A stretch of 59,113 nucleotides of DNA, filler included, from Stramenopiles sp. TOSAG23-3 (lineage: Eukaryota): the NCBI GenBank assembly GCA_900128585.1. It is 6 parts of 6 records of this genome, joined end to end, with 100 filler letters (N's around TTAATTAATTAA, not from the genome) between each part and the next. Parts side by side here need not be neighbours in the genome. Positions count along the whole stretch, not along the records: positions 17,765 to 35,425 come from LT642444.1; 5 more parts are not named here. One strand, written 5' to 3'. Positions 1 through 59,113 of this stretch are shown piece by piece. Under the pieces are notes generated by a model that saw nothing but the letters and a program-made list of their open reading frames with translations, was not told the DNA's origin and did no database searches. Position 1 is the first letter of the stretch, and the number at the start of each line of letters is the position of its first letter. A program made the translations under genes and the position numbers.

Positions 1-10
1 CGGGAGTCGG

Positions 11-3000
11 TTGGAAATCTACTTTACCGAAGAACAGCGATGGCGTTTAGGGTCCGTTGTGGAGATGAGGGTTCAGTGGACGCACGGGGGAACCCAACTG
101 GAAGTCCTTCACTCAGTATGCTACTACGGGGCGGAAGGCCGGCCGATACAATGGGAAAACCTGACGTCGCGCCGGTTTGTTGGGCTGAAAAGTGATATGG
201 CAAGTGTTGATGCCCGTAGGGCAGTCATGGAAGAAAAGCGGAGGCGAAGGGAAGAAATTGAAAAGAAGGCGTTATCGGATGCTGCCGAGCGCGAGATGAA
301 GATTTTGAGAGATGCAGAAGCGAAGCGGCTGGAAGAAGGCGAGCAGTTGCGCGCCGAGATGCGCGCGGACATGTCGAAAGTGATCGCAGACGCGAAACGG
401 GAAGTCGATGACGTTATTGACACCCCAATAATGATCGCGGAGTTTGAGAGTCAAGTGGAACAAATTGTTGAAAACTGGAAGAACGGCATTGGTACGGACG
501 ACGGCTTTGCTCAATTCCTCGAGCCCCAGGAGGCTTTTGATATCGCAAAACGGGACTACAGAATAAAAACTATTGCGATTGCGCGGGTGAAGTGTCGGGA
601 AAAGTGGGAGACCATTTGGGCTGGAAAAAAGGAAGAAGCGCGGATGAACCGAGAAGCGGAAGCCAAGGCGGCAGAACTGCGAAGGCAGGAGGATGAACGC
701 TTAGCAGAGGAATCCCGACAGGAGTACCTCGAGCAAGTTGCGCTTGAACGGGAACTCATGAGGTCTAAGCTAAAAATTCCAAATTTTGAAAAAGCAACGC
801 CTCCTGTGACACGGTGCGAACACATTGACATAAAGTTCTGGGCAACACTCTACGGCAAAGGGGTAAAGTGCAAGGCGTGTGGAATGGAATTGACCAAGTC
901 GCACGAGGACCTGTCGCAATTGTGCACGGTAGACGCAGAAACCGAAGATGCCATTCAGCGCCATCGAACGCAGGAGCATGGCGCGTTTCGCTTTAAAGAT
1001 GGAGGGCAGTTGCGCCTCGTTTTACAAGAACGGGAGAGAACCGAAAAAGAAGAGCGCCTTGTGATGAAAGACGAACCAGGATTCTACGATTACAATTTTG
1101 AAAAGGGCGTAGAGGAGATGTATGGCCGTCACCAGTATACTATTCGTGCGTCTGCCGAAGCTCTGGCCGATGAAATTAGCAGGCGAGAGGCCATGAAACT
1201 GGCTGGGACCGAAGACTTGCCTGCATCGCAGCAAGTGGCCATGGCCATGAAGGTCAAGAACCCGGGGGCCGCGGGGGCAGAACTCGACCAAGTCGTTGGG
1301 ACGCAAGCGGAAACCTTCATGGGGGGAATGCTTGTCGAGCCAGTGCCTGTCCGGGATTTCTTGAACAAACGGAAGGCCCGGCACAAAGACATATTGCAAT
1401 ATTATGCCCGATTAAACATCTACACGTACCGAATAGAAGAGTTGCATGGAGCACGAACGCTCATGAAAACACACAAGGCTACATTTTCGAGGCGTCTCGG
1501 CCAGTGTCACGGCGAGCTTGTTTTCTTTGAAGAGCGGATGGCTCTGGTGGAGAAAGAGCATAGCCGTTGCGAGTCAATTTTGGAAAGGCGCTACGCGGCG
1601 CAAAAGGCCCACAATGAAGCCGTTTTTATCTTGGAAGAGGCGACCAAACAACTGTACATCGCAGCAGAGCAGCGGGCTCAGACGGACGCAAACGCGCTGT
1701 TGACAGAGCAGGAGCACAAGGAGCTTGAATTGCAAGTTCGCGAAATGCTGACGTGGAGGGAATGGGCCAGTGACCAAAAGAAGCAGGCGGAAGAAGAATT
1801 GAAACGGACCACACTCAATCTTGAAACGGCAGAAGCGTTTATGGAGGCATCGCGGGAAGCGCCTGAAAGGCTGCACTACTGCCGCCGCGGCCAGACTCTC
1901 TTTACAAGCAAGTGGGGGAGGCTGAGAGTACTGTTCTATCGCCCAGGGGAGGGCGAAGACGAAATGGGAGAGAAAACGGCGTACGAGCAACGTCTGGAGA
2001 ATGACGCGGAGGCGATGGCGAAACAAAAGGCTCTGGATTTAGAAAAGGAAGCTGAGGCCAGAAGAATCGAAGAAGCGAACAATCCAGACATTTTGTTCAA
2101 GTGGCTGTGCAAATTTTGTGGTCGTACAAACAAGCGCATTGACCTTCGGTGCCGTGGCTGTGATACAAAAAAGCCTCTGGCCGTTGTACGCGCGGAAGCG
2201 GCTTTCATGGAGGAGAAACGGCGCCTAAAGAACCTGGAAGATATGCGTGCAGAAGAGCAATGGCAGCGTGATCTGATGGAGCAGCAGCGGTTGCTTGCAA
2301 TTGTACAGGCGGGCTGGAACTGTACAATTTGTGGCTGTCTGAACGACCAAAAATCTGAAAAATGCAAAGATTGCGGGAGGATGGGGCGCCCAAAGGAATT
2401 TACTGATGCCCTGGAAGAAGAAAAGCGGCAGCGGGAGCGAGAGGAGCGTGCAAAGAAGCTGTCCGAACCGATGCCCCCGACGCTGGTTGTAATGCCCGGG
2501 GGAGGATGGCCAGCAAGCACGAAAATATATTTGCCGGTGGATTCTATTGTTACGGAGTATCAATCCCTTCGCGAAGCAGAAAACCTGTCGATGGCAGCCG
2601 AGGATGCGCAACTGAAAGCGTTCTATGCGAATGAAAAGGTTTTGGAAGCCAAAGAGGCCAAGCTAATGAAGGTAGAAGATACAAACATGCAATACTTGTA
2701 CCGATGGGAAAGGTGGGAAAAAGAAATTATGAAAGAAGTCAAGGAGGCCAAAAAGGTCGCTGCTGCGGCTGCACCAGACAAACTGAACACCAAGTCGAAA
2801 CAATCCGACATCAAAGATGCAGCAAAAACTTTCGTTGAAGAAGAAGAGGTACGGCGCCTCAAGGAATTCAATTCGTGGGATGGCAAAGGCAAGCGTCCTT
2901 CCAAGTTAAGCCGTGTCGCGAAATTCAAACTCCGGAGAGCAACTGTCAAGCGATTGAAAAAAGAGTTTTTAGATAATGAGGAGGCGAAGGCAGAAAAAAA

Positions 3001-5440
3001 GATCCGCCAAAAATGGCAAAAGAAAGAAGACCGTCTCATCGAAGACGAACAGGGGTGGAATATAATGTTGGACGTGGTCGACCAGGTTGCCCGAGAAGTT
3101 GGGCGAGAGGTCTTTAACGGCAGTGTCCAGGCCAGGGAGCGTGCTGAAACTGACTCGGGTGTCGTATTCGAATCGAGGAAGAATAAACGCGGCATCGACA
3201 TCCCGATGCACCATTCTGTCTACATGCGTTTGCTTCGAGTGCAAAATGGACGGGCGATGGAATTGCGGGAATCCTTGAAGCTGTGGGGGAAATCGTTAAA
3301 GCTTGTGCTGGAAGAGGACGAGCCAGAGGAGACAGAAGAACAAAAGGCCAGGCGGCTGGCGCTTGAGGAACGAAGAAAACTGGAAAAGGCCGAGCGCGAA
3401 GCGATGCAGGTAGCGGAAGAAGAGACCCGGCAATTTTACCAAGACGAATTGCGCCAAACCCTTAAAGAGCGACGTGGGATGCGAGATGCAGAAAACGAGC
3501 GGAGGGAATACTTAAAGCAGTACGCATTTTACAACAAGAAGAGCAAGTACGACGTTACCGGTGGAGAGCCGAAGCAAAAGCCGTCTGCAAAACAGCTCCG
3601 AAGGGAAGCCATGAAAAAGAAAACTGCGGAAAGGCAAAGAATAAAACGAGAGCTGGAAGGTATGTCGGCGGAAGATGAGTTAGGCAGAAAAATGCAACTA
3701 GAGGACATGCGATTGAGGCAAGAGGCGCAGATGAAAGCAGAATTGGCCTTCGACGACGAATCATCGTCCGACGACGACATCGAGTCGGAGGACGGGGCAG
3801 AAGACGAGGACGAGGTGGATTTCGATAGCGACGATAGTAGCGACGATGAGGACGAGCTTCCAGAAGTGCCGCCAGGCATGCAACACTTTACTTCCGAAGT
3901 TAACGCAACCCGGGAAATCCGCAGGGCGGACAAAAAAGCACTATTGAGGGCAAAGCGAAAGCTTCGACGCAAGCAAAGGCAGGGGAAACCTCCTACTGCG
4001 GCAGACAGGGCGAAGCTGGAAAGTCGGCTTAAGTTTGCGAAAGCGTCTGCCGACCTAGCAATTGCCGTCCAAAAGGCGGTGATGAACGCGTGTCGGGCAG
4101 AGCTTAACAAGATACAGTGTTCCAACGAATACTTTATGGCGATGGCAAGGTTGGGAAAATCGAAAGAAAACATGACAAGAGTAAATTTTCATAGCCGAAA
4201 ACGCAACAACGAGGAACAGAGAGTCCGCGTTATTGCTCGCAAGCAGAGGCAACTGGCCGACGAGGCGTTGGCGTACGAGCAGGAGCAATTGGGCATTGTT
4301 GCTAAATATACCCCAGAAACGCGTCGGCTGCTGATCATTCGGCGGAATGTGGAGGCAGACACCAAATTTACGGACACACTTGTCTTGCACGGGCGCTTCC
4401 AACGGTTCGAAACGGATGTCCTTTACAAAGAGTTGCACTACCGCTACTTTTACATTCTGGCGCAAACTCTGGCCACAAGGGCGGAACTGTCCGTTATCGA
4501 ACGGCGGTTGTTACTCTTGCAAGAAGCGATCAGGGCCAACGCAGTCGTGTACCACCAGAAACGTGTGGAAATGAAAGTTCTCCGTCGCGAGCATGCGCGG
4601 GATGAAAGGATGAGGCTGAGAAAATCCGTGCTGGGGCAGGACATGTTCCGCAAATCGCAGTTAAAGTCCATGGAGTTTGCATTCAAAGCATGGACGTTCT
4701 GGTGGCGGGGATACGTCGGAAAAAAGAAAGCGTTCCAGCTCCGCTACAGCCTGGTCAAGCACGACTTGGACCTCCGACGGATTACCCAAGAAGAGAGGGC
4801 CGCGGAGAGAAGAAAGCTGCACGGTGTTGCGGGCTACAACGAAGACGGTGGAGAGTTTGATAAGTCAAATGAGCCGTCATGGGCCAAACTGCGCCGCAAA
4901 GAGAGAGAGCTTGCGGGACTCTGGGAGCCTGAGGAGAGTATTACTCGCCCAAACGTCCCACGCTCGCTCCTGAAGACGCATCAAAACAGAAAAATGAAGT
5001 GTGTCCACTGCTGCGTCATGTACAGCGAAGTGCAAAACCACTCGTCTGCATGCGAGTACCACTCGGGCGAGTTTTCTGTCATGTGCCCCCGCGCGTGCCC
5101 ATTCCGCGGAAAGAAGGCAGACCCGGTCAAGTGCATTGCCCACTACAAACGTCGCTGGAGCTGTTGCGATTCAACGCTCGAATCAGAGTTTGGTATTGGT
5201 GGGTGCCAAAAGCGATGGCACGTCGCCCGTGGCGAAGACAAGGGTTACAGAATCCTGTTGGAACACGAGGAAGCGCGCGATTTGGCCGTAACGAAAGAGT
5301 TATCGGCCGCAATGAAAGAGGCCGACTCTGCGCTGCGTGAAAATAGAAAGCAGGGCATGGGTTTGATGAATAGCGCGATCGCACATCTCAAATCCGAAAG
5401 GGACACGGTCGAACGATACAAAAATTTGAAGTGGCAGTAG
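11..5440 (+). CDS. Large coiled-coil protein with two RanBP2-type zinc fingers and a C-terminal Cys/His zinc-binding module; 5'-partial
   Basis: 1809-aa ORF whose frame is open from the window edge (the TTG 'start' is probably not real). It has WLCKFCGRTN..RCRGC and WNCTICGCLN..KCKDC (W-x-C-x2-C-x3-N-x6-C-x2-C), long E/K/R helices, an acidic tract, and C-terminal CVHC..CEYHSG..WSCC..GCQKRWH. Confidence 0.8.
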   Translation: MEIYFTEEQRWRLGSVVEMRVQWTHGGTQLEVLHSVCYYGAEGRPIQWENLTSRRFVGLKSDMASVDARRAVMEEKRRRREEIEKKALSDAAEREMKILRDAEAKRLEEGEQLRAEMRADMSKVIADAKREVDDVIDTPIMIAEFESQVEQIVENWKNGIGTDDGFAQFLEPQEAFDIAKRDYRIKTIAIARVKCREKWETIWAGKKEEARMNREAEAKAAELRRQEDERLAEESRQEYLEQVALERELMRSKLKIPNFEKATPPVTRCEHIDIKFWATLYGKGVKCKACGMELTKSHEDLSQLCTVDAETEDAIQRHRTQEHGAFRFKDGGQLRLVLQERERTEKEERLVMKDEPGFYDYNFEKGVEEMYGRHQYTIRASAEALADEISRREAMKLAGTEDLPASQQVAMAMKVKNPGAAGAELDQVVGTQAETFMGGMLVEPVPVRDFLNKRKARHKDILQYYARLNIYTYRIEELHGARTLMKTHKATFSRRLGQCHGELVFFEERMALVEKEHSRCESILERRYAAQKAHNEAVFILEEATKQLYIAAEQRAQTDANALLTEQEHKELELQVREMLTWREWASDQKKQAEEELKRTTLNLETAEAFMEASREAPERLHYCRRGQTLFTSKWGRLRVLFYRPGEGEDEMGEKTAYEQRLENDAEAMAKQKALDLEKEAEARRIEEANNPDILFKWLCKFCGRTNKRIDLRCRGCDTKKPLAVVRAEAAFMEEKRRLKNLEDMRAEEQWQRDLMEQQRLLAIVQAGWNCTICGCLNDQKSEKCKDCGRMGRPKEFTDALEEEKRQREREERAKKLSEPMPPTLVVMPGGGWPASTKIYLPVDSIVTEYQSLREAENLSMAAEDAQLKAFYANEKVLEAKEAKLMKVEDTNMQYLYRWERWEKEIMKEVKEAKKVAAAAAPDKLNTKSKQSDIKDAAKTFVEEEEVRRLKEFNSWDGKGKRPSKLSRVAKFKLRRATVKRLKKEFLDNEEAKAEKKIRQKWQKKEDRLIEDEQGWNIMLDVVDQVAREVGREVFNGSVQARERAETDSGVVFESRKNKRGIDIPMHHSVYMRLLRVQNGRAMELRESLKLWGKSLKLVLEEDEPEETEEQKARRLALEERRKLEKAEREAMQVAEEETRQFYQDELRQTLKERRGMRDAENERREYLKQYAFYNKKSKYDVTGGEPKQKPSAKQLRREAMKKKTAERQRIKRELEGMSAEDELGRKMQLEDMRLRQEAQMKAELAFDDESSSDDDIESEDGAEDEDEVDFDSDDSSDDEDELPEVPPGMQHFTSEVNATREIRRADKKALLRAKRKLRRKQRQGKPPTAADRAKLESRLKFAKASADLAIAVQKAVMNACRAELNKIQCSNEYFMAMARLGKSKENMTRVNFHSRKRNNEEQRVRVIARKQRQLADEALAYEQEQLGIVAKYTPETRRLLIIRRNVEADTKFTDTLVLHGRFQRFETDVLYKELHYRYFYILAQTLATRAELSVIERRLLLLQEAIRANAVVYHQKRVEMKVLRREHARDERMRLRKSVLGQDMFRKSQLKSMEFAFKAWTFWWRGYVGKKKAFQLRYSLVKHDLDLRRITQEERAAERRKLHGVAGYNEDGGEFDKSNEPSWAKLRRKERELAGLWEPEESITRPNVPRSLLKTHQNRKMKCVHCCVMYSEVQNHSSACEYHSGEFSVMCPRACPFRGKKADPVKCIAHYKRRWSCCDSTLESEFGIGGCQKRWHVARGEDKGYRILLEHEEARDLAVTKELSAAMKEADSALRENRKQGMGLMNSAIAHLKSERDTVERYKNLKWQ

Positions 5441-6271
5441 TAAAACTCCACTCCTATATAAATATGTATAAAAATAAGTATATACTACTTGTATATGAAT
5501 ATAATTAATACTGAATAGCGTAACATATCGCTGCTATTATAATCCGATGTGTTACGAGGATATCACGGTTCCTGGTACCGTACCAGGTACGGTGCGGTAC
5601 GGCAAAGAAAAAAAAGGAAGAAAGATCATCTTCTTCTTCTCCTTTTTTCATTTCATCATCAACAAACAAAAAAGACAATCAAGAAAAAAAAAGAATAAAA
5701 TAAATTGTCTTATTTTTAACATTAACACAGCACAAAGAAAGAAGAAGAAGAAGAAAGAAGAAGAAAGAAGTAGTGACCATGATGATGATGAAGAAGAATG
5801 GACGAAAAAATGAGGTATACTAATATAGCATTGATAAAAAAGAAGAAGGAAGGAAGGAAGGAAGAAAAAAAGGAGGTTTTGATGATCGATGATGATGGTC
5901 GATGATGATATTATTATTGGATTATTATTATTTTACTATAATAATAATACCACATACCACCCACCAGTATAATTTTGATTCCTTCTTCTTCTTNNNNNNN
6001 NNATGATGATATGTTGGATTGATTGATTGATTGGTGACACATTCTTCTCATCGTCGTCGAATCAGGGAATTAAAAACAAAAAGATGTGGAAGTGTTTAGT
6101 TTTCATTCTTTAATTATTTCACACACATACACGACTTCAGTTCAGATTGTACAAAAGGAGGATCTTTTTTTATAGTTTTACAAGTTCATATATTGCTTAT
6201 TCTTTTATACACCTTTTTTTACGTCGAGCATTTGTTTAGTCAACAAACTGCATCTACCACGCACAGGGAAT

Positions 6272-7483
6272 ATGTCAATTGACGCTACAGAAGCGGGGGC
6301 TGCCGACCAACACAACAGCCTGTGTCAAGTATGCGGTTTGGGCGGAGATTTGCTCTGTTGTGACGCATGCAGCTACGTATACCACTTGCGCTGTTTGAAA
6401 CCACCAATGACGGAGCTGCCGACAGGCACTTGGCTTTGCCCGGTCTGCGTTGCGGAAGAGGAAAATGAAGAAAGCGGGGACTCCGGGGCAAGCTCAAGTA
6501 GAAAACGATCACGGACTACGAAAAACAAATCAGGGACCAAGAAAAAATCGAAAGTTGCATTTAAAATTCGCGGTCCTGATAAAGTTCCATGGAAACCCGT
6601 ATCCGTAGGAGCAGTCACAAAAGAGCAAACGACCATGACGGAAGTGGAAGCTTTCCCTCGACAACAGTATGTCGGTTTGTTCAAGCTATTGCAATATTTT
6701 CACAAGAAGGGCCACCTGTCGATTTCTTACCTGAAGCAAATGAAAGATTTGATATGCGTTGGGGACATGCATACGATGGTGATCCTATCAGCAGCCGCAG
6801 AAATCTTCGAGGCCAGCGGCAAGGAAGAATATGACATTATATTTTGTGTAGACACGATGGAACGCGTTTTTCTTATGAATTTCCCCATGGGCTTCCAGGA
6901 CCTCGACGCCATTGAAAAGCAGAAGAAACGCCGTGCCGAGATGCAACGAAAAGCGCTGGAAAGAGCCGAAGAGCAGGAGGCGTTGGCCTTAGCCCAGCGA
7001 GAAAAGGCTTGGTTGGCGAGTGCTAATGGTGGCCCTCCCGGCTCTAGCAAACCAGCTCCCAAACAAAGTTACACGCGCCAGGCAACCGCCCCATCGATGG
7101 TACAGAAATTCACCCCGAACTTGCCAAAAGCGCACGTTTTGTTCAGCCGAAGAACTTCCAACGGTGGAACGAACGGGGCGTCTTCGTCGTCATCGGCATC
7201 GACCAGCTATCAGCAACAAAGCGTAAAATCCATAAATACAAGCGTAAAATCCATGGTAAACGTAGTCGATATGGACAAAGCCACCGATGTACCTGCAATA
7301 AGTAGCGCCAACGGTCCGTCTAGTCAAATTCAGCAATGGGGTGACGGCGAAATTGATTATGTTCGAACGGAAGTCGGTAGCTTTGATAAAACTCCAGACG
7401 AAATGCTAGGCGCAAATGACTCGTTTGCAATATTTGCTTCCAAAAATAAACCACATTTTCCGAAAAAGATATTGAAAAAGTAA
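6272..7483 (+). CDS. PHD-finger protein
   Basis: N-terminal CQVCGLGGDLLCCDACSYVYHLRCLKPPMTELPTGTWLCPVC is a canonical C4HC3 PHD finger, followed by a basic NLS-like stretch. Confidence 0.88.
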   Translation: MSIDATEAGAADQHNSLCQVCGLGGDLLCCDACSYVYHLRCLKPPMTELPTGTWLCPVCVAEEENEESGDSGASSSRKRSRTTKNKSGTKKKSKVAFKIRGPDKVPWKPVSVGAVTKEQTTMTEVEAFPRQQYVGLFKLLQYFHKKGHLSISYLKQMKDLICVGDMHTMVILSAAAEIFEASGKEEYDIIFCVDTMERVFLMNFPMGFQDLDAIEKQKKRRAEMQRKALERAEEQEALALAQREKAWLASANGGPPGSSKPAPKQSYTRQATAPSMVQKFTPNLPKAHVLFSRRTSNGGTNGASSSSSASTSYQQQSVKSINTSVKSMVNVVDMDKATDVPAISSANGPSSQIQQWGDGEIDYVRTEVGSFDKTPDEMLGANDSFAIFASKNKPHFPKKILKK

Positions 7484-7918
7484 GGGTATAAGATTTTTTC
7501 ACGGGTTTCAAAAGTACCAGGACAGCGTGGGCGTTACAACGCCAAGGAATTTGTGAGCTCTTCGTATTATTTTTTGAACCACGAGATATGAAAATAAAAG
7601 ATTTTATTTAGATTCGAAAACTCTTTCGTATGTAATTAAAATCTCAGGAGCAGAGATAAGATCGCAGTAATATTTGGAAGATCGATACAATTTTAAAACT
7701 TACTTTTTGAAAAGACAAAGTTGAAGTGTAATAGACAATTTTTTGTTTTTAATTAAAACCAAAATATCTTGCATATATAAATATAATATTACCCTTTCGA
7801 CGGTAAACTTACGAAGGAAAAGATGTAATGCTGTATCATAATTCTTGTTCTTAAAACATACTACATGTACTAAGCATTTTTCAAAATTCTTAAGCTTAAG
7901 ATTTATTATTCCCTTCAT

Positions 7919-9037
7919 TTACAGAAACTCACTCAGCATGGGCGTAAAGATCTTTTGTATTTCACCATGTTCATCCACCATTAGGCGTGGGGGCTCATAC
8001 TCGACCCTTACCCCATTTTTCCCTATGTGCGCGTAAAAGCAACTGGTTCCAAAAGGGCATGCACCATCACGCTTGTAATACAGACATGTTTTGCTTTTCA
8101 ACTGCTTTAAATACTCGTTTACTACCTGTCGTTTTCGAGCGGGGTCAGCAATCATTCGATTGGAGGGTACTATGAAGAAGGTGGGGACACGGCAAACAGG
8201 GCATTTGCGAACAGCATTTTTGTCAAACGTTTGTTCCTCATTTTGGCGCCAGGAACGGATGCATGATAAACAAAAGCTGTGGTTGCACCCTAGCAAAAGT
8301 CCAAAACGCCGTCCATTCCCTAGTATTGCATCAAAACAAATTCCACACTCCAAATGCTTTGAGTTGTTCACCTCTTCTTGGACTGCTGCTTCCTCTGTAC
8401 AATGCAGCAGTTTACATGCTTTGCCAAATCGGCAGTAACCTTGGGCATGAAACGGGCAAATCGACTGTGGTCTCGACGCATGCTGCCCCCCCGAGGGTTC
8501 CACGAGCATGGTCTGGCTCGCCATTGTACGACCTTCGAGTTCAATTATCTTCGAAAAATCCACTGCACTTTTCTTAGTTGGACTGCCACTTTTCTTCTCA
8601 GAGAAATGAGAAACGGCCCCATAGAAAAAGAAATCGTCGTCCCCTCTATCGTACTCTTTTCCACTTGTCCACTTCTTCTCGTCGCCATGTCGTAAAGGAG
8701 CCGTTGGTTTCGCGCGGGCAAGGCCGTTTACTGGTACTCTGGCAATAGACGATAATGACGACCAGGCACTACTTCCAGATTTTACGTTGGCAGCTTTCGA
8801 TTTTTGACTGTGTCGAAATTGGCAAAACTTCCCCTTGCTACAAGTCCCTTGCAGAAAATATTTACAGATGGTTTTCTTCTTATTATTGGTAGCCAAGTTT
8901 TTCACGTCATGCATAAATTTACACGCTGTACCTCTAGCACAAGTGCCCGAAGCGTAAAACTTGCACGGTGGCGGCACCGGCGAAAGGCCACCGGACGCGC
9001 TTGGGTGCCCTCTCGTACCCTTGGCTAATGACGCCAT
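7919..9037 (-). CDS. MKRN: Makorin-family RING E3 ubiquitin ligase
   Basis: Three CCCH fingers, a RING (CGIC..FGLLLGCNHSFCLSCIRSWR..CPVCR) and a C-terminal CCCH (CPFGTSCFYAH), the makorin architecture. Confidence 0.92.
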   Translation of the reverse strand: MASLAKGTRGHPSASGGLSPVPPPCKFYASGTCARGTACKFMHDVKNLATNNKKKTICKYFLQGTCSKGKFCQFRHSQKSKAANVKSGSSAWSSLSSIARVPVNGLARAKPTAPLRHGDEKKWTSGKEYDRGDDDFFFYGAVSHFSEKKSGSPTKKSAVDFSKIIELEGRTMASQTMLVEPSGGQHASRPQSICPFHAQGYCRFGKACKLLHCTEEAAVQEEVNNSKHLECGICFDAILGNGRRFGLLLGCNHSFCLSCIRSWRQNEEQTFDKNAVRKCPVCRVPTFFIVPSNRMIADPARKRQVVNEYLKQLKSKTCLYYKRDGACPFGTSCFYAHIGKNGVRVEYEPPRLMVDEHGEIQKIFTPMLSEFL

Positions 9038-9628
9038 TCAGAACCATATACGTAACTTCGCTTGACCGGAGCTCCAGGAGATAAATCGCATTGACTGTGT
9101 TCTCTTGCCTTCTTTCTCTCCCTCTCCCTTTCTCTTAAACGATGGCTGCTGCCGTTTGTGGCTTTGGTACCGCTCGTAAGGTGCGCTTCAAGAACTTCGA
9201 CTAAAACACAGGGGGCGGGGGGGTGGCGGAAAAAAAAATGCGCGAGAAAGATAATAATAATAATGATGAACGCCGACGACGGAGGTAATACTTGGTANNN
9301 NNNNNNNNNNNNNNNNNNNNNNNNNNNNNNNNNNNNNNNNNNNNNNNNNNNNNNNNNNNNNNNNNNCGCTGCCGCCACGCTGCCACGGCGCGCCCCGCTT
9401 CTATCTCTTCTTCTTCTCTTTTTTTCTTCCCCCCCTCCTTTTCTTCCTTTTCTTCTTCTTCTTTCTTCTTCTTCTTCTTTCTCTTCTTCCTTTCTTTCGT
9501 CTTCCTTTCTTTTCCGTTCCTTACCTAAGGAATACCCTCGGAAGTTCAAAGTACATCCCCTGTGTTTTGTTATTGCCGGAAACACTTTTACACGATTTTC
9601 TTCCTTGTTTTAAAATCCGATTAGTTAT

Positions 9629-10231
9629 TCAGTGGTCTTCGCCATCACTACTGCTATCCTCGTCATCCGAGAGCTGTCTACGATTTCGATTCACAAATAA
9701 GTCTGATTCATCATCCTCGCTTTCGTAATAGTATCCCGCTGCCGAACTGTCTTCTTGGCCGTCCTCCGCACCGCCCCCATTTTTCTCCTCACCATCGCCA
9801 CTGCTAATTTTCATTGCGTCCAAGTCTTCGCTTGGTGGTTTTTCGGCAACTTCTTGTGCGTCTGGTTTGTTCAGGGAAAAAACGGAGTCGCTCGTCAAGC
9901 CCCGTTTCAACTTCTTCACTTGGTCGCCGTTCAATATATGTTCAATAAAGTGCGTCACTCGTCCGGCGGCCCCGGACGCAGTTTCATACTCGTCCGTTGC
10001 ACTGGTAACAATGACAAAGTCCCCTCGTTTCACCCATATTAATTTCTGAAACTTTGTAGGCAAACGAGCCAACGATTTTTTCCCCTCAGATGTTATAACT
10101 TCAAACATGTTCCCCCCATGGCTTTGTATCACTTGAGCATACAGTTCTCCTTCAACAGGTTCACGTTCCGAGTCCGTAAATTCCTGAGTCACGTGCTTCC
10201 TATATTTTGTCCTTCGCTTTGCTCCTGACAT
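9629..10231 (-). CDS. EIF1AD: eIF1A-domain (S1/IF1-like) RNA-binding protein
   Basis: AQVIQSHGGNMFEV..LARLPTKFQKLIWVKRGDFVIV, plus an acidic C-tail with LFVNRNR typical of EIF1AD. Confidence 0.9.
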   Translation of the reverse strand: MSGAKRRTKYRKHVTQEFTDSEREPVEGELYAQVIQSHGGNMFEVITSEGKKSLARLPTKFQKLIWVKRGDFVIVTSATDEYETASGAAGRVTHFIEHILNGDQVKKLKRGLTSDSVFSLNKPDAQEVAEKPPSEDLDAMKISSGDGEEKNGGGAEDGQEDSSAAGYYYESEDDESDLFVNRNRRQLSDDEDSSSDGEDH

Positions 10232-10859
10232 TTTTTATAATTGAATCGGGGACTAACATGCACCTTCTTCCTACAAACAAAACAGAACGCAAACGAAAAC
10301 AATTTAACCTTTCATAAAGATTAAATCATAACAAAGCGTTTGAAGTAGTTATTGTTTATTACAATACAACAATTATAAAATACATTATTATTTATTATTA
10401 TACCAACAACAACAACCAACTAGTCAAGTCTACTCTACTTTTCTTTTTTTCTTTCTTCTTTTTTTTTTTCTCTTTTTTTTTTTTCTTTCTTTCTTTCTTT
10501 CTTTTTTTCTTTCTCTCTTTTTTCCTTTCTTCTTAATTATACCATCACCACCACAACAATTAAAAAAATACTAATTATCATCCTTAATAAAACATTTTTT
10601 TATTATTATTTTATATAATAATTATTATAAAATAATAATAAATATTATTATTAATTATTTTATTATAATAATTATTATTAGAGAAGAAGAAAACTTGTTG
10701 TGTTTTGTCTCCTCCTCCTCTCCTCCGCTTTTTTTGCTTCTTTTTACTCTACACTTTTATTAAATTTGAAGTTGGTTGTGGGTCGGTTGTTTTGCATGTT
10801 GTTGTCTCTAATTGAGAGACGCATCGATATATATATATATTACATTGCGTTTAAAATGT

Positions 10860-11255
10860 TCATAGCCCTTCTTCCCCAATTCCAAAGTAATCATAAATCG
10901 TATTGAATCCGTCTGGGTAGCCTCCTGGGGCACCACCCCTTCCCTCTTCTATGTCTTCTGCGACGAGTGTTACTTTACGACTTCCATCGTTTGCTTCGGG
11001 TCCAACCCGAAACTGGCTCCCGTACGATTGATAAATTTCACAAAAAATTAACTTCACCAACGTTTCCCCTTCGCTATTAGGCCCTTCGGACATCGCTGCA
11101 ACCTGTCGAACAGTTGCTTGTGAAGGCGCTGGGCGATTTTCAAAGTACGCTTTAAAAGCCGCGTCGGCAGCCCCCTCGGACTGTTGAACTATGGCAGAGG
11201 CACCGACCCCACTGAGGGGCGGGCCTTGGGTGGTTTCACTTACGCTGTCGGACAT
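10860..11255 (-). CDS. Hypothetical protein (131 aa)
   Basis: ATG-started ORF coinciding with a GC-rich island between AT-rich spacers; no recognised motif. Confidence 0.65.
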   Translation of the reverse strand: MSDSVSETTQGPPLSGVGASAIVQQSEGAADAAFKAYFENRPAPSQATVRQVAAMSEGPNSEGETLVKLIFCEIYQSYGSQFRVGPEANDGSRKVTLVAEDIEEGRGGAPGGYPDGFNTIYDYFGIGEEGL

Positions 11256-11792
11256 TTGTATTCTAAATAAAACTATATAGTCGTGCGGATTTGAGAACTA
11301 ACGCTTTCATGGGCTTTCAAAACACAGTAGACGAAATCATAACAGGACTGCTACTAGCCCGAAAGTGATCTTGAAGAAAAGAAGAAAATAATAATAATAA
11401 AAAATAATAATAATAGCTAATAATAAAGTCGTCTTCTTCTTTTCTTCTTCTTCTTCTAAAAAAGTAATAATAATAAATTTTTAAAAAATGTTGTTGTCGT
11501 CTCTACTGTGATTATGTTACCGGAATATGTACCAGGTACCTTAAAAGTCAAATAATATAAAAATTTAGATTATAATGTATTATCTTCTCCCTCCCCTGGA
11601 AAAAAAATAACAACAAAAGAGGAGGGAGAGGAGAGAAGGAGATGATTAATTTTTATTATTATTTAATTTTATATAGATTATTATTATCATAACCACCGAC
11701 GCCGGCTTCTTCATCTTTCTTATACCTACAATATAATATCATATACTATATTGTATTTTAGAAAGGATATGAAGGAGTGACACATCTTAAAT

Positions 11793-13562
11793 TTATATAT
11801 ACATAACAAGATTATCTTCTTGAGAATGTTCGGAATCATTCGTTAAAAAATCCAAATCATCGTAAGAGACGGACATTCTATGGGCCAAGCTGTTGCGACC
11901 ATCGCTTGGTTTTGTTGGTTGCAATGGTACCATAGACGGCGGAGGGGGGGCAAACAGCGTTTCTTCCATCGCTGCTGGAGCAGTGGTGGTGTCGATTAAA
12001 ACTTCCGTGTCCTGGGGTGGCGGCTCGTTTTCTGGGGGTTCTTGGTAACGGGGCAACGGTGCACACTTGTCGCTAGACTTTCGTTTCGGGAACAAGTTCC
12101 TCGCTCTCTCCATTGCATTTAGGGACGCTCGGCGAAGCCGCGACTCTTTCGCAGCCTTGTCGCTTTTGTCCCCAAAGATAATCAACCCGTCCAAATTCGT
12201 TTCCACTTCCCGATCTATGATAAAGTTTAACTGGGCTAAAATGCTATCAAAAACAAACACCTCGTGCGTCGAAAACAAAAAGAAACCGTTGGCGTCTTCG
12301 TTCACCTGGAAACAGAATCGCTCGTTTTTTCCCCCGATAAAGTTGGGGTTTGGGTCGTCCACTGGGGCCACCGCACTGTCGCATGTAACGTGGATTGTAT
12401 GTACAACATCAGACGATACGTGGTGCGCGAACAGTACCTTCATTTTCTCGTCCAAAACAACTTCGCATTTCGTCCATTTATATTCTACAGGGTTCCAAAA
12501 CTGCAGCATGTGCCGTGCGACAGGTCCCGTGTTCCCTAACGATGGCCCAGGCAGAACAAATGTTTCTTTGTCTGCTGCAACGTTAGACTCCGCGCTTACC
12601 CCGTCACTTCCACTGCGTGAGGTCATTAGTGTACTTGTAGCCATGTTCTTTGTATTAGCGCTCCCGGTTGCGGACGCTAGGTGCGCGGGTTGAAGTATAC
12701 TTTTCTTCCTGGCGTCGGTGGCCAGCATCGTCATCGCATCACGGATTTCTTTGGCTTCGGATGAGGTGAGTGTCTTTTTGTTCAAAAGACCTGAAATACC
12801 AGAATTCTGGGATTTTGAAGAATCATCTCGGCGCGGTTCCGATTGAAACTTCCCTAAAAAGTTTCCAGGCACGAGCCCGACTTGTTTGCTTCCAACGTGT
12901 TCTACCAAATACCACCCGTCCTCTTGTTCTTCTATGACTTCCACTTTATCTCCCCGAGATATGCTCAGCTCGTCTTTTTCTTTCGCCTGGTACGCAAACA
13001 TTGCCGCAAGCCGCTTTCGTTGGGGGGCTATCGTCCCCGCACTTTCGTTAAACTTTGCCATTATCCCGGCAACCAAAGGGTTGGTGGTGTCGTCGGTACG
13101 GGCTTCTTGAGAGAAAATACCACCACTTGGCCCAGGCTGAGTTTCCGCTGCACGTGCTGCTATGTACGATGCAATAGCACTATCCTTCGAGATACCTTCC
13201 CATGGGCTGGCCATCTTATTTTCGTTGTCGTTTGGCTTTGAGAAAATCTTTTCTCTTACGCTGTGGAACACGGTCGTTTTCTTCATAACCTGCTTCACCT
13301 TTGCTCTTTCTGCCTCCGTTATGCTTTCCTTTTTCAAGACTTTTGTTACAAAGCAGAGCTGGTCCAAAAATGCAGAACGCACCATCATTTGTTTGACTTC
13401 GGCAACATCCTTTGGGTCTAGAGACTTTCTTCTCAACGTATCCGCAAGTACCACATTATCAGTCGGCTGCGGTGCCGCCGGCGCAGGGCCGCCCACGGTA
13501 TTACCGCGCTTGCGGTAGAATCGCTTAAAAAAACGGTTCACTCGTGGAGGCTCGTCCGCCAT
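11793..13562 (-). CDS. SH3-domain protein with probable PH-like domain and Pro-rich tail
   Basis: AMFAYQAKEKDELSISRGDKVEVIEEQEDGWYLV..VGLVPGNFL is an SH3 domain. The downstream beta-rich segment ending in a helix resembles a PH domain. First ATG is at 13562. Confidence 0.85.
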   Translation of the reverse strand: MADEPPRVNRFFKRFYRKRGNTVGGPAPAAPQPTDNVVLADTLRRKSLDPKDVAEVKQMMVRSAFLDQLCFVTKVLKKESITEAERAKVKQVMKKTTVFHSVREKIFSKPNDNENKMASPWEGISKDSAIASYIAARAAETQPGPSGGIFSQEARTDDTTNPLVAGIMAKFNESAGTIAPQRKRLAAMFAYQAKEKDELSISRGDKVEVIEEQEDGWYLVEHVGSKQVGLVPGNFLGKFQSEPRRDDSSKSQNSGISGLLNKKTLTSSEAKEIRDAMTMLATDARKKSILQPAHLASATGSANTKNMATSTLMTSRSGSDGVSAESNVAADKETFVLPGPSLGNTGPVARHMLQFWNPVEYKWTKCEVVLDEKMKVLFAHHVSSDVVHTIHVTCDSAVAPVDDPNPNFIGGKNERFCFQVNEDANGFFLFSTHEVFVFDSILAQLNFIIDREVETNLDGLIIFGDKSDKAAKESRLRRASLNAMERARNLFPKRKSSDKCAPLPRYQEPPENEPPPQDTEVLIDTTTAPAAMEETLFAPPPPSMVPLQPTKPSDGRNSLAHRMSVSYDDLDFLTNDSEHSQEDNLVMYI

Positions 13563-13951
13563 ATCTGCCACGCGCTATTTGTATTTGCGTTGTTACTATA
13601 CAGTAGCAATCGACTTTATGCCTAACTCATCCGTGACTCTTGCAATTTCCCCTTTCTTAGGCAATCTATGTATATACGTTTTAATGATAAAATTGAAGAA
13701 ATGTCAAACTTGTAAATTCTTTTTCTTTCTTTTTACTGTTGAACGATCGAGATTGAGATGTACACATTTTATTAGCTGACGACAGTTATTATTATTATAT
13801 AATAATAATTAATAATATGTACTGTAATAAAAAAAATATATTTTTTTTTTATTTAAAAAAAAGAAGAAGAACAACGAAGAAAGAAAAAAAAAAAAAGAAC
13901 GGAAGAGAAAGAAGAAAAAAAGAAAAGAGAAAAAAAAAGGGAGGATGAGAG

Positions 13952-14050
13952 GAAGAAGAAGAAGAAGAAGAAGAAGAAGAAGAAGAAGAAGAAGAAGAAG
14001 AAGAAGAAGAAGAAGAAGAAGAAGAAAGAAGAAGAAGGAAGAAGAAGAAG
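13952..14050. repeat. (GAA)n microsatellite / polypurine tract
   Basis: Long run of GAA units seen directly. Confidence 0.95.
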
Positions 14051-14533
14051 AAAAAAGAAGATCGATGATGATGATGAGATGAGATGATGATCCGGATTAA
14101 TATAATACTACTACAGCAGAAGAAATGATCCGTTTTTTAGTTCCCATTATTTTCACCTGTTAAATAATAAAATAACTGTTCCTTTGCAATTGCATCGATC
14201 ATTACACATCATTGATGTTGAGGTGGTTGAAGCAGTTGTTTTAATTATTAAGAATGACGAAGGTTCTTCTTTTGTTGTTGTTGTTGTGATGATTAATTAT
14301 TTGGAATTCTTCTTCTTTCCTTCTCCGTGTGTCCTGTTATATTATTATTATTAATTAATATATTATAATATATCATCGTCGTCATATGAGTTGAGTAGAC
14401 GTGAGTGCAGAGGTTGTTACGTTGAGTTACACATTTTGTTATATATATTCTACAAAACGAGGAAACAGCAATCCTGTAGACACAGTAACAATTGTGTTTG
14501 CTGGCAATTAACGGAATTGGTTGCGCTATCACA

Positions 14534-15949
14534 ATGACGACTATGGAAGCCTTTTCCCCCAGCCCGTTTGTGCGGGTGGGGGTGCCTATGCCGTTCGAAC
14601 GCCAAGGGCTGTACCAGAGGTTGTCCACGCCGACCCTACCGAGAAGCATCACTGCCAATACTTTCCGTGCTGACATGCGCAGCACATTGCAAAAGTCTAA
14701 GTCAAGGAGGGAGTTTCGAGAAGAAATGAAGGCAGCAGGGAAGCGAATGAAGAGAAAGCAAGGGCCAGGTGGCATTTCACTCACCAAGAGCGACTCGTTC
14801 CTTGGCTACCCCCTGTGCACACCCATAAAGACGATGAAAAAGAAGAGGAGCGAGCCCTTGATCCCGCCTACTACAGCGGCTCGGCCAAAGCTGCAACGAG
14901 ACTTAAATTTTGTTACAAACCATACTGGTGCTCCGCATATGGGCGCCCTCGACCGGACGAAACCCCCAAACACGCACGATCAGGCGTACGGGTTCTGGAA
15001 AGAGCAGGAAGCAATTATCTTAGGCGGGATAAGGGAGGCTCGGTCGAAACTAGTGATCGACGAGCACAAGAAGGAGGCGTTGGCGAGGGAGGGCTCTCGC
15101 AAAGCGAATGAGACGAAGCTAAAGCACGCTGCAATTATAGAAAAGATCAGGTTGAGAAACATGGCGCGAAGGAGTCTGAAGGACAGGATGGCATCGAAAC
15201 AGAAAGAAAAGTTAAAGAAAGATAAACTTGCCCGAACACGGCGGCGCATGGACAAAAAGAAGTTCAGCGGTCGAAAGAACCCCCACTGCCGCCAGAAAGC
15301 TCCCGAAGAGTCCCCTGGTCCTGGGGATTACGACCCCGTCCAATCGTTCAACTTTGATACGATGCGGCCTGTAACTGCGTCCTTTAAGTCTACCAGAACC
15401 AAGTACCCTATTTATCCTTTCTCGTTCAGCAAGCGGGAGCGGTTTGGCAAAGACGTGTACCAAGAAAGCGATGTGCCCGGCCCCGGGGCGTACGAGGAAG
15501 TCAACCCCCGCGACATCGCCCAGGTCCTTCGCGTGTTGCCTGTTCCGGACAAAACCAACCCCAACGGGGACAAAACAAGGTTTCGTGGTTCTATCATACA
15601 GTACTTAGGTCCACGAATTAGCGGTGATGCGTACAAGCCTTCCCCAAAAGGCTGGCTGTACGCCTCCCATGACCATGCCCTTGGTGCCAGCATGCCCGGG
15701 CCGAACAAGTACCTGATCAATGACGAGGCAGTCCGCCCGGGCACCTGCTGCGGGCGCATATCGACCGCTTACCCTTTGGGAGAAATAGACATTATAACCA
15801 ACCGCGCATCGAAAATGCCAGGGCCTGCAGAGTATAAAATAAATGACAATGCTATACGGAGGTCCCCCTCTTTTCGGATTTCGACTGCGAAGCCCATGGG
15901 GTACCTCGACTGGGCGGTGAAACGGAGCAAAGAAATCCCTGGGCCTTAA
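14534..15949 (+). CDS. Sperm-tail PG-rich repeat (SHIPPO/ODF3-like) axonemal protein
   Basis: Repeated PGPGDY, PGPGAY, PGPNKY, PGPAEY motifs with basic spacers; first ATG at 14534. Confidence 0.8.
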   Translation: MTTMEAFSPSPFVRVGVPMPFERQGLYQRLSTPTLPRSITANTFRADMRSTLQKSKSRREFREEMKAAGKRMKRKQGPGGISLTKSDSFLGYPLCTPIKTMKKKRSEPLIPPTTAARPKLQRDLNFVTNHTGAPHMGALDRTKPPNTHDQAYGFWKEQEAIILGGIREARSKLVIDEHKKEALAREGSRKANETKLKHAAIIEKIRLRNMARRSLKDRMASKQKEKLKKDKLARTRRRMDKKKFSGRKNPHCRQKAPEESPGPGDYDPVQSFNFDTMRPVTASFKSTRTKYPIYPFSFSKRERFGKDVYQESDVPGPGAYEEVNPRDIAQVLRVLPVPDKTNPNGDKTRFRGSIIQYLGPRISGDAYKPSPKGWLYASHDHALGASMPGPNKYLINDEAVRPGTCCGRISTAYPLGEIDIITNRASKMPGPAEYKINDNAIRRSPSFRISTAKPMGYLDWAVKRSKEIPGP

Positions 15950-16863
15950 TCAAGTTTTCAAAAAAGCTTGAAATGGTAATTTTCGTGACAACAACAGGCG
16001 TATTATATAATCCTATCAGCCAGAAAATACGGTTCCTCGTAGTCGGTATAATACAACATCATAGTCTAATTATTTAAATAAACTGAATTCGCAGGTTTTT
16101 CTCTCCCATTTGATAGACTTTTAAAAATATAGAATAAAAATAAAAATAATATTATAGAACAACTAAGATTTCTTACATTTAACAACAACAAAGAAAATTC
16201 CTATGAAAGTTGGGCTTTGATTTGGCAGAAAACCGGGCGTGATTTGTTTAGCTATATTACGGAAAATCCTATGAAGTAGCATATTACTACTTTCTAGCAC
16301 CTTTATTATATAAGGTTCTATAGTATTACTATTAGCTTATAATATTCCATAGCTACTCGATGCTGTGTGGTGTACCTTTCTTTTTTAATGTCGTCGGTTT
16401 TATATTTTTTATTCTTGATGCTGTGTGGTTTAATGTTTCCTTCGTGAGGCCCAACCTGGGATGGTTGTTACTACAACAATATTTAATATGATCACAGCAA
16501 ATGAAAAGAAAAAAGAGGGGAAAAAAGAGGGGAAAAAAGTGGAAGAATTAGAAAAATAATAAAATAATAAATTATTATTTTTTATTATTGAATGAAAACT
16601 TATTGAACGATGGAAGTGACGGGAACGGACGAGACAGATTGATGGAATTTGATATGCGTGAATGAAAAGGTAGAAGAAGTTGGAACATATTCTTCTTTCT
16701 GGGGTATCGATTGATATAGTTTCTGCATTGATAATTCAGTTAGGCAAGAGTATATAATAATAAAAAAAAAGAAGAAGAAGAAGAGGGGTCGAGATAAAAG
16801 GTCAATCAAGTATTTTGTACCAAACAGTATTTAAATAAATAAAAGAGAAATGGTTAATTGGAC

Positions 16864-17028
16864 TACGTATAGTATAGTACCGGTATAATTTGTGGAAAGG
16901 TGGGAAGCTGAAAACTATTCCTGTACTGTGTTGATGTATTCCACATCAGCTGCGGGCGACCATTCCGGTCGTCGGTACAAACAGGTAGGGTACCTCCTAC
17001 CTTACCGGCGGTATTATATTATTACGTA
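16864..17028 (+). ncRNA. Candidate structured RNA element (closing stem plus three hairpins)
   Basis: Folded by hand: 16864-16882 pairs with 17009-17028; hairpins at 16930-16950 and 16955-16973 both have an ATTCC loop; a third hairpin lies at 16983-17002. Confidence 0.3.
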
Positions 17029-17305
17029 TAGTAGTAGTCGTCGATTGTTGGAAGAACGATTTACAATTAAATTATTAGTCCAACTAATTACAAATTTAAA
17101 TTTCGAAATTGAAAATTTTAAGAAGCAATAATGGTCTTGTAGACTTGCCAGTAAGTCACAATAAGTATGTTGTTGAATTAGAATGACCATTTTACCCCCC
17201 CCTTAATATTTTAACTGCTGTAACTCGTCGAAACGTTAAAAGCTCGTAAATTCCGTCGATTCAACAGATCAACTCAAACACAACAGCCTATCGGAAGACA
17301 TCGGC

Positions 17306-17664
17306 ATGGTGCGAACAACTTTATTCATATTCTTCTCGGCGTTTATTTTGCTGTTCTTAGTGCTGCCGAAGGGAGAGTGCGCGGTTTATACACCAAGTGG
17401 AACGCATTATTGTAAGGGGTATACAAATAAATGCAAACATTGGGGGTGTTGCAATAGACACGACTATGATCAAGATGTCTGGGCAGGGTTCGCAACGTGC
17501 GCAGATCCAACCAAGGGATGTTGCGACGAACGTTGCGGCCATTATTTTTGCACAACACCTTGTGCAACGGGTGACCAATGCATTTTTAACAATGTATGTT
17601 ATAACCCAACTTCCGGAGACGTCAGTGGGGAAGGTAATGTTCCTCAAATGCACAATTATTGCAC
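17306..17664 (+). CDS. Secreted cysteine-rich protein, 3'-partial (contig end)
   Basis: Signal peptide MVRTTLFIFFSAFILLFLVLPKGECA followed by densely spaced Cys; runs into the linker. Confidence 0.75.
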
Positions 17665-17764
17665 NNNNNNNNNNNNNNNNNNNNNNNNNNNNNNNNNNNN
17701 NNNNNNNNTTAATTAATTAANNNNNNNNNNNNNNNNNNNNNNNNNNNNNNNNNNNNNNNNNNNN
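17665..17764. other. Artificial contig-joining linker
   Basis: N44-TTAATTAATTAA-N44 (stops in all six frames). Confidence 0.98.
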
Positions 17765-17765
17765 G

Positions 17766-17843
17766 CGCCACTTTGCCAACAAGGACGCGCTGGACAGGCA
17801 CAAAAAGACGAAGGTGTTCAAAAAGCGGTTGAAAAAGCTACGA
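17766..17843 (+). CDS. Fragment of ZNF593/Bud20-like C2H2 zinc-finger protein (not in ORF track)
   Basis: Translates to RHFANKDALDRHKKTKVFKKRLKKLR, resembling the Bud20/ZNF593 R[HY]F....L..H.ktK.HK.RLK.L motif; runs into a poly-A/GAA tract. Confidence 0.6.
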
Positions 17844-18538
17844 AAAAAAAAAAAAAAAAAAAAGAAAGAAAAAAGAAAAAAAAGGAAGAAGAAAGAGAAA
17901 AAAGAAGAAGAAGGAAGAACGAAAAAAAAAAAAGAAAAAAAAAAAAAGAAGAAGAAGAAGAAGAACGAAAAAAAAAAGAAGTAAGAAGAAAAGAAGAAAA
18001 GAAGAAGAAAAAGAAAAGAAGAAGAAAAAAAAAAGAAGAAGAAGAAGAGAGAGAAGAAGAGGAGGGGAAAAAAATATTATTTTTTATCCGTAATACCGTA
18101 GTGTAAAGAAGAAGTACGGTACTACTACTATTAAAAATACCTCTTTTTTTTTTCTTCTTCTTCTTCTTTATTCTTATTAAAAACATTTTTAAAAAATAAA
18201 ATAATAAATAATTTATGGTGTCTTCTTCCTCCTCCTCTTCTTCTTCTCCTACCTTCTTTTTTTTCTTAGTAGTACCGTAGTAGAGGAGGAGAGAGGAGGA
18301 GTATTTTTTATATTTTTTTATTATTATTATTATTAAATAAATATAACAACTGTTTTTTTGTTTTTATTACTTTTTTTTATTTTAAAACAAATAATCATCA
18401 AGAAGAATTGATTAAAAAGGAAAGGAAGCAGATTTTCATACTTTTGACGGCTTCTTATGGACTTTACGGAACCGGTGTAGAGTTTTAAAAAACTGAGTGT
18501 TATCGTGTACTGAAAGCGACACCACCGAAGCGTTTAAG

Positions 18539-19345
18539 ATGACACGCTATGGACAGTTCATCATGGGCCCGGCGGGGGTTGGAAAGTCGACCTATTGTAA
18601 ATTTATACAGACGCACGCGAGCGTGGTAAAACGCTCCGTTAGTATTATTAACTTAGACCCAGCTGCCGAGAACTTTGGTTATGATGTGGCTGTGGACATT
18701 CGCGACTTAATTTCGGTGGAAGATGCGATGGAAGAGTGCAAGCTTGGGCCGAACGGGGGCCTGTTGTTTTGTATGGAGTACCTTGCCAATAACCTGGCCT
18801 GGTTGGAGAACGAACTAGAGCAGTTCGGGAGCGACTGTTACTTTTTGTTTGATTGCCCGGGGCAAATTGAATTGTTCAGCCACGTGCCGGTGATGAAACG
18901 AATTCTCCATTTCATTGGCCAGGCGTGCGACATCAAGATGTGTGGCGTGTATTTAATTGATGCACTTTTTGCGGACGATGCGGCAAAGTTTTTGTCGGGG
19001 ACCATGTGTGCCTTGTCCTCCATGGCGTCGTTGGAATTGCCGCACATTAATGTTATCACGAAGTGCGACCTAGTCCCTAAGGAACAGCTGGAGGCATTCT
19101 TGTACCCGGAGAAGAACATTTTGCTTGCGCTGTTGAACCAGAGCATGACGAACAGGTACGCTGGCCTGAACGAGGCAATAGCGAGCCTTATCGAGGAGTA
19201 CAACATGGTAAGTTTTGTTGCGATGAACATAGAAGACGAGGAGAGTGTGGAGAACGTTTTTAGCCACTGTGACTTTGCCTTGCAATACGGGGAGGACTTG
19301 GAACCCAAGGAGCCGAAAGACATGGAGGCGGAGGAACGGGACTGA
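18539..19345 (+). CDS. GPN3: GPN-loop GTPase 3
   Basis: GPAGVGKST P-loop, NLDPAAE, LGPNGGL, DCPGQIEL, C-terminal QYGEDLEPKEP; ATG at 18539. Confidence 0.95.
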   Translation: MTRYGQFIMGPAGVGKSTYCKFIQTHASVVKRSVSIINLDPAAENFGYDVAVDIRDLISVEDAMEECKLGPNGGLLFCMEYLANNLAWLENELEQFGSDCYFLFDCPGQIELFSHVPVMKRILHFIGQACDIKMCGVYLIDALFADDAAKFLSGTMCALSSMASLELPHINVITKCDLVPKEQLEAFLYPEKNILLALLNQSMTNRYAGLNEAIASLIEEYNMVSFVAMNIEDEESVENVFSHCDFALQYGEDLEPKEPKDMEAEERD

Positions 19346-19509
19346 GCAGGAGTACAAGACCCCGTCTTGTATATTTTTAAGTGGGTGGTAGAAGTTAAGT
19401 GCGAACCAGGAAATATCTTCATCTTTTATAGACCATTTTTTGTGAGAATAAAATAACACTTTGTACTTCGTACTCGTAACACTACATCGCCCTTTTTCAT
19501 TACGTCTCG

Positions 19510-19635
19510 TATACGATATGAAATGATGATAATAGTACTTCGTAAAACAAATTATATAGTATAGTACTTCGTTATACGATATGAAATGATGATAATAGTA
19601 CTTCGTAAAACAAATTATATAGTATAGTACTTCGT
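19510..19635. repeat. Perfect 63-bp tandem duplication between convergent genes
   Basis: tatacgatatgaaatgatgataatagtacttcgtaaaacaaattatatagtatagtacttcgt at 19510-19572 and 19573-19635. Confidence 0.95.
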
Positions 19636-19656
19636 AAAAGGTAAACATTGTAACGA

Positions 19657-20298
19657 TTATTCGCCGCCTCCAGAAGCACCACTTGATCCCAGCAGCATTT
19701 CTTTGGCTTCGTTAATCTTCGTTGCAACAAACGTCGACCCGCCCGTGTCCGGGTGGTTCAACATAAGAACGCGCCGGTGTGCCTCCCGGATGCGCTCCTT
19801 TGACGCACTTTCGCGAACCCCTAGAATCAACGCCGCTTCCCTCTTCGTCATTTCTGGCTCAAACGCCCCTTTGTAAAAATTCTTGCCCCCGCTCGATTCA
19901 GGGATATTCTGCTCCATTTTCGCATTCTTTTCAGACTTTGCAGCGGCCTGATCTGCAACCCAACCGATGCCTAAAATAGCAGTTGCTGCCCCCATGCCAT
20001 AGATCAAGAAATTCTCGCGCTGCGCCGTTACGTGGAAGGAGCGTGACAGCACTAACGTCGAGCCGCGGCTGTGGCCGTCCAACGCGACTAGAAACGGCGC
20101 GCCGGATATGAAGGCACCGTCTTCTTTCTCCTCCGACGCCGATCCGTGCACAAGAAACGATGTACGCTGCGACGGGTTGTAGCACGCCCCAAACAAGGCA
20201 CGCCGCGCGCAACGCACTGTGTTCTGCCGGGCCCGACCGTTCCCCAAGGCACGGCCCACGACCGCAGCACGCTGCGAGAACAGCTGTCTAAGTGCCAT
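19657..20298 (-). CDS. PAM18: Mitochondrial import motor J-protein Pam18/Tim14
   Basis: FYKGAFEPEMTKREAALILGV..AHRRVLMLNHPDTGGSTFVATKINEAK, with a TM segment and Arg-rich presequence. Confidence 0.93.
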   Translation of the reverse strand: MALRQLFSQRAAVVGRALGNGRARQNTVRCARRALFGACYNPSQRTSFLVHGSASEEKEDGAFISGAPFLVALDGHSRGSTLVLSRSFHVTAQRENFLIYGMGAATAILGIGWVADQAAAKSEKNAKMEQNIPESSGGKNFYKGAFEPEMTKREAALILGVRESASKERIREAHRRVLMLNHPDTGGSTFVATKINEAKEMLLGSSGASGGGE

Positions 20299-21480
20299 TC
20301 CTCAGTCGAATCACTTCTCGTGTTCTACTTTAACTTTTGGTAAAACAAAGAAGGAAAGAACAAAGTACACTAGAGTGATTATGTGCGTACAGAAGAGTGA
20401 AAGCATTCAGTAAATGGCTATTAAGTATATACATATTGTTCTGTCTTCTCTATAGTATTTATTTATTATTATACACCACATTCACAATCCTTTCTTTCTT
20501 TTTCGCTTATTTTATTATTAATAATAAATACTCTTTTGGTTGTGGGTTGTTGGTTGTTGTACTTTCTTCTTCTTTCTTCTTCTTTCTTCTTCTTTCTTCT
20601 TCTTTCTTCTTCTTATTTTTTTTAATTTTATAATTTTTTATTATATGGCCTATTAATAATAATAACGAATGGAGGAAGGAGCTCACAAGAAGAAGAAGAA
20701 GAAGAAAGAAGCAACAAGACAACAAGGTGTGGCATATTGCATGTGGCATTTATTAAATCCATCGCACCCACATTATTTAATACTTCGTATCATCAAAAGC
20801 TATCATCGGTCCGTCCATCCAAATTGAAAAAAATGTACAATATTTATAATTAAATTATTTCTTCTTCTTCTTCTTCCTCTTTTCTTTTCTTCCTTCTTCC
20901 TGTTTTACGAGGAGCGAGGAGTCTATATAAATAAATAATGATTCTTCCTATAATAAAGATAGAAGCTAGAACGACTAACTACAATTATTTATAATTACTT
21001 ATAAATACTATTCGATATTTTTTTATATTAAATAATAAGAAGAAGCAAAGAAGTGCAAAAAATAAGAAGGAAATCTTTTTTTTTAATTATATACTTAATT
21101 GATTATATTGTATATACTTTTTTATTATTTGATAGAAGAAACAAATGTTGATTTTACTAATTTCTAAGGAAAACAATTATAGTCTACACAGCACTGCTGT
21201 ATAAAATAATAATAATAATAATAATTTTTATTATTGTATTTTATACAGTAATAATAATAGTAATATTTTTTATTATTATTATTTATTTATTATTATTATG
21301 AATTAGTATTAATTGAAGTAAAGATATTAAAAGACGAGTATGTTGACACGATAAGAATATTGTCAAAGAAGTAAATGAGCTTGTCCAATTTACAAAACAT
21401 CCAAAAATCATTCACAACACGCTCACAAGGAAGCAAAATATTCTTACGTTAAACAAGTTTACAATTCAAACAACGATACA

Positions 21481-22917
21481 ATGATGATGCGGAAGTTTGC
21501 AGGGGGGGCACGATCGGTGCTCTCGGCCACGGGGCATATCTGCCGTCGGGCGTTTGCGGCCGGTGCGGACGCTTCTGCGACCCCCCACGCGTCCTTGTCC
21601 CATGAGCAGATGGAACAGGACAAGCGGTACCAGGCGACAAACGATATCATATCATTTGATGACAAGTACACATCGGAGTACGACATCAAAGACGGTTTTC
21701 TGCCAGGGGTGGCGTCTTACTTGGACAACCAGGCGACTACGCCGACGGACCCCCGTGTCCTGGACGCCATGATACCTATGTACAGCCAACGCTTCGGAAA
21801 CCCCCACAGTCGCACCCACGAGTACGGCTGGGATGCGGAGCAGAGCGTTGAGACAGCCCGTGCCCACGTTGCGTCGGTCATCGGCGCAGACCCGAAGGAA
21901 ATCATCTTCACGTCCGGCGCGACGGAGTCCAACAACATGTCGGTCAAAGGCGTTGCTCGGTTTTACGGCGACCGAAAGAAGCACATCATCACCAGCCAAA
22001 CGGAGCACAAGTGCGTCTTGGACTCTTGCCGGCAACTTGAAACGGAAGGGTTCGAAGTCACGTACCTTCCGGTGAAAACGAACGGTTTGATCGATCTTCA
22101 AGATTTAGAGAATGCGTTTCGACCCGATACTAGTTTGGTAAGCATTATGGGGGTCCACAACGAGATTGGCGTCGTGCAACCCTTGAAGGAGATTGGAGAA
22201 ATGTGCCGTTCACGAAAGGTGTTCTTTCATACCGACGCGGCGCAAATGTTTGGAAAAATGCCCATGGACGTAGACGACATGAAAATCGATTTGATGTCCA
22301 TTAGTGGCCACAAAATTTACGGCCCGAAAGGCATCGGGGCGTTGTACGTGCGCCGGCGCCCTCGCGTTCGAATGGACCCTATCATGAGTGGTGGCGGCCA
22401 AGAAAGGGGGCTGCGCAGTGGCACTCTGGCGCCTCCCCTCTGTGTTGGGCTTGGGAAGGCCTGCGAAATCGCAAAGAACGACATGGAGAACGATTTTAAG
22501 TGGATATCCTACTTGTCAGAAAAGTTGTACAATGGAATCACCTCTCAGGTCGACGAAGTCATCCTGAACGGTGACAAAGAACACCGCTACCCGGGCAACC
22601 TGAACTTGTCGTTTGCGTACGTCGAGGGCGAGAGTATGCTGATGGCGATCAAGAACATTGCTGTCTCCAGTGGTAGCGCGTGCACCAGCGCGTCGCTAGA
22701 GCCTAGCTATGTGCTGCGCGCAATCGGCGTCGAAGAGGATCTTGCGCACACCTCGATTCGTTTTGGTATTGGCCGTTTCACCACGGAAGAGGAAATTGAT
22801 TTCGCGGTAGACTTGTGTGTCAAGCACGTGAACCGGTTGCGAGAAATGAGCCCGTTGTGGGAAATGGTGCAGGAAGGCGTCGACTTGAAGAGCATACAGT
22901 GGACCCAGGAGCATTAA
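21481..22917 (+). CDS. NFS1: Mitochondrial cysteine desulfurase
   Basis: [29 protein letters not shown] (PLP Lys), SSGSACTS (catalytic Cys), and an N-terminal presequence. Confidence 0.97.
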
Positions 22918-23099
22918 ATTTTGAAGCGCACACAAATTATTAAAGTAACGCTAAGAATTGGGAGAGGTGGCGAGAGATGGATGGCTGTCGATGTTCACAA
23001 TACACACTAATACGTTCACCGTTTAGGATAAAAAATGCAAAAGTAACTTTTTTTATTTTTTATATTTCTCCACTTAAGCGCACACATGGCTGCGCTCTT

Positions 23100-25871
23100 T
23101 CAGGCCTTCTGGGCCTGCCGTTTTCTTGCCTGTTTCATGCGCACTTTACGCTGCAGAGACTTCACCAGGTCCAACTCTTTCTGGTGGTGCTCCACCAATC
23201 GGAAAAGCATGAGAGACTTTCGCGTGATCATCCCGCAGACATTCCCGTTCCTAGCAACCACCACCATGTGCCGCAGACCCAATTTGCGAAATATATCGTA
23301 GGCCCGCGCCACGGTTGTATGGGGGAAAACAGTGATCGGGGACCGGTCTGCGTATTTCATGACGTTGACCGTCCGTTTGTCGGCGCCGCAGAGTAGATCT
23401 TTGGACAATTCGGGGCGTTCTAGCTCTTTTAATATGCGGAACAAGTCAACCCGCGTCAGTAAACCCTGTAATTGAGGTGAGTGGGGTTCCTTTACAACGG
23501 GGAAGGCGTTGTGTGTGACTTTCCCCGACTCTATGCGAGACGCCAAGTACTTCAGCTCGCCAATGTGGCTTTTCTCGTGCAGTACAACAGCACGGTCCTT
23601 TACAATGTCGCGAACACGAGAGACGTACATGATTGGAGCCGGCGTAGCGTTTAAAAATGGAATGTTCATGAGCGGAATCAACCCATGGTAAAGCCCGTGG
23701 TTGAAGAGGTTTCCAATAAGCATAGAGCATACGCACGTAATGCCCACGGGGGCTATCATGCCGGCGTCTGCGGTCAACTCCAGAATTACCGTTGCAAGCA
23801 TGAGCGTTATGCGACCGCTTCCGCCCATAAACGCTGCCATCCCTACCACGGCAAATGTACCCGGGTCGGGCATGCTGCAGTCTCGTATCATCCACCGGTA
23901 AATGGTAGACCAGAAGTACACGTCCGATGGGTCGCCTGTGATCGATTGGTAGTCGGTGCAGTACATCTTCTTCACATCGAGGGCGACTAGGCCCGTTAGG
24001 CGCCCGTAACTCCCTCCAATCAAGAGCATCGGGACAACCAGGCCGGCGGGCACGCTTGTGCCAGCCGTTAGGGCCGCCAACACGAAATACACCCCAAAAA
24101 ATATAAAGAGCGTGCTCTTTGAGATCATGTGCGGAAAACCACGTTGCATGAGCACCTTGACGCCTTTCACCCCCCCATTGAGCCAAAGCATTGCCATGTC
24201 GTTGTATTCGTGGTCCTTGTTACAGTTGTAGGAGTGGTTGTAATGAAGGACCGTGAACTCACTCAATCTATCAAGCATGACCACGTCATGCTCGGGGTCA
24301 TTGTGAGAGCTTTCCACTCGGTACGCTTTCAGCTTTTCCAACAAATCAAAAGCAGTCCCGTTCGTTTTCTGCGAATAGCTGATGGATTCTTCTATGATCT
24401 GCGTGATGTAATCGTGGGAGACTGTGCCATGGCTTATTTGGTAAATGTCGGACGGCGCCAAACAGCCAGCACTGTCCTTTAGGACCAAGTTCCGCGATGC
24501 GAACTTGCACTCTGCCACCTTCGGAAGAAAGACCACCGCAGTCCCAGTCGCCAACGTCAACAACGCCACCTCTATGACACGTTTCCATGCACTTTTGTTG
24601 ACATGAGTGGTCCGAAAGCGGTTGCATCGTTCCACGATGTAATTAAACAAGGCACCGATCAACCCCCCAATGACAGCCACGACAATATAAAATATCATGT
24701 TGATGGGGCTGTCCAGGTTGCAGAAGAAGCCCGTCGTTTGTTGGAATTTGCTCAACGCAGCATCCTCCCCGGTGGTCTTCACGCCAATTGTCCACTGGCA
24801 CCAGTAGGCTGCCAAGCAAGCAAAAAATGTAAATTCCAAATGTTTCGTAGTGAAAAACGAGGCAGCCTCCTCGACAACGAAGAGAGTCCCGGCCAGCGGC
24901 GCCCGGAATGCAGTGCAAATTCCGCACGCAGCCCCAGTCGCCAGAAAGTCCCGTTGCTCGCCCATGGTAGCATGCATGGAGTGGCCAGGTGACAGTTTTC
25001 GCTCGATGGCTTGAACCACTTTCGCTGTCCACATGGCGACCAGCGCCGAAATGTGGATGATTGGGCCTTCTGGGCCAATGGCCAGCCCAGACGGTATAGA
25101 GGCAACCATCCCTACTATCTTTGCGGACATGGTTTCCAACGAAATGAAACTCGTGCTTTTTCCCGTCAGCGGGGATTTCCCGCCAAGTGGATCGACACCG
25201 TTCAAGTACGCAATAAGCCCCGGTATCCCACTGGAAGCTGCCGCGGGCTCAAACAGTACAACGAAGGTTGCTACCAGCGTCATTCCCAAGCTGCTACCTA
25301 CCCATATCAGCCACGCTCCGGACACGTTGTCGTTCGCCAAGGCGTATCCCGTATGCTTCACCCGAGTCTTTTCAATGAAACCACACAGCTGCAGTATAAG
25401 GGTGATCAGCAACGACACCGTAACCCCAATGGTGGCGTACAACAGCCACAAAAACGCGCGCCGTCGGCCCCACTTTTTCTTTGTCATTCGCATGTACCAA
25501 CGCTCCTCCTCTACCGTATCGGGGGTAATGTAACTAGTGCTCTCAAAGCTCATATATTTGTCCAGGTCGTGCGGTTTGCTGCCCCCGACCATGCGCCCGC
25601 CGATTTGGGTCTCTCGCATGTACGGGCTTCGGTGGAAGTGCAGCCCCGTGATTTTTTCCATGATTTCCTCGGCATCTTCAATCCTGGATTCGATTTGCTC
25701 CACTTCCAATGAAACCTTCTGTGCTAAATTTTCAGAGTAAGGCACCACCTTGCTGGATGACGACACTTTCCGTTCCTCCAACAGTTTTTCGGCTGCTTCA
25801 TGGGCATCTGCATCCTTGTGATCATCCCAGGCCCTCAGCTTTGACAGATCTTCCTCGTCGCCATTCTTCAT
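23100..25871 (-). CDS. CLC-family chloride/proton transporter with C-terminal CBS pair
   Basis: SSGIP, GPEGPIIH, AFRAPLAGTLFVVEE, GLVVP motifs and CBS domains (HNAFPVV; FRKLGLRHMVVV). Confidence 0.93.
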   Translation of the reverse strand: MKNGDEEDLSKLRAWDDHKDADAHEAAEKLLEERKVSSSSKVVPYSENLAQKVSLEVEQIESRIEDAEEIMEKITGLHFHRSPYMRETQIGGRMVGGSKPHDLDKYMSFESTSYITPDTVEEERWYMRMTKKKWGRRRAFLWLLYATIGVTVSLLITLILQLCGFIEKTRVKHTGYALANDNVSGAWLIWVGSSLGMTLVATFVVLFEPAAASSGIPGLIAYLNGVDPLGGKSPLTGKSTSFISLETMSAKIVGMVASIPSGLAIGPEGPIIHISALVAMWTAKVVQAIERKLSPGHSMHATMGEQRDFLATGAACGICTAFRAPLAGTLFVVEEAASFFTTKHLEFTFFACLAAYWCQWTIGVKTTGEDAALSKFQQTTGFFCNLDSPINMIFYIVVAVIGGLIGALFNYIVERCNRFRTTHVNKSAWKRVIEVALLTLATGTAVVFLPKVAECKFASRNLVLKDSAGCLAPSDIYQISHGTVSHDYITQIIEESISYSQKTNGTAFDLLEKLKAYRVESSHNDPEHDVVMLDRLSEFTVLHYNHSYNCNKDHEYNDMAMLWLNGGVKGVKVLMQRGFPHMISKSTLFIFFGVYFVLAALTAGTSVPAGLVVPMLLIGGSYGRLTGLVALDVKKMYCTDYQSITGDPSDVYFWSTIYRWMIRDCSMPDPGTFAVVGMAAFMGGSGRITLMLATVILELTADAGMIAPVGITCVCSMLIGNLFNHGLYHGLIPLMNIPFLNATPAPIMYVSRVRDIVKDRAVVLHEKSHIGELKYLASRIESGKVTHNAFPVVKEPHSPQLQGLLTRVDLFRILKELERPELSKDLLCGADKRTVNVMKYADRSPITVFPHTTVARAYDIFRKLGLRHMVVVARNGNVCGMITRKSLMLFRLVEHHQKELDLVKSLQRKVRMKQARKRQAQKA

Positions 25872-26253
25872 GATGATGGATTCTATGGGCTATATGTAAA
25901 GGCAATGTATTCGTCACAAAACCAACGTATAAGAAACCAACGTTGGCACACAAAACAGCAGAATTGCATACACTCCTCAGAGACATGTCCTCCCCTATCA
26001 GTAGACTTCCATGCTTTCCTGTTTCCTTCATTTGTAATGTAAACTTCAGTTACTTCTCATAACAAATGGCCTCGTCTGCTGCTTTTTTTTTTGTATTTCG
26101 TTGAGAATCTCGGTGATGTGATACGTATTTATTCCAATTGTTGTTTTCGTAACACATAGGATTTAGATGATCGAAAGGAAGAATTTTAAATTAATTAGTC
26201 AAGGGGAACGAACTTGTTTTTCCTTGCGACGGACGTGGCAACAGTTGAGAACC

Positions 26254-26718
26254 ATGGGGGACGCCGCTTTGGGGGCGTTTATAATTGTCGTTAGTGTATT
26301 GTGCTACACGTACTACTCCGTTTGGATTTTGATGACACCGTGGTTGGAAACGTCCCCTGATTTGGCATCATGGTTGGAATATTTTCCGGATCGGTACTAC
26401 GCGTTGGCATTGCCCGCTCTTTTATTGGTCTTTGTCTTGACGTGTGCGATTACGTTTATTGGTAGTGTGCTGTCCAGCGCTGGTCTTCGCCCGCACTACT
26501 TGCAGTCTCCGTCCGGCAACCGCGACATAGGCGGCGCCCGGCGAATGCACCTTTCTCCTAAGCGGGACACGCCGGTTTCGATGTCAAAGAGTTCCCGTAG
26601 CGAGGGAAAACCGTCCACGTCTTGCATTTTTGATACCATAAATAGCGAGAAAGAGGTTGTCGGCACGCCCGACGTGCGAACAAGAGGGGCACATCGGAGG
26701 GTGAAAACCGTATCCTGA
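26254..26718 (+). CDS. DPM2: Dolichol-phosphate mannosyltransferase regulatory subunit DPM2-like, with C-terminal extension
   Basis: Two TM helices with YTYYSVWILMTPW..YFPDRYYALALP; ATG at 26254 preferred. Confidence 0.75.
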   Translation: MGDAALGAFIIVVSVLCYTYYSVWILMTPWLETSPDLASWLEYFPDRYYALALPALLLVFVLTCAITFIGSVLSSAGLRPHYLQSPSGNRDIGGARRMHLSPKRDTPVSMSKSSRSEGKPSTSCIFDTINSEKEVVGTPDVRTRGAHRRVKTVS

Positions 26719-27003
26719 GAGTCCGTTGGCATTGTCGCCGCCGTGCTGCACGACAGGATTGAAGGGGGAGAGAAAGTAGAGAGGGACCGGTTTTGAAAGC
26801 GCGCAAAGCGTAGTGCGTTTGTACATATTTATTTTCAAGACATGTCATTTCGATATTTATCTAAAGTTGTACGAGTACGACGTACGAACTTATGACTAAA
26901 TCTTACTAATGAAATTTCCAAGCAACTAGGATACTTACCATTTATATAAAATACGAAATCTCTTCTCCAGTCTAAAGTTGTCAAGTTGTCGTTTTCAAAC
27001 ACT

Positions 27004-27861
27004 CTACCTTACTCCAGTTCGTGCTTCCATACCAAAGCGGTCGTGGTGGCCTTTCACATCCCACCCGCCAATGCGTTCCCATCCATTTTCACGGACAACG
27101 TACACTTGGTTGATTCCTCCACTGTATGCATCACGGTAGGTCGCATGGTAAATCGCTTTTTGTCCCAGTTCAATGGCTTCCGCCTCCGTCATGTCCCACT
27201 TGTAACCGCTATCCAAGACCCCATAAGCATACGTGCTACCACTTCCAACGCTAAAATACGGGCGGCCATCGCCCTTCTCCCCTTTAATGGCATGAAGCCG
27301 GGTCGCATCGTTATCGACATAGTAAAGTTGTGGGCCGCTTTTGTCCCACCCAGCGACCATGGTTCCCATGGAGAGCCCATAGCCACGGTACGAGTACATA
27401 GTGTTGCACAAGAGCTTGGAGGCGGCGGCAACAGAAATGCGCTCCTTTTCCCTGAGCTCGTGAAGGCGGCATTGGATGCCTAGGTTTCGCTCCCAGAATT
27501 GGCAGTCAGCAGCACCACCGGCCATGGTCCCCAAAAGAAACGGGTTGATCTCGATGATCTTTTTCACCGTTTGCGAACCAACGTAGGACCCTTGTGAGGC
27601 ACGCGAGTCGACCGACACAACGACACCACCTTTGAAAACGAACGCGAGCGTGGTGGTACCTTTGTCGAGTTTGATCGGTTCGCCTTTGTCCTCGTATCGC
27701 CCAGACACGAGCGCACGCGACAGTGCAGCTGGATCTGCGCCGCACGGTAATGCAAAGTTACGGTCCTGGTACAAATCTGGAGAAGTCCGTGGGGCGTTTG
27801 ACATGGTGTTGCCGTACAGCTGGTCATCGTCGTACATGAAGTCGAGGGAAAGCGAAGCCAT
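27004..27861 (-). CDS. PSMB5: 20S proteasome subunit beta-5
   Basis: Propeptide then [45 protein letters not shown] at 27861. Confidence 0.96.
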
Positions 27862-29507
27862 GGTGGAAAGTTGTAAAAGGTATACAAAATGCAAAGTATT
27901 CGTATGGAAAAAGTTAAACCACAAGCGAATGCTTTTTTATTATTGCTTCCGTCCGTTCAAAGTATTTTGTAAATGTATACACAGACCAACTTCGTTTCCC
28001 TTTCTTTCTTACTTTCTTCGTTCGTGCATTGTTGGATGATTCTTTCTTCTTCCTTCCCCCTACTACTTGTATACTTTTGTGTTATAATAATATTTATTTA
28101 TTTATTATTATTATTATTGATTTTTGATTTATTATTTTTATAAGAAGATGAATTGAGAAACTATCTTTTTCTATGTTTAAGGTATCTATTTACATGGGAA
28201 TACAATTTGTTAACTACTTGTTTGTCGCTTTATTCATATAAACTATACATATTTATGTGATCCTCGATTAAAAAACCCTTAATTAGAAAAGTGGTTTGAT
28301 TGATTTGCTTCATATCATCATTTGTATCTAGTATTAACATCGAAATAGCATTGAGTGAGGAACTTGGAAGTATATTTTTTGAATTTTTCTTCTTCTTTCT
28401 AAATAAATCGTACTTGTATATTATATATACCTATCATACTATACATATTGTGTTATGAAAAAATGGAATTCCCTTCTATTACTATATTGTTTAAAATTTA
28501 AGAACATTTTGGAACGAAGAGCCAACGTTGCCCGTACTCTGTTCATGTTATTTTATTTATCTCACTTTTTTCGATTTGGATGATGATCGATCGAGGCCTT
28601 TTATTTGTACAATGGTATTTTCTCTCTCTGAAATGAACGGAGGGAGGATAGAGTCAAAAGACAGAAAGAAGTAAAAAAAGAGTAAAGACACCACGGCAAA
28701 AAAAATAAATTAAAAAAAATACAAATTAAATAGGTAAAATTGAATACGCCACGCGACCAAACAAAGAGGAACAACCTCTTCAAAGCATTTTTAAACCACC
28801 ACCTACCTCTCCTTCTGTGTTCTTTATGATGTGATGAGGAGTTGTTATTTCCTATTAAATAATTTTCTTTAACGATGTAGTCCTCGTAGCTAATGGTGAG
28901 TGTATATTAATATATACATTTATTATAAGTACTACAATGGTATTCTAAAATCAATTTTACAGACTTTCTTTTCTTCTTTCTTCCAACTTTAAATAAAATA
29001 GCCGTAATTAATTATAATAAATACGAATAATTAAGACATCTAATACCATAGGGCCAATAATATACTTTATTAAACTTAACGAAATTTTCATAATCTAATT
29101 CGACGTTAATTGTATATATTAATAAACCATACATACAAATAGCAAGGGCGTTGATTAATTATTTTCGTTTAAATAATTTCTAGATCATTTCCTTCCTTTG
29201 ATGATTAAGGAGATATATGTATACATAGACAGGAAAACTTCATCTTGTATTACTAAGATGTATGGAGAATAATATCCCGTGGTTCCTTACTTTAGTGGAT
29301 TATTATCCTCCAATTATTAATTGTTTTCTTTGAGAGTTTACGAAAGAGAAAGTATAAAATTTAAGTAAACATAGTCGTGTTCTGAAAAGAAACGAGAAGG
29401 AATCGAAAAGTTAATCGGATGGGGGAAACATTTTATCCAACGAAAGAGAATCACGAGCATTTGTATTCATATTTATACCGTACGAAACCGTACATTCAAG
29501 AAACATC

Positions 29508-32500
29508 ATGAACGCTCTACGAATCGTATCTGTGTGCCTTTGGGTACTGGCGTCTGTTCACACAATAACAGGCGCCGCAACTACTGAGAAAATGCTCATC
29601 CAGAAGAAAGCATACGCTGGGTACTGTAACCGCAACAACAACCAAGCGGATTCAACCCAATACAGCCCTGACGGGGTTGGGTATATGAACACATTTTATC
29701 CTCTCACAGGCCAGGAAAACTCCCCCGCGGAGCGGCTAAAATGCCACGAACACTGCATCAGTACGTATAACGACAAGTTTTACCAAATCTTAGTGTACAC
29801 AAGCGGTACACATGAAGGAAAGTGTTACTGCTCCATCCCCTTTTCAAGCAATTGCGACTCGAACATGGCCGATGAGACAGCTTCGGAAACCTGGGTCTTC
29901 GTTGACGCGTACCGTGTTGTTCAGAGCGACAGAACGAAACCCTTAAACGCCAAACCGTTCAATCCCCCGGGTATCGGGCAGGATTTTAAAGTAGGGGTCA
30001 GTGTCGAAGAGCAAGACAGTGAGTTGGGCGGTGGAGAGCCATTTGGTTATGGCAAGCCGTCCATTTCAAATGTTAATTTAGACGTAATCAACACTGATGG
30101 ATCTGCGCAGATAAGCCTGTCGGGGGAAAATTTTGGACTCAATGTGAAATCTGGTTTTGGGGACCCTGCAAGGTCTGTATACTACAAATTTGTTTACGCC
30201 AGCCAGAACACTCTACCTCCACAACTCAACGATTACACATTATTAAAAGGGGTAAGTGTAAGCTCGACAACATTGGCATTCACCGCTCCCCCCCTGAATG
30301 AATTACCAAATGGGGCTAATGTTCCATCTAACACGGCAATCGAATTAGTGTTGGGGGTTACGGTCCAACCTTTATTGGGGCAGATGAGAATGTTCGACGC
30401 CAATGGCACCAAACGGATCGCGTACGGCAGTCCAAAGATAGACGCCTTGAGCAAAGTTGATAGCGGAAACGAAGGAGCGATCATCACTTTAAAAGGTTCA
30501 AACTTTGGAACATCGGCTGTTGGGGCACTTGAGGTAACCGATACGATAAGCAATACACTGGTAACGCCATCCATTGAAACTTGGTCCCATAATGAGATTC
30601 GGTTTAAGACTATTGTAGTTAATGGCAAAGTGAAACTTACCGTTGGCAAAATTTCTCCCGCCGAAAAAGCATGGAGTGGAGGATCCGTGGTGTTTGGCAC
30701 CATGGTCAACTCAATGAAACCCGATGAACCTGTGATAATTCCTACTAATGGTTTGTCCAGAGACTTATCGAACGGCGGCGTATTTAGAATACTCGAGTGT
30801 AAAGTGAATGGGCCAACGAAAGCCGATGTCAAAGTCGTATTTACATCGTCCGGGCAAGGTGCTGTAATTTCATACACAGCGCAATACTGCAATATCACCG
30901 AAACAACGGGCGATGAAAGTTCAATCAAATGTTTGACCCCAGCTGGAGTTGGAGAGGGCATGAGGGTATCTATTAACGTGGGGGGGCAGCTATCGCTAGA
31001 GACAAAAGAGTTTGATTACGGGAGACCATACGTTAGCAACTTTCGCGACCCTAACACACAGGAGGTTATACCACACCTCGCTACGCAGGGAAATGCCTCT
31101 ATACTTATAGCTGGTGGAAATTTCGGCGCAAACGTTAAAAAAGGGTTCGGCACGCCTGCAAGATCCGTTTACTACACCACTGTATACGGCGAAACAACTC
31201 AAACGCCTGTTTTCAATATTCAAACGTATAAGCGTGATTCAAGCGTAGAGGTAGATGTTAATACAGGCAGTCTACTATTCCGCGCCCCTCCCTTAGACCA
31301 GTTGCCCCCGGGGAAGGCTGGAACGCATTCGATATACTTGGTTGTGGGAGTAGCAATCCAGCCTGTAGGGGGGCAGCAAATCCTAGCGAAAAAGTTCCTT
31401 GCCTTTACCATTATTTTTGTCCTTTATGTTTGTGTAAGCGCAACAGTGAATCAGCAACGGAGGCTGGCGCATGCCATGGAGCAGCGATTCGTTGAACCTG
31501 CATTTGCACCGAGTTCATCCGACGGGTTTGGATTGTTGAAGTTCCAAGACATACGGAATTTTGAAGACATGTGGGCCTGGACGGACCAAATTTTACTCCC
31601 TGGCATTTACGACGAGACAATGAACTCTTTAGATAACAACAATGGAGACCCATTTGACGACCAAGTTGTTATCGACGATGCTAGCAATATACTGTTCGGG
31701 ATCCGTTTCCGACAGGTACGAATGTCCAGAGCCAAGACGGGATGCGATATACCCTTAAAAATCGTCAAGTCCGGTATTACGGGGGGGAAAACGTCCTGTG
31801 TGGCCGAATACTCCCAGGAATTCGTTGACCGGGCCATGTTCGGTGTGCCGACGGTTTCTTCCTCCTTGCGGTTTGACGGGTCGCAAACCAACCAAACGAT
31901 ATACCCATACAAATGGTTCCCTTCTTCCGATACCCAGGAGCCAGAGTACCGCGGCGCATTACAGAGCTACTATGGAGGCGGGTATGTAGTGGACATCCCC
32001 TTGAACCGTTCGAAAGCCTTTGATCAAGTTAATGAGATGAGATATGGGCGGGTCAAAGGCAGCAAAAACCTTGCTACAAAGGACACAAATTTGGATGAAA
32101 TAGTGCCCAACTCCATGTTTGTGGACCCAGAAGTAACACGCGCACTATTTGCAAGTTTTGGTATGTACCATTTAGGACTGAATTTGCACATGACCTGCCA
32201 GTTCGTGTTCGAGTGGCACCCCGGAGGTCAAATGGTGCCGTCCATTCAGTTCACTGGCACGCGCTTGTTTTTCCCTTTCACGGTGCACAGAGTAATAGAG
32301 GTTGTTCTCAACGTCCTGCTGAACCTCGGGATTGGGTACTATTGGGTCCAGCTGTTGATGGATTTCCGCGCGGGGTTGACAAAGTTAACGCCATGGCACG
32401 TGTTTGACACTGCAAGCATGACTTTGTTTACTTTTTTCACCTTGTCTTCAGTCCGTTCGATTATATTTGATTATCCCGGCAGAGACCTCATTACTGCGAT

Positions 32501-32828
32501 TAACTCAAAATCGCAAGCGTACTACAGCTTGCTGCCGCACATGGACGCTGCCCGCCAAGGACAGCAATTTGTTGGTGCAAACATGGTATTATGCGCCATA
32601 CGCGGGCTTCGTTATTTGCAAGTCTTTGACTCGCTGCGTGTTATATTGAGAGCCATTACAAACACTGCAGCGGATGTAGCAAATTTTTTAGTCATGCTGC
32701 TTATTATGGTCTTTGCTTTTGCCATGGGTGGTTTTTTCATATTTGGCCCACACATTTCCGGGTTTGAAACGATTGGGGTCCACAACCAAACGTCGATGAT
32801 CCCTGGCTTCGAGCAGCACGGCCCTTAG
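29508..32828 (+). CDS. Mosaic ORF: signal peptide, Cys module and IPT/TIG-like repeats (29508-31375) fused in frame to a polycystin (TRPP) S1-TOP-S5 fragment (31376-32780); lacks pore and S6
   Basis: Repeated 'YG.P.I..I.L.G.NFG' IPT-like units are abruptly followed by KKFLAFTIIFVL..MWAW..GIRFRQVR..YYGGGYVVD (polycystin TOP domain). The channel part stops at the start of the pore helix (FETIG). Confidence 0.8.
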   Translation: MNALRIVSVCLWVLASVHTITGAATTEKMLIQKKAYAGYCNRNNNQADSTQYSPDGVGYMNTFYPLTGQENSPAERLKCHEHCISTYNDKFYQILVYTSGTHEGKCYCSIPFSSNCDSNMADETASETWVFVDAYRVVQSDRTKPLNAKPFNPPGIGQDFKVGVSVEEQDSELGGGEPFGYGKPSISNVNLDVINTDGSAQISLSGENFGLNVKSGFGDPARSVYYKFVYASQNTLPPQLNDYTLLKGVSVSSTTLAFTAPPLNELPNGANVPSNTAIELVLGVTVQPLLGQMRMFDANGTKRIAYGSPKIDALSKVDSGNEGAIITLKGSNFGTSAVGALEVTDTISNTLVTPSIETWSHNEIRFKTIVVNGKVKLTVGKISPAEKAWSGGSVVFGTMVNSMKPDEPVIIPTNGLSRDLSNGGVFRILECKVNGPTKADVKVVFTSSGQGAVISYTAQYCNITETTGDESSIKCLTPAGVGEGMRVSINVGGQLSLETKEFDYGRPYVSNFRDPNTQEVIPHLATQGNASILIAGGNFGANVKKGFGTPARSVYYTTVYGETTQTPVFNIQTYKRDSSVEVDVNTGSLLFRAPPLDQLPPGKAGTHSIYLVVGVAIQPVGGQQILAKKFLAFTIIFVLYVCVSATVNQQRRLAHAMEQRFVEPAFAPSSSDGFGLLKFQDIRNFEDMWAWTDQILLPGIYDETMNSLDNNNGDPFDDQVVIDDASNILFGIRFRQVRMSRAKTGCDIPLKIVKSGITGGKTSCVAEYSQEFVDRAMFGVPTVSSSLRFDGSQTNQTIYPYKWFPSSDTQEPEYRGALQSYYGGGYVVDIPLNRSKAFDQVNEMRYGRVKGSKNLATKDTNLDEIVPNSMFVDPEVTRALFASFGMYHLGLNLHMTCQFVFEWHPGGQMVPSIQFTGTRLFFPFTVHRVIEVVLNVLLNLGIGYYWVQLLMDFRAGLTKLTPWHVFDTASMTLFTFFTLSSVRSIIFDYPGRDLITAINSKSQAYYSLLPHMDAARQGQQFVGANMVLCAIRGLRYLQVFDSLRVILRAITNTAADVANFLVMLLIMVFAFAMGGFFIFGPHISGFETIGVHNQTSMIPGFEQHGP

Positions 32829-32897
32829 CGATCGAATTAAAACATACGGCGAATCCGCAAATTTGGTAGGGATCTCTTCACTATCCTTCGTCTCCAT
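32781..32897 (-). CDS. N-terminal 39 codons of a gene whose remainder is 34136-34888 (+)
   Basis: ATG at 32897 next to an AT-rich spacer; METKDSEEIPTKFADSPYVLIRSLRAVLLEARDHRRLVV joins in frame to TMIFAFDGQ through the shared TG. Confidence 0.6.
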
Positions 32898-33514
32898 CTT
32901 TGCATATATGTAGAAATTCAAGAATTTCCAAAGTGATAAAACTCTTCAAATTTTGAATGCCATGTAATATGAAATTTGTTACTTCCCGAGCGAAATATCT
33001 AATGAAGAAATATATGAGATAATTTATCTTGTTTTAGTAGTCCTGATTTAATAATTAATCAACACAACACAACAACAAAAAATTAAAATAATAAAATTAT
33101 AATAATAAGAACTGTATATAGTTGTATTCTTCATAGTCGTCTTCTTTACATATGATTATAATAATAATTACTTTTTTATTATTAGTAATAGTAATAATGA
33201 ATCTGATAGATTTTTTTAATGTAACTTGCAATACATTAATGCCGGTTATAGCGTACTATGCTGTCCTTGTGTTTTTGTTTTTGCTTTGTTTTGGTTGATA
33301 CGGTATCTAATTTGAATCATATGCGCGATTATGAGTAAAACAAAAAGTTTCCAAAATAGATTAAAAAAATCTATCAGATTTACTACTTACTACTACTCTA
33401 TTCATAGTAGTACGGTATATATGTCACAACACAACGAACGACGGTCCCCGGACTTATTTCGTCGTTCTCTGCTGCTGGCTGCTGGTATAATATACTGATA
33501 TAATATTTATTCTC

Positions 33515-34135
33515 CTAATTATCACCACCCCAGCCATTGGCGACCATATTAAACTTCAAATTTGTTTTCTTTTTCTTGACTGACGCTACATGAAGAGGAT
33601 TATCCGTTGCATCTGCAGCATTTATACTTTCCCGCGTTAATCCAACTTGCTGCTTCAATCTTCGTATTTCCGCGTTCATTTTCTTGTTATCCCGCATAAG
33701 TTCGGTGGCCCTGGGCTTTCCTTTCCCGTCGACATTGACATTGCAATCTGTAATGAGAAACCATTTTTCGGAATCGATGTGACCATTGGTGCTGAGAAAA
33801 ACTCGTTTAGGGTAAAGGGGACCCATAACAACATTTCCGGGCCTCCAAAACTTAATATTAGATTGCGATTTTCCCACACTAACAAAGACATTGCCAGACG
33901 CGTACTGGGTTTCGAACCTTATTTGCGTGTGTGACCATTCCATGACTGTCGCAAAATCCGTCGGGGTATTAATATTTGTATCAATTCTTCCACATGTTTG
34001 GCTGGAGCAAAAATTCTCCCCCAACAAAACTACATAAAACCGGTCGCTGGTTATCTGCTGTTTAGCAATTGAATTTATTCGCGGGGCGTCATATTTGATA
34101 CGTTTCGTCCCATTTGTACCAAACATTGCATAATG
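33515..34135 (-). CDS. Continuation and C-terminus of the IPT/TIG-repeat gene (inverted piece)
   Basis: HYAMFGTNGTKRIKYDAPRI..WSHTQIRF matches repeat-1 QMRMFDANGTKRIAYGSPKI..WSHNEIRF. It ends in a coiled-coil/NPLH tail. Confidence 0.75.
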   Translation of the reverse strand, partial: HYAMFGTNGTKRIKYDAPRINSIAKQQITSDRFYVVLLGENFCSSQTCGRIDTNINTPTDFATVMEWSHTQIRFETQYASGNVFVSVGKSQSNIKFWRPGNVVMGPLYPKRVFLSTNGHIDSEKWFLITDCNVNVDGKGKPRATELMRDNKKMNAEIRRLKQQVGLTRESINAADATDNPLHVASVKKKKTNLKFNMVANGWGGDN

Positions 34136-34888
34136 ACAATGATATTTGCGTTCGATGGGCAATTGAAGTTAGTCGATCTTCAAAATGCATTTGAGGGCAG
34201 CGGGCTTGGGATTTTCCTGGAGTCGTGGACCCATGTCTATGAGAAGGTGGTCCGTGAAAGTGCGCGTGTGGAGGAAAAGGCAAAGAGGCTCCCCACGTGG
34301 AAAGCAAACCTATACGCGGCGGGTAAGTTTTTGCGGCTGGGGCCATCGCACTGGAAGCACACTTTCTTGGAGGCCCTTGCCATAAAACAAGAAGACCGTC
34401 GCAATTACGAAAAACTCCTCGGTGCCTTAATGGAGTGGCACGAACGCCCAAGCAAACGGCGGCTGCAGTTTATATCGATTTTTCAATTGAAAAATGAAGT
34501 GATGAAAACGGCATCCTACGACCACGCCGACGAAGTGTTTCGTCTATTAATTTTAAAATGGAAGTCATCAGCGCACCAGCCAAACTTTTTTTCCATGATT
34601 GAAAGGGACGAGGCGCTGAATGCCTTAATGATACGCAGGCAAAACATCCTTTACCAAAATGCGAATGTTTCGACGTTTGAAGAGCGGGAGCGGGGAATAC
34701 CTGTTGCAGAAATGAGTATTATCAGTACGGAAAAGTCCTTACAGTCTCTTCTGGCGTTAAAGAAGAAACGGGCTGAAAGAATCCAGCAGTTGGAAGGCGA
34801 AGTGTTTAAGTCGCGGAAGCACCTTTTTACCAAGCTGCAATCCGTTGAAAATAGATTGCAGGAATATGCTGCGAAAGTTTCCATGTAA
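34133..34888 (+). CDS. Hypothetical helical protein; probable 3' part of the gene starting at 32897 (-)
   Basis: 251-aa ORF with coding-like composition and no AT-rich promoter spacer upstream. Confidence 0.65.
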   Translation: MTMIFAFDGQLKLVDLQNAFEGSGLGIFLESWTHVYEKVVRESARVEEKAKRLPTWKANLYAAGKFLRLGPSHWKHTFLEALAIKQEDRRNYEKLLGALMEWHERPSKRRLQFISIFQLKNEVMKTASYDHADEVFRLLILKWKSSAHQPNFFSMIERDEALNALMIRRQNILYQNANVSTFEERERGIPVAEMSIISTEKSLQSLLALKKKRAERIQQLEGEVFKSRKHLFTKLQSVENRLQEYAAKVSM

Positions 34889-35187
34889 TATTTAATAAAT
34901 ATGTCCCCTTTCAAAAAGGTATTTGGTAGAATAATAATTCCTAATAAATAATCCCTCATCTCTCCCCAGCCAGCCAGACCGGTCCCTTACAGGACACAGC
35001 ACAGCAATGAGGAGATCCCGTAGCTGAATGATTCAGATAGGGTCAATATTTTTAAATATACAAATTACAAGTATGTCACGTATTGCACCGCACACCACCA
35101 CAACCATAATTTTTTTGTTCTATACTTTTCATTCAGCCTTTGTTGTTCTTCTTCTTCTTCTTTGTTCTTCGCGAAAAAAAAAAAAAA

Positions 35188-35246
35188 GAGAAGAAGAAGA
35201 AGAAGAAGAAGAAGAAGAAAAAGAAGAAGAAGAAGAAGAAGAAGAG
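35188..35246. repeat. (GAA)n microsatellite
   Basis: Seen directly. Confidence 0.9.
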
Positions 35247-35425
35247 AGATGAAGAAGAAGAGAAAAAAAAAAGTGATGAAAAAATAATAATAGTAGTAGT
35301 CGTCTCTCTAAAAAATCAGCTATATATTCATATCACATATGTTTTAATAGAAAATGAATACGAAGTAAACGTTCACGCAGAATGTATGTTGAACATTGTA
35401 CATATCTACTTGCGCATTTCAGTTT

Positions 35426-35525
35426 NNNNNNNNNNNNNNNNNNNNNNNNNNNNNNNNNNNNNNNNNNNNTTAATTAATTAANNNNNNNNNNNNNNNNNNN
35501 NNNNNNNNNNNNNNNNNNNNNNNNN
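35426..35525. other. Artificial contig-joining linker
   Basis: N44-TTAATTAATTAA-N44. Confidence 0.98.
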
Positions 35526-36112
35526 TATAATCATCATTCATATTATTTTTCTTATTATTATTTTTCTTATTATTAATTGACAATTGAGAATAAATCAGAA
35601 GAAGAAGAAGGAAGAGGAAGATATAAAATATACGATAATATACGACGTGACGTATAAGCTGGTATACTCGTATATATTAAGAAGAGAAAAAATAAAATAT
35701 GGTCCAGAATTCTCATATTTTTTTACACTTTTTTTTAAAAAATAATAATAATAAATTCGTTAATCTCTCGTATAATATATATAGACTAATTATAAGTATT
35801 TAAATGCATAGTCTTATTTTACCTGTACTACCGAAGGGACGTGTCATCATCACCCTCTTAATAAAATTTATAACGTATAAATAAATGTTGGGTAAGTTAT
35901 TTTTCTCTTTGCGCCAAAGAAGAACACATTTTCACCTGGTTTGTTTGTAAACTTCGTATTACCTAATTACATATGAATGATTAGAAAATTGAAAGGTTTG
36001 TTTTTTACATCATTGGAAAGTTTAACAAAGGTTGAATTCATTGCCCTGCATCGACGACGTTCTCGATCATTCGCTGTACGACCAGGAGTTTCTCTGACGT
36101 AGTAAAACGAAA

Positions 36113-38056
36113 ATGACCGATTTGTCCTTCTTAGACCATGAAACCTCTCACTTCATCGATGACAACCTGGACTTCTCGGACTTCGATGAGGACATGGACG
36201 TAGAGGAAAATGAAGCATTCAGCAAAATTGTAAGCGAACAAATGGCCAGCATAGTGTCCAAAGATGTTCCAGTGGAAAACACAACGGAACAAAACGATGG
36301 CTTTCAGAATGCCTTGCTAGGTTTGATCGGTTTTGTAAAGAACGGAGAAGAACTCTTCCAGACGGCGCACAGCATATCTCTTTTAGATGACTTGAAAATC
36401 TGCTTTACTCACGAAACAGATCCTGAGAGGAAATTTTATACCTCTGCAAAAGATGCCTGCCACGTCTCGGCGGTGTTCCACAAGCTCGTATCCTCCGCAT
36501 CGCTGCCATTTGATGAAGAATCATCGTCGTATCAAATTGGCCTGACAAAGGTCGAATGTGACTTCGAATCCATGGAAGTCTTCGCTCTGTTGTGCCGATC
36601 AAATGTGGACGACATGGACATGGGTGCATTGAAATTTTGGAAAGCCCTGCCACTGGTGAAAAAATTCGATTGCCCCGGTATGCAAAGCATAATCTATTCC
36701 CATATTGAACGCGAGCCGACGATAGACAGCATGGCCGAGTACGATGCGCTATTCCCCAATACGATGTGGAGCATTACTGCGCTGCAGTTCCTAGCGCGAG
36801 AAATCGCGCTGGTCAACAGCAGCGAGAAACATGTCCTAAAGAGCCGATTAAGCCTGTACGAGACGTTTTCCAAGACGACGCTGTTGCGCATCATGGTGCA
36901 CATGGCAAATGTGCAGAAAGGTATTGCCAACGAGGCTAAGAAGAGAATCCAGGAAGCGGACTTGAGGACGGAAAAAATCCAAAAATCCCTTCAAGATATT
37001 CGTGAGGAAGCTAGGGCCCAGATTTTTCACGCCCGCAAAGAGGCCGAGAACAATGTGATGGCTGCGAAAGAACGGGCAATGGCCAGGTTCGTAGATGCAA
37101 AGCGGGTCCAAAAGATTGCCTCGGAGAAGGCTAGAGAAATAGAAAACAAAGCCCAGATAGCCAAAGAGGCTAGCGCACGGGCTTTGGAGGAGCTGCTGCG
37201 CCACCAGGAGGCGGTAAAACGATTGTCGGAGAAGGCCAAACAAATGAAGGTCCAGGCGGCACAAACGACCGCTCTCGCGGAAGAAGCTAGGGTCGAAGAG
37301 CAAAAACATGCCCAGCAGTTTGCATTGGCTAGCCTAACGGCGTTAGAAATTAAAGACAGCGGGGGTGGAAAGGACGACGTAGCGTTTGAGAAGGCATATA
37401 AAAATACACCATTGGCCCGGGGATCGCCCGCTTTGAAGGATATTCGAAAGGGCGAGTCGAAGCAGGAGGGTGGCGAAGATGAGGACTTGCTTGTGAAATT
37501 TTACAACAAACCCCTGACAATAAATGATTTGGTTGAGAGTATGTCGTTGTCGCCAAGTTCTTACCACCGGAGGAGTAGGAACGGCGAGACGGAGCCCTCG
37601 ACTCCTGCGCGCAAGGAATCGGCTATGGAAGATGTTGTTCCATTGAACAACACCGAGACCCTTGCAGCACAAACCCCAGAAGTTGAAGAATCGGAGGAGA
37701 GAGCGACGTTTTCGTCCTTTGCCAACAATTCGATCGACATAACAGCCGCCTTTTCCGCTGCGTTCGAAACTGACTTATCAACGATTGGCAGCCCTGATGA
37801 AGCGAGCAGGGGCGTGGAGCTCCCGCTAGAAAATGGTAGTGTTGAAGACCATGTTGTTCAAGACAAAGTGCCTACAACTCTGCCAGTGGCTGTTGCGCAA
37901 GAGCCAGAGGTGGTGAGCGAGGCGCCAGACACGGCGACAGAAAAGCCAGACACAGCGGCAGAAAAGCCAGAGGCACCGGCGCCGGTAGAGGGCGAGGATG
38001 ATAGTTCGACAACCGGTGACGACGGTTCGGACGGCGACGAAAACTTTAGTCTTTAA
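36113..38056 (+). CDS. Protein with divergent BTB/POZ-like domain, coiled coil and acidic disordered tail
   Basis: LKICF..RKFYTSAKDACHVSAVFHKLV..KALPLVKKFDC resembles BTB and is followed by an A/E/K-rich helix. The domain call is tentative. Confidence 0.7.
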   Translation: MTDLSFLDHETSHFIDDNLDFSDFDEDMDVEENEAFSKIVSEQMASIVSKDVPVENTTEQNDGFQNALLGLIGFVKNGEELFQTAHSISLLDDLKICFTHETDPERKFYTSAKDACHVSAVFHKLVSSASLPFDEESSSYQIGLTKVECDFESMEVFALLCRSNVDDMDMGALKFWKALPLVKKFDCPGMQSIIYSHIEREPTIDSMAEYDALFPNTMWSITALQFLAREIALVNSSEKHVLKSRLSLYETFSKTTLLRIMVHMANVQKGIANEAKKRIQEADLRTEKIQKSLQDIREEARAQIFHARKEAENNVMAAKERAMARFVDAKRVQKIASEKAREIENKAQIAKEASARALEELLRHQEAVKRLSEKAKQMKVQAAQTTALAEEARVEEQKHAQQFALASLTALEIKDSGGGKDDVAFEKAYKNTPLARGSPALKDIRKGESKQEGGEDEDLLVKFYNKPLTINDLVESMSLSPSSYHRRSRNGETEPSTPARKESAMEDVVPLNNTETLAAQTPEVEESEERATFSSFANNSIDITAAFSAAFETDLSTIGSPDEASRGVELPLENGSVEDHVVQDKVPTTLPVAVAQEPEVVSEAPDTATEKPDTAAEKPEAPAPVEGEDDSSTTGDDGSDGDENFSL

Positions 38057-38342
38057 GACAGAAATTGAAAACTAAAGTATATAAGACAACAATGTATAGA
38101 GCATTATAAGGACAGACAGCTCATTTCGTAGGTTTCAATTTATAAAAACAAGAAAATTGGCTGTTATTTAATTTATATAAGCATATTTACGCACACAGCC
38201 TTTTAATTTTGGCCGCATTACCCACTTTTACCGACCCAACACAAAAATTGAAAAAAACTCCACGCCGAAGAAACGTGCTTTAAACGTCCACGGCCCACGC
38301 ACCCACCCTCTCGCTCGGCTGCTGGCGCAGCCCAGGTTTTGA

Positions 38343-38756
38343 TCACTTGAAGAAGCACTGTGCCCACCCCGTCATGATATTTGCACACTTTGCGTTTGGT
38401 TCTGTGATGGCGTCAAATGACGGCCCAATGGAGTCCACGATAGGGTGTGAAAAATCTGTAAATACGTGTTTGGTCACTTTCGTTTTATGAAGAAAATATA
38501 GTAACCGTCGCCTCCCCTTCTCGGCGGTGTCCTTTCTGTGTAATTCCAGCGTCTTGTCTATTAATCTATTCGCCAGCTCTTCCGCAATAACTTCAGCAAT
38601 TCTATCGTCCTTCGTTGCGGCGTCGCTAGGGAATATGTGCTCAAGCCCCAGCGACCCTTCCATACGCTTGGACAACTCCGTTTGTGCCCTCGCCGCCCTC
38701 ACGTTCGTTGTGATCATATCTACCAGCAGTATGAGCAGGCAAAAGAACGTTCTCAT
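38343..38756 (-). CDS. Hypothetical secreted protein (137 aa)
   Basis: ATG plus hydrophobic signal-like N-terminus; contains GRRRLL, a possible processing site. Confidence 0.55.
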   Translation of the reverse strand: MRTFFCLLILLVDMITTNVRAARAQTELSKRMEGSLGLEHIFPSDAATKDDRIAEVIAEELANRLIDKTLELHRKDTAEKGRRRLLYFLHKTKVTKHVFTDFSHPIVDSIGPSFDAITEPNAKCANIMTGWAQCFFK

Positions 38757-39291
38757 CCTGTAAAATGCAAGCCGTAGACACTTGAATGGCTTTGTCCTTT
38801 CAACAGAATTGTTGCTGTTCGCCTTTTAAGGCAATGCCTGCTTTTCCGGGGGTTTATAAACAATATACATGGCGTGAGAATCAACTAGTAGCATTTCTAT
38901 ACAAAAGAAGAGGAAATGTTAGTTACTAATCCTAATATTCTCAAGTCCGTCGTCGTCGGTGTTCGTAGTACTACTCGTATCATCAATATATAAGAAGAGG
39001 CTGATGATGATAAGACTACGGTACCGGCAGTAGTATCACATCAGTCATATCTATACTATTTTACCTATAACTATATAAAGTAATAAGACTTTCGAGAAGG
39101 ACTGCAAGCAACATATTTTTAATTTAATCTCAAAATCCCCCCCACACTCTCCTTCTAAAATTCTTCCTTTTTTTCCGTAAAATAATAAATACCCTCTTCT
39201 ATAACCCTAAAATAACTCTCTCCTCTCTAAAAAAATAAATAAAAAACTAAAATGTTTAACTTAAAAAAATTGGAAGACTCAGGACTTGCTC

Positions 39292-40527
39292 TTAGTCGAT
39301 ATCTTGGCGGTAACATTCCATAATGTCTGTCATGTCCATGTTTGGATCCAACCTGTCCCGAAAATTCGGCATCAACGGTCCACCTACGGGCAAGATGTCA
39401 GATTCCTGAGAGAAGACGAAGTCTGGCTCTTTGGGGGCGTCCTGAATATTCGGGGCCAACGATCCAGTCACGAGCGGAGGGAAATATTTGTTCAAGTCCC
39501 AGTATTCCTTCGACTGGGAATCTGAATCAAACACGTCTTTCTGAACTTTATCCCCAATGTTAAATTCATCACCCAGCACCCCATCACCCACAGGTTCGAA
39601 TTTTACCGTAACTCTCCTCACCTCCCCTTTGTTCAGCTTATCAACAGACTTGCTGGGTGTGCATTCCGAGTGTCCCTCTGCTGCCGATGATGAGATGGTT
39701 TTCGCAACAAGGTTTGTGCCTGCTGGCACATCGTCCGTGTCATCTTCGCGCATTTTCACGTCCCCCGTCTGGAAGTAAACGTCCTTCTCGTCGTCCGTCT
39801 CATCGTCTGTCTCCTCGTCTACTTCCTTTTCGGGCAAGGCTGCCACCACCTTTTCCTTCTTCACCGTCTTCCCTTTCCCCTTCTTCCCAGTCTTGGTTTC
39901 AACCTTCTTCCCCGCCTTCGCTTTTGCTTTCTGCGCCGTCTTGGTTTTTGCCTTCTTCGAAGTCTTGGTTATTACCTTCTTCGACGTCTTGTTTTTAACC
40001 ACCTTCGTTGGCACCTTGGCTTTACCTTTTGCTTTTGCATTCGCAAATTCCCGATAATGGTTGATTGTATGCTTGTCGTCTTTGTATTGAACCCTATCCC
40101 AGCCGCCCTGGTTTCTCGGCTTTTTGAAATGGTACATGGCGATGAATTTTGTAAACCCCGAGACTGCCCCGAACGTTTGTTGCTGGTTGCTCTGAGCAAA
40201 AAAATCAAGCAACTTGTGGTCCGTGTGTGTCTTGCTCTTACGACTGTCCTTTACAAGGCCCACGCACTTGACCATACCATTTCCCAATAAGATTGCGTAG
40301 TACGATTTAACAGGGATCTTCCCCGCCGCAGGTGCCTTCGTGCCCATTATTCGGTAGTCCACATGTAACACATTCCCATCGAGCCAATTGAAGTCCGGCT
40401 TTAAGCCGTGTTCAAAACATCTCTTCATCTCGTTAATTGACTTTAACTTTCTCTCCTCGGGTATCCTTTTCTTTCCCTTCGCGACCTTCTTCTTCCTCCC
40501 CCGTTTTACTTGCGACTGTTTCGGCAT
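39292..40527 (-). CDS. RAMA-domain-like nuclear protein with Lys-rich H1-like tail and acidic C-terminus
   Basis: NVLHVDY..YAILLGNGMV..QTFGAVSGF..GGWDRVQYK..INHYR aligns by eye with the MPND-type RAMA pattern; followed by KT[SAG]KK repeats. Confidence 0.7.
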   Translation of the reverse strand: MPKQSQVKRGRKKKVAKGKKRIPEERKLKSINEMKRCFEHGLKPDFNWLDGNVLHVDYRIMGTKAPAAGKIPVKSYYAILLGNGMVKCVGLVKDSRKSKTHTDHKLLDFFAQSNQQQTFGAVSGFTKFIAMYHFKKPRNQGGWDRVQYKDDKHTINHYREFANAKAKGKAKVPTKVVKNKTSKKVITKTSKKAKTKTAQKAKAKAGKKVETKTGKKGKGKTVKKEKVVAALPEKEVDEETDDETDDEKDVYFQTGDVKMREDDTDDVPAGTNLVAKTISSSAAEGHSECTPSKSVDKLNKGEVRRVTVKFEPVGDGVLGDEFNIGDKVQKDVFDSDSQSKEYWDLNKYFPPLVTGSLAPNIQDAPKEPDFVFSQESDILPVGGPLMPNFRDRLDPNMDMTDIMECYRQDID

Positions 40528-41447
40528 ACTTTGGTTTGCTTCGCTGCTGCGAGTTCCTAAGGCAAAGATAAGTCTTGAAAAATAAAGAGTCAGGAGACGT
40601 AGAAAAGAACTTCAAGCGCTTTGGGGTGGTAAATGCTGACTGGGCAAAAAACGGCTTAACTGCCTGGGTTGTTTCTTCCTTTTCCTTTCTTTATTATTAC
40701 TTTTTATTTGCTCTTGACGAACGCCTAACAGCTCTCGTCCAGCTAAACAAAACCCTTTCAAGTTCCTTTGTTTTTGTTGTTGGTGGTGGTGTACTACTAC
40801 TACGAAGTAAAAAAGTGAAAGTGATGAATGAGGAGAAGATGATGAAGAAGCTGAAGAAGATGATTTTGGCCGCGGTAGATGCTATTCCCATATAGAAAAA
40901 TGGTAGACACCCACTCATTGATTCATTTTTTCTGTTCGGAAGGAATTTAAGAACAAATATATTCTAATTAATAATACAAGTATAATATATACAGTGCACA
41001 TAGGGCAATGAACAATTGTAGTAGATATTCTTACAAGTACACTGTATATAGGGAATTATTATAAAACTAAGAAGGAATTCATTTGTATTGATGCTATGTA
41101 CTCGTAATAAGCTGTATAGAAAAACAAAACTGAAAGAGTTCTTGAGTCACGAGATTTAAGAGAACCCGCGAAATGGCATGAAGGAGTTAGGATAAGGGTA
41201 TATCAGTCGTCCGGGCGGCGGGCGGCGCGATCATCCATCGGCGAGATCGATCATCATCATTTTTTTTCAATAATCTGTGTGTTACTAGAGAATTACAACA
41301 TACAAGTAGATGATAAAAAGAAGAAAATAATTTGGTTTTCTTTTGCATTGAAGTCATTGATTAATTCTGATATAATGTAAAAGAGAAAAGGTTAGGTTCT
41401 ATCGCGCTCAAAAAAAGTTAAAGACGGTTGGCTTGACACAAAGGATC

Positions 41448-42146
41448 ATGGTATTTTTTTACACGCTGGGTGAGAAAGCGACGAAGCGCGGGTTTAAGGT
41501 GTACATGGGGCGGGATAAGTTTGAAAACGAGGAGCTTTTGGAAATAGGTGGGTGGCCGGAAGATGTTTGGTTTCACGTTGACAACTTATCTTCTGCGCAC
41601 GTATATTTGAGATGCCCGCTGGGGATGACGTGGGACAAGTTACCTCCCGCTGTGGTTAACCAGTGCTGCCAGATTGTGAAGAACAATTCCATTGAGGGTT
41701 GCAAACGGGCAGAAGTCGCTGTCATATACACTCCGTTCCCTAATTTGCACAAAGACCCCCAGACTATGCAAGTAGGTGCCGTAGCCTATCACGACCGAAA
41801 GAAAGTGAAGCGTGTTATGGTTAAGAAGAACAGGGAACTGGTGAAAAAGCTAGAAAAAACGAAATCGGCAGACACTGCCGTGGACCATGCAAAAGAGCGG
41901 ACACGGCGGGACGAGGAAGAGACGAGGCGAAACAAGAAAGCGTTCAAAAAGGCAAAGCAGGAAGAGGCTGCACTGTTGAAGCGCCGGAAGGAAGACTCCT
42001 ATGCGAAAAGTTATGATCGCCTGTTCGAAGATGATGACGCAATGGAGGCTCACTCGAACCAGAAGAAATCGGCGATGGAATACGCCGAAGAAGACGAAGA
42101 CGATGAAGACGATTTCAACATGGACGATTTGGGGGATCTCTTATGA
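41448..42146 (+). CDS. CCDC25: NFACT-R (DUF814) protein CCDC25/Jlp2
   Basis: YMGRDKFENEELL..WPEDVWFHVDNLSSAHVYLR..VKNNSIEG..IYTP; ATG at 41448. Confidence 0.95.
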   Translation: MVFFYTLGEKATKRGFKVYMGRDKFENEELLEIGGWPEDVWFHVDNLSSAHVYLRCPLGMTWDKLPPAVVNQCCQIVKNNSIEGCKRAEVAVIYTPFPNLHKDPQTMQVGAVAYHDRKKVKRVMVKKNRELVKKLEKTKSADTAVDHAKERTRRDEEETRRNKKAFKKAKQEEAALLKRRKEDSYAKSYDRLFEDDDAMEAHSNQKKSAMEYAEEDEDDEDDFNMDDLGDLL

Positions 42147-42216
42147 TCGAGACCATTTAAAACCAAAATATAAAACTGCTGTTCTTTAAAATTTATTCAA
42201 AATTCTAACGAACATT

Positions 42217-42440
42217 TTGGCTGTTATTTTAAGTAAAATTAAGTTTTATCTTCTTCACATATACACCGCGAAAGTGAATCTGCTCCTTTTGTCCATTAAA
42301 GGTTTACGTTCCTTTTCATATACTGCGAACTTATTTCTGCTCCTAAAATGTCTAAATCTAGATTTCAGTTCGCAGTACATTAATTTTAATTTTACTTAAA
42401 AACAAATTATACTTAAATAACAGCCAATTTTCTTGTTTTA
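42217..42440. repeat. Dispersed AT-rich repeat, two modules in inverted orientation (MITE-like)
   Basis: TTGGCTGTTATTTTAAGTA at 42217 and TACTTAAATAACAGCCAA at 42410-42427; the internal 42267-42334 is near-identical to 51249-51314. Confidence 0.85.
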
Positions 42441-42550
42441 AAAAGACAAATAACGTATGTCAAGTTCGTTAATCATACTTTTCGTAAGTAGTACTTTTTT
42501 TTTGTACTTTTATATAAAACCGATATGTCTCTTGTCCGATGTGGTTGAGA

Positions 42551-43519
42551 CTATGGGGTTAGCGACGCGAGAAAGGAAAACCAGTTATCGTACAGTAGAG
42601 TCCTGGTCATCCCAAGGGGTGAACTAATCCCTACTGGATGGTTTTTGTGGCTTAAATCTATATACATGAATCTCTGATCAAAGCTTGTCCCAGTGCAAAC
42701 AGGCAAGATGCTTCTGTTTACAGACTTTCCCAGCCTTCTTTTTGCACTTTCGGGAGATAAGTTCTTTAATCTCGTCGCTTGAAGACCAAATGCCTGGAGA
42801 CGTTTGTAAATATTTACAATTTTTTCAAGGCTCAAGAAGAAAAGCCCATCGCCTATCAACGAATTCCCAGAAAAATTAATCTCCTGGCCGTCATGAACGA
42901 AAACAGAAGCCAAGAATTGAATTGGTAGCTTTTGTCCAAAAATCTGGCTTTCGATTTCCCGAACATTTTGCATGACTGCGCCCTTTCTCAGCCCCAACGA
43001 TGCTCTATTGGAGCAGTTATAAATGTTTTCCCATAACCGCCTGGATGTATACAAGGAATGTGAATACTCAACGTACTCTTCGAATGGGTGAAGTTTCAAA
43101 CGCCTAGAAATCCCTCGTCCTTGGAAAAAATTCTTCGCGAAATAGTCACATTCGTCGATTCCGACGCGTACACGTAACCTAGATGACAGGACAGAAATTC
43201 CGTGGTATTCATGCACTGGAAGAAACTTTCCGATGATATCAAAAATTTCGGACGAAATGGTCTCCAAACCAATCGCTTGCGGCTCGGCGAGGGCGCCCGG
43301 CTTCGGCAACAGTACAACACGTCCGCCCACGTTCGTGTGAGGTTGGACGGACAGAAATGCCCCAGGAGGAGCGTCGCACTCAACCGGCAATTTCCTGCTT
43401 GCAATCCAAACGCACTTTCCAGCCATTGCTTCGTTACATATATGCGTAATATCGTCCGTAAGAATATGTATGAGTTTATGTGCAATAAATTTCAGAATTA
43501 ACAGGTGCCGGTCTTTCAT
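42551..43519 (-). CDS. F-box-like plus SMI1/KNR4-like domain protein (FBXO3/SKIP16-like)
   Basis: LETISSEIFDIIGKFL (F-box-like); LRKGA..EIESQIFGQKLPIQFLASVFVHDGQ (SMI1/KNR4 motif). The true start may be the second ATG (MAGKC). Confidence 0.7.
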   Translation of the reverse strand: MKDRHLLILKFIAHKLIHILTDDITHICNEAMAGKCVWIASRKLPVECDAPPGAFLSVQPHTNVGGRVVLLPKPGALAEPQAIGLETISSEIFDIIGKFLPVHEYHGISVLSSRLRVRVGIDECDYFAKNFFQGRGISRRLKLHPFEEYVEYSHSLYTSRRLWENIYNCSNRASLGLRKGAVMQNVREIESQIFGQKLPIQFLASVFVHDGQEINFSGNSLIGDGLFFLSLEKIVNIYKRLQAFGLQATRLKNLSPESAKRRLGKSVNRSILPVCTGTSFDQRFMYIDLSHKNHPVGISSPLGMTRTLLYDNWFSFLASLTP

Positions 43520-43877
43520 GTTTACAAAATACAGAAAAAGAAGTTCTTCTTTCGATCGACTTCAGTTCACTTTGGTTGCTTAAATTATTTTTAATTATTA
43601 TAATAATAACTAACCACGTAACACCATCCCATACGTACAACACCATTCACCTCCTTCCTTCCTTTTAAATTCCGTTCTTCTCAGTTTTACCGGTACCTGT
43701 ACCAGGTACAGGTACGGGGACTTTTTTATTTACCGGTTCCATTGTATCCATACAGCAGGGACTATTTTTTTAGTAGTTAAAATTTATCGTCTTCACATAA
43801 TATACTGCGAACTTATCTCATATAGTTACTTATAATTTGTTTTCAACTTTACTACTGCAAATTTCTCATCCACCATC

Positions 43878-46800
43878 TTACTCTGTTTCAAACTTCATCG
43901 AACATTTCAAACGAGTGCCTAGCTGTATGACGATATCCCCACTCGTGCTTGAGCTTCTTTGCGCTTGCTGAATGCCCAGGCGCTTTTCAAATGTTGACAG
44001 GAGGAACATTAATTCAAAAAAGTTGCGCCGTTCCTGGGGCGAGGCTGTCTTTTCAAGAAATTCCCCGACGGTGCCGCTTCCAGCAACCGGGAGACCAACC
44101 AAAGCGTGGGAGTGTCCGGCGGGAGCTGCAGCCTCTTGGATGGCATCGCCCAAACCGTGGGTCCAGTCATAGAAGAGACCGGTGCTCCACTTACCTGCAT
44201 CTTTTCCTTTTCGTTTCAAGGGCACTTGGGTCGTCAAGGCGCGGCTTCCTCTGGCGGTTTTCTCACGACGACTGCTTCTGTCTTCATCATCGTACGCAAA
44301 CGCCTCCAAAAATTCTGAATAGTTTATCTTACCGTCAAAGTCTGAATCGTAACGGTCAATGATAAGCTCTACGTCCATGTCTGTCAATGGAAAACCCAGG
44401 CTTCCCATCGCAGTTTTGAAGTCTTTGGGCCCAATTTTCCCAGTGCCAGATGTGTCAAACCACTCAAACTGCTCGGAAAACTTCACGCCTTCCCGATTCT
44501 TTGCCTGTATCAGTTTCTTCAGGCGCTTTTCGATGGATTTGATATCGCCCTTATCCAGTGAAGCGAAACGGCAAAAATCAAGGTACCCGATGCGGCCGTT
44601 GCTGGAGTGGTCGAATTGGTGGAGAAGCCACTTCATCTCTTCGTTTGTCAAGTCCCAGCCCTGCTCATTCGCCACTTGTGCGAAATCTGACTTCGATATT
44701 TCTCCCGAACCCGAGGTATCGTAATCTTTGAACTCGCTGCGCAGATCGAGGTGCCGCCCCTTCTCCTTTGAGTACAACGTTGCACGGGCACGAATTTTAC
44801 GACGAAGTCTTTGGGCCATATCTTGCCTTCCTTTCTCCCTCCCGTGCGGTGAAACTGCTTTGAGGAAGGCTTTGTAGTCGACTTGATCTTTCTCACCATT
44901 GCCGAATTGCTTTGCAAGGGCGTGCACTTGGTCGCGGCTTAAACGATTCAACCCCAGGTCTTTCAATGCGACCACAAAATCTCGGGTTTTGACTGCTCCT
45001 TCCAGGTCCTCGTCGAACGCTTCGAACACTTCTAAGATTTCCATTTCATCCGGCGTTTTCCCCAAAGACTTCACAAAGTCACCTTGGGCTTTTCGCAGCA
45101 ATTTTTGCTCTTTTGTGCCGCCTTTGACTGCCCCGGTGGTGGCTTTCGAAAAGGTGCGCAAAAACTGACGATAGTCGACAGCTTTCTCCTCTCTGTCTTC
45201 GAATTTTCGGCACAAAGCCTTGAACTCGGTATCGGACAGGCCGGCATCTAATTCTGCTCTTATCACCGAGCGAAACCGAGCGGTCGGGATAAACCCAGAC
45301 CCGCTTCCGTCCTCCTCTTCAAAAGCGCTGCGGACGTCATCCAAGTAGCCCCCGTTCGCGCACGTGATGAATGCCTCTTGAACCTTTTTGGAAACTTTAT
45401 CCTGGTCGCGAGCCATGTCCGAGGATGAACTCTCTGAATCTATTCCCATTTCTTCCAAAAACATGTCGTAGTCCACTTCGCGACGGTTTTCTTTGCTGGC
45501 GAATTTTTTTGAAAGGTGGGCTACGTCCCTACTAGAGAGTTCAAAGCCTAAGTCTTTGATGGAGTTTTCGAAGTCCTTCGTGCTTACCACTCCGTCTTTC
45601 CCACCGTTTGATTCTATTGTATCGATAATATCGTTCTCGTTGCCTTTGGCTTTCATCTTTTTTACAGCACGCTTTGCCTTTCTCACAGCACTCCCAGCGT
45701 CATCATCCCTGCTATTAGCGGACTTTTCCCGGCTTCTACTGTCCCTAGAAGAACTCTCTTTGTACCCATGTTTTTCGCAAAATCGAGAAAATTCCCGAAT
45801 ATCTATGCGCCCGTCGTCGTTGACATCAAACGAATCGAACAACCGGTCGTTCTCTTCGCGCGTCAGGTCCACGTCCATATCAGAAAGCGCGTCTTTGAAC
45901 TGACTGCGTTTAATGTAACCCAAATCTTTTGTATCGATCATCTCAAAGATGCTTCGAATACTTCGGGCTTCGCCTTCGCTGACGGCGTCTTTGAACTGGT
46001 CCGCAAGCTTGTCTTCTATATCCTTGATTCCCCGAGAAGCCTTCCCCAACTTACCGAGCTTCCGGCCCGACGCCCTTCTATCCGACTTGCTCTTTCCAAA
46101 GCGCCCCCCACGAGGTTTCGGGCGCTTGTACCCATGCTTTTTGCAAAATGCTAGGAATTCGTCGTAGTCGATTTGACCATCTTCATCAGCGTGCATAAAT
46201 TCGTGCAAAACAGACTTTAAATCGGTTCGTGAAATTCCCATATCAAGATCTTTAGTGATCGCCGTTATGAACTGCCGCTCGCTGATGTGCCCGGCATCGA
46301 TCTCGTCCATTCGTTCAAAAACTTCTTCCAGGTCCAGCATATCGCCATCGCGGACCATGTCTTTGAAACTGTCCGCGATCTTGTCCGCAAATTTCTCTAA
46401 GTCCCTGCCGGAAGCCCGTTTTTTGAACCTGTTGTTAGACGACCGGTTTGATTTTTTATTCCCTTTGGTGTCAGATTCTTCGTCGCTGTCTTCCCTAGAC
46501 CTCCTGGATCGCCTACTTTTGCGCCTGTCGTCCTCGAGATCACTTTCTTCGGAATCGGACGCTCTTTTCTTTTTGTTTGATTTGCTGCTGCTCTCTGTCA
46601 TGGTCAGCTTGTAAAAGTCGTCCACCGAAATTTTCCCCTTGTCATCTTCTAATTCTTCGAGCACTTCTTCCATATCGCTTTTGGTTGCGTTCAGCTTGAC
46701 TGCCTTCAATATGGTTTTCAAATCGCGGGTGGCTATCATTTTGGTTCGTGAATTTTCCTTCCGCTCGATGAACTTGTCCAGCTTGTCCAAGCTCACTTCT

Positions 46801-48470
46801 TCCAAAGCCTCTGCGACCCGTTTCGTCGCTCCAAGGCGCTTTCTACCTTTGCCTGATTTCTTTGGCTTTTTCTTTTTTGCGAAAGCAAGAAATTCGTCCA
46901 ACTCAATCGAACCGCTGCCGTCTTGGTCCAGCTCTTTCTGCAGCGCTCTTACTTGCCGTTTGTCCAGCCCAGCGCCGATGTCTTTCATGGCCTGTTTAAA
47001 CTCCGACGTGGTTATTTTCCCGTTCTGTTTCGTGTCGAACTCTTCAAACACATCTATTAGATCTTCCGTAGAAAATCCCTTAAATATGTTCTGAAGGGCT
47101 TTTGTCTCGGGGTGCTCCATAACGTCGTCCTCATCGTCGTCCGAGCTTGAAGACGCACGTTTCTTCCTGCCCTTGGCTTTGGCCTTCGAGTATCCTCTCG
47201 GCATTTTTTTTGCCTTGCAAAAGGATATGAAATCGTTGTACTTTATCTCCTCCTCGTATTTAGGGTCAAATGCTTCCATTATTTCGTCCACTTCAGACTC
47301 CCTAAGTGCCGGCATTAACCTCCCCAAGATTTTCATAAATTTGATCGATTTGATGTACCCGTCCCCAGTCGAATCTTTGGCCTTAAACTCTTTCAGGACT
47401 TTTCTCTCGTGCAGGTCTTCAAACGCCTTGAAGACTTTCTTTTCAACCTTTTTCGAAATCTGAGAACTGTCGGATTCGTCGTCATCGCTATCCCCATAGC
47501 TTTCTCGGTCCGCATCACCAAAGAAGTAAGAAACAAAGTTTTGGACGCTAATGTACCCAGAGTCATCCATAGCGATACGCTGGACCAGCCTTTTTGCCTC
47601 TGTGTCCATTACCACGATGCCGTATTGCGCTTTTAGCCCTTTGCGCAAGTCTTTCGCGTCGATCTTGTTTTTTTTCCGCCTGTCCATTTTGTTGTAAAAT
47701 TTTCTCAGATTTTTTTCTGTCTTCACAGAATTCTTAATCTTTGATTGCAGTTGCTTTGAGAACTTGTCAATGTCCGTCCCATGCATGCTGCCGCGACGGC
47801 CAACTTTTTTTACGTACTGCGCCGCGGTGTAATTCATAAACTTCTTGTAGTCGATGTATCCTCTCCGGGAGCCTTGGAAGTGTTTTGCAATGGCCTTCAT
47901 AATCTGCTTCGAAAAATCAAACCCCAATTCTTCCAGGCGGCTTTGAAAATCAGACGTTTTTGTGAGCCCGTGGCTGTTGCTTGGAAATCCTTTCTTCATT
48001 TTACGCTTGGCATCTTCCTTCGAGGTGTAAAGCATATGGACCTGCCCCGCGATTTCCTCCTGGACAGTGACGTCTAATTCGTCTTTGTCGGCCTCGTCCT
48101 CGTCGGTGTCCGACAAGTGACGACGACCCTTCGTCTTTTTCTTCTTCTTCTTCGCGAAGCTTCCATCGTCCAGAAGATCTACAAAGTGTGCGACGAACTT
48201 GCTGGGATCGACCCCTTTACCACGATGATCGAACTCTTCTACCAAAACGTCCACTTCCTCCTCGTCCAACTTAATCTTCAGCTTGCCGAGCCCCTTCTCA
48301 AAGTTACTCTGTTCAACGTACTGTTTACCACGCTTCTTTAAGCGTTCGAACACATTCGTCGCGTCCGATTCAAACGTGTCGCTGTCTTCAAATTCTTCCT
48401 CTAAAATTTGCATCACAGTCTCCGACACGCTCTCCATATCAGTAGCTCTCTTTCTTCTGGAACGACTCAT
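43878..48470 (-). CDS. Giant multi-EF-hand calcium-binding protein (1530 aa)
   Basis: More than a dozen DxxxxGxI loops in pairs (DTKQNGKI, DQDGSGSI, DVNDDGRI, DTSGSGEI, DSDFDGKI) separated by S/D/K-rich linkers. Confidence 0.92.
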   Translation of the reverse strand: MSRSRRKRATDMESVSETVMQILEEEFEDSDTFESDATNVFERLKKRGKQYVEQSNFEKGLGKLKIKLDEEEVDVLVEEFDHRGKGVDPSKFVAHFVDLLDDGSFAKKKKKKTKGRRHLSDTDEDEADKDELDVTVQEEIAGQVHMLYTSKEDAKRKMKKGFPSNSHGLTKTSDFQSRLEELGFDFSKQIMKAIAKHFQGSRRGYIDYKKFMNYTAAQYVKKVGRRGSMHGTDIDKFSKQLQSKIKNSVKTEKNLRKFYNKMDRRKKNKIDAKDLRKGLKAQYGIVVMDTEAKRLVQRIAMDDSGYISVQNFVSYFFGDADRESYGDSDDDESDSSQISKKVEKKVFKAFEDLHERKVLKEFKAKDSTGDGYIKSIKFMKILGRLMPALRESEVDEIMEAFDPKYEEEIKYNDFISFCKAKKMPRGYSKAKAKGRKKRASSSSDDDEDDVMEHPETKALQNIFKGFSTEDLIDVFEEFDTKQNGKITTSEFKQAMKDIGAGLDKRQVRALQKELDQDGSGSIELDEFLAFAKKKKPKKSGKGRKRLGATKRVAEALEEVSLDKLDKFIERKENSRTKMIATRDLKTILKAVKLNATKSDMEEVLEELEDDKGKISVDDFYKLTMTESSSKSNKKKRASDSEESDLEDDRRKSRRSRRSREDSDEESDTKGNKKSNRSSNNRFKKRASGRDLEKFADKIADSFKDMVRDGDMLDLEEVFERMDEIDAGHISERQFITAITKDLDMGISRTDLKSVLHEFMHADEDGQIDYDEFLAFCKKHGYKRPKPRGGRFGKSKSDRRASGRKLGKLGKASRGIKDIEDKLADQFKDAVSEGEARSIRSIFEMIDTKDLGYIKRSQFKDALSDMDVDLTREENDRLFDSFDVNDDGRIDIREFSRFCEKHGYKESSSRDSRSREKSANSRDDDAGSAVRKAKRAVKKMKAKGNENDIIDTIESNGGKDGVVSTKDFENSIKDLGFELSSRDVAHLSKKFASKENRREVDYDMFLEEMGIDSESSSSDMARDQDKVSKKVQEAFITCANGGYLDDVRSAFEEEDGSGSGFIPTARFRSVIRAELDAGLSDTEFKALCRKFEDREEKAVDYRQFLRTFSKATTGAVKGGTKEQKLLRKAQGDFVKSLGKTPDEMEILEVFEAFDEDLEGAVKTRDFVVALKDLGLNRLSRDQVHALAKQFGNGEKDQVDYKAFLKAVSPHGREKGRQDMAQRLRRKIRARATLYSKEKGRHLDLRSEFKDYDTSGSGEISKSDFAQVANEQGWDLTNEEMKWLLHQFDHSSNGRIGYLDFCRFASLDKGDIKSIEKRLKKLIQAKNREGVKFSEQFEWFDTSGTGKIGPKDFKTAMGSLGFPLTDMDVELIIDRYDSDFDGKINYSEFLEAFAYDDEDRSSRREKTARGSRALTTQVPLKRKGKDAGKWSTGLFYDWTHGLGDAIQEAAAPAGHSHALVGLPVAGSGTVGEFLEKTASPQERRNFFELMFLLSTFEKRLGIQQAQRSSSTSGDIVIQLGTRLKCSMKFETE

Positions 48471-49833
48471 TCTCGTCGTCCTTCCTTGCTTAAGTTTATT
48501 TCTCGAAACACGGCCTTAATTTTCTTTGGAAACGTTTCCACGCAGCCCTTAACGTTTTGTCTAATTAATTTCGTTTCTCTCACAACTTAATGAATAACTA
48601 TATCGTGAAATATTTGTTTCTCTTTTCCTACTTTTGAACTTGTTACGTTTGATTTATCGATACCGTTTTTTACACGTAGATTTTTGTTAGAAGAAAGAGT
48701 GTCGTTGTTGGTTCGTTGAAAACATTACAGTTTAAATGAGAAGAAGTTTGCTTGGCTTGTCGGTCGTCGCTCGGTCGGTTGAAATGAATTGGATGATAGA
48801 TGATAGATCGATGGGGGTGGTGTTGGTTGTTGTGTTGTTATTTTTTACATAAACATACGACCACCAAATAATAAACGATCAAAATGAAAAGGGAAGAAAG
48901 GGAAAGTAGTAACGGGAGAACGGGAGGGGGGTAGAAGGGAAAATAGTTCAAATATTAATGCTGTGTGTATGTAATTAAAAAGGCAGAATTTTAACGATTT
49001 TTTTTTTTCAATTTTGTTGTTATTACTATACTAAACCCTTTTTCCTATAAAAATAGAATAAAGAAACAATTGATTTTGTAGTTCATATTATTTAGTAGTA
49101 CATCAAAATTGAAATTTTTATAATAATTCCTATGTGATTAATACATTAAATTTTAACTAATTTGATTTAATTTGAAAAATACAAACGGTTCCTATACTAT
49201 ATGCCTGTATTATATTTAATACATATAGAGAGCATCAAAATAACAACAACAACAAAATCAATCCAAAAAAAAAAAAACTCTCTTCTTCTCTCTGGCGTTT
49301 CAAGTGAATGCTGTATCTATGTATTAAATATAGTGGGTGAAATTATTTTTATTTATTTAGCTTCATAACAGAAATAAGGAAAAAATAATTTAAAATCTCT
49401 CTGCTGTTTCTGTTTATATTTTTATTTTAATACTATTTTTATCTTTTAAAATTATAATATTCTATCTCTTCTTTTCTTCTTCTCCTTATTATTATATTAT
49501 ATTATTTTTTTTTTTCGCGATTTTGTTGTTGCTTCTTTTTTTCTTTCTTCTTCTTGCTTATTATAGTCGTAGTAATAATAGTAGACGACGACTCTATTCA
49601 CATTTTATTATTACTTACATTATTATTACTGACCGCGATGTAAAATATTTTTATTATTATTATTCGTTGGCATTTTATTATTAGGACATTTTACAGTTAG
49701 GCATTGTGCGCAGTATAAATATTCAATTACGGAAGAAACCGTCGTGTTTGATAACATTAGCGTGTTTAAAAATTGTAGATAGATATAGACGATTGGAGGT
49801 TGGTAACGGTTGCGAAATTTCGAACGCGTTGGC

Positions 49834-50892
49834 ATGGTCCGGAGGAGGAGGAAAAAGTCGGGTGGAGGGAGGCGAGTGACACAGCAGTGGCAGGTGGAGG
49901 AAAATGCGGCGTACGCACGGGCGTCTAAGAATTTGTACGAGCTGACCATGAACAATCACGTGAGCAACATAAGTTGGTATGATTCGGCGTGCTACGAAGC
50001 GAGAAAGTTGGCCCAGAAAAAGAAATGTGTCAAGATAAGGGCAATCAAAGCTGGGATTGCAAAGGGGAGCAAGGGGGTGTCCGTGATGAACAAGGACGTT
50101 ATAGGACCAATAGATATGAAGAAAACGTCGACCCTCCAACTGCACCATATTTTTGAAGTATCAAAGAAGCACAAATGGATGGTGGACACAGCGAAAAGCG
50201 CAATCAAGACAAAGTTAGACAAGCATGTCGCAGAACGGCTAAAGATAGCGCAGCGCAAAAACCGCGACATGCACCCAGACATACCCGACCTCCCCTTCGC
50301 GATAAAGAATCACGCCACGAGACGGCAGGCCAAGTCCTGGCATTTAACAAACCAGGAGCTGAAGCACCTGGTGAAGACGGCGAAGCCAGCAGTGGACGCC
50401 AAATTAGACAAACACCAAGAGGCTGATTTAGAGAGATCCCTGCAGACAAAAGACTTGCACCCAGAGTTTGATTTTCCGTTGGCCGCAAAAAATTATGCGT
50501 CCAGGCGAGAGGTCACGGGGTGGGACAGATCCGCCAAGAAACTGAAAGAGTTGTGCAGGACCGCCTCCGCGGGGACCATCACGAAGCTGGACAAACATTG
50601 GGAAGCTCGTTTGGACGAGATTAAGGCAAAGGCAAAAAACCCAGACGTTCACCCAGGATTTCCGCAGTTTCCGATGACCATAAAGAACCATGCTAGCCAC
50701 AATGAGGTCGCTGGGTGGGAGTACGATTGGAACAAGCTTCAGCGACTTTGCGACACTGCCACCGTGCAAATAGACAGCAAATGGGATTCAAAGAACATTC
50801 TTATCCCGGACAAGTTCAAGCGACCAGCGAGCAGTCAGAGGAAAAAACCCAAACGCAAGAAGAGGGGGAAAGGCCGTGCAACCGCGCGGTAG
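49834..50892 (+). CDS. Basic protein with three ~63-aa tandem repeats, unknown function
   Basis: TA.....KLDKH....HP....P...KN[HY]A......W repeated three times; first ATG at 49834. Confidence 0.8.
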   Translation: MVRRRRKKSGGGRRVTQQWQVEENAAYARASKNLYELTMNNHVSNISWYDSACYEARKLAQKKKCVKIRAIKAGIAKGSKGVSVMNKDVIGPIDMKKTSTLQLHHIFEVSKKHKWMVDTAKSAIKTKLDKHVAERLKIAQRKNRDMHPDIPDLPFAIKNHATRRQAKSWHLTNQELKHLVKTAKPAVDAKLDKHQEADLERSLQTKDLHPEFDFPLAAKNYASRREVTGWDRSAKKLKELCRTASAGTITKLDKHWEARLDEIKAKAKNPDVHPGFPQFPMTIKNHASHNEVAGWEYDWNKLQRLCDTATVQIDSKWDSKNILIPDKFKRPASSQRKKPKRKKRGKGRATAR

Positions 50893-51067
50893 TTTGGGTG
50901 TACATTTTATGCATATACGTACATGAAAAAAAACAAAATGCATTAATGCGTACTTTTTGATAGATTTATTTTGCATTTTTTTCCCCTATTTTGAGTGGTT
51001 TAACATCAAAAATTGTTGAAACATTTACTTTTAGAAAAGTTATTAGATAAAAACAATTTCAGACAAT

Positions 51068-51438
51068 TAAAAACAAGAAAATTGGCTGTTGTTATTTAAG
51101 TAATTAAAATAATTAATAAAAACTGATGAATTTTAGGCTTTTTTTTATTGTAAAAATTTACTTCGTAATTCGACTCTTACGAATTACCTTTTTATTAAAA
51201 ACAAAAACAAAAAATTGGCTGTTGTTTGAGTAATTAAAATTTAATTCACGCGAAAGTGAATCTGCTCCTTTTGTCCATTAAAGGTTTACGTTCCTTCATA
51301 TACTGCGAACTTATCTCTGACCTTTTTATTAATTCAAGAAAATTGGCTGTTATTTAAGTAATTAAAATTAATGTACTGCGAACTGAAATCTACTAAACAT
51401 TCGATGTTTACATTCCTTCATGTACTGCGAACTTATCT
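51068..51438. repeat. Array of the same dispersed repeat modules
   Basis: Three AAAATTGGCTGTT..AGTAATTAAAAT units and three TACTGCGAACT units. Confidence 0.88.
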
Positions 51439-51589
51439 TTGCTCTTGTGGTTTTACTAATCCTTTTTATTAAAATTTAAACACGAAATAATTGTTTTTAA
51501 AACTTCACCAGAAGCATTGGTAGGCCACACGCTCACACACTGCTTTTAATGTTTTTTGCAAATTTTACCCCGTCGGCGGTTGATCCTGT

Positions 51590-52366
51590 TTAGTTCACCG
51601 TCGCCTTGTACTTTGCGTCGGCCTTCTTCGCCAAGAACTTTTGGTACCCCTCCCTCGAGCCGTACTTTTCAAGCTTTACTTTCCGAACGCTTTCGTCCTC
51701 ATCAAACCCTTTCAGCTTTCCTTTCACCCACTCGTCTAGCTTTTTACGGTATGAAGCAGCCATGGCCGGGGTAACACCAACCTTCTTTGCCACCGCCGAC
51801 TGGGCCTTTGCGATCGCCTGCCCCATCGCCATTTTGACCCACTTGGCCTCCGGGCTGAAGTCCGAAAGGGTCAGGTCTAAGCGCTTGAACAAGTCCCGTT
51901 GGTCGTCTATACTTGCAGAAAAAAATGCATCTCCCAAGACTTCCATGGGCCTACCGCAAAGGTTCATGATGTGCGATGCCCGTTGGTTTATTTGAACGTT
52001 TTCCTTTTGCCCAGCACTGTCGTCGCAGTACATGGACACCCCGTACCAGTTGTTTTCTTTCTTTGCCAGAAGAATAGGTTCCACGGCGACCATTTGCATC
52101 CCCATAAACTGGTCAAGCACCGCTGCTTGTTCCACCACATTAAAGTTTGGGTTTTTCTCCAAAATTTGTTTCACCACACCCTCTCGGTACGCGGCTTGCT
52201 GCTTCTTGCTCGACACCACGGCATTTTTTTTGTAGTGAACTTTGCACTGGTCTGTCAAACACTGGACGATCGTGCTACTATTGTACTCGCAAACAAGCTC
52301 TTGAATCGGGTCCTTTGGGTTCTTTGGTACCAAGACGAACTTGAAGGACTGCTTCGAAGACGACAT
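51590..52366 (-). CDS. Hypothetical protein (258 aa)
   Basis: ATG-started ORF with globular-looking core (VSMYCDD..NQRAS..VLGDAFF). Confidence 0.8.
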   Translation of the reverse strand: MSSSKQSFKFVLVPKNPKDPIQELVCEYNSSTIVQCLTDQCKVHYKKNAVVSSKKQQAAYREGVVKQILEKNPNFNVVEQAAVLDQFMGMQMVAVEPILLAKKENNWYGVSMYCDDSAGQKENVQINQRASHIMNLCGRPMEVLGDAFFSASIDDQRDLFKRLDLTLSDFSPEAKWVKMAMGQAIAKAQSAVAKKVGVTPAMAASYRKKLDEWVKGKLKGFDEDESVRKVKLEKYGSREGYQKFLAKKADAKYKATVN

Positions 52367-52572
52367 AATCCTAGTGGTATATTATTGTTAATAATCCTTT
52401 TCCTTGTACCCGGTATTATTAAACGTTCAACGAATCCAATGCTATTCTTTTTTCTTACTCTTCAGGTTTAGGACGCCCTTTCTTCTTTATTTCTTTAATC
52501 CTTCCCCTTTTCTTGGGTGCGCCGCAACGGGCGGCGGCGGGCCAATCATCATCATCCAAACACTGTCCCTTC

Positions 52573-52732
52573 GGTACTGGTACGGTACGGTATAATACCA
52601 GGTACCGGTACGGGTACAGACCAGGACGGGTACCAGTACAGGTTGGAACCTGGTACCGTACTACCGTCCAGGCAGGTACCAGGTATGGTACAGGTATTAA
52701 TACCAGGTACCAGGTACTGGTATCGTCGTACC
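52573..52732. repeat. GGTAC/GGTACC-rich degenerate repeat cluster
   Basis: Dense ggtac, ccaggtacc and ggtacgg units. Confidence 0.85.
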
Positions 52733-52933
52733 GCAGAGTAGCGGCGACGACGACGACGGCGGCGGCGCGTATCTTTTCCAAAAAAAAACCTTTACAAATA
52801 GAAAAGTATGTACATGTTGTTCCAAAGTAAATTTAGTTTTTTGTTCCTTTTTCCACTTGAAATTCATGATAGTTTCTTTGTCATTGCGAAAGAAAGGACA
52901 TTGTTTTTGTTGGATAAAAGCGTTGTTCATTAT

Positions 52934-53071
52934 TCAATCGCCGGCAGTTGTGGTGGTAGTGGCGTTGCCGTCTTTGAGTTGAGGCATGCGGGCTTTTTTG
53001 TCGGTCCTTTTTCCCTTCGTGGTATCTATATATGCCATCGGTCGTTTTATGTCATTTGACAGTTCAAGGGG
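52934..53071 (-). CDS. 3'-terminal fragment of an unknown gene, cut at a chimeric junction
   Basis: Reads PLELSNDIKRPMAYIDTTKGKRTDKKARMPQLKDGNATTTTTAGD* into an AT-rich spacer. Confidence 0.45.
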   Translation of the reverse strand, partial: PLELSNDIKRPMAYIDTTKGKRTDKKARMPQLKDGNATTTTTAGD

Positions 53072-53145
53072 CGAGTGGGTGAAAGGAAAGCTGAAAGGGT
53101 TTGATGAGGACGAAAGCGTTCGGAAAGTAAAGCTTGAAAAGTACG
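53072..53145. repeat. 74-bp inverted copy of 51661-51734 at contig end
   Basis: Exact reverse complement (encodes EWVKGKLKGFDEDESVRKVKLEKY). Confidence 0.95.
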
Positions 53146-53245
53146 NNNNNNNNNNNNNNNNNNNNNNNNNNNNNNNNNNNNNNNNNNNNTTAATTAATTA
53201 ANNNNNNNNNNNNNNNNNNNNNNNNNNNNNNNNNNNNNNNNNNNN
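53146..53245. other. Artificial contig-joining linker
   Basis: N44-TTAATTAATTAA-N44. Confidence 0.98.
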
Positions 53246-55135
53246 CAAAACTTGAAACTGAACGAGCTCGTCGTTCTGACGAAGATGGACGATTTGGACG
53301 TCACTGGTGAGGATGTCGAGGAGGGCGACGACGAGCCCAAGCACAAGACCGCGAAAGAGCTCCTTGGGGAAGTGTCGGTGGACCCTGCCAAGATCGCGGA
53401 GGAGGAGGAGAAAGTCCGAGTCCTGGACCTAGAAACCGATGTGGACAAAGTGGCCGGGGGGATGACCACCATCATGACCGGCGTTGACTACAAATTGTTC
53501 GTTTACACGCCGAACAAGCTGGTCCGCGACTTTATTTTCTTCTTATGTTTCATGATTGCCATGAACGTGACCCTATTTTACCGCCGCGACGTCGATCACT
53601 CCTACTGGCTGGGGTACGTGGGCCGCCACAAGCTGGTCAACACCGGCTTCCTGTACCCTCATAATGAGGAGCTGCCGGAGTTGGACCTCACTGGAAAGTG
53701 GACCGGGCAGTACAAAACCTCCGTGCGCTTCGAGAAGCTCCAGTACGAAGAGATCGCCAACGCGGACCATATTTGGAACTGGCTCGAAGGGCCGATGTAC
53801 GAACTGCTCCACCCGAACAAGACGGGGCACATCGTCGGGGGCAACACGCAGATCGTGGGGAAAATCAGGCTGCGGCAGGTCCGGGTCAAGGCCGACGCGG
53901 GGTGCAAGATCAACCCGTTGGCAGAAAACTATGTGTCGCACTGCTACGCCTCCTTTCAGGAATCGACGCAGTCGGTCGACTCGTTCCATGACCACAAGTC
54001 CCCTGGGTTCACGTGGATACAGGGCAGCGATCTGGCCGGCGCCGGTAACAGCCACGATGGGTACTTTGCGTCATACACCCCGTCCGGGTTCGTGTACGAC
54101 GTGACCCCGTCCCAGGCCGCGTGGCCGGGCGCCATCGCTTCGCTGAAGAAGGGGCTCTGGATAGACCACCAGACACGCCTAATAGAGGTTAGCTACAACG
54201 TGTTCAACCCGAACTACAACGTGTACGCCACGGCAAACTACTGGATCGAAGTGTCCAGCTCAGGAAGGATGCACTCGACGTACAGAATTCGCCCCTACGT
54301 GCTGGACCTCTGTTTCGCGTGCGACGGCTGGTGGTTCGCGGAAATCTCCACGTACGCCCTGAGCATCTTCTTGTTCGCGGCTGAATTTTATGAGATCTAC
54401 TTTTTCTTCAAGGTGAAGCAGCCGACGAGACTTTTCTGTCGCCACCCTTGGCACGCCCACCATTTGCTGGTGTTTGCGTTCCTCTTTGCGTCTGTGATTT
54501 CAAGAATTTACATGTACAACCTGGCCGGGACCTACCTGGAGCTTATCTGGTCCGACGAAATGAAGGAGAACTACGTCGACGTGCAACGGTACGCGTACTT
54601 GTACGAACTCACCTTCGCGTTCGAGGCCCTCGTCATTTTTTTCGCAGCCTTTAGAATTTTCAAGTTCATGGGTCATTTTCGAACGTTCGACCAGTTCACA
54701 AAAGTTTTCGTACAAGCAGGCCTGGAGATTATGTTCTTCACCGTCCTGTTTTCCACGACGTTTTTTGGCTTTGCCGTCCTGGCCCACAACATATATGGGA
54801 GCTCCATCGTATCCTACAATACCATCATGGCAAGCATCAAGGCTTTGCTGAAAATGACGGTCGGGATAATAGACTACGAAGAAATGCGGCTGGTGGACCC
54901 GGTGTGGACCCCGGTATTCTTCGCGTGCTACATTGTTTTCATTGGGATGATTCTGATAAACGTCTTCCTCGCCATTCTGAATACGTCGTACACGGAAGTG
55001 CGCACAGAAATAAACGCAGAAGAGCGACGGTTGAAGCAGTTGAAAGCCCTGCGCCCTGAGAAGGACAAGCATGACTACAAACTGAAAGACAACCTTCTCG
55101 AAATATTGGACCTTCGAAAAACGTTCAATGCTGCC
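53246..55135 (+). CDS. Polycystin/TRPP (PKD2-type) cation channel, partial at both ends
   Basis: S1, TOP domain (IWNWL, GKIRLRQVRV, WIDHQTR, FNPNYN), S2-S5, pore helix (LLKMTVG), S6 (LINVFLAILNTSY). The ORF spans the whole contig. Confidence 0.92.
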
Positions 55136-55235
55136 NNNNNNNNNNNNNNNNNNNNNNNNNNNNNNNNNNNNNNNNNNNNTTAATTAATTAANNNNNNNNN
55201 NNNNNNNNNNNNNNNNNNNNNNNNNNNNNNNNNNN
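55136..55235. other. Artificial contig-joining linker
   Basis: N44-TTAATTAATTAA-N44. Confidence 0.98.
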
Positions 55236-55472
55236 AAACGTTGTGTATTTCTTTTGGGCAGACGGAGCACGTACTGTTTAAGTATATATCCATACCTATA
55301 TAAACCAATCCTAAAACCACATCGAGAAATCCTAAAGCGGCGGAGCCGAAGAAAAAGCAGATGATTTTTTAGATGACCTCGGGACACAAAATCAAAAAGA
55401 CAAGTACAATATTATTTGTGTAGTGCTAGTAATTAATTCCTTAATTTTACATTAGAATCTTATGAATAACGA

Positions 55473-56627
55473 TCAGGTGGTGAACTTTGTAATTTTGGAC
55501 GGGCAATCTCTTCGCATTTCCCACAGAGGTACGTGGTCAAACTGCAAACCATCCAACCACGATCCCTCAGCAACTGACAATATCTGACCTGTAGTGGTGG
55601 ACTTTATTTCTCCGCGTACGTGATCGGAAACGGTGCGGCTTTGGAAGAGACTTTCAACGCCAGTTTTCAGGTAAGGGTTAAATTTCAAGACACATTCCAG
55701 TTTATTTTCGGAATCAAAAAACTTCATCTCTCCAATCAGCTCCGTTATGCGATCCCCCCACATGACTCCAGCCATCGATACTGTCGGCAAGGTGTAGCAG
55801 ATACTGCTGCCGTCGCTGAATTCCACTTTAGTAAGCCCTTGCCAATTTGTTTCTATCGTATTGCCCTTGAATAAAGTCACCATTTCCCAAGTTCTGGATT
55901 AAATTTAAATGTGAAAGAAAAGACAAGAATTTAGAAATGTTAGTTCATCGTTTCAGAAAAATCCATGCCAACAAAAAAAACGTTTTACTTACCCAGAAAC
56001 CCGCCATCCCGAACTCGTCTTATTTTCTAGCAACGCATCGTCGCTGTTATCTGTACCTACATAGCTGCCTGCGCCTTCTGAAAGATATCCTTCTTCGTCG
56101 CTTTGTTCGGTGTCGTTCCCGCTACTAAAATTATAATCCACTTTCCGGTTCTTCTCGAAGATAGATTTAGCTCCGCAAGCATCGAATGAGACTTTTGTTG
56201 GCTGCTTACCAATCAATTTGATGTCAATCCTGGAGCCATTTTCCATTTCACCTGAGAAAACATCACCGGTATCTGGTATGTAGGGGCGCGACTGCCTTGC
56301 ATTTGTATGCAGCCCTGCTATCGCAAATGCCATGACGTACTTGAAGCGTTGTAGGGGCATGCTGGATTTTTTGGCGTCTTCCAAAAAGTTTGGTGCGTAA
56401 ACAAAGTTATCGGAGCACGCCTCTAAAACCGATCTGTCTTCCACCGACAGCATCGCCGTCGCCATCGCGTCTGCGGGGTTTCCATCTATACTGCCCGTTA
56501 TTGCGTCGGATAACACATCGACTAACAGCCGCCGGGTCCCGTGAGCTTTTTTTCGAGACGAGTCGAGTTTTTCATGTTGTATACCCTTGAAAAAGGATGA
56601 ATAAGGAAAGCTGATGAAAGTACTCAT
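55473..56627 (-). CDS. Oxysterol-binding protein-related (ORD) gene, two exons, intron 55894-55992
   Basis: GG|GTAAGT donor, CTAAC branch-like motif and CCAG| acceptor join the exons in frame (WRVSGTWEMVTLFKGN). ORD-like YAPNFLE..PLQRFKYVMAFAIAGLH and VEFSDG..GVMWGDR are present. The 5' end is uncertain. Confidence 0.8.
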
Positions 56628-57124
56628 CTTGTCTTCTCCTTATTGAAAACTAAAAGTAGAGACCAGACTGATACAACACAGAGAGTAGTATAAGAGCAGT
56701 CTTTTAGGGTGAAAATGTTTCGTTTATTTGTTGCGTTTTTACTAGGTTTTGCGGTGAAAACCTTGTTGTGTGGGTTCGCAGGAACATCAGTATTTGTCGA
56801 AAAGGAGGTAAGCCCCAGACGTTCTAGGAAAGTGGTTTTCGTGACTCTAACTGCCCATGTGATATCAGTATGCGGGAAAACCTGACGTCGCTGTCGGCAG
56901 CTCAGCCTCCTGCAAAACCTAGCTCTATAAAGGTGGTAAATCACATTGCGGTTGCACAAACGCCCCAGTTATCCCATACAACACCAGCGAGGGTCCAATC
57001 ACCAAGATTAAACGGTACAACACCAGCGTCTCACCCGCACCCAAAAAGACGTGGTGCGGAGAAAGCAATCATTGTAAAGGAAACGCACCATGACGAGTTG
57101 AGTTTATCGCGTGCCCATCGGCTC

Positions 57125-57224
57125 NNNNNNNNNNNNNNNNNNNNNNNNNNNNNNNNNNNNNNNNNNNNTTAATTAATTAANNNNNNNNNNNNNNNNNNNN
57201 NNNNNNNNNNNNNNNNNNNNNNNN
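57125..57224. other. Artificial contig-joining linker
   Basis: N44-TTAATTAATTAA-N44. Confidence 0.98.
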
Positions 57225-57300
57225 CTTCTTCTTCTTCTTCTTCTTCTTCTTCTTCTTCTTCTTCTTCTTCTTCTTCTTCTTCTTCTTCTTCTTCTTCTTC
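57225..57300. repeat. (CTT)n microsatellite at contig start
   Basis: Seen directly. Confidence 0.95.
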
Positions 57301-57622
57301 GTAAATATTTTTTTTCCTAATTCTTCGTATTAAATTTTTCCTATGGTATTTCCATTTAAATTTGTTTGCTTCTTTGTTTCTTACTTCAACAAAAAAAATG
57401 GAAACAATCAACAAGGACGGAATGCCAGTGTAATATATATTCCATAATATTACAGCCGGGGCAGGAGCAATCGTAACTGTTGCACCATTCTCTGTTCAAA
57501 TACTCGGCGAACACATACGCGTTTTATTGGAAAGTTGTACTCGTATTGGAAGACCCTCCAAGGTGCAATACAAAAGGGATACCTCTCTCTGCCCAACCTC
57601 CTGTGCTCTGCCCGACTGCCGG

Positions 57623-58714
57623 ATGTTCCGTCGTTTCTTTGTCTCTTCCGTGATATCGAACCAGAACACCGTCCTTAAAAATCGTTTCGTATCCCCCACC
57701 CTCCACCTTGCAAAGCAAACGCAGAAAGGCTTCATGGCGACAATGGCGCAATCGGAAAATACTGGTGCGAAACCGATGTCAGATTACGAAAAATTTATCT
57801 TTGACTTGAATGGCTACATCATATTGAGAAACGTTCTTTCCGCGGAGGAAGTAGAGTCGATGAACAAAGCAGTTGACTGCCACAAGGACGAAGTGCGCGC
57901 GCGGACAGAGGCGGCCTTGAAAAATACGAAATCGAACACATCGCTGTCCGCTTCGGGAAGCAGACAAGATTTAGGGGGAATGCTAGGGTGGGAATCGCCA
58001 CACGGGGACATGTTTCGCCGGCTGTTAGCTCACCCAAAAGTATCCCCGTACTTGGTAGCCCTGTGCGGGGAGGGGTACCGCTTGGACCACCAACCTTTGG
58101 TGCTGCTGCAAAATAAAAACTCGGAGGGCTTCTCATTGCACGGCGGTCCATTGTCTGGGCACGACGGCGTGCCAGAAGGCCGGTTTAACCCAGAACTCCA
58201 GTACCACTGCCGCAATGGGTCCATTTGGAATTCTCTGCTCGCAATGGAAGTGTGCTTGAGCGATGCGGGCGAAGGGGATGGAGGCTTCTGCGTGGTGAAA
58301 GGGTCCCATAAATTGAATTTCTCCGTCCCGACGGCCTTTGCGAACGGACAAGTGGAAGGATTCGAGGAGCACGTTCACCAGCCCGCTGTCAAGGCCGGAG
58401 ACATTGTTTTCTTTTCCGAAGCGACCGTCCATGGAGCCATGGCTTGGAAAGCCGACCACGAGCGGCGCCTTGCCCTGTACCGCTTTTCCCCATCTAATTT
58501 TGCATACGGCCGGGCTTACCTGAACCAATTTGGGGATAACGTGATAAACCAATGCACGCCGCAGCAGGCCGCCGTGCTTGCACCGCCGTACGCGGTTCGC
58601 TTACAACGGCCATGCGTCACTGAAGAGGGGGAGAACGGTGAGCTAAAACAATACAAACGATCGCCTGAAAAGATGGCCCATGATATTGCTGTCTTCGGAA
58701 GCGAATACTTTTGA
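57623..58714 (+). CDS. PhyH-family Fe(II)/2-oxoglutarate enzyme with mitochondrial-type presequence
   Basis: FDLNGYIILRNVLS, LHGG, GDGGFCVVKGSHK, KAGDIVFFSEATVHG, ERR; first ATG at 57623 (MFRRFFVSS). Confidence 0.9.
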   Translation: MFRRFFVSSVISNQNTVLKNRFVSPTLHLAKQTQKGFMATMAQSENTGAKPMSDYEKFIFDLNGYIILRNVLSAEEVESMNKAVDCHKDEVRARTEAALKNTKSNTSLSASGSRQDLGGMLGWESPHGDMFRRLLAHPKVSPYLVALCGEGYRLDHQPLVLLQNKNSEGFSLHGGPLSGHDGVPEGRFNPELQYHCRNGSIWNSLLAMEVCLSDAGEGDGGFCVVKGSHKLNFSVPTAFANGQVEGFEEHVHQPAVKAGDIVFFSEATVHGAMAWKADHERRLALYRFSPSNFAYGRAYLNQFGDNVINQCTPQQAAVLAPPYAVRLQRPCVTEEGENGELKQYKRSPEKMAHDIAVFGSEYF

Positions 58715-59036
58715 TGGGGAAAACATTATTGTTACATTCTTTTTTTCTTACGATCGTTTTTCATATTTTTTTAAATTCTACAATCAATACAACGAAGTAA
58801 AAATAAATAGGCAATTATATAAACTTGTGTAAAAAGAGATATACTTATAATAATAATATTATTACGAATATATCCTTTGATTACTATACACAGGATTATA
58901 TCCAAATTCTATTCGTTCGATGTTCGTATGTACGTATCACACACCATTGAAATTAATCAACAAAGTCAGACGGACTCCCAAAATTTTAGATAAGGTATTG
59001 GTTTAGTAGTATTATTATTTAAACAAACATATTTAT

Positions 59037-59113
59037 GAAGAAGAAGAAGAAGAAGAAGAAGAAGAAGAAGAAGAAGAAGAAGAAGAAGAAGAAGAAGAAG
59101 AAGAAGAAGAAGA
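59037..59113. repeat. (GAA)n microsatellite at contig end
   Basis: Seen directly. Confidence 0.95.

Follow-up and report, generated by a model that had tools for sequence, protein, structure and literature searches.

At positions 29508-32828 (+) of the window (the whole stretch of DNA analysed here, 59,113 nucleotides of Stramenopiles sp. TOSAG23-3), a single open reading frame (ORF) of 1106 aa runs from IPT/TIG repeats into a fragment of a polycystin channel, with an abrupt switch near 31380. Comparison with independent data divided the locus into four blocks, A to D, whose order in the window (A|B|C|D) is not the native one, namely A (up to 31384), the reverse complement of C (32779-34124; rcC), B (31385-32778) and D (from 34125). 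The native order was established from the contigs of three independent DNA runs, five independent proteins and one 40%-identical orthologue, the runs compared being 4 of the 20 that contain the stretch (DNA runs X2, X3 and X7, and RNA run X15).

Block A (29508-31384, +) is the 5' part of a putative IPT/TIG-repeat receptor gene, recognized by its ORF and a TIG domain (one Pfam match, 3.6e-9). It contains a predicted signal peptide (the N-terminus is hydrophobic), a Cys-rich head and IPT super-repeats; this block, too, is pieced together, its sequence carrying non-native joints at 29958-29963 and at 30846-30851. Block B (31385-32778, +), the body of a polycystin-2-like channel gene, extends from the last letter of codon 40 to the first letter of codon 505 and encodes helix S1, the polycystin domain and S2-S5; its joints at 31385 and 32778 are found in X2, X3 and X7, and the window joins it, in frame, to the end of block A. 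Block C (32779-34124, -) is inverted and displaced, lying natively as its reverse complement between A and B. It carries the start of the polycystin gene (32779-32897, -; ATG at 32897, 39 codons plus two letters), an A+T-rich intergenic spacer (32898-33514; GC 0.35, with a repeated element at ~33200-33250) and the 3' end of the IPT receptor gene (33515-34124, -; stop at 33515-33517), an ORF which codes for one IPT-like repeat followed by a cytoplasmic tail and is interrupted by a non-native joint at 33733/33734. Block D (34125-34888, +) is the 3' part of the polycystin gene, with the pore region, a coiled-coil tail and the stop at 34886-34888; at 34203/34204 it is short of the 75 bp (25 codons) that encode helix S6.

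When the blocks were re-ordered by the contig-derived breakpoints, an 828-aa IPT/TIG ORF and a 758-aa polycystin-2-like ORF were obtained. Natively, the locus is a pair of co-oriented genes: a putative, very large IPT/TIG-repeat surface receptor and, after a spacer of ~0.6 kb, a 783-aa polycystin-2-like cation channel. An initial reading of the sequence alone (the sequence-only reading) had proposed a scrambled locus from which two genes can be recovered by reversing the rearrangement, and this was borne out by the contigs, the proteins and the orthologue P0004.

The two genes

The re-ordered polycystin ORF is identical to the 783-aa protein P0006 at 758 of the 758 shared residues, with block B corresponding, again identically, to P0006 residues 41-504. 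From its start at 32897 (-), it agrees exactly with the N-termini of P0005, P0006 and P0012, and it also matches P0004 residues 10-47. Three proteins read through the rcC|B joint, namely P0012 and the 783-aa P0005 and P0006, whose contigs measure 4,340 and 23,380 bp, while B|D is read straight through by P0003, P0005 and P0006, with 25 more residues (783 aa in P0005 and P0006). Moreover, residues 4-757 of the re-ordered ORF align end to end with residues 10-801 of P0004 (40% identical). P0006 contains Polycystin_dom (4.3e-18) and a whole PKD_channel domain (1.7e-12; profile 14-222 of 225), and the native gene has the features of a polycystin-2-like (PKD/TRPP) channel, i.e., a polycystin domain between S1 and S2 and a complete PKD_channel with pore and S6. 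The window ORF matches the same two Pfam domains, the latter truncated at profile position 167 of 225, and the window's copy of the channel is without S6. The missing 25 S6 codons do not occur at another place in the window, where tblastn and motif scans returned matches at chance level only. Standard stop codons are used. Splicing was considered as the means of joining B to D and rejected, as the DNA contigs contain the join, no AG precedes 34125 and the first exon is on the opposite strand. A JGI metagenome scan with block B returned 66 pattern matches with no relative among them, which is uninformative either way.

In the receptor gene, the IPT reading continues on the minus strand below ~34125-34135. 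A whole-library search with the receptor 3' part gave five matches, with P0013 the sole one belonging to this gene; among proteins of 355-2000 aa, a search for longer relatives of this part found none. P0013 shares just the last 72 residues with the receptor 3' end, preceded there by two hydrophobic helices, which are present in this independent fragment only and not in the window's shortened copy of the receptor.

Breakpoints and junctions

The independent contigs place the true breakpoints at 31384|31385 (ambiguous by one letter), 32778|32779 and 34124|34125. The native joint A|rcC was found in X2 (in a 17,989-letter contig) and X7, connecting 31383 to 34125 on opposite strands; rcC|B was found in X2 and X3, connecting 31385 to 32779, also on opposite strands; and B|D was found in X2 and X7, with a 13-letter loose end in X3 equal to window 34125-34137. 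Among the joints listed for X2, X3 and X7, all were native, and the three junctions of the window were bridged by no joint or contig piece listed for these DNA runs, a comparison of contigs that can hide rare variants. In the RNA run X15, seven short contigs matched, each away from any joint. Relative to the native order, the net change is that the block 32779-34124 was excised, inverted and set 1394 bp downstream, together with four deletions.

At the three main junctions the sequence held in common amounts to 0, 0 and 1 nt, zero bases are lost or gained, and the same three native breakpoints are reused, with hops of 1346 bp (direct), 1394 bp (inverted) and 2740 bp (inverted). We found no direct or inverted repeats at 31384/5, 32778/9 or 34124/5, and inspection by eye revealed no restriction-site or transposon signature (TA, TTAA, target duplication) at these breakpoints.

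These results bear on the sequence-only reading in several ways. It had rightly recognized the abrupt change in the IPT gene near 31380 and its continuation on the minus strand, but its exact points (31375 and 34135, along with 32781/82 for the remaining break) lie 3-11 nt from the true ones. The CA/TG dinucleotides that it took for crossover cores are not shared at the true junctions; moreover, of randomly chosen positions in the region, 96% have a CA or TG no more than 10 nt away, so that finding them at the breaks is uninformative. Its 828-aa receptor had the right length and frame, with four wrong residues at the joint because letters were taken from 34126-34135, which belong to the polycystin gene. 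The second gene does start at 32897 (-), and 34133-34888 (+) is genuine coding sequence, but their direct join into a 289-aa ORF omits ~467 codons and is in frame merely by coincidence. The supposed excised insert, 31376-32782, is in fact the polycystin gene body that belongs between this start and its continuation. What had been described as one excision and one inversion at matched cores is one moved, inverted block plus four deletions. The observation that the joins lose no base holds for the true breakpoints as well.

Missing stretches and repeats

The four further discontinuities with respect to the independent data, which had escaped the sequence-only reading, lie at 29958-29963, 30846-30851, 33733/33734 and 34203/34204. 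In the 17,989-letter X2 contig, 9,414 letters lie between window positions 30851 and 30846, i.e., ~9.4 kb is absent from the window. At 29958/29963 there are loose ends in X2 and X3. At 33733/33734 the contigs of X2, X3 and X7 all cease matching, X2 having ~4.1 kb extra, and at 34203/34204 both X2 and X3 have extra letters at the joint, where 75 bp is absent from the window. At the deletion joints the two sides have 6, 6 and 2 nt in common. Both 29958-63 and 30846-51 lie within repeat motifs. A k-mer repeat collapse at these two places was considered and rejected, the 6-letter overlap being too short for de Bruijn collapse.

The spacer contains a 37-nt inverted repeat (33195-33231/33349-33385), and numerous loose ends occur at 33200/33249, in its repeated element. 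Word depth in the bin 33120-33310 was 106 in X2 and 62 in X3, and at place 33224 it reached 496 and 296, respectively. The organism is an uncultured marine protist, and its assembly shows signs of being fragmentary and prone to chimeras: the contigs are 2-18 kb long, and one of them terminates in 74 nt that perfectly repeat, in inverted orientation, a sequence 1.3 kb off.

Altogether, at least seven non-native joints lie inside 5.4 kb of otherwise undiverged coding sequence. The reading frame is kept at all five testable non-native joints; two of these sit in repeat motifs, and the chance of all the remaining three keeping frame is 1 in 27. By exact look-up in a collection of 15 billion proteins, none of the five ORFs specific to the window arrangement was present, compared with 6 of 10 other long window ORFs used as a control. 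The window's A|B and B|C joints also occur in two public gene models, P0001 and P0007, whose source sequence is slightly different, with two changed residues and with S6 included. Finally, X1, a possible source run, contains 0.99 of the sampled words.

Discussion

We consider the window arrangement most likely an amplification or assembly artefact. The 17.7-kb contig in the window would then be an aberrant derivative of the native two-gene locus, which arose outside normal biology: template switching or fragment joining, during a presumed whole-genome amplification of very little DNA, may have placed the inverted block 32779-34124 (the receptor 3' end, the spacer and the channel's first 39 codons) behind the channel's S1-S5 region and dropped at least four internal stretches (one at 29958-63, ~9.4 kb at 30846-51, ~4.1 kb at 33733/34 and 75 bp at 34203/04), and the assembler may then have tracked such molecules across a locus that is rich in repeats and unevenly covered. 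As to the assembler, the share of sampled words found in X1 suggests that most junction words are probably in the X1 data, and this speaks against a mis-join of purely computational origin.

The locus resembles the chimeras of multiple displacement amplification (MDA) as described by Lasken & Stockwell 2007 (PMC1855051), in its inverted joins 1.3-2.7 kb apart on one molecule, its direct-orientation deletions and its several events per few kb. According to the figures given there, 85% of MDA chimeras are inverted and most span under 10 kb (PMC1855051), and a preprint gives a rate for low-input amplification of one chimeric event per 3.4-10.9 kb (bioRxiv 10.1101/2022.08.13.503872). The hops of the locus, two of the three inverted, fall within this usual range, and its joins lie under 10 kb apart. 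However, the classical chimeras of PMC1855051 are single events with 2-21 nt of complementarity and an intervening deletion, and at least 2 bp of complementarity was found in 93.5% of the inverted ones under 10 kb (PMC1855051), whereas the locus has three lossless joins at the same three breakpoints, with 0-1 nt in common and hence less than 2 nt at each. Independent mis-priming would not reuse three breakpoints losslessly, and the lossless joins are the one feature poorly explained by ordinary amplification chimeras.

It is this feature that a genuine private variant would account for, in which three double-strand breaks in the sequenced cell or clone were rejoined losslessly and block C was moved and inverted; we regard such an origin, the main rival to an artefact, as possible but doubtful. 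The deletions would belong to the same event, small and chromothripsis-like, leaving a null allele of both genes. Complex structural variants of the chromothripsis-like kind arise from multiple breaks rejoined by end joining. Like the locus, they show breakpoints clustered within a few kb, with the pieces randomly ordered and oriented and some of them lost, and with little or no homology at the joins; with present data, such a variant and an in-vitro event are indistinguishable. Homology-free joins that reuse three breakpoints without loss are what cut-and-rejoin predicts, X1 holds nearly all of the sampled words, and two of the joints are common to gene models from a non-identical assembly. 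If other cells went into that assembly, the source of P0001 and P0007, their lineage would carry a genuine rearrangement, yet the two assemblies sharing the joints may have reads in common. In addition, the variant is unseen in the three independent DNA runs and five independent proteins, and the natural populations sampled by X2, X3 and X7 hold no rearranged form among the joints listed. It would also need seven new joints to have formed within 5.4 kb, with a coding sequence that is still identical to P0006, and it destroys a conserved channel gene. Both an amplification or assembly artefact and a one-off haplotype had been named as alternatives in the sequence-only reading, and both are consistent with the evidence.

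The explanation favoured there, a programmed or recombinase-driven shuffling of surface-receptor genes (by an invertase, shufflon-like or by ciliate-like unscrambling), appears very improbable. A permutation without base loss and an in-frame fusion of receptor and channel are what speaks for it, and, with segments permuted and inverted between fixed points without loss, the locus does resemble serine and tyrosine invertases and shufflons. Unlike these, it has no crossover core, inverted recognition sites or recombinase gene: no recombinase, integrase or transposase family was detected by Pfam in 24 ORFs of the window, four of them from the locus and 20 long ones from elsewhere. Nor do the forms coexist in the data compared, each of X2, X3 and X7 holding a single form among the joints listed, and the product is a broken gene: without pore and S6, and with the wrong topology. 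In the germline genes of spirotrich ciliates, coding segments are scrambled, i.e., out of order or inverted with respect to the expressed gene. The locus shares the disorder and inversion of coding segments but lacks pointer repeats and eliminated spacers, its blocks simply abutting and partitioning the native sequence with 0-1 nt overlap; it uses the standard genetic code and its stop codons, involves two multi-kb genes on one molecule, and has segments missing rather than extra. A homology-independent, lossless cut-invert-paste of receptor and channel coding blocks in real wild-lineage DNA, tending to keep frames, seems to us scarcely credible; were it true, it would constitute a eukaryotic receptor-shuffling mechanism without a known recombinase signature. 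Least plausible, to the point of being negligible, is that the window order is ancestral or normal and the colinear form derived, or that both forms are spliced from the same DNA. Such a view has the open 1106-aa frame in its favour and nothing more, while P0004 is colinear with the re-ordered gene and not with the window, the gene's first 39 codons are on the opposite strand, where splicing is unable to join them, an AG acceptor is lacking before 34125, and the native joints are in DNA contigs, not in RNA alone.

Returning to an artefact as the preferred explanation, a lossless three-break permutation, if it is an in-vitro product, would be an unusual amplification chimera and of relevance to the screening of single-cell assemblies. 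The locus also teaches that an in-frame, plausible reconstruction made purely from sequence can misplace breakpoints and misassign pieces. With regard to the organism's genes, we infer that the fused 1106-aa ORF is not one of them; in the fusion product, the channel's polycystin domain would end up across the membrane from its proper side, and both the pore and the S6 helix are lacking. The public gene model P0001, which fuses IPT/TIG repeats to a polycystin, is chimeric, and both it and P0007, an orphaned channel tail, are products of an aberrant contig. A survey of domain architectures that relied on these models would go astray, as would any argument for a 'TIG-polycystin' fusion.

An IPT/TIG gene and a channel gene are joined in one ORF in the assembly

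As assembled, the scrambled locus (29508-34888) opens with a 1106-aa plus-strand ORF (29508-32828), in which a hydrophobic N-terminus and IPT/TIG repeats are followed, from about residue 625, by a polycystin channel. This channel part matches Polycystin_dom (1.8e-17) and the PKD_channel profile only to position 167 of 225, and the pore and S6 are absent. Since a signal peptide and extracellular receptor would directly precede S1, the polycystin domain of the fusion would be expected to face the cytoplasm. The locus further holds a 215-aa minus-strand ORF with an IPT-like repeat (33515-34162), a short minus-strand ORF starting at 32897 and a 251-aa plus-strand ORF (34133-34888). The discontinuity that the sequence-only reading had reported here is real.

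The locus lies wholly within one 17.7-kb contig (17765-35425) that contains no N. At least six separate contigs, each 2-18 kb long, make up the window and are joined by five identical 100-nt spacers (17665-17764, 35426-35525, 53146-53245, 55136-55235 and 57125-57224), each made of 44 N, a 12-nt six-frame stop linker (TTAATTAATTAA) and 44 N; as these are contig boundaries, gene order across them is meaningless. Two more gaps are present (9 N at 5994, 69 N at 9298). The content is eukaryotic (proteasome, CLC channel, EF-hand, PHD and SH3 genes; standard stops), with A+T-rich intergenic spacers. Elsewhere we observed a perfect 63-nt tandem duplication (19510-19635), a perfect 48-nt direct repeat (42267-42314 and 51249-51296, 8,982 nt apart on the same contig), and, at 55992-56627 (minus strand), a 212-aa oxysterol-binding-protein fragment truncated by contig ends, whose cluster holds relatives of 820-857 aa at 90% identity or more from other assemblies.

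Sequencing-run contigs reveal the native order

Twenty public runs from 13 studies contain part of the stretch, and contigs were compared for four of them: X2, X3 and X7 (DNA or of kind not known, three studies) and X15 (RNA). The comparison rests on contigs, which can mask rare variants. Three joints emerged: 31383 to 34125 on opposite strands (X2 and X7), 31385 to 32779 on opposite strands (X2 and X3), and 32778 directly to 34125, skipping 1346 letters (X2 and X7); in X3, a 13-letter loose end after 32778 is identical to window 34125-34137. From these joints the native order follows as block A (29508 to 31384), the reverse complement of block C (32779-34124), block B (31385-32778) and block D (34125 to 34888), one letter being ambiguous at the first joint. 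The window's own three junctions were bridged by no joint or contig piece among those listed for X2, X3 and X7.

Re-ordering the window at these coordinates by script yielded two complete ORFs, an 828-aa receptor and a 758-aa channel. All 758 residues that the channel shares with the database protein P0006 are equal, two mismatches separate it from P0005, and it aligns with P0004, an 801-aa orthologue at 40% identity, over residues 4 to 757. The same order was seen in independent copies of this gene, recovered by three protein searches and two cluster look-ups. P0005 and P0006, both of 783 aa and encoded on contigs of 4,340 and 23,380 bp, take their residues from the minus strand at 32897, then from block B, and end at 34885; P0012 (183 aa) also spans the join from the minus-strand start into block B. 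P0003 (631 aa), identical to the window at 351 of 352 residues from block B onward, passes uninterrupted from block B into the 34127+ frame, with 25 additional residues that form a hydrophobic helix also present in P0010. By tblastn, P0004 maps to 32888-32766 (minus), 31377-32774 (plus) and 34088-34882 (plus). Relatives were also sought in the JGI metagenome collection, where the organism is not represented. A second polycystin-type channel gene, complete at 643 aa, lies on a different contig (53252-55183, plus strand; Polycystin_dom 2e-26, PKD_channel 3e-24) and shares only ~20% identity with P0004.

Of the earlier proposal, the inverted block and its opposite-strand continuation were correctly placed to within 3-11 nt, and the length of the 828-aa reconstruction was right, with four residues wrong at the joint. 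The sequence taken for a 1407-bp insert makes up the body of the channel gene, and the supposed 289-aa gene arises from falsely joining, in frame, the channel's first 39 codons and its final 250. Nor do the proposed CA/TG cores sit at the breakpoints: the sequence shared at the actual joints amounts to 0, 0 and 1 letters, and 96% of random places in the region have a CA or TG no more than 10 nt away.

That account was also incomplete, as X2, X3 and X7 contigs expose further non-native joints at 34203/34204, 33733/33734, 30846-30851 and 29958-29963, making seven in a 5.4-kb stretch. At 34203/34204, X2 and X3 carry additional letters (75 by the coordinates of a 3,010-letter X2 contig), corresponding to 25 residues of helix S6; the S6-coding segment was found nowhere else in the window. 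Contigs of all three runs cease matching at 33733/33734, where a 17,989-letter X2 contig holds ~4.1 kb more sequence. The database protein P0013 has exactly its last 72 residues in common with the window; in P0013 two hydrophobic helices, natively in front of this receptor tail, precede them, and these helices are absent from the window. In the same X2 contig 9,414 letters separate window 30851 and 30846, and at 29958-29963 X2 and X3 depart from the window. These extra letters and divergences show the window's "IPT gene" to be an abridged mosaic of a far larger repeat gene.

Origin of the rearranged form

The rearranged form looks private to its source: none of five ORFs specific to it occurs in the protein collection, where 6 of 10 other long window ORFs have exact matches, on contigs as long as 81 kb. 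Its coding sequence is undiverged, so it is either very young or not biological. The assembly is fragmentary, and one contig end (53072-53145) is a perfect 74-nt inverted copy of 51661-51734, which lies 1,337 nt upstream. The junction at 53071/53072 is abrupt, as if the assembler had followed an inverted chimeric read, of which such a copy is a typical trace. Reported MDA chimeras are 85% inverted and mostly span <10 kb (PMC1855051); for near-single-cell input, one chimeric event per 3.4-10.9 kb is given, with 750-1200 nt as the likeliest distance (bioRxiv 10.1101/2022.08.13.503872). On these grounds, together with the predicted topology of the fused ORF and its lack of pore and S6, we favour, with some reserve, an artefact of amplification and assembly. 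Several observations nevertheless speak against it. All three main joints draw on a single set of three native breakpoints with nothing lost, which independent mis-priming would not predict, and lack the complementarity of at least 2 nt reported for 93.5% of near inverted chimeras (PMC1855051). X1, a possible source, contains 0.99 of the sampled words; the junction words are thus probably in its data, making a purely computational mis-join unlikely. Two public gene models, P0001 (g6161.t1) and P0007 (g6160.t1), contain the A-B and B-C joints, although the assembly behind them may share reads with that of the window. Chimeric or truncated, with spurious introns (a 4-residue micro-exon; a 153-bp GT-AG "intron" within helix-coding sequence), they are built on slightly different sequence, with two residues differing at sites where X2 and X7 differ too and the 75-bp S6 segment present. 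Reading frame, moreover, is kept at all five testable non-native joints; two fall in repeat motifs, and for the other three the chance is 1 in 27.

In light of these points, a genuine three-break lesion, private to the sequenced cell, remains a serious rival, if a less probable one. The programmed or recombinase-driven shuffling of receptor genes proposed earlier is very improbable: the lossless joins are the sole point in its favour, neither direct nor inverted repeats were found at any breakpoint, and a scan of 24 ORFs revealed no recombinase, integrase or transposase domain.

The native receptor-channel pair

With the artefactual or private order set aside, the native layout is a polycystin-2-like channel gene immediately preceded, ~0.6 kb away on the same strand, by a very large gene for an IPT/TIG-repeat receptor. 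The inter-gene spacer carries a short repeated element (within 33195-33385), flanked by a 37-nt inverted repeat (33195-33231 and 33349-33385, 84%) and therefore possibly MITE-like. Word depth there reaches 106 (X2) and 62 (X3) in bin 33120-33310, and ~496 and 296 at 33224; many contigs end inside it, at 33200 and 33249, and in X2 and X3 33362-33398 is swapped for 3 letters. In animals, fibrocystin, an IPT/TIG-rich receptor, acts together with polycystin-2; by analogy, the pairing of receptor and channel genes in this stramenopile may be functional.
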